From Octopus sinensis (taxonomy: Eukaryota): 64,000 bases of DNA. Every line of letters begins with the position of its first letter. The stretch's first letter is position 1. The notes beneath the pieces were generated by a model. That model was not told the DNA's origin. It made no database searches and was given only the letters and a program-made list of their open reading frames with translations. Of the stretch, positions 1 through 64,000 are shown in pieces. Location of the stretch: contig NC_042999.1 of the NCBI RefSeq assembly GCF_006345805.1, forward strand, positions 145,018,001 through 145,082,000. Direction: 5' to 3'. The translations under genes and the position numbers were made by a program.

Positions 1-121
1 GGAACCATCACCATTGCCACCATCACCAACACTACTAATATCACTGCACCATCAGTACCACCACCACCACCACCACCACCACCACCACCACCACCGCCAC
101 CACCACCACCACCATCACCAT

Positions 122-152
<31 letters not shown>

Positions 153-165
153 AGTAGCACAAAGT
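1..165. repeat. Compound trinucleotide microsatellite (CAC)n/(CAT)n/(CAG)n
   Basis: Directly visible runs of cac, cat and cag. Confidence 0.95.
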
Positions 166-490
166 CACATTTTGTTACCTGACAGATGGCAGCAGGGACA
201 TGCTATCCAATTCCAATCAGATATCTGAGTTTTTTTCTGCAGTATTTTGCTAAACTTTTTATTAGGAATGACTGGCTAAAGATGGTAGACTTCAGTATCC
301 ATCTCGATGGTCTAATTTAACTTTTGACCAAAGATACACTTAAAAAAACAAAATTTATTTCAAGAAACAAAGTAGATGTGTTGAGCCACTTTGTGAGAAA
401 CAAATTGATGACCTTGGAAGATTTAATTTACAAAAAGTACTGCTGCACGTGATCAGTGTTATTAATGATCCTTTTGCCAATAGTCTACTG

Positions 491-830
491 CAACTGGTAG
501 CCAACTGGAAGAATTTCCACTACAACTGGCAGCTGACTGGGAGATTTTCTTCTGGTCATCAAATGGGAGAATTTCTATTGCAACACACTGCTGACTGGAA
601 ACATTTCTATAGCAAATGGTAACCAACTGAAAGACTTACTTCTATCTCTGGCAGCCAACTGGGAGAAGTTCTACTGCAATTGGTAGATGACCGGGAAAAT
701 TTTTATGGCAAATGGCAGGCAGCTGGTAGAATTTCTACTGTAACTAGCAGCTGGTTAGGAAAATTTCTACGGCTACTGGTAGTCAAATGGAAAACTGTCT
801 ACTGTGACTGGCAAGGAGAATTAGTTACTG
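491..830 (+). repeat. Degenerate ~32-bp tandem repeat, about 10-11 copies
   Basis: Units such as caactggtagccaactggaagaatttccacta, caaatggcaggcagctggtagaatttctactg and caattggtagatgaccgggaaaatttttatgg recur at about 32-bp spacing. Confidence 0.75.
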
Positions 831-929
831 TTTGTAGCCAGGACAGAGAATTGTTGTTGTTATGGCAACTAGATGGAACAATTTCTGTTTCTACTGGTAG
901 CCTACTGTAGATAAATCTTTAACATCTGA

Positions 930-2375
930 GAAAAAGGTTTGGGGAAACTGGAAGAAAGGGGCCAGCAAGGAGTACTATCAAGTTGCTAGAAGAAAAGATA
1001 AACACCAGGTATACTTAGGAAAGAAAGAAGCACAAACTAAGAGGATACCAATATTCTGGGACATTAGGATTAAAAACGTAATGCATCTTTGATTTTTAGA
1101 CAGTGAGAACATTGAGAAATTGCTGGGTAAAAATGTGTATCAAATGATTAAGACATACTTTTCTGATAAGAGGTGTAGATCTGTTGTATGAGGTTGTCAA
1201 ATATGGAGAATGCTTGGGAGCAAGTGGGACCTTCCCAAGTAGATCTAAAGAGGAAATAACCTTTTAAGTTGACAGTAGCATGGTAGCAGGTGCAAATAAA
1301 GATATGAAGGTGAGGAATGCAGTTTGGCCACCAGGGATGGTGGCTAAAATGCTGGACTCATGCTAGTCAATCACATATTCAGTAAATAGTATAGGAAGGT
1401 GTCATACTCAGTGGGAAGCATAGTAGTGTCCTCATTGATGTTTAGAAATTTTAGAAGACTTTTTGAAGACAAAGGATATGCACTAAAGAGAGAGAGGGGG
1501 GAGAGAAAGAGAGAGGGAGAGAGAGAGGGAGAGAGAGAGAGACAGACAGAGACAGAGAGTATTTAAGTGGCATCAAATTGGTGGACCAGGTTATGAAAGA
1601 TATAGAATTTTAGCACAGTTGATTAAAGCAGATCAAATGCATTTGAGTTTTGTACCAGGAAGACCTACAGTTGATGCCATCTTCTTAGTGAACCAATTAG
1701 AGGAAGAATACTGAGCTAGAAATAAAGCTTCTATATTTAATGACCTGGATAAATTTTTTTGAATGGTTCATGTGCTGTATTTTACTGGTTAGTAAGGAAT
1801 CAAAGAATAGATGGGTGACATGTAAAGGCCATACAGAAGCAGAATCAGTAAAGTGAGAAGTAGCAATGAATTCAGCAATGAATTTAGAATTCAATTAGAT
1901 GTGTGTGTGTGTGTGTAGGGTGTTGGATGTAGCTTAATTATCAGGTGTCTTCTGCTTCCCTGACCATAACAGGGTGTTTAAGACCTAGTTCTTATAGCTG
2001 AATCTAGTAGATTTAGGGAAGAAATTACTTAAGTTGAAGCAAAATAGAATGGAAGGGCTTCAAAATAAATTTAGCAAAGATTAGATTTTAGTGAGTAGGA
2101 AAGAAGGCAGGAAATGAATGATATGCAGAAAAATGAATAGGTAGAAATTCCACAGTCTGTTCAGTGTAAACTATGGATGCACAAGAGATGTAATGAGCTC
2201 ACAGGTAGACTAATGGAAAAATAAGGCTTTAAATGTAGCAAGAATTAAGAGTACACTTGAAATAGATTCTCTGAAGTGTCTGGAATACTCCCTAGAAATA
2301 GCTGGTAACTCCTCTTACCTTGGGGGCCTAATTAATGTGAAGATGGTTGCTCTGAAAGCATAGTAGCCAGAGTAA
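930..2375 (+). mobile_element. Heavily decayed RTE-clade LINE ORF2 remnant, interrupted by (GA)n and (TG)n
   Basis: tttaagtggcatcaaattggtggaccaggttatg resembles YRGIKLLDQVM; atgcatttgagttttgtaccagga..gatgccatcttc resembles MQFGFVPG..DAIF; LVLIAES-like segment near 1990. All match the younger RTE copies at 16995 and 21695. Confidence 0.75.
1489..1557. repeat. (GA)n microsatellite
   Basis: Directly visible. Confidence 0.95.
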
Positions 2376-2394
2376 AAATGAAGAGGAGAAATGT

Positions 2395-2580
2395 TACATA
2401 CCTACATACATACGTACGTACGTACATACATACATACATACATACATACATGCATACAGACAGACAGACATACATACATCTATCATCATCATCATCATCA
2501 CCATCTTCTTCTTCTTCTTCTTCTTTCTTCTTCTTCTTCTCTTCTTCTTCTTCTTCTTCTTCTTCTTCTTCTTCTTCTTT
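2395..2580. repeat. Compound (TACA)n-(CAT)n-(CTT)n microsatellite
   Basis: Directly visible; accounts for the spurious ORFs at 2378-2645. Confidence 0.95.
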
Positions 2581-3519
2581 GTATATGCATATCGTTTCTT
2601 CTTACATCCATTTTTTTCCATGCTAGCATGGATTAAAAGAAACATTGAGGTAAATTACTTTTTCATGGTGGAGCTTAGAGTAGGCAAAGTGGTAAATAAT
2701 AGTGGGTAGAATATTGGTTTAAAAATTCCTTCGGATGGAAAAAAGTTGAAGTTTTATCTATTCCAAATGCCATTAGTAAAAAATATTTCATTTCATATCA
2801 CACAAAATTTCAAAATTCTTGTTGTAATATTGAGGTATTGCTATTGCTACAAGATGTTCTTCATGTTGCCACCTGGTTTTCAGGTAAGAGATCCCTTATT
2901 CCACCTGTCTTTGAAGGCTCAAAGCCAACAAATGATTCTTTTTGAGAAGGGAAATGACAACAGTGTCACCATTTGTATCTCAGTAAATTTGGAGAAGTGC
3001 TAATGTAATTAAACATATAGACTCACATGTGTGTGTTTCCTTGGTTGGGTATAAGTAAAGAACATTGTTTTTATATATGCTACATTGAAAGAACATTACA
3101 ATAATTAATGGCAATAAAAGAAATACAAAATATTAATACCAAACGGTAATCTTAATCTCCAACTTTATGTGGTGATTGTGAAAGACCACAGAAGACTGTG
3201 TTATTTACTTTGAAAGAACCTGTCATAAGAACTCATGGTGCATAAGAGTACTTGTAATTATATCGTTGACAGATGAGAATTGTCTGCAACAGCTGCTGGA
3301 ACTGTCAGACCATGTGATTTGATCCGGCTGTGGGTTCCTTAGTGACAGATGTCCAACAGTCATCAATGATATATAGAAATATCATTGTCTGTTCAGGCAC
3401 TGGTGTCAAAAATAGCCAATGGGCTTATTAAAATAAACCTCCACATTTAAGAACATTATTATTCCAAAACAAACATAAAGGAATGATAAGAAAATATGAA
3501 AAATCCTTAATGGGAAACA

Positions 3520-4860
3520 CTAAACTTGACGAGACTGGCTTTTTCTGGAAGGGGATGCCTTCCAGAATGTACTCCATGAAGGATGAAGCCAGAGCCCCAG
3601 CATTTAAGGCACAAAAGGACAGAGTGAGGTTAATCATGTGTGGCAATGCTACTGGCTTCATGATAAAATCAGGATTTATCTACAAGTCTGCGAACCCAAG
3701 GGCCTTCAAAACTAAGAATAAAAATCTGATGCCTGTCCACTGGATACACAACACCAAGGCCTGGATTACCAAAAGTCTAACTTTCATTTGGTTCCACCAA
3801 TGCTTCATCCCTCAAGCCAAAGAATGCCTCCAAAATATTTGCATGGAATTCAAGGTGTTGCTTGTTATGGATAATGCTGGTAGTTACTCTTTGGATTTGA
3901 ATCATGAGGGAGTTTAAGTTGAGTTCCTCGCTGCCAACATCACCTCCCTCATCTAGCCTATGGATCAAGGTGTGATCTATGCCTTCAAGGCACTCTACAC
4001 TTGGAACTCTCTCCAACACCTTGTGGATGCAATGGGTTCAGACGACAATTTCAAGTTAAAGGAGTACTGGCGTAACTTCATGATTGCAACATACCTGTCA
4101 GTCATCCACACTGCTCCTTAAGACATGCAAAAAGAAACTCTCATCGCATGCTGGGAGAAGGTGTGGCCTGAGTGTGTCCATGACTACAAGGGCTTCTCCA
4201 CTGAAGATATTCAGCACGAATGCAGTGAAACTGGCAAAGGTTTCAATGACACCACATAAGACGAGGTCAATGACCTCATTGATGCCCACTCTGAAACCCT
4301 GATAGATGAAGATTTGTTGGAGTTAACAAAGTCAGCCAGCGAAGAGGAGGAAGTGCTAGATCCAGAGGAAGAGGAGGATGAGGTGGATTTGGCAATCAAG
4401 TGTCTGTCCAACCTTTTAAGGACAGCAAAGGAATTTCAAGGGAAGGCAGAAGCATGGGATCCCTATATGGTTTGGTCTCTCCAATTTAAAAATGCCATCG
4501 ATGCTCTCATGCTGACATATAAAACTCTCCTCACCACCATGAAGAAACAATGACAGCAACTTCCTATCATAATGTTCCTTAAGCCCATCAAGAAAGCCTT
4601 GCATGAAGATACAACATCCCCTAAAACACCTGAAGAAGAGGTGTCATCTGGAGAGCTTTAAATCTTTGCTGTGCAGTCATTACCTTCATTATTTTCATCA
4701 TCATCGTCTTAAATCAATATCATTCATTATTGGTAACAGTGCTTTAATTTTTATTAAATATTATATATATAATATTTTACATCATATTTTGACATTTATA
4801 GGCATTTTTATGGACCATGTCAAATATTTGCGGTTTTTCACTATGTACAGGTAGGGGACT
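3520..4860 (+). mobile_element. Tigger/pogo DNA transposon remnant (DDE_1 transposase pseudogene, 5' truncated)
   Basis: DETGFFWKGMPSR..KAQKDRV...CGNATG...W..N.KAWIT...WFHQCFIP...KVLLVMDNA, followed by a stop- and frameshift-damaged VEFL.AN.TSLIQPMDQGVI.AFK and an acidic C-terminus; typical TIGD1/Tigger motifs. Confidence 0.92.
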
Positions 4861-5612
4861 ATTATATTATTCTTTTACCTCAACAAAATTTATCTGTCCC
4901 ATGCCAGCATGAAAAAGTGGACATTAAAGTGATAATGATGATGATGATGATGATTAGTTCTCACAACAATAACATTTTAAAAATCCTTGTCTAATGTTTC
5001 GAGATTATCACAATCCCAATTTCAAAATAAGCTATTGCAATGGCATGTTTTCAATATAACATATTTAAAAGAGGAGTTGTTCCCTGTTTACATAGATACA
5101 CATACACAGACACATATATGGATAATAATTGGCATTAGATTATCATTTATACCTATGAGAAAACCAGCTAGAATTTTGAAATTCTACAAATTTTAAGCTC
5201 AATTTTTGTAACAAAGAGTCCACATTGTTGAAGTTGTAAAAAAGAGCCATATTGTGAGATTTGCAAAATACTGCTGACTAAATAAGTGAAATAGATTGAC
5301 TTGATATCATCGTTAAAATATATGAAAAACAGGATGTGCCTACTTACAGAGATGACCTTCCTTTTGAACAACAATTTCTTTTTAAGACAAATTAAGTATA
5401 AAAATTTGGAAACAGAAATGTAGAAATTATAGTACACAAACAGTATTAATAGTAACTATTTTAATTGGTTTAATTAAAAAGAATTGACCAATATACCTAT
5501 GAAAATGTTTACAAAGCCCAAGATTACTGAAACACAAAATATTCTTAGTGGAACCATTTACATCAATCAGTTAAGCATTACCCAAATGACAACTCAGTTG
5601 AAAACTACTATG

Positions 5613-6305
5613 TATTTACATTCAACGGATATTTGTCCTCATCTTGTTTGTTGTTAACACATTTCAGCTGATGTACCCTCCAGCCTTCATCAGGTGTCTT
5701 GGGGAAATTTTGAACCTGGGTTCTCATTCCTAAGGTATTTTTCAATGTTATCATTCTTCATATTATTCACTGCTTGGAATCAAACTCGGAATCTTGGTGT
5801 TAGTAGCCTGTGCTCTTAACCGTGGGCAATTATGGAGTGAATTTTAGGGCTTATAAATTTAATATTTTTTTCTATCCTTCCTTAATACTGGTTCCCATAT
5901 ACTGCTCATATCTGCTCTCAGTCTGCTTAGGAGGTTGTTGTGTCCTAGCATATGTGCTGCTTCTTTTAGTTTTCATATTTTCCATTAATGTTCTCTATCT
6001 ATTATTTTAACTTTGTTCCACAGGTGGTCTCCAGTTTTCCATACATGATCAGCTATACCTGATTTATCAATATCTCCTGGTGTTTTAGCTTTGAGATGTT
6101 CATCTACCCTATTTTGAGGGGCAGCATGTTTCGCCTTTGTATAACCTACCACAGCTGCATGGGATGGAATACATGCAGTCTTTGGTCATATTCTCTTCTA
6201 TTGGTGGTTTTACTCAAAGGAGATATTTGCAAAGTGTTGTATTACTCTTGAATACTGTCCTGATGTCATATGGGCTGCATATCTTTTGTATACAGTGTAA
6301 AGAGA
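5613..6305 (-). mobile_element. Penelope/Poseidon-like element 3' end: GIY-YIG endonuclease remnant followed by tRNA-like head and hammerhead terminal repeat
   Basis: Manual minus-strand translation: IQKICSPYDIRTVFKSNTTL...DCMYSIPCSCGRLYKGET...EH...SGIADHVWKTGDH...WNKVKIIDRE...LKEAAHMLGHNNLLSR...IWEPVLRKDR. It continues without a break into the tRNA-like/HHR segment at 5613-5828. Confidence 0.85.
5656..5700 (-). ncRNA. Degenerate type I hammerhead motif (copy 1 of the tRNA-head family)
   Basis: Minus strand gacacCTGATGAaggctggagggtacatcagctGAAAtgtgtt; 3-nt deletion (cgt) in stem III and the cleavage site relative to the other copies, so probably inactive. Confidence 0.6.
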
Positions 6306-6641
6306 GGGATAGCTCAGTACCTAAAACCTCATGCAAGGAATATAAGTTGTGATCATGATACACACCACAAAGAAATGATCAAGCTCAATAATGATCTGTT
6401 AAGCAACAACTACCCCATAAGTATACTATCCACTCCAATTATGAAGAAGAGAGAGGATGAGGCCAATAAACTGTCCACAGTCTGTCTACCCTATGCGAAT
6501 GGCCTCTCCGAAAAGATACAAAAGATATGTGACCCATATGACATCAGGACAGTATTCAAGAGTAATATGGGAATCGTAATTAGGTAAGGATAGAAAAATA
6601 TTAGATTTATAAGCCCTAAAATTCACTCCATTATTGCTCAT

Positions 6642-6714
6642 GGGCAATAGGCATAGTGGTTAAGAGTGTGAGCTACTAACCCCAAGATTCTGAGTTCGAT
6701 TCCAAGTAGTGACC
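6642..6714 (+). promoter_or_regulatory. tRNA-derived internal Pol III promoter (A box and B box) in the PLE terminal repeat
   Basis: A-box-like TAGGCATAGTGG (TGGCGTAGTGG in the 54196 copy); B box GAGTTCGATTCC at 6692-6703. Confidence 0.75.
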
Positions 6715-6778
6715 TGAATAAGAATAATAACATCGAAAAATACCTTAGGAATGAGAACCCAGTTTTGAAATTTCCCCA

Positions 6779-6825
6779 AGACAGCTGATGAAGGCTGGAG
6801 GGTATATCAGCTGAAACGTTGTGTT
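6779..6825 (+). ncRNA. Minimal type I hammerhead motif (copy 2)
   Basis: gacag-CTGATGA-a-ggctg/gagggtatat/cagct-GAAA-CG-TT-gtgtt. Extra A after A9, palindromic AACGUU stem III, GUU triplet. One stem I mismatch and a G-U at 10.1 in this copy. Confidence 0.72.
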
Positions 6826-7329
6826 AACGATAAACAAGATGAGGACAAATATCTGTCAAATGTAAATAATGTACATAATTCCTCATCTCTTAAATATAGA
6901 ACTGTACTACTATGTATATTTTTGTCCTCCCACACTTTACAGATTGACAAAAAGGCTAAGGCAAATGTTATTAAAAAATATTTTAATAGCATTAACATGA
7001 AAGGATGCAATGTGTTTCATTTACTTTTGAAAATATGTTCCAAATCATAACTGCTAATCATGATAAGCTGTTGTTTAACATCCATGTTTCATACTGGCAT
7101 ACACACAGAGGTTGAACCATAATGATGGGACACATTTTAAATGCTAGTATCTTGGATTATAAAAATGACATAGAGTACCAAATATATTTATTGTATAACT
7201 AATATACAGAAGTTCAATATATTATCCAAAAGAACATTCATGAGCTTGCTTTCTCATATGAAGCACACTATGGTTTAGCATATCAACTAGAATGGCTGCA
7301 ATCTCTTTACGGATGCTTTGTTTTAGTTC

Positions 7330-7500
7330 CGCTGCTGTGTGGGGCCTTCATGCATATACCCTATCCTTGAGGTAACCCCCACAGAAAGTAGTCCAATGGG
7401 GTTAGATCTGATGGTCTGGATGGCCAGTGGATATCACCAAATCTCGAAATGAGATGCCCGGAGAATTGTTCTTGAAGAGTTGTCCTTGACAATCTTAGAT
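7330..7500 (-). mobile_element. Tc1/mariner-superfamily transposase C-terminal remnant
   Basis: ORF 7361-7591 contains LISRFGDIHWPSRPSDLTPLDYFLWG, matching the W.PRSPDL.PLD.FLWG motif. Confidence 0.85.
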
Positions 7501-7555
7501 GGTTGCACTCTTGTATATCAGTTATGTAATTAATATATAATAATAATAATAATAA

Positions 7556-8128
7556 AAATGCCCTAATGTAGTACCAGACAGTGACTCTCATGGCTTCTGA
7601 TCTTAACTGATTGGAAGTGTTATTATGTACATTGTTTTGTCTTGGTATAAAAGATGGGCTACAGCAAATATTCTGCTCAATACCACAGATTTGCTTGTTA
7701 GTTGTTTGACCTTAACCAGTTGGGTATGTCCCTTAGTGGCTGACGATATGTGCATCTCTGATCATGAGTGGGGGAACATCATAGCCATGTGTTGAAAGGA
7801 ATTCTTGGAGGTTTGGATAATTCACCTTTGGAAACATGGGTGGTTCGTTCAACATCCTTAAACAATCCTTATTCAGGGACCTTTTGAGCGGGATGGGCTA
7901 CTTGACTAGAAGAAAATTCTAACTGGGCCCCAGCTGCAAGGTCATGCGCTGTTTATCTTGATATGAGATCACCATGTCACGCACATATGGTTGTGATGCA
8001 TGTGCCTAGTGAACCCTTATCAGACGGGTAGTCATGATGGGTATACTGGGCTTCGTATATTTTACTCCAGTGTCACTTTGATGGTATGCACTGCTCTCTC
8101 ACTCAATAATAATAATAATAATAATAAT
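7556..8128 (+). mobile_element. Non-coding interspersed repeat with (AAT)n tail, probably a LINE 3' UTR or SINE
   Basis: About 550 bp with retained CpGs between two (AAT)n tracts, with a 3' hairpin (ctggg...tccag). Recognised from memory as an abundant octopus repeat; only one copy in this window. Confidence 0.5.
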
Positions 8129-8860
8129 GAAATTATTGTATACAGTACTCAGGTGCACCACAACTTGTCAAAAGTGTGTATAAAGCATATATTGGTACTC
8201 TATGTCATTTTTATAATCCAAGATACTACCATTTAAAACATGTCATCATTATGATTCACCCTTTATATATCATCATCATCATTATTGTTTAACATCTGAC
8301 TTCCATGCATGCATGGGTAGGATGGTTGACAGGAGCTGACCATGTAGAAAACTACCCATGGCTACTGTGTCTGTTTTGGCAGGGTTTTACGGCTGGATGG
8401 CCTTCCTAACACCAACAACTCTGCAGAGTAGACTCAGTGCTTTTTACTTGGACACTAGCACACACACACACTTATTCTATTCATCCATTATTCCTGGATA
8501 AGATACAATGAAATGCAGACAGTTGAATTAAAGCTCATAAATAAATTTAAAAAATGAGAAGTACTAGTAGTAGGAGAGAAGAAAAAAAAAACTGGAGAGA
8601 AGTTTTAGTGGAAGTTAAAATATGTTGAAGCCTAAATTACATTCAATTTGTTGGACATCAAATTCTGTTATTTCTCCTTCTTCAACTTGTTTTTAATTTA
8701 TCTCTCCTTCTTCATTTTAATGTTTCTATGTTTACCTGTTTGTAACTCATTAAAAAAAAAATTTCTCATTATGTACCTCTCTTCTGCTCTCACTGAGAGG
8801 AAAAGTACTCCCATAGATAATGATATTTATATATATTTATATACAGACATGTATATATGG

Positions 8861-8870
8861 AGAGAGAGAG

Positions 8871-8965
<95 letters not shown>

Positions 8966-8972
8966 GAGACAG
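8861..8972. repeat. (GATA)n-(GA)n microsatellite
   Basis: Directly visible. Confidence 0.95.
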
Positions 8973-10489
8973 AGAAGGAAAGTAGTGTTAAATGTGTTGT
9001 CTGTAAGTTCTGTAAAGCTGTCATGAAGTTGTCAACAAGGAGGAAAGAATGCTATGTCATGAAATTGTCAGCAAAAACTAACAGAATGGGTGAAGTGGTG
9101 GTGGAGTTGTGTAGAAGTACCTCCATGACTTTTTTGCTTTTTTAAAATTTGCTTTGAGAAAATTTCTCTCCTGATTTGTATGCTTCAAAAATTGGACATT
9201 ACAATTCTGTTAAAAACATTTTTCAGTTTCCCATTCTTTTTTCATTATATTCCAGACAAAACCCACCTCATTCTCCATTTTGCTGTATGAAACCAGCAAT
9301 AATTTTTACACCCATGCTAGCATGGAAAGCGGATGCTAAACGATGATGATGATGATGATGAATTTTGACATCTTTTCCAGTTTTTTTCTTTTTTGGTTTG
9401 TATTAGAGGTTTTAAACTTTGATTATGATTCTGGAAAAAATATGCTTTTCAGAAATTCAAGTTTCTTTCAATCCCACTTCTTTCCCAGTTTCAACTATTT
9501 TTTATAATATTTTTTTTCTCAATTGACATGTTTTAAATGTAGAACAGAAAAAAAGAAGAAAAAAGCACTTTCATAAATTCAGTTCTTTGTTTATTGTACA
9601 ATACCATCAATGTTGCACTTGGTGCTCTCTGACTAAGAAAAGGAACAGGATGGCCATGGCAAGAATGACTTTTGATTGGAGCTGACATTGTATTGATGAG
9701 GTATATTTGAGAGAAACAGCTGCTATATTTCATTCAAACTATATGAGTCTTATGCACATACAAGCCAAGAAGGTAGATCTCTATGTGGTAGCACAATCTG
9801 CTAGAAATAACAGCTAAACCATCCTCAGTTCACATTGTCTTATGTACGTATACACATATGTATGAACCAATGTAGGAGATCCTACATGTCTAGATTTGTG
9901 AGAAATATCAGCTAAATTTCCCTAAGAGCAACCCCTGTTGGGTGATATATGCATGTATATATGTACTCATGATCCAAAAAAAGAGATCTGTATATCTTAC
10001 TTCATCCTTTATGTGTGTGTGTTTTGCTCTTGAACTTATGAAACTTCTTTTCATTTCTTTAACTGGTTATTTTCAGCATGATACAAACTAAAATAAAATG
10101 TACTCCACTTTTTTCACCCCTTTTCTTTTTGTCTAACTTTCTAAGGAAAAATATAAGCTTGAAATGTTAAAGCTTTTCTATTTTCTTCCTGCTCCTTTAG
10201 TGTCAAAATAATAATTACCTTCTTGTGCAGGAAAAGGAAAGGTCATTGGATCAGTATAACCAGTGATTTATGGTATATTTTGAGAGCTTGTTCTGATTCA
10301 TTTAATTTGAAAGAAGTTACACCATGAAGACTCAAAGATATGATCTAGTAAAAAGTTATGTCACTATACAGAGACTGTAAGACAAGGAGTTTGACATTTT
10401 TGTAGAATTTGTTCAAACAGAAATAACACAATTGCTAGTCTAAAACTTTAGAGTATTCGGAATATTGTCAGATGGTTGCAGAATCATCA

Positions 10490-10830
10490 GCCATTTTTAG
10501 CTTTAGACTTGAACAAGAGTGGCCATGTGTAAACTGTGGATGCCACCACTGTTAAGCTAACAAGAGAATGATGTGCCATTCTGGCCCTATTTGCCAGTGC
10601 ATGGTCAGCCAAGCTGTGGAATTGTGTGTGCATCGCCTTTGTGTTGACTGCCTTCTCTTCCCCTTGTCTGTTCAGTTTCATGCTTGGGATGGACTTTTGC
10701 CTGCCTAGGTGAGGCATGCCCAAAGTGAATGCATTGGGTGCTGTTTATGTTGGAGTAGAGTCTCAACCTCCTGGCCATTTCAACCTGCATAATTCCTCTG
10801 AGAGATGCATTTCACTGAGTGTCTGAGGCA
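10490..10830 (-). mobile_element. Possible ancient RTE-type LINE ORF2 C-terminal remnant
   Basis: Frameshifted SLRGIMQVEMARRL..HFGHA and MKLNRQGEEK..ADHALANRARM loosely resemble LRRIL.I.W..R, WFGHV.R and W.PQG.R..AQDR..WR. Confidence 0.3.
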
Positions 10831-11740
10831 GCAGGTACATTCACTGCTTTAACCAGATAAGAAGTGGATCTAAGTTGAATAGAAATTGTTAGTTCAGTTC
10901 ATTTTGGAACGGTATCTAATTTGCATGCTTGTGTGAAGTGACTATGTTTATCACATTTCCCATAATAAGCTTCTCTGGTAGGATATTTTCTATGAGAGTG
11001 AAAGTCAGTTCCACAGAAAATAAAAAATATTTAACAGAAATCTTGCAAACGTCTGTTTTTCAGTCAAATTCCTGCGACATGGAAAAGGTTGGAAAGCATT
11101 GAATGATTGAATGTTATACTCAGTTGCATTACTGTAAAGTACATTACAATACTCTTCTTGTATGGTAATATAATTTAGGATAGTGGACAGCTAAATGTTA
11201 TTAAAATTTAGGATTTTGAAACACTCTCAGATAAGTGTTCACTGATGCAGGCCACACACTGAAAGCATAACGTATGTATTCCCCAGTATTTAGTTCTTTC
11301 TAATAGCCTTGAAGCCAGAGTCTCCAAATAATGCTTGAGGGACCTAAGCAAAGTGGTGAGGTTCTCTCTTTGGTTGTTGTATAGCTAACACACAATCAAA
11401 TGTAAACCTCATTTTCTGCGTAAGGATGATACAGCTGTATCATGGTTATTAATCTTGGATATACAAATAATTTTCATGATAGAGATGGTTAGAATATCAA
11501 ATGCATGATTTCCTGGTACTTTGCTGAGTTTGGCTAATCATAAAAAAATTGCAGGTTCTGGAAGTTTGTCAATTTTGAGCAGCATCAATTGTTAGCTAAA
11601 AGTTACAGCATTGTGTTTGGAAGTGTAGTATAACGGTACACCAAAATCGTTCCACAGAAAACAGGAATACCTCACACATAATAAACATGGTCATTCTCTA
11701 TTACGTATGAATACATACATACGTGTAACTTTTGTAATTT

Positions 11741-11858
11741 ATAATCTCTGACGAAGCCTAGAGTACCTCATTTTCATCTACCTATTACCTCAATCCACTC
11801 GAGTAATATAGGCAAAATGAGGTATTTTTATCTATTGGCTGAAACAGCTGTAAGTTAT
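11741..11858 (+). ncRNA. Type I hammerhead ribozyme with ~86-nt extended stem II, in a solo AT-rich PLE-type terminal repeat
   Basis: ataa(t)ct-CTGACGA-AGCC...GGCT-GAAA-CAGCTG-TA-agttat. Intact core, palindromic ACAGCUGU stem III, GUA triplet (cut after 11852). Inner pairings: tacctcatttt 11764-11774 with aaaatgaggta 11814-11824, and cctattac(c)tc with gagtaatatagg. Confidence 0.85.
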
Positions 11859-12109
11859 TTTACTAATTTATATTCATGTTTTTTTTATAATAATTACTGG
11901 TATCCTTATATATAACTATATTTTATAGCTTATATTTTATATGCAAAGAATAATATGCTATATGTATGTATGTTATTATAATTATCAGTTTAATAAATAA
12001 ATGTTAACATTTTAATATCCAAAAGTTGATGAACCACCTACTGTTCTCCATTTTCTTATTTGCTATATATATATATATATATACATACATACAACACAAA
12101 ACGCTTATA

Positions 12110-12315
12110 AATAGTTGCTAGACCTGCTCTAACTAGTAGCCAAATCTCGTTGAAACAACACCTTATCATCTAAATAAAGAAGACTGCATTATGGTTCTGT
12201 GTACATTGTATTCCTTAAAAAATACCAGCAAAAAGACAGGATGGTCACGGTTTGGCTGACTTTGACTGCGGGTCTGTTCGATCAGTGTTGACTTGGAGCC
12301 AAACGACAACAATAA
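12110..12315 (+). mobile_element. Abundant non-autonomous interspersed repeat (gacctgctagaaatagcagccaaatct family)
   Basis: Related degenerate copies in both orientations near 9700-9850, 26150-26480, 36800-36960, 44100-44350, 47820-48200, 49380-49480, 62400-62470, 63350-63540 and 63900-63960. Confidence 0.65.
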
Positions 12316-14093
12316 CAAAATATTTAAAGTGCGTTGAGTGGTACTCAGATAAAAACACGTAATACTAGGAGCAATGGATCTGAGCATCGCACAAAATCAA
12401 CTAAAATAAGTACGATAGATCTAATCGATCGGGACTGACCGACGCTACAGAGCATCAACAGTAATAACTGTATTTGTCTTCGACAACGCGCCACATCATT
12501 TCTACAAAAGATTCACTAGTGATGCCATCCCCGATTGCCTTCCGTAGATTTAAATACCCCACCCAACCTCATCGTCCCTATCTTACCACCATCGTGATCA
12601 GTAATACTACCAGTTTTAAGCTGCAAACATTACTGAGTGTAAGAAGCGTGCGCTGCTATCACCATGGAGCAAGTTTATTAGCCAGTGAATAAATAAAAAA
12701 AAAAATCACATGCTCTATAACTATAAAAACATAAAACAATATCGCATACATTAAGTATTCACACATACACGTACACCGCATACATTAAGTATTCACACAT
12801 ACACGTACACCGCATATTTGTAGGGATAAAGCTAGATTCACGTTTAGAATCTTATATATGTATACATAAACAAATGCTTAGGCTGAAACAGAAATCCTAA
12901 GGTATATACATGGAATCATAACGATATAAACACACAAATACATAAGCACTGACAAACACACACACAAAATACATACATATATATATATACACGTACACAC
13001 ACACACATAAAGTACACAGGTGTATTAACACATTGCTGTTTCTCTTTCATTTACTTTTGATCTCACTCTTAGTTCTGTGTCTTCCCTGTCATTCGTTCAG
13101 TCATTCACATTTTCTCCTTCACCTGTCTCTTTCTTTAAGACACTCCCTCCTGTTCTCTCTCTTCTTTCCCTCCTCTTACTTTTTCTTTTTTCTATTAAAT
13201 CATTATCTTTTTCTTTCTTCTTTCTCCCTCCTTACACCTTGTGTTTACTGCCTTCCTCTCTTTCTACATTCACCATCTCACCCTTTCACTCATTCACTCA
13301 CACTCTCTCCATTTAAAATCCCCCTCTCTCTTCCTTTTTATTCACTTACACTCTCACTCACGATCTCTCTTCTGCCTTGTCCGTACTTCCCTGTCTATCT
13401 CTATTCGACCAGTAGCGGTATTCAAGAGAACTGAAGGAGGAGGAAAAAAAAAAAATATATATATATACACATATGCATATATATATTATATATACATATA
13501 CACAGCGTGTGATTTCTTAGTGCCTTAAACTGAAGCGAAAGAAGAAAATTAAAGAAACACATAGTCTAAATACACACAAGAATGCAATGAAGAAAAAGAA
13601 ATCGATGAAAAAATTCACAATTAAGCAATTATAAATAAATAATTAGAATAAACATATACAAAATATAACAAAATACGACCAACAATCATATGAAAGCAAG
13701 CAACAGCAGTAGCGGCACATTAACAATTACGATATCAACAATTATAAATAATATCATCATAAACAGTATCAGCAACGCTGACAGTAATTGCAATAATAAC
13801 AATCACGGTAAGGAAACCACGGAACAAGGATGCCTCGCATAGGATATCTGCTAAGTGACAAAAAAGAGAAAAAGTTCAACTTGGAGAAATTAGCTGTACG
13901 ATTAAGGTGAGCAATTAATTTAAAACTTGTCCACTTCCCAATTGTCTGTCTGTCTATCTATCTATCTATCTATCTATCTCTACATACATACACGCACACA
14001 GATATATATATATCTATATCTATCTATATATCAGACATACACACACACACACACACATATATATCTATATATATATATATATATATCAGACAT

Positions 14094-14125
<32 letters not shown>

Positions 14126-14132
14126 CAGACAT

Positions 14133-14164
<32 letters not shown>

Positions 14165-14171
14165 CAGACAT

Positions 14172-14207
<36 letters not shown>

Positions 14208-15915
14208 CAATCAGCCTGTCCCATACGCAAGCTTCATTGACATACATTCATTGCGTATACACAAACACATTGACATACACACATTCAAAAACAAAATTTA
14301 GAATTTATAGAAATTGGTTATGCTCTTTATCGGCAAAGAGCGGTGGGTAGCTGCTCGAAACGCCAGAATACTATATCACACACTGACTGAATTATATTAC
14401 CAATTTTATATTGTCCGTACACATTATCACACAAAGCGTACATACACAAAGATTGACACTCGCTTTCACTCTCGTATTATGCATTCATACATACACCTTC
14501 AATCACATGGTCACATTTGTACGAAACCAGCAAATATAGAAAGTAACACTCTGACACCCGCTCACACATGTAGACACCCAGAAGATACACTAAAAAAGCA
14601 TTGGGCACATAAAGTCCTCTAATTAAATTTACATTTAAACGTATACACAGTTTTATTTATCTATATACTAATGTGTATATATGTACATCCGCTTAAGTTT
14701 CACATATATACATAAACACTAATTTGACACACCAATATTCTCTTGTAAAGAGACATTTAAATGTACATTTTAACACATACACACGTTGCTAGAGCGCTTA
14801 ATCATCCAGTGAAACGTTTATCTTGCAACCCCCGCAGAACCTTTTATTTCTTCTCCGTTCTCATTTCCGAAACACACCGTTAAATATTGTAATTCACGAG
14901 GAAAAATTAGAGAATTTACGATGAAGATTGTGTATTTTCTTTTTCTTCATTCGTATAACACACATGACGATATTAACTGCCCGGTTTCAAATTTTCATTG
15001 AAACCAATATCACTGGTTCTCGTGACTTTTAAAGCTCTTAAAAAAAAAAAAAAAAAAGAACGTCACAAAATCTTGTTTTAGTCTCTGTTATAAATCAATT
15101 GAGTGCACTTTTGTCAAAAAATTAATAGGATATAAAGAAAAGAATGCTTCCTCAGGGTTGAGAGGAAGATAGGAGGGACTAGTTCGATTACTCTTTGTAG
15201 TTGGTTACCATTTATTGAACTATTAAAAAAAAAAAATTCTTTCTCTGAATCCTGTTGGACTTATAATTTTCGAATCATAGTTTATATAATTTACTCGAAA
15301 AATTTAGTTAACGTATCTCTCGATTTGGAAGACTAACACGTATATTTTCAGATTTATCTATTACTCTACAACTGCTACAACAATTAGTAGTACTAGCATT
15401 TTATTATATGAGGTCTTTTGATGATATTCTATAATTAGAAGAAGAAAGGATACAACAATACCATTATTGCTGTTTTCATTAAATATTTTAAATATAAAAA
15501 ATGACAAGCTTTATAGAAGTTCTATTACGCTGCCATCTTTAATATACTTTAAAATAGACAAAAAATGCTATGTTTAGTAAATCACATAATGTAAATATAT
15601 ATATATATATATATATTTATCAGTTATTGTTTATATTATCAAAAATTGCTTTAGACAGCTTCACGAACGAAGCGGATCAGTCAGCTGCCCTACCCTCCTT
15701 ACCATGGACAGAGTAGGAAACTAGATGCATTAATAAACCTGGATCGATACATAGGTTTACTCATATTTTCGGTATATTTGCATTGATAAAAGTATACATA
15801 CTGCATGTATGTATATAACGTATAGCTTACATTTGAATATAATGTTACACACACATGAATTTACACATAAGTAGCACTATATTCGATTTTAACTGAAAAA
15901 AACTGGAGTTCGACC

Positions 15916-15946
<31 letters not shown>

Positions 15947-16800
15947 TACATACATACACACACGCTCATGTAATTATATATATATATATACACACAGTCT
16001 ACTTGTGTGTGTAACTAGTATGTATGCACAAAAGCACAGATGCATATATATCTGCCAAACCTTATACATCCATTGGAACAAGATCGTTTGTTTCATACGT
16101 TTAAGCATATTTAAGATATATTTGCATTCATAAATGTATATGCAGTTAGGATTAGTAAATGTGTATATCAGGTGTGTGAATATGCAGACAGCTATGCAAG
16201 CATCAACACGAATACTTCTTGTACATATTATTCACAACTCTCCTTCCTACATTATCTTAAAAGCATTTTTTAATTATATTTTCTGAATTTTAATTCAGGA
16301 ATTAAATGGAAAGCGGATCAGTTTTAGAAAGCACAGATCTGTCTTAAACTTTAATCGTATTCCTTTTTCTGTATTTGAACGCAGTTCTTTCGTATTATTG
16401 TGAAACATGCAATAATTTTCTTAGTGTGTTTTGTAGTAATTTTGCATTATTTCGAAACGAAACAGAATTTGTGTAATTCTACCGGTGTTTTGTTGTGTGG
16501 TGTGTGACGTATGAGGTCACCGGTAGCCAAGGTAGATAACTAACACCACTCCCACGTGTATCGGTCTTTATCGTCATCCAAGTGTTGGAGTAGAATTTCT
16601 GTAACAAACAGTTATACTCTCACACTTGAGTATGTTCCTCCGTGTCGTTATAAATGAGTATCAGTCATTCAAGGAGTGTCCTTTGTTTTCAGGGCTCTGT
16701 AAAAACGTGCCTGGTTATTGGGAAATATCACCTCACTTGGAAACAGGTGAGGGTTCGTAGCAGGAAGGGCATCCGGACGTCATGAATTCCCTCCGACCTA
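12310..16800. promoter_or_regulatory. CpG-retaining (putatively unmethylated) region, possible promoter zone
   Basis: Unique sequence here has frequent CG dinucleotides (e.g. 12340-12660, 14320-14400, 14820-14990, 16480-16660), whereas flanking unique DNA is visibly CG-poor. Judged by eye, not counted. Confidence 0.45.
13940..14210. repeat. Compound (CTAT)n/(TA)n/(CA)n array with a repeated tcagaca spacer
   Basis: (ta)n-tcagacata-(ca)n unit repeated four times. Confidence 0.85.
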
Positions 16801-16830
16801 TACGAGCATGGAAAAGTAGATATTGAAACG
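16690..16830 (+). mobile_element. 3' part of a SINE carrying the RTE-type tail
   Basis: ttggaaacaggtgagggtt..aggaagggcatccgg..ccgacc..gcatggaaaagtagat; related copies at 25640-25780 and 29400-29545. Confidence 0.7.
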
Positions 16831-16994
16831 AGAAAGGTGTGTGTGGGTGTGTGTATATCTGTATGTATGTATATATGTGTATGTATACGTTTGTATGCAT
16901 GTATGTGTATATGTATATATATATGAATATAATGATGCAAATAAACATGCTTGGGCTTGATATATAAAATATACATACATGTAAATATATATAC

Positions 16995-18715
16995 AGTTTG
17001 GTTTTGTGCCAGGAACAAGCACCACTGATGCTATATTTCTGGTAAGATAGCTGCAGGAGAAATTCATAGCCAAAGATAAACCTCTGTATTTGGCCTTTGT
17101 TGACTTGGAGAAAGCTTTTGACAGGGATCCCCGATCCCTTATCTGGTGGTCAGTGTGGAAACTAGGGATATACAAGTGGTTGGAGAGAGCTGTACAAGCC
17201 ATGTATAAGGATGCTACCAGTAGGTGAGGGTTGGCAATGAGTACAGTGAAGAATTCAGGGTACAAGTAGGGGTTCACCAAGGATCAGTGCTCAGCCCCCT
17301 CTTGTTCATCATAGTCCTCCAGGCAATAACAGTGGAATTTATGACAGGCTGCTCCTGGGAGCTCCTCTTTGCTGATGTCTTTGCTCTAATAGCTGAATCA
17401 CTACCAGAACTAGAGAAATTTCAGGTATGGAAGCAAGGTCTAGAATCAAAGGACCTTAGAGTTAACCTAGCAAAACCAAAGTAGTAGTAAATAGGAGGGT
17501 AGACAAATCATAAATCCATTCAGGTAGATGGCAATCTGTAGGAAAGACGTAGGTAGAAACTCTATAAGATGCACCCGGTGTAAGCTTTGGACACATAAAA
17601 AGTTCCGCAATATCAGAGGAAGGTCAACAAGGAAGCTAGCTTTTGTATGTGGAAGATGCACAGGTACAATAAATACTGAAAATGTGCAGAAAATAAACTG
17701 CCAGGGAGACAAGCTAGAGGTAGTAGATAGCCTCCGTTATCTAGGTGACTGAGTTAGTAGTAGAGAGGGATACTCCGAGAGCATAGCTGTGAGGAAAAGA
17801 TTAGGCTGGCCAGCTCAGAGAGCTCCTACCTCTGTTTGCAATAAAGGGCCTTTCTCTCAGAGTGAAAGGCAGAATTTATGTGCCTGTGTGCAAACTGCCA
17901 TACTACATGGCAGTGAAACATGGGCTGTGACATTCAAGGACATGTGTAGGCGTGAAAGAAAGACAGTATGCTTTGTTGGTTCTACAATGTAAGTGTGTAT
18001 GTTCAGAGTGTAAGCATCTTGAGAGAAAAGTTAGGCATAAGAAGCAGCAGATGTGGTGTGCAAGAGAGAGAAACAAGTGTGCTGGTATGGTTATGTGATG
18101 TGTATGGACAAGGGCAGCTGTGTAAAGAAGTGCTGATCTCTAACTGTGATAGAGGTGGACCCAAGAAGACGTGATGAAGTGGTGAAGCAAGAACTTTGAA
18201 CTTTGAGCCTCACAGAGGCAATGATTAGTGACTGAGACCTTTGGTGATAGGCTGTGCTTGAGAAGTCACATCAAGCCAAATGAAATTGTAAACTTGGTTG
18301 TTGTTGGTGTCACATAATAGGTACCCATGCCAGTGGCACATTTGAGTATTGGGCCTCATGGCGACAAAGTTCCTTTCAAGCATTGGGCCGCAAAGTGGCT
18401 GAGTTCCTTTTAATTGTTGGGCCTCATGGAGGCAGTGATCGAGACCTTTGGCATTACATCATGCTTGAGAAGACCCATCAAGCTGAGCAAAATCGCAGTC
18501 ATGGCAGATAGTGGTGTCATGCAAATGGCACCCATGCTGGTGGCGCGTAAAAGCACCCATTACATTCTCGGAGTAGTTGGCGTTGGGAAGGGCATCCAGC
18601 CATAGAAAACAATGCCAAATCAGACAGGAGTCTGGTGCAGCCTCCCAACATACCAGCCCAGGTCAAACCATCCGACCCATGCCAGCATGGATGACAGACG
18701 TTAAATGATGATGAT
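16995..18715 (+). mobile_element. 5'-truncated RTE-clade LINE (RT pseudogene, 3' UTR and (ATG)n tail)
   Basis: QFGFVPG.STTDAIFLV, LYLAFVDLEKAFD, VGVHQGSVLSPLLFIIV, ELLFADV, a Cys-rich insert, LHGSETW and a tail gcatggatgacagacgttaaatgatgatg; contains stops and frameshifts. Confidence 0.95.
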
Positions 18716-18986
18716 ATATACTTCATTATTATTAAAGCTGCAAAAACATCACAAAAATATCACAAAAAACTGCTGCTTAGAGAAGGACAGTTTAGATTGA
18801 GAATGGAACAAAATAAAGATTGTATGTATAAGATATATAATTTACATTGACAGATGCACATTGGAAATTGGTTTCTTTTCATTGGTCCTTTTGAGTAACG
18901 GTTTTTTCTAATCAATGATGATAGGTTTAAAATTAGTAGTACAAGCATTTTATTATATGAGGTCTTTTGATGGTATTCTATAACTA

Positions 18987-19037
18987 GATAAGGAAACCAT
19001 GATGGTCCTCTGGCGGACATTCGTCCTCAGCCGCCTG
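18987..19037 (+). other. 51-bp internal fragment of the CR1-type LINE ORF2
   Basis: Matches 20863-20913 with 3 mismatches in 51 bp; no LINE tail. Confidence 0.85.
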
Positions 19038-19474
19038 TTTGAAAAATGACTTTAGTTAGAAAGAAGAAATGTACATACCCAGAATAAATTACTAGATGAA
19101 TTAAGTTGAATTAAAAATAGATAAAAGTAAGTCTTTATTATAATAATTTTCACTTACATAATCCAATGGCCTAAAAGTAAACACACACACATACATACAG
19201 GGAGAGAAAGAGAGAGAGAGATGTGGTGGGAGGAACAAAAACTGAAAATATTCATCAGATGATCATTTATGATTTATCATATTTATATATTTGCAGAACA
19301 GGTTTACATGGAATACAATATGTGTATACACAACAATTGCAGCGTGGAAGGTGTTTATAAGCCATTTAAGAAACACACAAAAGCCGTTCGATTCACTCCA
19401 ACATTTAAGTTTAATTTGTCAAAATATTTTCGTCGCTAAAATCCGCGACCTGTTCACTGACAAAGTCCGTGCTG

Positions 19475-19965
19475 CACGGGATGAGGTGGTGAAGCACGAC
19501 CTTCGAATGTTGGGCCTCACAGAGGCGATGTCGAGTCACTGAAACCTTTGGAGATATGCTGTGCTTGAGAAACCCCTGGCAAGCCAAGTCAGACACCTGT
19601 GCTGGTGGAATGTAAAAAGCAACATTCGAGTGTGGTCGATGCTAGTGTCGCCTGACTAGTCCTGTACCTGTGGCACATAAAACGCAACATTTGAGCATGG
19701 TTGTTGCCAGTGCTGACTGACCGGCTTGTGTACCAGTGGCACGTAAGAAGCACCATTCAAACCTGGTCGGCATCAATAGCGCCTGACAGTGGCATGTAAA
19801 AAGCACCCATAACGCTCTTTGAGTGGTTGGCGTTAAGAAGGGTATCCAGCTGTAGAAACTTTGCCTGATCAGATTGGAACCTGATACAGCCTTCTGCCTT
19901 GCCACTTCTCAGTCAAAACATCTAACCCATGCCAACATGGATAGTGGATGTTAAGTGATGATGAT
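19475..19965 (+). mobile_element. RTE LINE 3' end (WDEVVKHDL.. plus repeat-containing 3' UTR)
   Basis: Same terminal sequence as the copies at 18170-18715 and 50230-50865. Confidence 0.9.
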
Positions 19966-20049
19966 AATATAAATGTATATACATTTATGTATGTAAATGT
20001 ATATATATATGTATGTATATATAATATATATATATATATATAATATATA

Positions 20050-20083
<34 letters not shown>

Positions 20084-20097
20084 CTATGCAGAGAGAG

Positions 20098-20534
20098 AGA
20101 GTGGTTGTATAATGTCAACATAACGTGACGGTCCTGTAAAGGGAATTACACCACCGCTATATAGCCCTAGGAAGCATCGACGCTTCCTGTCGGCTTTGAC
20201 ACATTTCCTGTGTCCTTATATTTGCAAAGAGGAGGCGAGCACCCCCACCAGCTAGGACTAGCAACCTGAAGACATGCATGTTTCTGGATTTTGCCCGTCA
20301 TCGGTCCAGGGTAGCAAGTCCCGCTAGCGGTGATACTTGCCAAGCCACCGCAAATATATATATTTACAGTGAAATCTACTCACTGGTCACCGTAATTAGA
20401 AATATTGAATTTCTAAATGTCTCATAGAGACATGAGCAGTGGTGGCGCAATAGAGTGGTTGTATAATGTCAACATAACGTGACGGTCCCGTAAAGGGAAT
20501 TACACCACTGCTATATAGCCCTAGGAAGCATCGA
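20098..20534 (-). mobile_element. 354-bp hammerhead-containing unit with an 83-bp terminal direct repeat (retrozyme-like, or PLE terminal repeat)
   Basis: 20098-20180 equals 20452-20534 with 2 mismatches (period 354). No credible ORF, many hairpins, and one HHR at 20265-20310. Confidence 0.8.
20251..20328 (-). ncRNA. Type I hammerhead ribozyme with variant core CCGAUGA and extended stem I
   Basis: Minus strand CCUGGA-CCGAUGA-CGGG/CAAAA/UCCA-GAAA-CAUGCAUG-UC^UUCAGG. Stem I CCUGGA/UUCAGG is extended after an internal loop by GGACU/AGUCC and GCUAG/CUAGC. Palindromic ACAUGCAUGU stem III, GUC triplet (cut between 20271 and 20270). Confidence 0.75.
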
Positions 20535-21499
20535 TGATACGAAAGTCTTGCAGAAAATACAGAACCCCAGCAATGTTGCACACCTGCAGCAGGAGTTGGA
20601 TTCAATGTACAGATGGGCTGAGGATAATAATATGCAGTTTAATGCTGAAAAATTCCAGGCCCTGCGCTACCAGCATCCAAAACTGAATATTAAACTTACA
20701 GGGTACACCGGTCCACAGGGAATTTCAATCCCAGAGCCTAAGTTAGTGAGGGACCTGGGTATTGACATGAGTGATGATACCTCTTTCCAAGTGCACATTA
20801 CCAGGATGGCGACAAAGTGCAGACGACTGGCTGGCTGGATCCTAAGAACATTCAGAACCAGAGATAAGGAAACCATGATGGTCCTCTGGTGGACATTCGT
20901 CCTTAACCGCCTGGATTACTGCTCACAGCTATGGTCACCCACCAGTGTGAACTTAACAGCGGACCTTGAAGCAATCCAGAGAAGATTCACAAAGAAGTTT
21001 GTCTCTTTGCAACAGCTCAGCTACTGGGAAAGGTTGAAACAGCTAAGACTCTACTCCCTGGAGAGAAGACAGGAGAGGTATGCAGTAATGTATATCTGGA
21101 AGATCCTGGAAGGAATTGTGCCAAATTTTGGCATTGAAAGCTACACCAATTCCAGAATGGGATGACACTGCATAGTACCAAAGATCCCAGCAATGCCATC
21201 ATGCTTCAGGACCAGTTACAGCAACAGCCTGGGTTTCAAGGGCCCACAGCTTTTTAATATTCTCCCAAAGAGTCTGAGGAACTTGCATGAAGTGGTTTTT
21301 AAATCAAAGCTGGACCTCTTCCTGTCGAGAGTCCCAGATGAACCTACCTCACGGCAAGAGGTGCAAATGAGGGTAGCTATATCAAACTCCATTCCTCACT
21401 AAGTGCCACATATTAGAGGAGGCTCTTAGTAATAACAGTGAAGCACAAAACGGCGGTGCATCAGCATGGCCACAGCTCTGAGCTGAAACCAAAATAAAA

Positions 21500-21500
<1 letters not shown>
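20531..21500 (+). mobile_element. 5'-truncated CR1-group LINE (RT C-terminus, 3' UTR stem-loop)
   Basis: Begins at gat gat acg aaa gtc (DDTKV of the catalytic motif); ..LDSMYRWAEDNNMQFNAEKF..VRDLG..RLDYCSQLWSP..LEAIQRRFTK..SLERR; one stop at 21163-21165, then ..FNILPKSLRN..FKSKLDLFLSRVPDEP. Confidence 0.93.
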
Positions 21501-21578
<78 letters not shown>

Positions 21579-21598
21579 TATGTATATATACATACATA

Positions 21599-21680
<82 letters not shown>

Positions 21681-21694
21681 GTATATAGATACAT

Positions 21695-23622
21695 ATATCA
21701 TCATCATCGTTTCATGTCCATTTTCCATGCTGTCATGGGTTGGACGGCTCGACTGGGATCTGCGAAGTCAGGAAGCTGCACCAGGCTCCAATCTGATCTG
21801 ATGGTGTTTCTACAGCTAGATGCCCTTTCTAACGCCAACCACTCCGAGGGTGTAGTGGGTTCTTTTAACGTGCCACCGGCACGGGGCCCAGAGTGGCTGG
21901 CATCAACCACAATCGAATGGTGCCTTTTACGTGCCGCTGGCACGGGATTCCAGTCACAGCGGCACTGGCATCAGCCACGTTCGGATGATGCTTTTTATGT
22001 GCTACCGGCAGTGGGGGGTCACAACTTCAATTTCCATTCGATTTGATTTTGATATTGCTGATGTTGATGGACTTGACTCAATAGGTGTCCTCAAGTATGG
22101 CATGTCGCCCTACGATCAAGGTACTTTTGAGTGGGCTGGTTATGCAACACTGGTGTAGGTTACAGCTGGTTATGTGAAGCTGGTGTAGGATATGCCATGA
22201 ACTCACTTTATTTGATGGGTCTTCTCAGTCACATCATACCTCCTGAGGTTTCGGCTTTTTGTCATTGCCTCTGTGAGGCCCAACATTGGAAGGTCATGCT
22301 TCACCACCTCATCCCATGTCTTCATGGGTCTCCCTCTACCCCAAATACCTTTCACTGTTTGGGAGTGGCACTTCTTCACACAGCTCTCCTCGTCCATCCA
22401 CAATACATGCCCATACCAATGCAAATGTCTCTCTTGCATGCCACATCCAATGCTTCTCATGTCTAATGTTTTTCTCAGGGCGCTTACACTCTGTCGTGTG
22501 TGCACAGTGACATTACACATCCAGCAGATCATGCTAGCTTCATTTCTTTCAAGCCCACACATGTCTTCAGCAGTCACGGCCCATGTTTCACTGCTGTGAA
22601 GCATGGCAGTTCACACACATGCATCGTACAATCTACCTTTCACTCTGAGCGAGAGGGCCTTTGTCACCAGAAGCTTTCTGAACTTTGCCCAGGCTATTCT
22701 TATTCTAATGGTAACACTCTCTGAGCATCCACCACCAAACAGACTAGGTAGTGGAAGCTATCAATTACTTTTAGTTTCTCCCTCTGGCATGTGATGGAGT
22801 CTGTTTTCTGAGCATCTGTGGTGTTTATTGCCCCTGTTCCTCTGCTGCACATGAAAGCTATCTTCTTGGTTAATCTTCCTTTGGTGTTGCTGCACCTCTT
22901 ATATGTCCATAGCTTACACTGAGTAAATCTTATGGAGTTTCTACCTACACCTTTTCTACAGATCGAGTAGAGCCACTTACCTGAAGGGGTGTGTGATGTG
23001 TCCACCTTCCTACTTACTAGAAGTTTGGTCTTTGTAACATTGACTCGAAGGCCTTCGATTCTAAACCTGGCTTCCACACTTTGAAGTTTCTTCTCTAGTT
23101 CCGGTAGTGATTCTGTTATGAGGGCTAGGTCCTCAGCATAGAGGAGCTCCCAGGGGCAACCTGTCTTGAATTCCTCTGTTATTGCCTGGAGGACTATGAT
23201 GAATAAGATGGGCTGAGGGCTGACTCTTGGTGGGCCCCTAATTCTACCTGGAATTCTTCACTATACTCATTTCCAATCGTAACCCTACTGACGGCATCTC
23301 TTTATAGGGCCAGTACACCCCTTATTAACCATTTGTCAATCCCAAGTTTCTGCATCGCCCACCAAATAAGGGATTGGGGGACCCTGTCAAACACTTTCTC
23401 CAAGTCCACAAAAGCTGAATATAGGGGTTTATCTTTAGCTAGGTATTTCTCCTGCAGTTGCCGTACAATGAATATAGCATCAGTGGTGCTTCAACCTGGC
23501 ACAAAACCAAACTGCATTTCATCTAAGCGGACTCTCTCCCTAATTAGTTGGGCTATGACCCTCTCTGTGACCATCATCACCTGATCCAGCAGTTTGATAC
23601 CCCTGTAGTTATTTCTACCTAA
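21695..23622 (-). mobile_element. 5'-truncated RTE-clade LINE
   Basis: RNNYRGIKLLDQVM..LDEMQFGFVPG; GLRVNVTKTK..ICRKGVGRNSI..; LHSSETWAVTAED..RGRPMKTWDEVVKHDL; 3' UTR repeats and (CAT)n tail at 21695. Confidence 0.95.
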
Positions 23623-23625
23623 AGC

Positions 23626-23656
<31 letters not shown>

Positions 23657-24044
23657 CACATGCAGATATATAGTGGCATGTGAAAAGCTCTTCCGAGTGT
23701 TGAACCTCACAGAGGCAATGACGGAGATCTTTGGCACTGTTGTGCTTGAGAAGCCCCATTGAACCAAATAAAATTGCAGTTGTGGAAGATACTGGTGTCA
23801 TGTAAATGGCATCCATTACACTCCGAGTGGTCAGCATTAGGAAGGGCATCTAGCTGTAGAAACCATGCCAAATCTGACTGTTGCTATAATAATGAAGCTA
23901 AAGCACACAGATTGAAGCTGCTTGGCAAAGATTGACCTTGAACTGTGCTATGCATGTGCACTAAGATTTAACGCTCTAGCTCACTTCCACTTTTTATAGC
24001 AGTGCTTGGAATTAAGGTGTGTGGTGTGTAATCGTCGCATTGCC

Positions 24045-24450
24045 ATGACAGTGAAAGCTGTCATGGTGATAACTGCTCAGCGGCCTACACATAGTTGCAG
24101 AAAGTGTATGGTAAGTGGTGTATGAGCTGCATAGAAGTGTACGAGTGTTTTATATGTTTCCATGGTCGTAAAAATGATGATATCGACAAATGTTCTGGGT
24201 GACCCGCAACTAGCAGAACTAAGAAAAACATCGCAGATGTGCATGCAGCTGTGAGAGGAAATTGTCAAATCACCAATTGTGAGTTATCAGAGGATGTGCA
24301 GATTAGTTAGGGTTCAGGCCATTATCACTGAAGATTTGGGTATGTGATGCATGTCTGCCAATTTGTGTGAAAACTGCTTTTAGTTGACCAAAAAGACACT
24401 TGGATTCGAGTTGTACAAGATCTCCTTGGTTGTATCGAAAACAGTGAATA
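24045..24450 (+). mobile_element. Mariner transposase N-terminal (HTH) remnant
   Basis: Decayed ..SGRP.TSRT.ENIADVHAAVR.N..ITI.ELSEDVQIS.GS..IITEDLG...VSAKFV.KLL..DQKDT, read manually across frameshifts. Confidence 0.8.
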
Positions 24451-25019
24451 AACATTCACAGATATTGCAAATAGCTGCCTGGCTGAATAAGAATTCATTA
24501 TATAGAATATAAAGAGTATAAAGTAAAAAACTCTCTGGTATATTTTGTTTTTAAATACAGTACATCTCTAAGAGATGTTTTCTCTGGACAAATGCTGCAG
24601 TGAATTGCCTTTCAGTGTTGTTTTTACATTAAATATGATACATAGATGTAATTTTAATCTAATACTGCTTCCATTGCATCACACACACACACACACACAC
24701 ACACATACGTATGTATGTGTATAATAATGTGTAGCCACAGATACATGTATACACAACATACATGGTACTTTCTAAAATTTTATCTTCTTATTGATTCTTT
24801 AAGAGTGCTATACTTGTAAGCACCTTGAGTTTAAAATACTTTCGTTTTGTAGTTGTGAATATGTATTATTGTTTCTGCTCTTTCTGTTTCATGTTTGTCA
24901 TCCTTCAGCAACATTAACACATATTTACAAAAGTTCTGTATTGTGTCACAAGTCATCATTTGTTTTTAGTGAGGGCTGTTTTTATGTAATACTAAATATG
25001 TACTTTTATATCTATTTAG

Positions 25020-25237
25020 TATTGGGTTGGTGCATAATTATTGCGGCTTTTTTCCAACAAATTTTATTCAACAAAAACAATACCTTCTGCCAAGCAAATG
25101 GAAAGCAGTAATTGAAGTAGATGATGAATATGCCCCGGAATAATCATTTAAAGATGTTTTTGTTACATGTTGTTATTGTTTTTGTTGAATAAAAATTTGT
25201 TAAAAAAAAGCCGCAATAATTATGCACCAACCCAATA
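25020..25237. mobile_element. Mariner-derived MITE with TA target duplication and ~60-bp inverted ends
   Basis: TA-TTGGGTTGGTGCATAATTATTGCGGCTTTTTT ... AAAAAAGCCGCAATAATTATGCACCAACCCAA-TA; the interior retains the transposase C-terminus LPSKWKAVIEVDDEYAPE*. Confidence 0.95.
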
Positions 25238-28200
25238 TTTGTGTATTGTTTAGTAATGCTCTGGTGACAAATGGTTGCTTTGCAGTTGTTTGTAAGTTAC
25301 ATGGCATTAATTACTGTAGAATCAGAGGATTATTGATTTTGTAGTTTTGTGACCAATTGTGTGTGTGTGAGGGGGGTATGATTGTCATTTAATTACCCCA
25401 GTACTCCACTGATTAATGCACAGTGTTACTTGTTACATATTTTATTGCCCCAAACTACAAAACCAAATGGATCCAAGGAGGACTTAAACTTGGTGTATAT
25501 TAAGGGATGAAATCAAGATTGGAAATAATATTTTTATTAAAAAGCCAAGATAACTATAATGTATGATGGTAAACCATTCTATTACATTTTTAAGTCTTCT
25601 TGATTCTCATCATTCTTATTATACCAATCTTCAATGTCTGGCCATGGGAAAATACTATCTTACTTGGAAACATTTAGGGGTTGCAAACAGGAAAGCTATC
25701 CAGATGTAGAAAATCTGCCCCAACAAATTCTGTCCAACGCATGCAAGCATGGAAAAGTGGACACTAAAGCAATGATGATGATACTAATTTTTGTGGTAAA
25801 ATAATTAGTAAAGCGTGTTACTAATTTTTGTGAGGCCATAAATAATTGCGTAAGTATAGTAATTAGATGAGTTAAATAATTAGTAAATTGTTACTAATTT
25901 TTCCATTGTGCATCGTACACACACACACACACACACACACATATAATAAATATTACAGTGTGTGTAGAATAATGTTTGACCCTTTATTTGTGGAATAACT
26001 TAGTAGTGAAACTTCTTTTCGTTACTAACCCATAGTCATTGCAGGCGCTCTGACACTACTGAGCTTGATGTTGTTAATGTTCTGTTTAAACTGTTGCAAG
26101 TAACATTTATAATTAAGACTGGTCTCCAGGCAAGTTAACAAAGGAGCAGTTACATGGTCACTCAACATGTGAATAGCAGACAAATCTTTCTCAAATCATA
26201 CCCTATTATCTTAAAATAGGTAGGACACATTAGATAATGTAGTCTCTAGATTACATTGTTTGGAAATAAAGGTGAGATGGTCTGACCACTACAAGCTCAT
26301 GAAGGAACTGTTATATGGTCTATTGACTTGTTAGAAATAACAGCCAAATCTCCCTCAAATCACATTTGTAAAAACATAGGAATCATTGAATTATGTTGTT
26401 TTAGCTAAACTGTCTGAAAAAAAAATTTGCAAGAATCACAGCTGGAACATCTTTGATCATTTGTCTACTTGACTCAAGGTTAAACTACTACCACTGTTGG
26501 CTAAAAATATTGATTCATAGCTTTGCTCTAATGAAAACAATTTGTTAGCTATGCTTAATCTTTAGTGTGGTAGGCATTAGATATTTTTCTGCAGTCGTGT
26601 ATTATTGACTAACCATGTCATATGACTGTTTCAATTCCCTGTAGAAACTATTTCACTTAGATTTCACTGTACATTTCCATCACAAATGTCAGTGAGCAAT
26701 TTATGTAATTGTTGTTGTTGAGCCCTGAACCTGATCAAGCAAAAACCTATGGTCAGACATTCCAGCTGTGAATAACCCATTTCTCTTTTCTTTTTAGATT
26801 TGCATGTGTATAGTACATTTTTGGCAACAAGTTGGATTAATAAATTACTAGTGCATTAAGTGTTTTGTTTTAATGCTATGATTCACTAGCTGCCAAAAAT
26901 ACATTATATATGCAAATTGGTCTGTATGATTTACTGAAACCTTTAGTAATAGTGATTATAAGCAGTGTCTCTATGGACAGTTAAAGAGGGTACTCAGTCA
27001 CTTTTTTTATGCAAAATTCAAAGAATCTCCTGTAAATTTTGAAAGTACAAATATTTTATATCTAGACAAATGTGTGAATCTGACTTAGGGCATGCTCTCC
27101 ACCTGGTATATGAATCATTATGCAATACAGCCTTTTGATAATCTATTTGTAAAGTTACTTTATATTCTTCACTACAATTTTAATATTAATATGTACCTTA
27201 TACTTTCTACTGAGTGTAGTGTTTGATGGTATGAACCAATACTTGTCTATTTTGAACTCATGTCTGTATAATTGTAGACTGTAGGATCAACCACCATGAT
27301 CTTCAGATTGGTGTCTGTAATATGGATATGGGTTTTCAGTCATAGTTTGTGATTGTTCAGAAATCCTTTTTGACATTTACGTTTCTTAACCAGATTTCCA
27401 TTGACCACTCTTATTGATGTATCCCCAGGGTTCATGGATCATGTTCTGTTTTTTTAATCACATCAAACAACAAACGGTTCCTTTCCATACATGAAATCTC
27501 AGCACAAATAATTTTCTGGGTTTGTAATCTCATATTAAATGAATTTGAACAAATGCCAATCCTCTTTCCTGGTCTTACCTTTCATTGGTAATCCTCTTTA
27601 AATAAATCACGAAGAAGCTGCTTCAGCTTTTAGTGTAACACTCTTACTCTAACACTTGGTCAATTGCTTGGTTTTTCACCCGGAAAAAGGTACAACTTAA
27701 TCTCTTTCCATTCTAGGTTTATTGTAGAAGTTTGGCTGGTAATATTCATGGAAACTTGAAATACTTCTGCATATCACCCTGTTAATCCATATACACTAGT
27801 TTGTAATAGGATTCTGTTTCCTCCTCCAATTCCATCATTCCTATTTACATTCCTATTGACAAGTCTTTAGTGTCTGTGCACACAAATTGTTTTGGGATTT
27901 ATGTCTGCTCCATGTTAATCTTTGTTTTTTTTCCATAACAAAGCTGTCAGCTTCATATATTGCTGGTTGATTCTCCTTGTTATTATCTTGAAATCTTATT
28001 CAAGCTGCACTTACAATGTGTAGCAGTACAGGAGAAATCTAGTTACTTCTGATATGCTTAACATTCGTTGTGTATTTATTCATCAGTGCCAAAAGGAAAT
28101 GTGAAAACCTAGTAATGAATATCATAACTTTGATGCATATTACTTGTATACAAGTTGCCCCAACATTCACAGACAAGCATGTACAGGCTTTCTGAAGAAC

Positions 28201-29816
28201 CACTGCAATATGTGTGTGAATCTGAGATGTTCAATAAAATCATGATTAACTGATCCTCTTGTATTTTCTTTTATCCAAAGCTAGGAACTTTTCAGCACCC
28301 CTTGTACATATTGATCCTGAAAATGTTTCAACTCACATAGGAGACAGCAAAGCTGTGTTGATTAGTATCAGACAGTGCAGAAGACAACTGCCCCACCACC
28401 CATGTGTAGGATTGGCAAAACAATGTTAAACTTGGTAGAGATAGAGGCAGGGAGGCATCACACACACATTGTCATGCCTATATTTTCTGCCTCACCTTCT
28501 TTGATGTCCTCTCATCTCTCTAACATTCTTAGAACTTGTCCCTTTATCACTCCAGTGCTTCTGGTTGGTTCATTTTCTGTTGACAAAATTATTTCTTTAT
28601 CAAATATCTAGGTTACTTGTTCCAATCGACTGATTTTCTAAAGTTGCCATGATCAGCTGAGTGTTTAGAGGAACACTTGTGTTTTTGAATTCTTTTTTTC
28701 TGAGGTTTTAACCACCAACAAAATTCAGTTGGTCAGTCCTTTTGTGACATCAGCAAATAGTATTTAAAAGTATTGTGTTTACTTATACAGTGATTTGAAT
28801 GAAGTTAGGGTTTGAATCCTGGAGGAAGCCTGTTTACCTTTTGACTTAATTTTATTATCTTTGTTGTTTCTAGTTGTTTTAGTTGGGTTGAATAAACTTT
28901 TATATTTCTTAAGAAAACATATTTTCTTATTTAATCAGAATTGGATAGAGGTGTTCCCACTGTATTGATATAAAGGGAAAATTTTGTTTTTGGGATGTCT
29001 GTTGCACAAACGATTTATTGCTTTGAACCCTATTGATCTCTCAATCAAAATGTATTATTAAGAAGTTTATTGAAAATTTGAACTTTTAACATTTTCCTGT
29101 TGTGAAATTTATTGAATACTTGAATTTTAATGAACATTTGATTTTTTTTTTTTTAGCATGCTTTGCTACTTAAACATTTTTTCCTGTGCATTCACCTTCT
29201 CTTAAACTCAATTTTTTAAAAATTATTTACCATAGAGAAACAAAAAGAAATTCCAAAGCTGATATTGTATTTTAAATTTGTAAATATTAAAGAAAAATAG
29301 ACTACAATTGGTTTTAACACTTAGATGCATTTTCAATCTGTTGTCTCCTTGTTTTGGCATCACATGATTGCTGTAAATGAACTTTCCAGCATTCTATGAA
29401 AATGGGTCGAGCTATAAGGAAATATTTCATTGCATGGTAAGTGTTAGCAAAAGGAGGGACATCCAGCTATAGAAAATCTTCCCCAAAAAACTCTATCCAG
29501 AACATGCAAGCATGGAAAAGTGGACGTGATGAAGAGGATGATCATACACACACACACACAGCGGTAAGAATGTGATGGTACCAAGTAGAAGCTCGCATGC
29601 AGTACCACGTTGAAAGCATCCAGCACACACTGTAAAGTAGGTTGGCAATAGGAAGGACATCCAGCCAACCATAGTAATCAGGCTAAATCAAACTGGTACC
29701 TGGTGCAGATCTCCAGCTTGCCAGCTCTGGTCAAGCTGTCCAATCCATGCCAGCATATAAAATAGACATTAAAGGATGATGATAATCTATATATATAAAT
29801 ATATATACATACACAG

Positions 29817-29849
<33 letters not shown>

Positions 29850-29909
29850 CAAGCGTACACGCACACATGTATGTATATATATATATATATGTATATTTAT
29901 ATATAATGT

Positions 29910-30995
29910 TTGTATATATGTTTATATATATATAAACACCCGAATGCGAGAGCTGGCGTCCCGACCCATCACATAGATAGGAATAAGCATATATGGTTTG
30001 TAATTCCCTTTGGTAAGCAGATTAGAACTAACCTCCCCCTCATGTTTAGACAAGCTATCGCCAATAACTTCCCCAGAAATTCCAAATATTACTCCACGGT
30101 TAACTCGCATAAAGTTAGGATAGCTTTCTCCTACACTAAAAACCTCGCCCAGATAATCGCCTCCCATAATAATAGGCTGCTTACTAAGACCCATTCACCT
30201 TTTTCCGGAGGCACAGCCTCTTCCGCTCCCGGTTTAATGCTCAGTAGGAATAATTATAGTAGGAATAATGATATGAGAGCCAGTACAGTGACTCATAATC
30301 TCAGCTCCAGCCAGGGATTACACACTAGGGGTATAGTTATAAATAGGGGTGTTGTAGTTGACGGTAACAATGGCAGTAGGGTAGAGAGTCCCAATAGCAA
30401 CCCCAGCATCATTTCCGGCAATAGCAGCACCACGGGCACTAGCAATGACAGCACTCTGATAGATAGTGGAGAATCAGGGGTTATTCCGTTAGTTAATAGT
30501 GACGTAGTGGAAAATAAAGTAGTAAGCGGCTGCAGTTCTCGTAACAAATATAGTGACAGTAACGCAGTTCTAATTTCAGAAACTAATCCTAGCAGAATAA
30601 GATTCACGTCGGCGAACTCCAAGATCAGAAACGCCGTCTACCAATGCAAGGTTTACACGGACTCAGATGTCTACGCTTATGTAGGGGCCTCATCGTCAAG
30701 ATTGGCTTTGCGAATCTCCAATCATTACGCAACATTTCGAGACATGAACAAGCGCCAGACCACGGGACTCAGCAAGCTAATATGGCGATTGAAGGATACG
30801 AACTCAAGCTACAGGCTGGAATGGTCAATTTTGTCGGTGGCCCTCCCATTTGATAGGGGCAGAAGGAAGTGCAACCTTTGTGTCTCCGAACTCTTCCATA
30901 TATTGTTCGCCAGAGACCGGATGGTAAACGGACTTTTACAGTCGGCTTTTCGATGCCCCCATTGGCGGCGTTACACTTATCTGGCTTATAAATAA
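29910..30995 (+). CDS. PLE polyprotein C-terminal part: post-RT linker, low-complexity insert and GIY-YIG-type endonuclease (361 codons open; the ORF-track start lies in microsatellite and is not a real start)
   Basis: KHIWFVIPFGKQIRTNL..NNFP..KVRIAFSYTKNLAQIIASHN resembles IIWFNPP.SK.V.TNI..KHFP..VKVSYSC.PN...II..HN. NAVYQCKV..YAYVGASS..R..NHYATF..TTGLSKLIWRLK..LEWSIL..CNLCVSE..RCPH matches the PLE GIY-YIG C-terminus. Confidence 0.8.
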   Translation: MYICLYIYKHPNARAGVPTHHIDRNKHIWFVIPFGKQIRTNLPLMFRQAIANNFPRNSKYYSTVNSHKVRIAFSYTKNLAQIIASHNNRLLTKTHSPFSGGTASSAPGLMLSRNNYSRNNDMRASTVTHNLSSSQGLHTRGIVINRGVVVDGNNGSRVESPNSNPSIISGNSSTTGTSNDSTLIDSGESGVIPLVNSDVVENKVVSGCSSRNKYSDSNAVLISETNPSRIRFTSANSKIRNAVYQCKVYTDSDVYAYVGASSSRLALRISNHYATFRDMNKRQTTGLSKLIWRLKDTNSSYRLEWSILSVALPFDRGRRKCNLCVSELFHILFARDRMVNGLLQSAFRCPHWRRYTYLAYK

Positions 30996-31919
30996 TACCT
31001 GCACCCATAGCCCTTGGTAATAAATTCTGAAATAGCCTTTAAGATAATTACGATTAACCACTGCAAGGGGAATTACTCCTGTGAGATAAACGGGGCTTTG
31101 TTTTTGACGACGGGGGGTTTCCTTGACAAGGCATGATTAGACGAACACACGCACACATAAAACATAAAATATTTTTCTGCCACCCAACGGTTTTTACTGC
31201 AGTAGCCATTGTGTAGAGCTGTTTAACAACTGACAGCCGAGCGATCAAACGCACACACGTACACAAAAAATGTTTTCTACCCCTTGACGGAGTTCTCAGC
31301 AGTGACCAGAAAATAGCGCTTCTTGCCAACCTGCGCCAGCACACATATATAGAACAGTAAACACACACATGTCTCTAAGTAGATTTTTTCTCGCCCCTTA
31401 TAATACATCCAATATTCTTTAAATAGTCAGAACTTTATTCTCGGTCACAAAGAACATCTACACACCCTCACCCACAGGAATGACCGCTGCCTGACCCGTT
31501 AACATCTTCAACCACCGGTTCTCAACATACACTGATAAGCAGTTTTGCCATGGGCTCTTAGGAGCCTAGTTCGATTTGTTTTGCTCCGCCTCTGTTCTGT
31601 TTTTGTTTTTTCCAACGGATTTCCTATTTCTTCCTGAAGAGAAAGACACAATATGGTCTCATTATTCAATCGGATTTTGGTAAATTGTGCCTTTCGAAAC
31701 ACGTGTAGAATGAAATAAAACGATTTCTGTTCAATCTTCGTTCAGCTCCATTTCTTCAATTCACCAATAATATTAAAATTCAATTATCCGCACCAACGCA
31801 CGGTTGCAACACCATATGGTTGTACCTCCAACCGTGCTGTCTTCTGCTGTGATTTTTGCTACCAAGGTATCGGTTAAACTTTTGATTAATCTGCTACAAG
31901 ATTATTCATCTTTCTATTT

Positions 31920-31920
<1 letters not shown>
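29935..31920 (+). mobile_element. 5'-truncated Penelope-like element (C-terminal GIY-YIG, long 3' UTR, hammerhead), flanked by (TA)n
   Basis: Open ORF to 30995, CpG-rich non-coding tail, HHR at 31625-31717, abrupt boundaries at TA microsatellites. Confidence 0.8.
31625..31717 (+). ncRNA. Type I hammerhead ribozyme with intact canonical core
   Basis: tatttcttc-CTGAAGA-gaaag.cacaat...attgtg.ctttc-GAAA-CACGTG-TA^gaa(t)gaaata. 9-bp stem I, palindromic ACACGUGU stem III, cut after 31707. Confidence 0.9.
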
Positions 31921-31964
<44 letters not shown>

Positions 31965-32104
31965 GTATGAATGCACACAGGTGTATGCATACATGTTTAT
32001 AAATGTATATATGTTTATGTATATATATATATGTTTATATATACATATGTTTATATCGTTAGCCACTACACACATTTTATTCTCTCCTTGCTTTTTCTGT
32101 GTCC

Positions 32105-32140
32105 CTTTCTGTAGAAGAGCGTAGGCTCGAAACGTAAAAG
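32105..32140 (+). ncRNA. Minimal hammerhead-like motif with variant core CUGUAGA
   Basis: CUUU-CUGUAGA-A-GAGC/GUAG/GCUC-GAAA-CG-UA^AAAG; all helices are perfect but position 6 is U instead of A. Lies in a short AT-rich repeat (~32055-32235) next to (TA)n. Confidence 0.6.
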
Positions 32141-33319
32141 ACTTTTTCTATTCCTGAGCGTTATACTAATACATCTGTTTGTTTTGTACACCACCTGTCT
32201 TTGTCTTTTGTTTTTTTTTGTAAACTCTCCCTATATGTATATCAGGGACAGGCCACCTGGGTAGTGCCTACTCTGAATAAAATAGATCGATAGTAACATT
32301 TTCCTTTTATGGCAAAATATGCACCACATTCAGTAAAATTGTGAATGTTACTCTGATTTTTTGTTTTTGTAGATTAGGTAGGCATAATTTGCCTCTGCCT
32401 TTCAATCTCAGTATTAAAGCTATGCATAGTACTGCTGTAGCACACAAGCTGTGTACATTCCTACAAGAACATTTTCTTTATGTACTATAAAGGCAGAAGT
32501 AAATCTACCTCCATCTCAGTTGCACGCCTGTGTTTCACTTACTTTTTTGTGTTTTACTACATAAACTTCACCAATTGCCTACCCTGAGTAATTAATGAGG
32601 GCACATGCATTATATATATATATATTTGTGTGTCTGTGTTTGTCCCTCCACCATTGCTTGACAACCAGTGTTGGGGTGTTTTTGTCCTTGTAACTTAGTG
32701 GTTCGGCAAAAGTGACTGATAGAATAAGTACTAGGCTTACAAAGAATAAGTACTGGGTGAATTTGTTCGACTAAAGGTAGTGCTCCAGCATGATTGTAAA
32801 GAATAAAAAAATACATATATATATATTGTCAATGTTCCAAAATGTATAAATTCAAAGATTTTTATGTAATTGCCCTTATGAAAGAGATACGTAGGGAAGA
32901 AAATTTCAGCTGGTTTGAGCGAGAAAGACAAGTGAGATATAGAGAGAAAGAAAAAGTGAAACAGTATTGGAAAAAAAAGTGAGTGTGAAAGAATGACGAG
33001 GAATAGAAAGAACTGCAAAGATAATGAAAATAGCTTCCCTGTATTTGTTGTATGGCCAGAATGATTCATCTTCACATGCGTACTATTTAACATAATTTAC
33101 ATTGACAATTAACAATAAAACAAAACAAAACAATATGGTCTAAATCATATTGAAGAGACCTATCCTTCTCAGGAGTATTGTTTTGCTTTGGACTTTCTAT
33201 AAAGTTTAAGTATTATCTAAATTTTTAATGTGCATCCTTTGTTTGTATATGAATATCAGAAATGGTAGGTTCTTTGCAGCAGTAGTTGTCACTCCTGCTC
33301 GACAAGACCTATTTTCATC

Positions 33320-33580
33320 AACGGTATTGCAGTTGTCATCATTGTGTCCTTGAGCAAGATGCTTTATTTCACAGTGCTTCAGTTCACTCAGCTGGCAAAA
33401 ATGAGTTGTACCTGTATTTCAAGGGGCCAGCCATGTCACACTGAATCTTGCTGAGAAGTATATGAAGGGCTACGTGTCTGTGGAGTGCTCAGCCACTTGC
33501 ATGTTAATCTCACGAGCAAGCTGTTCTATTGATCGGATCAACTGGAAACCTCCTCGTTGTGACCGACGGAGTGCCAGGAG
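33320..33580 (+). mobile_element. SINE (tgtccttgagcaag..cactcagctggcaaaaatgagt family)
   Basis: Related copies at 49035-49365 (+, with head) and 62530-62825 (-). Confidence 0.75.
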
Positions 33581-35852
33581 GATAGGAGGGTGTTGACAGA
33601 CCAACAACATCGCTATTGGCAAGAGTTCAAAGTCACTGTTAATAAAATCATTAATAAAATTTGACATTGCACTTTTAGTTAGTTCTCTTTTCAGTTAATC
33701 CTTTTATCTGTCTATCGTATTTGTTTCAGTCATTGAACTGATGCAGAGGCATCACCTCGAAGGGTTTTGAGTAAATCGACCCCTGTACTGAAGTTTTTAT
33801 TATTCATTCACAAAGCATTGATCAACCTGGGGCTGTAATAAAAGATGTTTGCCCAACATGCTTTGGGACTGAGCCCCAAATTATGTGGTTGCAAAGTGAG
33901 CTTAACCACACAGCCTTGTTTGTGCCTCGGTATATAAACCATATAAACATCCTTTAATGCTCTGTGTGCTTGTATACATCTGAGGGACATTTGGTTACTA
34001 TTTCTAGCAATCTCTGCAACAATGTAGACGGTCCCCCATTAGCATGCTTTTGTTGCTTGTGTGTATATCATCATTATCATTGTTTTAACGCCCATCATTC
34101 TATTCTTGCTTGGGTCAGTCAGAAATCTCCAAAGTAGATTTTCTATGGCCTGATTCTCTTCCTTGTTGGTGCTCATGTTGATGGTGGTAGTGGTGGTACT
34201 TCACTAGAAATGAGTGCATTTTATACCAAATAAACATTTCAGGTGTATAACAATAAACAAGAAATAGTTGACTCATAAAAGAAATGACTAGATTGATGAT
34301 GATTAAATAAATGAGGTGATAGTAATGATGGTGATGATGATGAAAACTCCTGACACTGCCGGGGAGCCTTTTTGACAATTAGTTAAGAATGTAGTGACAA
34401 GGTCAGACAGAAATCTGGCATAGAATGCTCTTGAATTCCATAAATCATCCCTACCCAACAATTGCTTCAGGAAGTAAGAGCTGTATCGTCATGGTGTGCC
34501 CGTTCCGTATCCATTCACAGGTTATTGGTTGGACTTGGGTTATAGTAGAAGATACTCACCCAAGGTGCTGTGCAGTGGGACTGAACCTGAAATCACATGG
34601 TTGCACAGTGAGGTTTTTAACTATATAACCATGCTTGTACCTAATTATGTTGCTATGATTTTGGTTTTGTGGTATCCAGTGCTAACAATTGTAATGTAAC
34701 TTGGTAATAAACATGAAGTAAACTCTGCTATTACCTTTTCTTCTCTATCTTTCTATTTTCTTAATGTAAAATTTGAAACTAAAATTTTTCATTTTTTTTT
34801 TAACCTATTTAGAAAACCTATTATCTACTAGTGAGGTCTAATTCATTTTTAATATCCAGGAAGCTAATTCATGCTAATTGGTAATTAAGGCTAAATGCTT
34901 TAAGTAGGCATTCAGTCACTAGGTCAGGGATTGACTGATAGTGTGATAGGGACAATTAACTCTTTAGTATTTAGATTACTCAGTCAAATATAATGCTTAT
35001 TTATTTACATTATTTTAATCATGCATTATCTCATAGCTTAGTCACTTCAATGATGTGATTATTTATTTTAGAATGTCACTGTAGGGTTATTGTGAAAGGC
35101 CAAATGGGATCAGTTTGAACATAAAACAGGTATAATATTTGGGCTAGACATGACCGGTTTAAATGCTAAAGGGTTAAGAAAAAAAGGTAAATGGGGGACA
35201 AATATATTTTCAGTTCATGGGTAAGAAACCTGACATTGTAAAGCCAAATGTGACATTTTCAGGTACTAGTTGTGGCCTAATAGCTATTTTCCTGCAAGTC
35301 TTAAATCTCTCTTTTTCATTTATTTTCATTCTAGTAAGGGCATTCTTGTTGCAGCATGGGCTAAATATATACAAAATAAAGGTATTTGATATTATGCATA
35401 TGAGATTATTAGTGGCACACCAGAAAATTCTTTGTAATTTATCTGTTTGCATTCTATGTTAAATTAATTCCCTTTTCCACTTAGCCTTTAATCCTTCTAA
35501 GGTTGATAAATAAGTATTAATTGATAAAATTCATACAGAGGTCAATGTAATCATCTACTCTATAGATCATGCTTCAATATGGCTCCAGTTCAATGACTGA
35601 AACCAATAAATGTACAAAAGAATTTAGTTTCTCTGTTCTTAGTTAAAATCTCTCTGGGGGTTGATTTTTGCCTCCCATCTCTCCAGGATTGATAAAAATT
35701 CATAAATAATAAACTTAGGTTGATTCAATCAACTTTGGTGACCACCTCTGTATATTTATGCTGTATCACTGGTATTGCATTATCCCAGGAATAGGTAGTT
35801 AACTTACAATGTAGAACTGAAATGATCAAGCCAGTAAGGTATTGATCTAGAT

Positions 35853-36193
35853 CAGGGGTTCTCAACCATTTTTTATCTATAGACCCCTTTAATTACTATT
35901 TTACTCAGGTGGACCCCCATAGCCATTTGATGTTTAAAAACTAGTTTCATAGAAACTTCTTCCAAAATTCTTATTTTGTTTTTCACACATTTACTTGTTT
36001 AGAGTGAATGATGTAAAATGTTAGAAAATGAAACCTAGGCATTTCTTGCAATACATATATCTAAAGCAAAATTTGTTTAGGGGTCCTTAAAATTCTATTG
36101 TGGATCTCCTATTTACTATTTTGTTACATGGACCCCACAAAAATTTTATATGGACCCTCAGGGGCCATATGCACTCTGGTTTGAGAACCACTG
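35853..36193. mobile_element. hAT (Charlie-like) MITE, 341 bp
   Basis: Ends CAGGGGTTCTCAA and TTGAGAACCACTG; perfect 8-bp target duplication ATCTAGAT at 35845-35852 and 36194-36201. Confidence 0.95.
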
Positions 36194-37009
36194 ATCTAGA
36201 TCATCATGAATTGTAAGTTCAGATCCACTGCATGCTATATTTCCTATATTATTTTAGTTCATTTAGCTGTTACAAATACGTACCAGGTCTTGGAGTGTAG
36301 CCAGTGATGGATTGGCATTCTATCAAAGGAAAGATGTATTTCTTAATTTACAGGACAACATAAAACAGGAACTTTGTACTGACTTCCAAGTGTCCCATGT
36401 AGTCTTTTAGATATTTCATTTTAACTCTCAATAGTATAATTCACATTTGCAGGGAGCACTAAATAATTGATGATTGCTTTGATTTATTGCAGTCTTGAGT
36501 TGAAAATAATATTTCCTTGGCTCAAAGACAGGCGGTTCCTTTAAAAGCTAAAGGCATCACCTTACAGTGACCTAAATATTTTTATTAGTAGTCACCTTGT
36601 TGGAGACTAGCTTTAGATTTACATGGGCCCCAATTTAGTAAATAAATTCTGCTCATACTCTAACTACATCTGAGGCTTGTAAGGCAAAACAATTTTTTAC
36701 CATGAGGATAGTCCTTACTTTATGTTGATTGACCCAAAAGATCTTCCTTTTGTTGTCTTGTAATCTTTTTATCCTTCTTGTTGTACAGCCTCTTGTTAGT
36801 CCTAACAGAGCAGGTGTATGATCGAAGATGTTCCCACCTTGACCACTCCATCTTGATGTATGTCCACAACTGCTTTACTCAATATGTCCTTTCTCTTTTG
36901 AGAGAGTAGTCTGTGTTCCGAGGAAGATTTGGCTACTGTCTATTTTTAGCAAGTTGACTGACCACAAAAAAGCCTTTTAAAAAATTTTTTTTTTGTATCT
37001 TAGTTGTGG

Positions 37010-37350
37010 CCGGTGTCAGTGTCGTGTAAATGGCACCCATGCCAGCAGCATGTAAAAAGCACTGTTCAAACGTTGGACCTCTCGGAGGCAGTGACAAGTG
37101 ACTGAGACTTTTGGCAATATACCATGCTTGAGAAGACTTGTCAAATCAAGTGAGATTGTGGTTGTGGCCAATGCTGGTGTTGAATGACTGGCACCCACTA
37201 TGAGTGGTTGGCATGGAAGGGTATCCAGCCATAGAAATCACACCAAATCAGGTTGGAACCTGGTGCAGCTCCTCAGCTTACCAGTTTACAGTCAAACTGT
37301 CCAACCCATGCTAGCATGTAAAATGGACGTTAAATGGCGATGATGATAAT
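37010..37350 (+). mobile_element. RTE LINE 3' UTR fragment
   Basis: ggcacccatgccag..aagggtatccagccatag..ccaacccatgctagcatg..ggacgttaaatggcgatgatg tail. Confidence 0.8.
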
Positions 37351-37605
37351 GTAAATGACTGACTAAATTTTACACGTAATCTTTGGTCATGATTATATCG
37401 TGGATGGTAAACACTCAACTGCACAGTATTTAAGTTGATGGAGAAGTGTTGGCTCTTAAGACTTAGCTACCCAATTCAAAGAAACTTTTAATAGCTGCTT
37501 AAGTCTCTCACAACTAACTGTTGCCAGTTGCTACTACCATGTAATTATCATGTCAATGGTTCTGTGGGGAGGCAACAGCTGTGCTTATACACACACTTGC
37601 ATATA

Positions 37606-37655
<50 letters not shown>

Positions 37656-39639
37656 TATACATACATATGTATATATATGTATGTATGTATACCTACATTC
37701 ATAAACATATATTTTCTTCAAATGTTATTTAATTAACCTAATATTTATTCTACTTTCCTTCCATTTTCATCCCCACCTCTTTCAGCCAGATAAAATATAT
37801 TTGAGGAGAAAGACATCTATTCTGTACTACACTTGCTTCAAGTTACTGACTTCAGGCAAGACATATGACTCTGTTTAATTAAAATGTAAAGCAGGTAAGA
37901 TGATACAGTCAACTGTGTAGGCCTGTAACTATTCAAGTGTATATTATCTTAAATCTCACTTTAGTCAGTATATGATTTATGTATTCTGGTTGATTCCATT
38001 GATTATGCATCCTTCTGATACTGAGAAACTTGGTAGGCTCTGTTCTGGTTTTAGGTTAACTATTCCCAGATAATTTGCATCCTAGTCTTGAATGCTAAAT
38101 GAACTTTGTCGAGGCCTAGAAATAATAACATACCTGCAGAAGATTTAAACTCATGGCCTATAACTAAGTAGTCCAATTTGTATCTGTCTTACTTGAATTA
38201 TTATATTCATTTCAAATACAATTGCTTTATATATCAGACCTTTAAGTAAAATACAACCAAAGCATAATCTTGTATGATTACTAAGTGTTCATATATCATT
38301 ACATTGGAAAATATAGTGAGGCTATGTTTTGCTGATGGGATCAGAATAAGAACAAAACATGTCTCCTGTACATGCACCCCCCCCCCCCACAAAAACAGTG
38401 ACTAATATGGTTTTTAATTCACAACATAATTATTTCTAGTTAACTTTTTAACCCACCTTGCATTGAATATGTTAGCACTAACTTATTCTTTTTATTTTTA
38501 GCCTAGCTATATGTATTATTATCACTGAATTTATTTCAAGCGACACACAATACTGTATTTATTTTGATTTACTTAAAAACAAGCTATTGACTACATGTAA
38601 AAATGAATAAGCACAATAAATATCTCCAAATGCCTGGGGAAATCCCGAGACCTGTTGCTTAGCTCTGGTTCATGACATTAAGCAGGTTTTCAGTAGTTTG
38701 CCCAGTAGGCTGTTACACTTCTTTGTATGCATGTATATTATATATACATGAGTATGTCTGTAAATGTATTTGTAAATTTAATTTCTATTCTTCATTTTAT
38801 CTTTTTTCTTTTTCTGTTTTATCCTATTTTATTCTGCAATATATTCTTGCCATTCTGTTCTATTGTTTCTGAAAAAAAGTGTTGTATATTTTTCTATAAA
38901 GGGATTTTCAAAAGAATTTTGAATCTTTATGAACATTTTTTTCCCAATCAGCCCATTATATAAGGTGAATTGCTGTCCAGCTGTCACAACTGATTTAGGA
39001 TCAGGAATGTAAAATTAGTAGCTGTAATTTGTGAAGTTGGAACTTCAAAGTAAAAACTATGAATTTAATTAATTGTAGAGAGTATGTGTTAAAAAATCTA
39101 GTTTGGAAAAGCATGAGTGTATCTAATACATATATGTATGGGAGTGTATGTGTCCCCCCCCCTTACTTATTTCAGTCATTAGACTGTGGCCTACTTGGGC
39201 ACCACCTTCAACAATTTTAGTTGAATGAATTGATCCCAGTATTTACATTTTTAATCCTGGTGCTTATTCTATCAGTTTCTTTCGCCAAACCATTAAGTTA
39301 TGGAGGACATAAACACACCGACAATTATTGTCAAATTGTGGTGATGAGAACAAACAAACACACACACACTCATACTCATACACACATCTTTTTTTTATTA
39401 TCCCCAAATATATGAATTTGAACACTGGCATAAAACTATGTCATGAAGGTAACACCCAGCATCACACACACTCACTGTGTAGATGCAGACAGCTGTTGTA
39501 TGTGTGTGTGTGTGTATATATATATATGAGGAAAATAGAACAAAGTAGAAAATGCTAAAATAATTTTATCATGAAGAACATTTTAGTACCAGTTTCAGTC
39601 TTTGTGACTTTTTCAACTTAGAGTAAAGCATGAAAAACA

Positions 39640-41030
39640 GTTAAATTATGGAAAAATTAAATGAAATGTTTTTTAAAAAATATTTCCATAGTTTTCAATT
39701 ACTCCAATGAACTTCCACATTGCATCAAAAAAAAAATTGTAATAGAAAGGCTAAAATTCATCTTGGAGAATAACTTCTTCGTCTTCAAAGACAACTTCTA
39801 TCAACAAAAATCAGGGACTGCAATGGGTACGAGAATGGCTCCCATCTTTTTTGCTAACCTAGTCACGGGATATCTAGAAATCAGTCTTTATTGTAAGGTA
39901 CTAGAAAAATATGGCAACACATTCTCCCTCTACATAGAAAATAACTGGAAGAGGTATCTGGATGACTGCTTCATTCTTTGGCATGACAGTACAGAGAAAC
40001 TTAAAGAATTTCAAATACTTAGAAATGGACTTTACATAAACATTCAATTTACCCTAACAACTTGCATTCCTTGACATTCTTAAGAAATCCAACAATAAAA
40101 TAGAAACAGATATATACTCTAAGCCTACAGACTCCAAGCAGTATCTACTGTTCAACTCATGCCACCCCAGACACACTAGAATGAATATCCCCTTCAACCT
40201 GGCAAAAAGGATTTGTACTATAGTTTCTAATACAAACACCAGGGACACACCACTTCATGAACTAAAGGATACACTCATCAGCAGGAATTACCCACCATCA
40301 CTAATTGATATAGGCTTTCAACGTGCCCTACAACTCAACATCCACAAACTCAGCCATCCCAAACTAAAGAAGGATTTATGGGTAAAAGCCCTACCATACA
40401 TCTCCACACACAACCCACTTAACAATGGAGCTTTTGACACCATCCTCCAGAAAATTTCCCTACTAAAAAGGGATCACAATGAATTTAATTCTCCAAATGC
40501 ACACCATCACAACGAGCAAAAGACAACCCAAGTCTATGAAAAATCTCCTAACACAAGCTCAAGTACACTTTGCAACAATACTGAAGCTGTCAGTAAAAGA
40601 ATGTGGAAGGGCTAACTGTGGTATATACATCAATCTAATTGAGGGATCAGAATTCCCTTTCAAACAGGGCCAATGTTTTACAGTAAAAAAGAACTTCATA
40701 TGTGCTTTGCAAAACCTAATATGCGTATTAACTTGCTCAGGGTGTCAAGAGCAGTACATAGGCCAAACCAGAAAATGTCTACGCCAAAGGATGACCCTAC
40801 ATAGATCCCAGATTAAAATTTGGGAATACAGAAAAAAAGCGTTCAGCGAACACATTGACATTTGCACCACTAACGAACAACCCAACTTTGGAATTTTTCC
40901 CCTCTATAAATTCAGGGATGACGCAACCTATAATAGGCGCATTAGCAAAGAGTCATAGTTTATCGCAAAATATAAACCTCTTTTGAATGCTTCCACCACA
41001 AATGACACTACTACAAAGGCCTTAGAATAA
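39640..41030 (+). mobile_element. Penelope-like element (Neptune-type) RT and GIY-YIG pseudogene, frameshifted
   Basis: ILENNFFVF..FYQQKSGTAMGTRMAP..ANL; WKRYLDDCFILW; FLDI..ETDIY.KPTDSKQYL.FNSCHP.HT..NIPFNLAKRI; NLICVLTCSGCQEQYIGQT..LRQRMTLHRSQI. Confidence 0.92.
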
Positions 41031-41355
41031 TATCCATGCAAATATTTAAAATATATTCAGAACAGTCATTACCCATAAATTTATTCAGAACAATTCCAAT
41101 CATTACTACTATAGCCACAACAGGTCACTTTTAAGTTACTTGACCATTTAAGAGGACTCCACCAATACTATTTAGCTTTCCATCAACTTTAACTAGAGGG
41201 CCAACACCAAAGGTACTAAATACCACCCACACCATCACTCCCTCCCCTGCTTGCGCCTTAAATTTATTTTCGCCAGTGTATACTATTTTTGAGATATTTC
41301 AGTTACCCACAAACATCCCTTGAGTTTTAGCTTATCAAGATACACACACAGACAT

Positions 41356-41725
41356 ATTGGGTTGTGTGGTAAGAAGTTTGCTTCCTAGCCACATGGTTCC
41401 ATGCTCAGTCTCTTTGGATGACATCTTTGGGAAGTATCTTGTACTGTACCCTCAGAGACTGAAAAAAGCCTGTTGTATGTGTACATACCATCATCATTAT
41501 CACTTAACATCTGTTTTTTTTTATGCTGGCATGTGTTGTGTGTCTTTGTATTTCTGTTTGTTCCCCAACATTGATGACCAGTGTTGGTTTGTTTATATTC
41601 CCGTAACTGAGTAGTTCAGCAAAAGAAACTCCTAAAATAAATACTGGGGTCGAATTGTTAAATTGAAAATCCCTCAGCATGGTACCTCAGCATGGTTGCA
41701 GGTCAATGACTGAAACAAGCAAAAG
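41356..41725 (+). mobile_element. tRNA-derived SINE with CR1-type 3' tail
   Basis: Head ttgtgtggtaagaagtttgcttcctagccacatggttcc, body gtagttcagcaaaagaaac, tail cagcatggttgcaggtcaatgactgaaacaagc. Related copies at 32625-32810, 33710-33920, 34420-34640, 39160-39330, 43380-43510, 46400-46740, 54822-54975, 55485-55875 and 60820-60910. Confidence 0.8.
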
Positions 41726-44700
41726 ATGGTTCACACGCACGCACACACACACACACATGCACGCACACACACACACACACACACATTAGGTATTATATTA
41801 CCAGTTTGGGATTTGAAAAGACTAACAAGCCTGCTAATAAATCTTGATGTGAATATATTGGTTGCTTTGCAAATTGGATACAAAATTTCGCAACACCTCC
41901 AAATCTCTCATTTCAAATTAAGTCGTATGAATCTTTCTTTTTGCTATTTTTAACTGTTCTAATTTATCTGTACAAGATATTTTATCAGCTAATTATTGCC
42001 AGCAGGATAGGCTATTCAACTATGTCCAACACAGTGAGGTGTCCTACCTCAATTTGATGTTTGTGCTAATAATTAACCTCTGCAATCAAATTATGAACAA
42101 GTTATAGACTCCAATTTGAGACAGGAAGGAATACCAGGCCCATTGATGGTATTCAAACCATTTATAATTAAATAGATAGATAATCCAGTTTATATTACAC
42201 ATACATTCTTTTAATATTTTAATGGTTTAGTCATTGGACTGCACTTGTATTAGAACATTGTTTTCAGAAGTTTTGATTTTATTAGCTTCTAGTACTTTAG
42301 TTTTTACTTTATTGATTCCTGAACGTAGAATGGTAAAATAAACCTGAGGGTAAATAGTACAAAATGTGACAGGTAATTTTACTTGGACTAATACTGCTAA
42401 CAGGAAGAGCATCTGACCTTGGAAAATCTACTTTAATGAATTCTGTCTGACCTGTGCAGTTATAGGAAAAAGGATGTTAAAACAATTATTATATATGAAT
42501 ATAGTGTTTATGCATATTTTGCATTGAGATTTGACATTTATTTTATTGTATAATTATTAACCAATAAATTCAGTGATAAAAATCTGATTGTATTTTTAAA
42601 ACCTTAATGGTCAATGACATTGTGTATATAGTGTGATTGAACACTCTTTCGTTAATTGTATTCTTTCAGTTTTCCAAGGTTGATATAAAAAAAATTAGTA
42701 GTCACGTACTAGGGTCAATTCTTTCTCTGAATTGATTATGGTGTGCTGTGACACCTTGTCTCAAATGAAGGGGCTACCAAACCTTTTTCATAGTATAACT
42801 GTTACTGCTGCTATTAGATCTGTCCAATTGTAGATCAAATTACTGTTGCCTGGTATGAACAAAAAAACAAAACAGAAGTATTTATATATATAATCTCCAG
42901 ATATAATGAGAAAAAAGAACATGGACTTGATCTTGATACTCCTTTATTTCATCTGTTACATATGTTTTAGTATTTGGTCGCATGATATCACACTATAAAT
43001 GCATCTCATAAGGGCAGCATGCATAAGCAATCATTGCTCTAGGTGGATAAATGAGTGATATTAGAAATATGAGTCACAAACATGCAGTAACCAAATTTGA
43101 ATACTTGAAGTATAAGGATTAGAAGTGGGAGGGGTTATAGTGGGATCATGAATCCCACAACCACTAATGTGGACTGATATTGGTAAGAATTGTGGTGAAT
43201 GCTTACTAGAGTTTGGGGACATAGGTCACACTTAGGTGATGTTATAAGGAAGGAGGGGGCGAGTAAGTTGATAACACATCAGGTGGCTGGCAAGGCATTT
43301 TGGAAGCAATAAACAAACACCACAAGAGTTTATGGCATCATCACTATTATATATATATGTCATGTAAGGCTTCTTACAGTTTCTGCCTACCAAATCCTCT
43401 CTCAAGGTTTTGGTCAGTCCAGGGTTATAATAGACATTTGCCCAAGACACCAGGCAGGGAGGCTAAGCCTGAAACCATGTAGTTGGAAGCAAAGTTCTTA
43501 ACAACATGGCTATTTCTTTGCCTGTTAACACACACACACACGAGTGAGAGAGAGAATTTGATGTATATGTGTGGGTGTATGTGTGTGTGTATATCTAAAT
43601 ATGTACATTCATATGCACACTCTCCTACAGATGTACATAGCATACATAATATATATATAAATATATCTGTGTGTATACATACACACATGCATACACACTC
43701 ACGTTGCCATTTGTGAGTAATATTATTAACCTGTTTTCTTCAGAAGGAAAAAAGGAAGGATTGATGGTGTAATAGTTGTAACTTGTTAGTCTGGACTGGT
43801 TAGTGTGCTGCTCAGGAGTGGTTTGAAGCATTAGTATTGAGTTCAGACCTATTGAAGGTTAATTTTACATTTTATCTTTGAAAATCCCATGGCGTGTGTA
43901 TGCACATGTAACAATATGTAAAGGTAAAACTCTGTGTGTGTTTTAAATTGTTTTAGATTTTATTCATCCACACAGTCCTCTCTCTCGTAATTTCAAGTAG
44001 TTGGTGACACATAATGACAATAACACCCTGAGTAACTACTTCAGGAGGATGAACCAGGTGAAGGTAGTTAGGGGTAGCTAGTGAACCAAGGACTGCATTG
44101 CTAGGTGAAAGAAATACGAAGTGAATATATTGGTCAAGAAATCTGTGGTTGTTTAGCCACGGGTCATCCATGATTGAGCAAACTATGGATCAAAGGCATT
44201 CCATCTGTGACCAGCCTATCTCTTTTTTTCTCACATAATTTATAATTGTTTTATATACACTCTGAATACATCCCATTCTTTTTTTAATAGACAATTAAAT
44301 GTGGTTTGAGAGAGATTAAGCTGCTATTTTGGCAGCTTGAGAAACCATGTCTCTTTTTGTTGAGAAGTTTGTTTCATATGGCTGTGTGAACATTGTGGAA
44401 GAACAAAAACAATGGTATGCTTATTCACTTCAGATAAAGTTGGTCTAGGATGGTTCTCTCCACCATTGAACCTTGGCTTATGATGCAGAGAAATGAACTG
44501 CTTCTACAGTGGCTCAACTATTTTGAAGTTCTTCTTGTACAAGTTTCTAAATGATCTCTTTGACTTACTTTACTCTTGGAGTGTGTTTTTACTGAAAGTG
44601 CATTAATTTTCTTGCAGTTTGAAGTTGGTTGAAGAATATTTCAAATACAGGCTATCTGAGATACTGCCTTTGACAAAAACTTGTTGCCTTTGTCAAAAAC

Positions 44701-47700
44701 CTATTAATTCATATTGCAAGATTCCTGATGTGAAATCGTGTGTTGAAACATATTCTTGTATTTCGAGATGGTCATTTTTTTTTTGCCAAATAAAACCCAT
44801 ATATTTTTTCTTCACTCATTTATTACTATTCTTATTTTATTATCCTAACTCTTGTCCATTGTCCAGAAATCTTTGGAATAATTGGAGCAGGAACACACAC
44901 AAAAATGAAAAGTGTCGCTGAAGAGGTCACAGATGTGTGAAGAAAGATTTCTAGTCAATGGACATAAGTTAAAATAATAAAATAAGAACTGTAATAAATG
45001 AGTGAAGGAAAACTATATAGTGCATGTGTTTATTTGGCAAAAAAAAAAGACTATTCCCAAATATACAACAATAAGATTTATCATAGTTATAAGAATCTTA
45101 TAGAAACTGTTGTCACATTAATCCAATCATATGCAATTCTCATGTTTCACATAACTTGTGAAAAACAAGACACTACACTAAAGTTAGGTAGATGACTCTA
45201 TTGCCTATAATTGTTGATTTATTTAAATATTGTGTCTTATATTTGTGATAAGAAAACTTTATTGAATAGAAGAATAAGACACAAGAAGTAGTAGCCTGGC
45301 ATATGTTCCTCTATCAATAGTTGACTTTCAGAACTCTATTTGCAAGTTATGAGTTAGACAACAGAAAAATGTACCGTACCCACATATAACTACTGAGCCC
45401 TGGCCTCATTGAAATTAACGGATCATTAACATCTCTATTGATGTCCTTTTTTGTAACTCTTGTATCCACTTCTATGTACACCTGACCTCTGTTACTGTAT
45501 ATCTTCTACACAATGCCACCTCCCTCAATACTGTACCTCCACTCTGAGAAGGGGTGTTGTCTGCTACTTGGTAACACTACTAGTGTTGATGCCATGCAAA
45601 GAGCACCTAGTACACTCTGTAAAGTGCTTGGCATTAGGAAGGGTATCTAGTCATAGAAACCTTGTTAAAACTGTGGTTTTAGGTATGATTTCACTGTGTG
45701 ACACCTTATGCAAGCCCCGTTGACTACAATTTTAGATTGACCAATATCTTGCAATAAGAATTTGATAAGTAGAAGCTAAAGAAGCCTGTTGTTTGTTTGT
45801 GTGTGTAAATCTTGCTAATGTAAATCAACAAAAAATATAAACTTTATTTAGAAAAATCTAGACCTAGTGCATTAGGAATGAAGTTCTTTGAGATACTAAT
45901 GAGTTACAGATATTCCCTTGTTTCTTCAGAAATTCAGGGAACCACTTTTTGACTCTTGGAAACCCTGTAACCAATGATGGTATTTAATATATATATATAT
46001 ATATATTTATTCACTGCTGGCCTTTTATGGTTATTTTGGAAGTGAATTTTTTGTTGTACTTGTCAAAGTTGTGTAATGAGTGAATCATTAAGTACAAGAT
46101 TGTTCATAGAAAAATAGGATTGGTTAGAAATTAAATGAGTCATAGGTGCTGTTTGCATGACACAAAAATTGGTAAGTTAAAGTACTTAATGCATGGAGTA
46201 TTAAAAGGTAAAATATTAAAAAGTTAAAATTCTAATAAATATGTAAATACAGAAGGTAACATGAGACATGTTCCATTCTTATCACATCTCATGAACAAAG
46301 TATAGTAACTATATATTTTAAAGGAGAGATAACTGAATTGCTAAGTTAACATACAAGTTTGTACTTTTATTGTTTTAGGGTAACAGAATTATTTAGTTGT
46401 AGGCATGGATATGTGGTTAAGAAGCTTGCTTTGCAACCATGTGGTTTTGAGTTCAGTCCCCTTTGAGCAAGTGTCTTTTACCATAGCCCTGGGTTGATCA
46501 ATGCTGTGTGAGTGAATTTGAGAGGCAAAAACTATGTGGAAGCTTGTCATACAAACATACATATCTCTGTGTGTGTTTGTTTCCTTTCCATTGCTTGAGG
46601 AATGGTGTTAGTTTGTTTACATCCCTGTAACATAGAGGTTTGGCAAAATAGACTGAGAGCATAAGTAACTGACTTGAAAAAAAATATAGGGGTCAATTAA
46701 TTTAACTAAACTTTCAAGGTGGTGTCCCAGCATAGCTGCCTTTCAGAAGAAAGATAACTGCAATGTCAGCAAATCATTATTCTATCACAGCCATTGTTTA
46801 CTTGGTCTCTCTTTCTGTTATGCTACCAGAAAATGGAAAGAGAAAGCAGTGTCTATGCTGAGAGAGGTGGATGGGAGAGAGAAAGTGTTATGGAGATCAA
46901 CTGAGAAGGAAGGGAGAAATAGCAGTCAGTCAGCTAGTGAATTGGGTAGTCAAGGGAGCAGACAATGAAAAAAGATGTAAAAAATGGAGCAAGGCTTGAA
47001 GTGAAAAGTTTAAGAATCAATGGAAGGATATAGAAATAAACCCTTGTCATATTTGAAGAATTATGCTTGTGTATGTGTGTGTGTGTGTATGCATGTGCAT
47101 CAGTGTATATGTATGTATGCAGTTTTGCCAGACATTGCACTAAAAATACAACATATAAATTGACAGTTGCAAAAATAACATTCCTGTTTCTGAGAGGGTC
47201 AAGGTTTTTCTTCTCTATTATATTAGAATTTTGAAGAATCTTAGTTCTTTTAAACTTCTCATGAAGAGATTGTAGTGAAGGTACTAAGGAGGAGCTGTTG
47301 AGATTCGTGAAGTGGATTTGGACTGGGTCACTTTTTAACCCTGCATTCCTATACAAACTAGTCATGGGCCACATCTAAAAGTTTGCATTGCTCTACCAAA
47401 TTTATTGGCTTTTGACAAAATAACTAAAAACCAAATATTCCAAAATAGACTAATAGGAAAGAAATATACAGAAAAAAGACAAACAAAACAAAAAGAAAAA
47501 TTTTGTTTTTGTACCAGCTGTGATCTAACCCATATGCTTTAAACAAAATATAAAACAAAATATAAAACTAAAACAATAATATACTAACATTAGGTCAAAA
47601 AATGCTATTACTACTATTATAATAAGTATTATTATTATTATTACAATAATGAATTTAATTATTGCATCAAAATGAGTAAAGAGTGTTGTTGATCAGATTC

Positions 47701-48529
47701 ACATTGTTTACTCTGAAGTGGGAATGAAAATATTTATGAAGAATCAGTGTTGCCAGGCATTGCTTTGAAAACGAAAACTATAACAAGCCTAAATTATGTA
47801 GGTTAAAGTACATTTGAGAGCTACAGATGGTTGCTGTTTAGCCTTGATCAAGTAGACCTATCAAATGCATTCCAGACATAGTCTATCTAGGACTGCTATC
47901 CAGAATCTTCTTTTTTAGGTGGCAAGTTGGAATTTGCTGGCGATTTGATTATCATTTCTAGTAGGCAGAGCAATCATGAAGAAGTTCCTTTTCTGGCTCA
48001 TTATGGTAGTGTTTGTGTTGTTACTGTATTACCCCAGGTCAGTTGTAATTGAGCAAATCTGTGATTAGACATTCCAGCTGTGACACCAGCCTTTTATCCA
48101 GATATAGTCTAAGGCCATGTCATTCAGTGTTCCTTTTCTTTTAAAGGTAGTAGTGTGCAATTTGGAGAAGATTTAGCTGCCATTTTTTAGCAGTTTGAGT
48201 GACCTAGCAGGGGCTCATTTATTAGTCAGAGGCAATTGAATTGGTAAGGTACTGGAGGAATATCATTTAGCTGTCAGTGATTTGTGTCCCATTGATGCCA
48301 CTGTGCCTCAGTCCCTGCACTGGTGATGATCTACATCATAAATTGGATAGGCAATTACAAATAGAAGAGGTCTCTACTTGTATGAAGTGGAATGAAGTTG
48401 ACTAACATTACAGTTTGGATCATTTATGAGAAACTATTGTTGAAAGTGTGCATATGTCTTGTGACTTTCTCTCTCTCTCTGCCATCCTCTCTGTCTCATC
48501 ACAGCCTCACCTTCCCATCTTTTAAGTTG

Positions 48530-48905
48530 GCGAGCTGGCAGAAATGTTAGCATGCCGGGTGAAATGCTTAGCGGTATTTCGTCTGCCGCTATGTTCTGAG
48601 TTCAAATTCTGCCTTTCATCCTTTCGGGGTCGATTAAATAAGTGCCAGTTATGCACTGGGGTCGATATAATCAACTTAATCCGTTTGTCTGTCCTTGTTT
48701 GTCCTCTCTGCGTTTAGCCCCTTGTGGGTAGTAAAGAAATAGGTATTTCATCTGTGTTTATGTTCGGAGTTCAAATTCTGCTGAGGTTGACTTTGCCTTT
48801 CATCCTTTCAGGGTCGATAAATTAAGTACCAGTTGTGTACTGGGGTCAGTCTAATCGACTGCCCCCTTCCCCCAGTCCCCCAAAATTTCAGGCCTTGTGC
48901 CTAGA
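48530..48905 (+). mobile_element. Dimeric SINE (ggcgagctggcagaa family)
   Basis: Two tandem arms, each with a B-box-like GAGTTCAAATT and ctttcatccttt..gggtcga..ataagt.ccagtt; degenerate minus copy near 51680-51850. Confidence 0.75.
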
Positions 48906-49953
48906 GTACAAAGCCTCTCCTTTCCATCTCAGATATTTTAAATTTTACTTTGTTGTTGCTTAGCTCCAGAGTAGCTGGGGTTGAAGAGAACTGTGATCAT
49001 AGATATTCAAACCATGACCATCTCTTCATTATGAAGGTGCATGGCTTAGTGGCTGGGGTATTCAGCTCATGATCATAAAGTTGCGAGTTCCATTCCCAGC
49101 AGCACATTGTTTCCTTGAGGAAAACACTTTTTCATATTACTCCAGTCCACTCAGCTGGCAAAAATGAGTAATGCCTGTATTTCAAATGGCCAGCCTTGCC
49201 ATTCTGTGTCACATTGAATCTCCCTGAGAGCTATGTTAAGGGGGTGTGTGTGTGTGTGTGTATGTGGAGTGCTCAGCCACTTGCACATTGATTTCACAAG
49301 CTGGCTGTTCCATCGATTGGATCAACTGGAACCCTCATTGTCATAACCAATGGAGTGCCTGTTACCTCTTCATTGTTAGAGGTATGTATGACACGTCTGA
49401 TTTGCCCTTTCCTTATTTAACACTATAGAGTGTGATTTGAGAATAGTTTGGCTGCTATTTCTAACAAGTTAAGTGACCTCATTGAGGCTCTCTCTGACTC
49501 TACTTGACTGTATATATATATATAACACTTCTTCATGACTCTGGCCATGATGACCAAATCAAACTGTACTACAACTAATAATTTATTGCTGGTCTCTTCT
49601 CTATCTCAGGGTACACCAACATCTCCTTTCTTGTTATTCCTTAATAACCCACCATAAAGAGATGCCGTGTGATGTACAACCCATTACTATTAGCACTGAG
49701 ATGGATGGGTGGATATTGCATATTTGATGAAAGCCTTTTTGTTCAATTACAGTGCCTAGCTGAAATCTTCTCTTGGAAAAATGTCTGTAATAGACTGGTG
49801 TTCTTTTCCGGTAGAGAAATAGTTCTCAACCCCCTTTACATGTTGGAAACTGGTATATACTCATGTTTACCAAAACACTTTTCTGCAATGCTGTAGATAA
49901 GAGAAAAGGATGAAAGCATATATATATATACCTCGCTCAAATGTGTGTGTATG

Positions 49954-49991
<38 letters not shown>

Positions 49992-49993
<2 letters not shown>

Positions 49994-50865
49994 CTCACAA
50001 GAAATGAAGCCAGTATGCTCAGATGGATGTGTAATGTCAGTGTTCATACTCGACAGAGTGTAAGTACCTTGAGAGAGAAGTTGGACCTAAGAAGCATCAG
50101 TTGCAGTGTGCAAGAGAGACGTTTGCGGTGGTATGGCCATGTGGCGAGAATGGATGAAGATAGTTGTGTGAAAAAGTGCCACACCCTAGCTGTTGAGGGA
50201 ACCTGTGGAAGAGGCAGATCCAGGAAAACCTGGGATGAGGTGGTGAAACACGACCTCCGAACTTTAGGTCTCACCGAGGAAATGACTAGAGACCGAGACC
50301 TTTGGAAGTATGCTGTGCGTGAGAAGACCCGGCAGGACAAGTGAGACCATCACCCATGGCCTCAGTCCACTTATGAATACCTTCTTGGGACACAAAACCC
50401 TACTTGTGAAGACCTCTTGAGGCAAGTGAAAATCGAAAAATCAAAAATCAAAATTGATCAACATGAATGGAAATTGTAGCTGTGATACCAGTGCTGGTGG
50501 AACATAAGAGAACCATCCGAACATGGCTGTTGCCAGTGCCGCCCTGACTGGCTTCCATGCTGGTGGCACATAAAAAGCACCATCCAATCGTGGCCATTGC
50601 CAGCCTCGTCTGGCCTCCATGCCGGTGGCACGTAAAAAGCACCATCCGACTGTGGCCCTTTGCCAGCCTCATCTGGCACCTGTGCCGGTGGCATGTAAAA
50701 AGTACCCACTACACTCATGGAGTGGTTGGTGTTAGGAAGGGCATCCAGCCGTAGAAACATTGCCAGATCAGACTGGGCCTGGTGCAGCCTTCTGGCTTCC
50801 CAGACCCCAGTTGCACCGTCCAACCCATGCCAGCATGGAAAGCGGACGCTAAACGATGATGATGA
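49992..50865 (+). mobile_element. Young RTE LINE 3' end, directly after (TA)n
   Basis: LTRNEASMLRWMCNVSV..RLRWYGHVARMDEDSCVKKC..GRGRSRKTWDEVVKHDL..QDK*; 3' UTR repeats; tail gcatggaaagcggacgctaaacgatgatg. Confidence 0.95.
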
Positions 50866-50884
50866 TGATATATATATATATATA

Positions 50885-51178
50885 TTCGAGTGAGGTTGTT
50901 GCCAGTGCCGCTGGACTAGCTCCTGTGCAGTTGGCACATAAAAAGCACCATTTAAGTGTGGCCATTGCCAGTACTGCCTGACTGGCCCTTGTGCCAGTGG
51001 CACATAAAAGCACCCACTACACTTTCGGAGTGGTTGGCGTTAGGAAGGGCATCCAGCTGTAGAAACTCTGCCAGATCAGATTGGAGTCTGGTGCAGCCAT
51101 CTGGTTCGTCAGACCTCAGTCAAATCATCCAACCCATGCTAGCATGGAAAGCGGACGTTAAATGATAATGATGATGAT
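50885..51178 (+). mobile_element. Second RTE 3' UTR-only copy immediately downstream
   Basis: Repeats the 3' UTR units and the tail. Confidence 0.85.
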
Positions 51179-51225
51179 ATATATATACATACATATATAC
51201 ATACACACACACACATCAATTTATA

Positions 51226-51261
<36 letters not shown>

Positions 51262-53199
51262 TATTTTTTCCCTTGGTTTTAGACTGTTTTTTAGAGGAAA
51301 GGGAGCCTCATTAGTTGAATGAAACCCTGTATATGATTTAATTCAAGCCACTGGATTCTGGAAGAGTTAAAGACAAAATTTGGTCCCATCAATATTTCGA
51401 CTCAAAATGTAGTGGGGTAAGATTATTCATGTTTATTGTTTGTAGCAGTTCCTGATATTGATTGCTTGCTGAGTCACAGAGCTAATGTTTTTGAAAAAGA
51501 ACAGTTGATTTAAATTTGTATACTATTGGTACTTATTTTATTGAACCAAGAGATGAAAAGCTGAATCTAACTTGTTCTGAACACAGAATTCAGTATGAAA
51601 TTTAATCTAGTGTTTACCACTTTTGCTGTTCCATGTAATTCTCTACTTCTAGCAGAGAAGCAGCAATAATTATGATCCTTTCTATTATAGGCACAAGCAC
51701 TGAATTTTGGGGGAAGGAGTTAGTTGATTACATCAACCCCAGTGTTCAACTGGTACTTATTTTATCAACCTCAGTAGAATTTGCTCTCAGAACATAAAGA
51801 TTAAATACTGCTAGGCATTTTATCTGGCATGCTAATACTTCTACCAGCTCACTACTGTAATAATAATAATAATAATAATACAAACAGGAAATCTCCCAGG
51901 ATTAATTAATCTGTGAAATTCTTGAACTTGTTGCTGCCACCTAACTGTATAAAAAGTAAAACAATGTTGCTCTTAGAACTGGAGAGCCAGTCATGCTGTT
52001 GTGAAACCTTTTAAAAAAAGTTACATTATTAAAGAACTGAAGCACAAAATCGCTTTGTCAAGTTTGAAATGCATAAAGCAGTACATCTTGATGAAAAGAG
52101 AAAGAAAGAAAGGGAAATAAAAATTGTTTTTCTTTTTCTCAAATTCATAATCTGGGAAAACATTACAGAGATAAGGATAATTGCCAAATTTTAGGTCAGA
52201 ACACTTTGTGGTTGTGGAGACACGAAAGACTTAAATATTTGTTTTACGCAGGAATATTGACAGCTTTTATGGTACTCAATTTCTTTTGACTTGGCATGTT
52301 GCCAAGTTTTGTTTGGTAGGAGGTATAGCCACTCCCTTGTAACTTTGAACTCTATGACAAGACATTTAGGTGTGTGGTTAACAAATTTGGTTTGCAACTG
52401 TGTACTTGTGTGTTCATTCTCTCTGCATGTCACCTTGGCATAATGTTGTCAATTATAGTTTTTGGTTGATCAATATCATAAAAGAGGAAACTGTTGTACA
52501 GAAATCTACCATTATCATCATCATCATTTAACATCTGCCTTCCATGCTAGCATAGGATGGATGGTTCAACAGGAATTCAAAAGTCAGAAGACTGCAGTAA
52601 GTGCTGTTGTCTGCATTAGCATGCTTTCTACAGTTGGCTGCCCTTCTTTATGCAACCTCTAGCGTATACTGGGTGCTTTTTACATGGCATCAACAGCAGT
52701 GATGCCATCAAGTAACTTAGCTAGACAAAATCCCTCCACAAAGGCATGAAGTAGTATTGAGGGACAGAAAAAAGAAGCCTTGTATTAGAGGGGAAAAATG
52801 TTCAACTCAAGTGGAGAGAAAGAGGTGGTGAGGGGGAAGGGGTAAGTGGACTGGGGATTGGAGAATGTGAGTGGGTGAGTGAATTCATGAGATTGTGAAA
52901 GGAGAATGATAGATTAAAGGTGGGATGTAATGAAGGAGAATAATAGATTAAGGGTGGAATGTAATGAGGGGGCATAGATATTGGGAGAGGGTATTAGATT
53001 ATGTTGAAGGCGAAAAGATTCATCAGGGACATACTGTATGCAAGTGGGTACTTGATGGAGCAGGTTAGGGCATGCAGCAGGTGGTGAGCATGGGTAGAGG
53101 AAGAGAGTGTTATGAAGATGGGTTGTGGGGGAGGTTTGACAGGGTACGGATTGTATGCAGTGGTGAGGTGCAAACATGAATGACATACCTCTTTGGCCT

Positions 53200-53945
53200 C
53201 AATTTAACTTTATTGGGTGAGTCTTCTCAAGCACAGCAAATTGCCAGTTGTTTTAGTAACGGCCCATGTTTTGCTGCCATGTGAGATAGCTGTCTGTACA
53301 CAGACATCATACAATCTGCTTTTCACTCTGAGGGAGAGGTCTTTTGTTACCAGCAAAGGTAATAGCTCCCTGGACTTTGCCTGGCCTGTTCTTATTTTAG
53401 CAACTAGGCTTTCAGAGCAACCTCCTTCATTGCTAATTTGGTTACCTAGGTAATGTAAACTATCTCCTTTTTCTAAGGATTCTCCTCCACATTTGAGGAA
53501 GTCTGTTTCCTGTACATTCTTGGTGTTTATTGTACCTGCATATCTGTGACATACAAAGATTACTTCCTCTGTTAACCTTCCTGTGATACTGCTGCACCGC
53601 TTTTGTGTCCATAGCTTTCACTGGGCATACTGTATGGAATTTCTACCTACACTTTTTTTTTACACATCAAGTAGAGGCCAGTTTCTTGAAGGGATTAGTA
53701 ATTTGTCTACTTTTCCGGCTTACTTAGTACTTTGGTCTTTGCTAAGTTAACTGTAAAACCCTTTGATTCTAGTCCATGCATCCACACCTGAAATTTCTCA
53801 AATTTTAGTGGAAATTTAGCTACAAGAACAAGGTCATCGGCATAGAGAAGCTTCCCAGGACAACCAGTTGTAAATTTTGGTTACAGCCTGGAGGACATTG
53901 ATAAAGAAGAGGGGACTGAGAACTGATCCTTGATGAACTACCTAC
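53200..53945 (-). mobile_element. RTE LINE internal RT fragment
   Basis: Minus strand VHQGSVLSPLLF, LLYADDLV (cttctctatgccgatgaccttgtt), Cys-rich insert and LPLLVTK..SETWAV. Confidence 0.88.
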
Positions 53946-53969
53946 ACATTAAATTTGTTCATTATTTAT

Positions 53970-54196
53970 ATTATTTACATTTGATGGGTATTTGTCCTCA
54001 TCTTCTTTGTTGTTAACACAACGTTTTGGCTGATATGCCCTCCAGCCTTCATCAGGTATCTTGGGGAAATTTCGAATTTGGATTCTCATTCCTAAGGTAT
54101 TTTTCGATGTTATTATTATTCAGGTCACTGCCTGGAATCGAACTCAGAATCTTGGGGTTAGTATCCCGCACTCTTAACCACTACGCCATATGCCCA
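53970..54196 (-). mobile_element. Solo tRNA-head plus hammerhead unit (SINE-like copy of the PLE terminal repeat)
   Basis: Minus strand starts at TGGGCATATGGCGTAGTGGTTAAGAG (A box), has GAGTTCGATTCC (B box), then gatacCTGATGAaggctggagggcatatcagccAAAAcgttgtgtt (G12 to A). No PLE coding sequence upstream. Confidence 0.85.
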
Positions 54197-54534
54197 CATA
54201 TATGTACATACACACACACACATACATATATCACCATCATCTTTATCATCATCATCATCATTTAACGTCCGCCTTCCAGGCTGGCATGGTGATATGTGTA
54301 TATATGTATATATAATGTGTGTGTGTGTGTGTATGTATATGCTGTTGTGGGATGGACAAATAAAACATGATTTCATTCCTTTATGTGGAGTTTGGGTGTG
54401 GTTTGGAATGGATTGCTCTATTTTTTATGTATTTCAATTACTCATGTAATGAACAACTTTGTTGATGAACAGGACTACAAGACTCTGGAATAGATGTCCA
54501 TATATAGAAATCCCATTGTGTGTGTGTGTGTATG

Positions 54535-54565
<31 letters not shown>

Positions 54566-54768
54566 GAGTAGAAGAAAACTTAAGGCACAGAGGCTGAAAC
54601 ATGCTGTATTACTCCAATACAATACACAACATGCGCATATACAAATGCTTCCAGTCTTTGCACCTAAAATATAAAGATTTTTGTTAAACTTTCTGCATTA
54701 TTAGAAGCTTGCGTTTTTATTTTTTCTGTTTTCTACTTCTGTATTACAATGCTTCAAGTGAACTACAA

Positions 54769-54803
<35 letters not shown>

Positions 54804-54991
54804 GAGAGAGGGGGGGGGCTCAGGTGTGGCTGTGTTGTTAAGAAGTTTGCTACCCAAACACATGGTTTTGGGTTCAAGTCTCTCACCATGGTACCTTGAG
54901 CAAGTAACTTCTACCTTAACTTCTGGCAGATCAAAGTGTTGTGAGGGAATTCAAAAGAAGCCTGCTGTGTGTGTGTGTTTGCATGTAGATA

Positions 54992-55025
<34 letters not shown>

Positions 55026-56467
55026 ATATATATATATATATGTATAGATCATTATCAATTAATGTCAATTGTCCATGCTGGCATGGGTTGGATGGTTTGA
55101 TTGGGCTGGCATGCTAGAAGGCTGCACCAGGCTCCAGTCTGATTTGGCATGGTTTTCAATGGCTGGTTGTCCTTCCTAATGCTAACCACTCCGAGACTGT
55201 AACGTGTGCTTTTATGTACCACCAGCATGGGCGCCATTTGCTACATTTGATTCCTACTATGCCCAACTTTTCTCTCAATCCATTTGCATTTTGCCATACA
55301 TGTACACTGATGGTGCACATCCAACAGAGCATACAACCTTCATTTCTCTCAAGTCTATTCATGCCTGTGCCTTTATTTTTTTTCTTTACTAAAACATACA
55401 AAAGCTATGACTTTCTGTTTTCCTTTCTGCTTATAGAATGTAAATTTGGCATCATTAAATAATGAGAGTGTATCCCTGCTTTCTTTCTCAAAGAAACAAG
55501 GCTCTGAGATTAAGAAGCTTGCTTTGCAATCACATGGTTTTGGTTCCAGTCCCACTGCATGGTACCCTAGGCAAGTGTCTTCTACAGTAGCCTTGGGCTG
55601 ATCATTATCTTGTGATTGAATTTTGTAGATAAAAACTGTGTGGAAGCCCATCGTGTGTGTGTTTCTCCCCTTGTATTTATTGTCCCTCTTGTCACTTGAC
55701 AGCTGGTGTTGGTTTGACTGTATCTCCATAACTTAATGATTTTGGCAAACGGGACTGAAAGAATAACTGCCAGACTAAAAAGAAACAAGTACTAGAATCC
55801 ATTTCATCAACTAAAACCCTTTAAGGCAGTGCCGCAGCATGGCCACAGACCAGTGACTGAAACAAGTAAAAGATAAAATATAAATTAGGATTAGGATAGA
55901 TTGACAGACAGATATGTAGGAGATTGATAGGAATTGGAGGGAGGGAGAGAGAAATAGATTGCAGGTGGCCAGCAAGTGAATCAGGAAATTAGATGAGCCG
56001 GCAAAATGAACCACAAAAGTGGTGGTCACTAGAACTGGAAACTTGAGATCTTTGGTTTCCTTGTCACTTTTCTTTCTTTGACTAAAATTTCTGATATTTT
56101 AGGAGAGTGACAAAAAGATAAAAAAATCTTCCTTTGCTTGTTTGTGAGCACATAAAACTGTGTGGCTATTAGATTATTTAGTGAATGACTGAACAAGTAG
56201 TCAGCAAATTGATGTTTTTCACATTTTTGTTTTTTAATTTCTTTATTTAAAAGAAATAAATATAATTGGTCTTGCATTTGGCCTGGCAATTAAAAGTCTG
56301 AAGAAAACTGTGTAGGCTTTCTACAAACTGCTAATTACCTAAGCCAAGATTGTATGGCTGAAAATGATCTAAATACAGTAATTACGCAAACTCTAAAAGT
56401 ATCTTATTTTGAACAATGTGTACATGTGCATCAATGTATGTATATATGTGTGTGGTGTGTGCATACA

Positions 56468-56507
<40 letters not shown>

Positions 56508-57118
56508 AGCTGGTTATTAAGCTTTAAAGAGGGAAATAGGTTAACAAATTGTGTTGCCTAATTTTGTTAATTTTCTTTTTCATCTATCTTTTTGTTCTAT
56601 TTTCTCTTCCCTTTTCATTAATAGAATCACATATTGGCTGGCTAATGCCAGGGTGATTATAATTCTGATTTACTGATGTTTAGATCATTGGTTCAATCTT
56701 TGCCTCAGGGCATTGCTTTGTAAACTTAACTGAGACACATAACTTATTAATCTAGCTGAAAAATAAGTCTCAACTCTGCTCACAGTCACATGGAAGAATG
56801 GCTTGGTGAGTGGGGAAGATGCCTGTTGCTTAAGAAGTTAAAGGTAGATTGGCACTAATGTACTTAATATAGCAAATGAAGAAATTTTAATTGCTTAAAA
56901 TCACTTCATTAGTAATGAGGACACATCAATTAATTGAATGTCTATGATCAATAAAAGACAACTTCAGAATTTTAAAATTTAAGTAATTAAAAATGGAATG
57001 CAGTTGGGAGAGTGAGTCTGATCTTTAGCTGTACTATAATAATTCCAAACAACTTTCTGTCTTATCATACCTCATCAGTAGATCATAGTTGAACCTTAAC
57101 TGTAACTCTTACAATGGC

Positions 57119-57166
<48 letters not shown>

Positions 57167-58236
57167 TATATATTTGTGAATGTCTTTCCTGTTCTTGCTT
57201 GACACCCCCCCCCCCCTCAACAACATGCATAATAGTGGCTTGCAGAATCAGTAGAGCATTGAATAAAATATCTTGTGGTATTTGTTTATATCTCTTTATG
57301 TTCTAAGTTCACATGCCACACACTCTGACTTCGTCTTTCTTTCTTTCTTCTGTGATCTGTATGACAGGAATTAGTTGAACTGGTGTTGACTTTAATCTTT
57401 CAAAGTGGCCAAGAAAAAGAATATACATTTATGTGTGTTTTATATAATATTATACTTGTATCATGATCATTTCACTTGTGTTTTTCTATGCTGGTATGGA
57501 CTAGTTGAGTCTTCTCTAGCACAACATCTCAACAATTATAGTGCATTGTCATCACCATCTTTGTCATCATCATCATCATCATGAAGTTCAGCATCTTTAG
57601 ATCAGCCTTCATCACTACTTTCTATTTTGTACTTGTTCTTTCTCTTCTGAAGATACCTCTCTACTTGGATTGCTAGACACTTCTTTACCCAACTGTCCTT
57701 ACTAGCCACTACATGTCTGTACCACAGTTGACCACACTTATGCTGCTTTTTTGTTTATGGTTGTTCTGGGTTTGATTCTCTGTGTAGCACCTTGGACAGG
57801 AGTTTTTTTATTGTAGCTTTGGGTTGACCCAACTTTCTGAATGAAATTTATTAAGGCAAAACTGCATAGAAGCCCATTGTATAAACTATATCTAGTAGAA
57901 TTAATCTGCCATCTGGTTAACACTACCATCTGATGTTCGGATGCCTATAGTGGAGATCAGTCTGTTGCAAGTAGCCAGACTAGTTATTCTTCCCTTTTTC
58001 TCCCACAGTATAAAGATCCAAGAAAACAACGTACACTTTCGTTTATTTTAATTAATATACATATTATAAAAACCCAGTATTGATCAGTTTGCAAAAGACT
58101 TTGTGGTTATTTAGATGGAAGATATCAAAATCTTACTTTTAATTTATTTTTTCTCCCTTTTTGTGTGAAATATTTAATTACAATATAGCTATAATATATT
58201 GGGTTAAATCAACTGTCTATTTTTTTTTTTTGGTAA

Positions 58237-59480
58237 TCATCATCATCATCGTTTAACGTCTGCTTTCCATATTAGCATAGGTTGGACGGTTCAACTGGGG
58301 TCTGGGAAGCCAGAAGGCTGCACCAGGCCCAGTCTGATCTGCCAGTGTTTCTACAGCTGGATGCCCTTCCTAACGCCAACCACTTTGTGAGTGTAGTGGG
58401 TGCTTTTTATGTGTCACCGGCACAGGTGCCAGACAAGGCTGGCAAACGGCCACGATCGGATGGTGCTTTTTACGTGTCACCAGCACGGAGACCAGACAAG
58501 GCTGGCAACGGCCATGATTGGATGGTGCTTTTTACGTGCCACCGGCACGGAGGCCAGTTAGGGCGGTGCTGACTACGATCACGTTTGGATGGTTCTCTTA
58601 CGTGCCACCGGCACTAGTATCACAGCTACAAATTCCATTGATGATGATCGATTACGATTTTGATTTCGATTTTTGATTTTCACTTGCCTCAAGAGGTCTT
58701 CACAAGTAGAGTTTTGTGTCCCAAGAAGGAAAGGAATGCATAAGTGGACTGGCTACATCCCAGGTAGAGGCCATGGGTTATGGCCTCACTTGTCCTGCCG
58801 GGTCTTCTCATGCACAGCATACTTCCAAAGGTCTCGGTCTCTAGTCACTTCCTCGGTGAGACCTAAAGTTCGAAGGTCGTGCTTCACCACCTTGTCCCAG
58901 GATTTCCTGGGTCTACCTCTTCCACAGGTTCCCTCAACCGCTAGGGTGTGGCACTTTTCGACACAACTATCTTCATCCATTCTCGCTACATGGCCATACC
59001 AGTGCAAACGTCTCTCTTGCACACCACAACTGATGCTTCTTAGGTCCAACTTTTCTCTCAAGGTACTTACACTCTGTCAAGTATGAACACTGACATTACA
59101 CATCCATCAGAGCATACTGACTTCATTTCTTGCGAGCTTATGCATATCCTCAGCAGTCACGGCCCATGTTTCACTGCCATGTAGCATGGCTGTTCATACA
59201 CATGCATCATACAATCTGCCTTTTACTCTGAGCAAGGGGCCTTTTGTCACCAGCAGAGGTAAGAGCTCTCTGAACTTTGCCCAGGCTATTCTTACTCTAG
59301 CAGTTACACTTTCAGCACACCAGCCCCCCGCTACTGACTTGGTCACCTAGGTAACGGAAGCTATCAACTATTTCTAGTTTTTCTCCCTGGAATGTTGCGG
59401 AAGATGGTCTCTGCGTATTTTCAGTGTTTATTGCTCCTGAGCATCTGCCACATACAAAAACTATCTTCCTAGTTAGTACA
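58237..59480 (-). mobile_element. Young 5'-truncated RTE LINE, same subfamily as 49992-50865, inverted
   Basis: REKLDLRSISCGVQERRLHWYGH..QDK*; same 3' UTR repeats and tail; 5' junction has a short duplication (ctatcttccta) and abuts (TA)n. Confidence 0.95.
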
Positions 59481-60661
59481 AAAGCTATCTTCCTAATATA
59501 TATATATATATATATATTCTATTTATCACGTCTCTGTCTACCTGCATACCCACATACAATTCAAGGAAACAAACCATGGTAATAGAATAAACAGTAGAAC
59601 ATTCTTGTTAGTCATGATCAGCACACAGCTAAAATCATATTTTTCATAAATGTCAGGCCTCACAGTCTTTAGTATTTCGTCATGGCAACCACTCACATTT
59701 CATTCACATAGCCAAGATCACACTAAAAAGGTTAGGTTTTTTTATTGAGATTTAGAAAATTATTCAGCTTTGTAACAGCTGCTGACTCTGCGTAAGTCAC
59801 TGTTCTAGTGCACTTACTGTACATTGGCAGATTGCAAACCACACCAAAAAAGATAGGGGTAAAAAGTAGCTGGTTTCTGATGGGCAAGTTTTACACTAAA
59901 CAACATTCTGCAACCACTGGTTCACTGTCAGGAGTTGTTCTCTCCCCCTGTTTTATATACTATAGTATTAGTCTTACTGATATTCTACTTCTCTGAATTT
60001 GTTGTCTGTATACCAAATTTTCTTAAATCCATTCACTGTGGCTGTCTCTCGTTTTTTTTTGCCTATCAGACTATATATGTCTTATTCTACCAGACTGCAC
60101 TAAAATCATTTTTTCAGTTTTTTTTTTTCTTTAGAATTAAAGCTTTTTGCTTCTCTTTCTATACATATTTCATCATCCAATCACTAACCTGCAGCAGAAG
60201 AAAAATGGTTTATGTAGCAATATTATTGGTTTACCATCTCATACAGTTGAGGTTAAGTGAATGAGTGAATACAGAATTGAGACTGTATGATTATAAGCCA
60301 TGAATTCAAATCAGCTGCAAGCATTTTATGTATGGACAGAATGCTTTATTCTGGGTTGCTTCAGCTCACATAGCTTTTGAAAAGAGGTACCATGTATCTG
60401 GAAATGTTACCTGTAATGGTAATAATCTTATCCTGGTGATATTTATCTCTAATGCATTTAATGCCAATGAGATATGCATGGATAACTGTTTAAGATGTTT
60501 GAATCACAATTGCATATATCTGAGTTAGATCCCAAAGTGTGGCACCTTGGGCAAGTGTCTTCTACCATAACCTTGGGTTTGTCAGTGTTTTGTGAGTGGA
60601 AGTTGGGAGGTGAAAACTATGCAAAAGCTCACTATATATGTATGAATATACATATATATGA

Positions 60662-60697
<36 letters not shown>

Positions 60698-62874
60698 TTA
60701 ATGATAATGAGTAAATATTGAGGAATGACTATTTATATAGATATTATTATTAATATCTTATAACTCCTTTTTCTAGAAGGTAGGTGCTTTGTGCGCCCTT
60801 ATGATTGATATATATATATATAAATTAGAATAAGTCCTGGGGTCGATTTGCTCGACTAAAGGCGGTGCTCCAGCATGGCCACAGTCAAATGACTGAAACA
60901 AATAAAAGAATATATATATATATATATATTCACACATGCACACACACTCACACATGTATATACCTATATATTTCTTGTTGGCCACTTACTGTGTAGCAGT
61001 ATCCTCAACATTTTACTATTGGTAAACACAATCACTGGAGTTAAAATTGCACAGATAACAGAAGAATATAATAGTATCTTAATTAAACTCTGTTACATAC
61101 ACACATGCATGCACATGTGTGTGTATGTGTGTATATGTGATTGTGTGTTTAAGTTTTTGTGTATATCTTTCAGAAAGAAAACCAATAAAATAGTGCTTTC
61201 AAATAAAAATTCCTTGTGTGATGTTTGTTCTTCTCTTACTGCTCTAAGTGCAGTTAACTAGTCATTGATCCTGTAACAAACAGGACTATTGTTCGAAAAT
61301 TGCACCATAAAGTAATAAATAAATAAGCATTGGCATCATGTTACTTGTTATTTATTTTATTTATATGGAGATTGTGTTTATTACTGTACAGATATCTTTA
61401 TTGTATGTGCAGCCACAATGAAAATATTACATTCCCCTTAATAAGTTATGCTGAATTTTGTCCTTTTGATGGACAACTCAATTAATAAATTTTCTTTAAC
61501 CAAACACTCTGAAACTTTGGATACTGGTAGATTGTGTCGTATAGAACATCCGTTTTGCCAATAGTTAAAGACGGTTAAGACTTTAAAGCTTTTTGGGATG
61601 TTGGAGAATCGCATGCTGTGCTTTGAAAGTAAAGTCAAACTGAGGGTTCATACCTCTATTTCTATTTTAATGGTAGATGGATAAAACTTTTTGGAGATTA
61701 AGTTTCTCAGTCAAGGTTGTGACCACAGCTCCACACTTTTAATGAAATATGAAATTTTTAAGTACTTCCATTGGCGGGTTGACACTCCTCTTGCCTTGAC
61801 CAGCTGTTGTTCTTGAATGGGGTTATGATTGACACTAATCTGTTTTATTTTGCAGCTGTAAATGCAAACAAATAGATATAGATGGGAGAAGTGTCTTATT
61901 TTCTACCCAGTTGTATAGAAATTTAAGATAAGAAACAATTAAGCCATATGAGTCATTGTGGTTTAAAAAGAGATTAATGATTGTATGCAAGAAAGAGAGG
62001 TAGAAAACATAAATAACACACCTGCATAACTGAGTTTTGTCCTCCTCATCATTATCATCTTTGTCCATTATAGTGGATTTAAAAGTCTGTTTTTCCATGC
62101 TAGAATAAGCTAGATGAATCAGCATGCTGAGATCTCATCTTAATCACTCTGTCTTCTGCCAAAGATCCTTTCCATTACCAATACACAATACTTTTTTTAC
62201 TCAGCAATTTCTCCATTTGTATTATATATATATCTATACAATCAATTATATTGAGAAGAATATTTCAGTTCTACTAGGAAAAGCACACTCATGTACTCAC
62301 ACATGCACGTATGCACGCACACACGCGTGCACACACACACACACACACACTTTTACCCTTAAAGGGCATTTTGGCTGAAACTATCTCATTCAATATATTT
62401 TTGTTTCCAATATGGCTGGATATGATTTGAGGGAGATTTAGTTGCTATTTCTAGAAAATTGAGTGACCACATTAAGGTACCACTGTTGGCCACCAATAAC
62501 TGGTCCTCTGGCAGTTATAATGACAAATGTTCCAGTTGGTCTGATCAACAGAACAGCCTGCTCATGAAACTAATGTGCATGTGGCTGAGCACTCCATTGA
62601 TACATATATCCTTAATGTAGTTCTTAGGGAGAGTTAGTGTGGCACAGAATGAATGTGACAAGGTTGGCCTTTTGAATTACAGGTACTACTCATTTTTACC
62701 AGCTGACAGGACTGAAGCATTTGTGAAATAAAGTGTCTTGCTCAAGGACAATGTACCACTGGGAACTGAACTTGTGACCTTCAATTGTGAGCTAAATACT
62801 CTAACCAGTAAACAGTGTGCCTTCACTGTTGGCCACCATTAGTGATTAGTTGGTACTCTTTGGTCTCTATTGAG

Positions 62875-63180
62875 CAGTGGTTCCCAAAGTGGGTGGTATT
62901 TCCCCCTGGGGTGGTGGGAAGTTCCAAGGGGGCTTTGAAGAAAAGTGGAGCAATAATGGGGTAGCGATTTGTTTAGAAGTGGAGTGATAATGGGGCAGCA
63001 ATTCTTGTAAAGACAACAAAATTATAGGTTCATTAGGTGAAGTTTTATTTGTGAAATACAGTTGCTTTGAATCTGCTTCAGAAAGAGGTCTATGTTTGTG
63101 ATAGTTAGTTAGGGTGGGGGTGCTAGGAATTTGACCTGGGTATCAAGGAGGGGCAGCCCGAAAAAGTTTGGGAGCCACTG
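62875..63180. mobile_element. hAT MITE, 306 bp
   Basis: Ends CAGTGGTTCCCAAA and TTTGGGAGCCACTG; perfect 8-bp target duplication CTATTGAG at 62867-62874 and 63181-63188. Confidence 0.95.
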
Positions 63181-63559
63181 CTATTGAGTAACACCTGGAG
63201 CCATGGAAGTAGTTTATTTGAATATGTATAGATACTTCATAGATCTAGCATAGTGGATATGGCAAAGTCACATCCTGCAAGTATTAATGTCATGCTATTA
63301 TATATTTTTTGCTTACTACTGCTGTCATCATCATCATCATTCATAATCATTAAGACTTGTGTCAGTGAGAGAACTCTATATGGTCATTTGACCTACAAGA
63401 AATGACAGCTAAATCTTCCCGAGTCTTAAAGAAGGTCACATGGAATAGTTTTAGATAAATTACAAGAAATACAGATGGACTGGTCATAGTTGGAATGTCT
63501 TTAACCATAAGTCTGTTTATTGGTTGATCAAAACAACAAGAACATTATAATATTGTAAC

Positions 63560-63870
63560 TACTATCACTGTTGCTACTGCCATCTATTCATTTATCAACT
63601 GTAACATCTTCATTATCACCACCACTGCCAGAAGAGGCTATGGCTATATTCACTTTGACTATCATCTTCATCTTCATCAACTTCATCTTTGATAACATCA
63701 GTATCATTGTCATAACCATATTCTTACGATGGCTACTGCTATGAACAACTATCATCATCATCGCCATCATTGTTATCATCAGCATCATTATCATCACTGT
63801 CATTGTCAGAATCACTAAATTGCAATCATCATTGCATAATGATTGTATAACCCTCAATGTCAACAATTGT
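63560..63870. repeat. Degenerate (CAT)n low-complexity tract
   Basis: Decayed atc/cat triplets; accounts for ORF 63588-63866. Confidence 0.8.
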
Positions 63871-64000
63871 CATTATGAATCAACAAAGCATCCCCTACTT
63901 GGTTCATTGATCTGCTAGAAATAGCAGTCCATTTCCCCTCAAATCACCTTCCTGCTATCTTAATGACATAGGGAACAATGCAGTCATTGCAAAGTTCATC

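Follow-up and report, generated by a model that had tools for sequence, protein, structure and literature searches.

What left, in an octopus genome, an insert slightly longer than a single 354-nt unit, and was its template a self-cleaving RNA? We address this question in a window of 64 kb (the whole stretch of Octopus sinensis DNA that was analysed), in which a preliminary description, made from the letters alone, had proposed that positions 20098 to 20534 hold a viroid-like, hammerhead-bearing unit and are a candidate cephalopod retrozyme. Animal retrozymes are abundant small circular RNAs. Those of the metazoan non-LTR type carry type-I hammerheads in non-coding tandem repeats of 150-450 bp with a GC content below 50%, are expressed as highly self-paired circles of 170-400 nt and coexist with Penelope-like elements (PLEs) (PMC7229834); in the mussel Mytilus galloprovincialis the repeats measure 350-390 bp (Cervera & de la Pena 2020, PMC7229834). 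The identity of their mobiliser is debated, both LINEs and PLEs having been left open by the 2020 paper (PMC7229834), and a 2026 preprint derives vertebrate retrozymes from the pseudo-LTRs (pLTRs) of PLEs. Our full-text literature search brought up no paper on such retrozymes or hammerheads in cephalopods, in agreement with the preliminary description, whose author knew of no account of the family in octopus.

Results

Geometry and sequence of the unit

The locus is delimited by a direct repeat of 83 nt (20098-20180 and 20452-20534; 98% identity) with a start-to-start distance of 354 nt, and the insert at 20098-20534 amounts to 437 bp, or 1.23 copies of a 354-nt unit. Tandem Repeats Finder does not list the 83-nt repeat, the array having only 1.23 copies. 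The features of the locus and of its immediate surroundings are as follows.

19475-19966, plus strand: RTE-like LINE repeat, here called X, 3' part ending in (AT)n (context only)
19967-20087, no strand: (AT)n microsatellite, left flank or target region (from the sequence and the repeat listing)
20088-20101, plus strand: GC(AG)6 tract at the left junction (from the sequence)
20098-20451, minus strand: full monomer (from the 354-nt repeat spacing, the minus-strand fold and the lack of an ORF or homolog)
20452-20534, minus strand: partial second copy of 83 nt, 0.23 unit (from its 98% identity to 20098-20180)
20535-21497, plus strand: 5'-truncated non-LTR LINE, C-terminal part of the reverse transcriptase (RT) and 3' UTR (from the ORF and its homologs)
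21498-21690, no strand: (AT)n/(AC)n microsatellite, tail of the LINE and/or remaining target
21700-22604, minus strand: inverted copy of repeat X on the right side (context only)

The two copies of the 83-nt repeat differ at two positions (20135 T versus 20489 C, and 20155 C versus 20509 T). Both mismatches are of the CpG/TpG kind, with one site decayed in each copy, and the two copies were therefore identical at origin. As the overlap holds 0 non-CpG differences in 83 nt, with 2 of its 10 CpG sites decayed since insertion, both copies must come from one template sequence. The partial second copy stops within the loop of the GGAAGC/GCUUCC hairpin.

No coding capacity could be recognised. The longest stop-free frame of the unit in tandem context has 75 aa, and a concatenated six-frame query returned 0 matches among 5.8 billion proteins. 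An exhaustive HMMER search with a 70-aa frame gave three weak matches, all judged spurious; the best of them (P0208) is a repetitive bacterial surface protein whose score is inflated by the summation of repeats. The unit has a GC content of 0.46 and a CpG observed/expected ratio (o/e) of 0.75, versus 0.30 for the 64-kb window. In all these respects (the 354 period with its 83-bp redundancy and two mismatches, the lack of a credible ORF and the retained CpGs) the preliminary description was borne out. Sensitive blastn found no other copy of the unit within the window. Exact-pattern scans with the ribozyme region gave 0 matches in viral, metagenome and prokaryote collections, a result of little weight since these collections hold no cephalopod genomes.

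A hammerhead-like motif on the minus strand

Read from 20313 to 20265 on the minus strand, the unit contains the series UAC-CCUGGA-CCGAUGA-CGGGCAAAAUCCA-GAAA-C-AUGCAU-G-U-C/UUCAGG (slash, predicted cleavage), which can be resolved into the parts of a type-I hammerhead.

20265-20313, minus strand: hammerhead-like type-I motif (from a relaxed descriptor and the fold), cleavage predicted at 20271/20270
20313-20311, minus strand: UAC loop-1 triplet
20310-20305, minus strand: 5' strand of helix I, CCUGGA
20304-20298, minus strand: core CCGAUGA, with U4C
20297-20285, minus strand: helix II CGGG-CAAAA-UCCA, 3 bp, with a C10.1/A11.1 mismatch
20284-20281, minus strand: GAAA
20280-20273, minus strand: helix III, C-AUGCAU-G
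20272 and 20271, minus strand: U16.1 and C17
20270-20265, minus strand: 3' strand of helix I, UUCAGG

Three departures from the consensus are seen: a C in place of U4; C/A at 10.1/11.1, where helix II normally has a conserved closing pair; and a helix III of two pairs, the A15.1-U16.1 pair included, that closes a palindromic hexaloop. The Rfam hammerhead models gave 0 matches, whether at the gathering score over the whole window or at E<=10 in slices of 801 nt and 96 nt. The single hammerhead of the preliminary description thus stands as a minus-strand motif with a predicted cleavage site at 20271/20270, and it does not stand as a canonical one, given U4C, the C/A at 10.1/11.1 and the lack of an Rfam match. 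What Rfam did return for the window and its slices was miRNA-like noise driven by microsatellites only.

The relaxed descriptor allowed one core mismatch and left 10.1/11.1 open. On both strands of the window (128 kb) the motif is its sole match, the number expected by chance being 0.3-0.7 per 128 kb and 0.002-0.004 per unit, and no second hammerhead was found on either strand or near the PLE fragment of the window. The frequency of further features was then taken from 168 random matches to the descriptor: a perfect helix I of 6/6 bp occurs at 0.083, UAC placed exactly 6 nt 5' of the core at 0.012, a CAAA-type loop 2 at 0.095 and a GUC triplet at 0.042, and a palindromic helix III loop in 0 of the 168. 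All five features are combined in the motif. A hammerhead arisen by chance was accordingly rejected on the simulation of these five Sm1-like features jointly.

The likeness is to the hammerheads of Schistosoma Sm-alpha/Sm1 and of newt and axolotl satellites. For comparison, the Sm1-derived N79 ribozyme reads GUAC-AUCCAG-CUGAUGA-GUCC-CAAAUA-GGAC-GAAAC...GUC/CUGGAU (PMC12550524). Shared with this group are a 6-bp helix I followed by the UAC internal-loop triplet, the CAAA-type loop 2 with GAAAC...GUC, and a very short helix III with a palindromic loop, which implies dimeric action. In contrast to Sm1, the core is CCGAUGA instead of CUGAUGA, CGGG/UCCA, mismatched C/A at the base, takes the place of GUCC/GGAC as helix II, and the helix III loop is the hexaloop AUGCAU instead of a tetraloop. 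A dimer through the 10-nt palindrome ACAUGCAUGU is favoured by about 12 kcal/mol in cofolding, and the isolated hammerhead fold reaches -4.2 kcal/mol versus -11.1 for an alternative fold. Amphibian hammerheads are dimeric (PMC7229834), and by analogy the calculated dimer preference and weak monomer fold would match the dimer-dependent ribozymes of amphibians and newts (PMC7229834, PMC6155905).

A11.1 could hypothetically be the product of CpG to TpG decay of a former C10.1-G11.1 pair. C4 is not a decay product, because C4-G5 is itself a CpG, and it was probably already present in the template. A natural U4C hammerhead has considerably lower activity in vitro, yet it supports the infectivity of a viroid (Perreault et al., PMC3088659), and stems II of 2 bp are common among hammerheads (PMC3088659). 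From this one sequence we conclude that the motif is probably of genuine hammerhead descent and of the canonical metazoan type, with a predicted activity that is probably reduced.

Folding of the unit

The minus-strand monomer has a minimum free energy (MFE) of -132.1 kcal/mol, where dinucleotide shuffles give -97.0 +/- 5.1 (z -6.9); for the plus strand the value is -114.2 (z -4.5). Folded as circles, the two strands give -125.9 (z -5.8) and -109.2 (z -4.7), respectively. The advantage of the minus strand, 17-18 kcal/mol, points to G-U pairs and hence to an RNA working in the minus sense, and on these predicted folds we infer that the minus strand is the functional sense of the monomer. When MFE was regressed on GC for all 354-nt sub-windows, the minus strand of the unit ranked third of 354 window-strands, and the other top-ranked sub-windows overlap (TA)n/(AC)n microsatellite tracts; the unit is the most structured 354-nt segment of the 64 kb that is not microsatellite. 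The minus-strand hairpins enumerated in the preliminary description are all present and are formed in the MFE fold. In the circular MFE structure, helix I is prolonged as a long imperfect stem of about 40 bp into a multibranch body, and a circular RNA with a type-I hammerhead would be expected to show just this predicted opening of helix I into the body.

The junction with a LINE

On the plus strand the sequence across 20534 is ...GCATCGA/TGATACGAAAGTC... (slash, end of the insert), with IDDTKVLQKIQ as its translation from 20530. The ORF of this LINE runs from 20548 to 21165, is broken after 21165 and resumes at 21193-21402. It has a weak RVT_1 match and 374 homologs, the best at 70% identity; an exact look-up of the ORF found no record. 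The homologs read SFADDTR and their similarity to the window starts at DDTK, while a Logan contig (L001), 78% identical in nucleotides to the LINE over 20587-21410, supports LINE homology to at least 20535. The LINE is therefore 5'-truncated inside its FADD box. The right end of the insert is joined to this opposite-strand LINE through a microhomology of about 2 nt (GA), with no target sequence between the two. The 3' end of the LINE (...TGAAACCAAAATAAAAAT, about 21497) matches an element end at 60858-60907 and is followed by (AT)n(AC)n.

The CpG o/e drops at the junction: the insert stands at 0.79 and the LINE at 0.24, with equal GC. It is possible that unit and LINE differ in age, that is, that they are separate insertions; it is also possible that the source of the LINE was already CpG-poor and that of the unit was not.

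Flanks and wider window

On the left, the (AT)n tract at 19967-20087 is followed by TCTATGC(AG)6, and the last AGAG of the GC(AG)6 tract forms the first 4 nt of the unit, which gives a microhomology of 4 nt. At the second copy, AGAGTGG comes after ...GCGCAAT. Inverted RTE-like fragments lie on either side of the (TA)n microsatellite that contains the composite of unit and LINE. These belong to repeat X, which has multiple copies in the window, among them the inverted repeats I1/I2, and ORFs of the RTE C-terminal type. With inverted copies of X around it, the (TA)n tract appears as a repeatedly used insertion site. The 8-mer ATATCTAT, present at 20080 and 21596, may represent a target-site duplication that encloses unit and LINE together, an assignment that is ambiguous within the microsatellite, where the 8-mer recurs (7 occurrences in the window, in microsatellite context).

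A PLE fragment with RT and C-terminal GIY-YIG domains lies at 39661-40958, 19 kb from the unit. Its homologs are RT+GIY-YIG proteins of about 750 aa, including ones from Argonauta and Octopus; those that carry a name come from Argonauta hians, Octopus bimaculoides and bivalves, at 30-40% identity. Similarity between the unit and the PLE region (39.6-41 kb) was not found, and neither the unit nor the hammerhead was found in a 21-kb PLE locus of O. bimaculoides (L002), which has in common with the window only dispersed repeats, about 78-81% identical.

Discussion

A probable inert copy of a structured RNA

We judge it slightly more probable than an even chance that a retrozyme-type structured RNA of about 354 nt was reverse-transcribed and left the 437-bp insert as its inert DNA copy. 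The source RNA was probably the carrier of a variant type-I hammerhead and a new non-LTR retrozyme of the cephalopod lineage, of which one dead copy lies here. Function at this locus is not obvious for a single degenerate copy, and as only one ribozyme is present, unit-length RNA cannot be released by the locus itself. The retrozyme reading of the preliminary description is thereby upheld as regards size, GC (46%), non-coding nature and self-pairing, and qualified as regards the hammerhead, which is non-canonical, and the copy number, the window holding no tandem array and no second copy.

The copy is longer than one unit and is unbroken across the predicted cleavage/ligation site at 20271/20270, and it must therefore have been copied from a circle or from a multimer that had escaped cleavage, not from a self-cleaved linear monomer; circular and multimeric linear templates look alike here. 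The earlier expectation that copying of a circular template gives an insert of more than unit length fits these data, and a multimeric linear template fits them equally.

In the life cycle that we envisage for the family, tandem genomic copies would be transcribed, the transcript would be cut into monomers by the hammerhead, probably acting as a dimer via its palindromic helix III, and the monomers would be circularised by a host ligase; the reverse transcriptase of a retroelement would then take the circle, or an uncleaved multimer, as template and continue beyond a single turn. One possible route to the present locus would be through top-strand priming at the left flank, where the (AG)n 3' end would pair with CUCU of the minus-sense RNA. 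The plus-strand cDNA would run for 1.23 turns, stop in the loop of the GGAAGC hairpin and connect, through the GA microhomology, with the 5' end of either a LINE cDNA or a resident LINE copy, the former case being a twin-priming-like by-product of a single LINE retrotransposition event. Since the template in this route would be the hammerhead-bearing, better-folding RNA, the antisense orientation relative to the LINE would be explained. Another route would be a classical template switch of the LINE reverse transcriptase, which would need a plus-polarity RNA, complementary to the strand with the ribozyme. It could also be that the unit arrived by a separate, possibly PLE-driven, insertion at the (TA)n/LINE border; PLEs of the Naiad clade favour (TA)n (PMC8557442). 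Co-insertion of the unit with the LINE is in our estimate possible, though well short of an even chance. The more specific proposal, that the locus preserves as a fossil the rolling-circle synthesis of a LINE reverse transcriptase on a hammerhead circle, we put lower again, as rather unlikely.

Among the known by-products of LINEs are U6/L1-type template-switch chimeras and those of L1 twin priming. The locus resembles the chimeras in that a 5'-truncated LINE is joined to an unrelated small-RNA copy by short microhomology in an AT-rich target. It differs from them in that its partner is longer than one unit and in that the ribozyme strand, also the better-folding one, runs antisense to the LINE, unlike the classical same-sense arrangement and at odds with the simplest template-switch model of the U6/L1 type; target-site duplications are unreadable here in the microsatellite. 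With the small-RNA strand antisense, the arrangement therefore fits twin priming or a plus-polarity template rather than a same-sense chimera.

Alternative origins

The insert could instead be a part of the LINE transcript, as a tandem 5'-UTR monomer of an internally deleted LINE or as the head of a SINE-like composite, in which case the 1.23 copies would be an ordinary truncated monomer array in the plus sense and the LINE 3' end a SINE-like tail. Mouse L1 has truncated arrays of 5' promoter monomers, and the layout here, a partial plus a full copy, is like that of truncated 5' monomer arrays. The unit also abuts the LINE directly, with no target sequence between, and the possible ATATCTAT duplications flank the two together. 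However, the junction is inside the catalytic FADD box of the RT and not at a UTR, the LINE reads on one strand and the hammerhead-like motif and the structure belong to the other, and the abrupt change in CpG o/e (0.79 to 0.24) at equal GC argues for different histories of unit and LINE; we regard this origin as improbable. Equally improbable in our view is a local tandem duplication of DNA, or the remnant of a 354-bp satellite, devoid of RNA function and truncated on the right by the LINE, with the hammerhead-like motif as a decayed relic or a coincidence. Against such an origin, the Sm1-like features occur jointly far below chance, the minus strand folds 18 kcal/mol better than the plus strand, no remainder of an array is seen past the LINE 3' end, and the overlap was identical at origin, unlike old satellite neighbours. 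In its favour are the non-canonical form of the hammerhead and its lack of an Rfam match, the single locus in the window, and the rate at which the relaxed descriptor matches random sequence (0.3-0.7 times per 128 kb).

A more radical proposal is that the insert is the endogenised cDNA of an RNA-replicating, viroid-like circular agent of a cephalopod, captured by a LINE reverse transcriptase. To our knowledge, no viroid-like replicon has been established in animals. CpG depletion of the source was slight (present o/e 0.75, after decay of 2 of the 10 CpG sites in the overlap), which would suit such an agent, but the neighbouring X repeats also stand at 0.5-0.65. Likewise, the unit is single in the window and has no relatives in the collections searched, and this absence means little, none of them being a nucleotide-searchable set of cephalopod genomes. 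The agent would supply the plus polarity, complementary to the hammerhead strand, that a plain LINE template switch needs, and a natural U4C core is known from a viroid (PMC3088659); retrozymes nevertheless explain every feature more simply, and we consider an exogenous replicon very unlikely. Lowest of all we place an ordinary PLE pLTR carrying the hammerhead of that element. It shares with the insert a link to retrotransposition, tandem arrangements and microsatellite targets: pLTRs bear hammerheads and PLEs insert as partial tandems, in some clades into (TA)n (PMC8557442), the 2026 preprint ties retrozymes to PLE pLTRs, and a PLE fragment is present in the window. Nevertheless, a partial tandem of a PLE repeats at the length of the full element, in kilobases, and not every 354 nt; the ORF next to the unit is that of a LINE RT, on the opposite strand, and not of a PLE; no resemblance links the unit to the PLE sequence at 39.6-41 kb; and PLE hammerheads are usually minimal, without helix III or loop-loop contacts (PMC6155905), whereas the layout here is canonical. 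We therefore rejected this identity on period, neighbours and sequence. The preliminary description had itself set its reading against a terminal repeat attached to a PLE ORF; at this locus no PLE fragment lies closer than 19 kb, and the one at that distance bears no sequence relation to the unit.

Relation to known systems and significance

Returning to the copied retrozyme-type RNA that we favour, the unit resembles known retrozymes in its size of 354 nt, its GC content below 50%, the lack of an ORF, a branched self-paired RNA and a mollusc host, in the type-I topology with helix I opening into the body of the predicted fold, and in the coexistence with a PLE (the fragment at 39661-40958). 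It differs from them in having 1.23 copies and one ribozyme where they form dimers to multimers, in the U4C core and the mismatched 10.1/11.1, and in being fused to a LINE fragment. With the Avsunviroidae it has in common the size class, strong pairing in a branched RNA, a hammerhead whose helix III is unstable, and U4C as a natural variant (PMC3088659), in contrast to which it is DNA integrated in an animal genome, with the ribozyme motif on one polarity only.

If the family is confirmed genome-wide, retrozymes would be extended to cephalopods and a natural U4C hammerhead variant would be added to them. Capture by a LINE, if true, would be direct evidence that LINEs, and not only PLEs, mobilise hammerhead circles, and an exogenous replicon, if true, would mean that a viroid-like replicon had for the first time been traced in an animal. 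The microhomology junction with a truncated LINE is a concrete signature, and counts of unit-LINE versus unit-PLE junctions would address the question of mobilisation with no more than genome sequences. The fusion to the LINE at the right end of the insert is an observation that was absent from the preliminary description.

Composition and integrity of the insert and the adjoining LINE

CpG observed/expected drops at 20534/20535, from 0.79 in the insert (437 bp, 20098-20534; 1.23 copies of the 354-nt retrozyme-like unit) to 0.24 in the 5'-truncated LINE joined directly to its right end (20535-21497, +), while GC is 0.46 in both. Either the insert and the LINE differ in age, or the source of the unit escaped CpG depletion. 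The reading frame of the LINE is broken at 21165-21193 and is then picked up at 21193-21402, with about 20 residues fewer than in homologs; this copy, or the source of this copy, was already defective. Separately, an orphan 52-bp piece (18986-19037) with 94% identity to LINE segment 20862-20913 lies 1.9 kb upstream; the AT-rich sequence around it is unrelated.

The insertion site

The composite formed by the unit and the LINE is flanked by the 8-mer ATATCTAT (20080-20087 and 21596-21603), of which the 64-kb window has 7 occurrences. This pair may represent a target-site duplication of the composite, a call that the microsatellite setting makes ambiguous. The surrounding (TA)n tract is itself enclosed by an inverted pair of an abundant repeat:

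19475-19966 (+) and 21700-22604 (-): RTE-like LINE 3' fragment

Both bracketing copies contain tandem subrepeats of 65-68 bp (19613-19769 and 21897-22010), and further copies of the fragment are found in the window at about 50150-51244, 58239-58980, 18101-18720 and 55006-55231. The (TA)n tract between the inverted copies looks like an insertion hot spot.

Other mobile-element fragments and a candidate in the window

3483-3917 (+): pogo/Tigger-type DDE_1 transposase fragment (Pfam E 3e-16)
29910-30995 (+): intact 361-aa ORF without a Pfam match
39661-40958 (+): frameshifted Penelope-like element (PLE) fragment with a YLDD motif of RT, then a GIY-YIG at the C-terminus

The GIY-YIG of the PLE fragment falls below the cut-off (Pfam E 0.0056); homologs of the fragment are RT+GIY-YIG proteins of about 750 aa, some of them from Argonauta hians and Octopus bimaculoides. 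A hammerhead was sought next to this fragment, and none was found. In the 361-aa ORF, inspection by eye shows a CxxC in the C-terminal part, together with a YVG...R...H pattern resembling GIY-YIG. The ORF may be left over from a Naiad-type PLE, or it may encode a different mobile-element protein.
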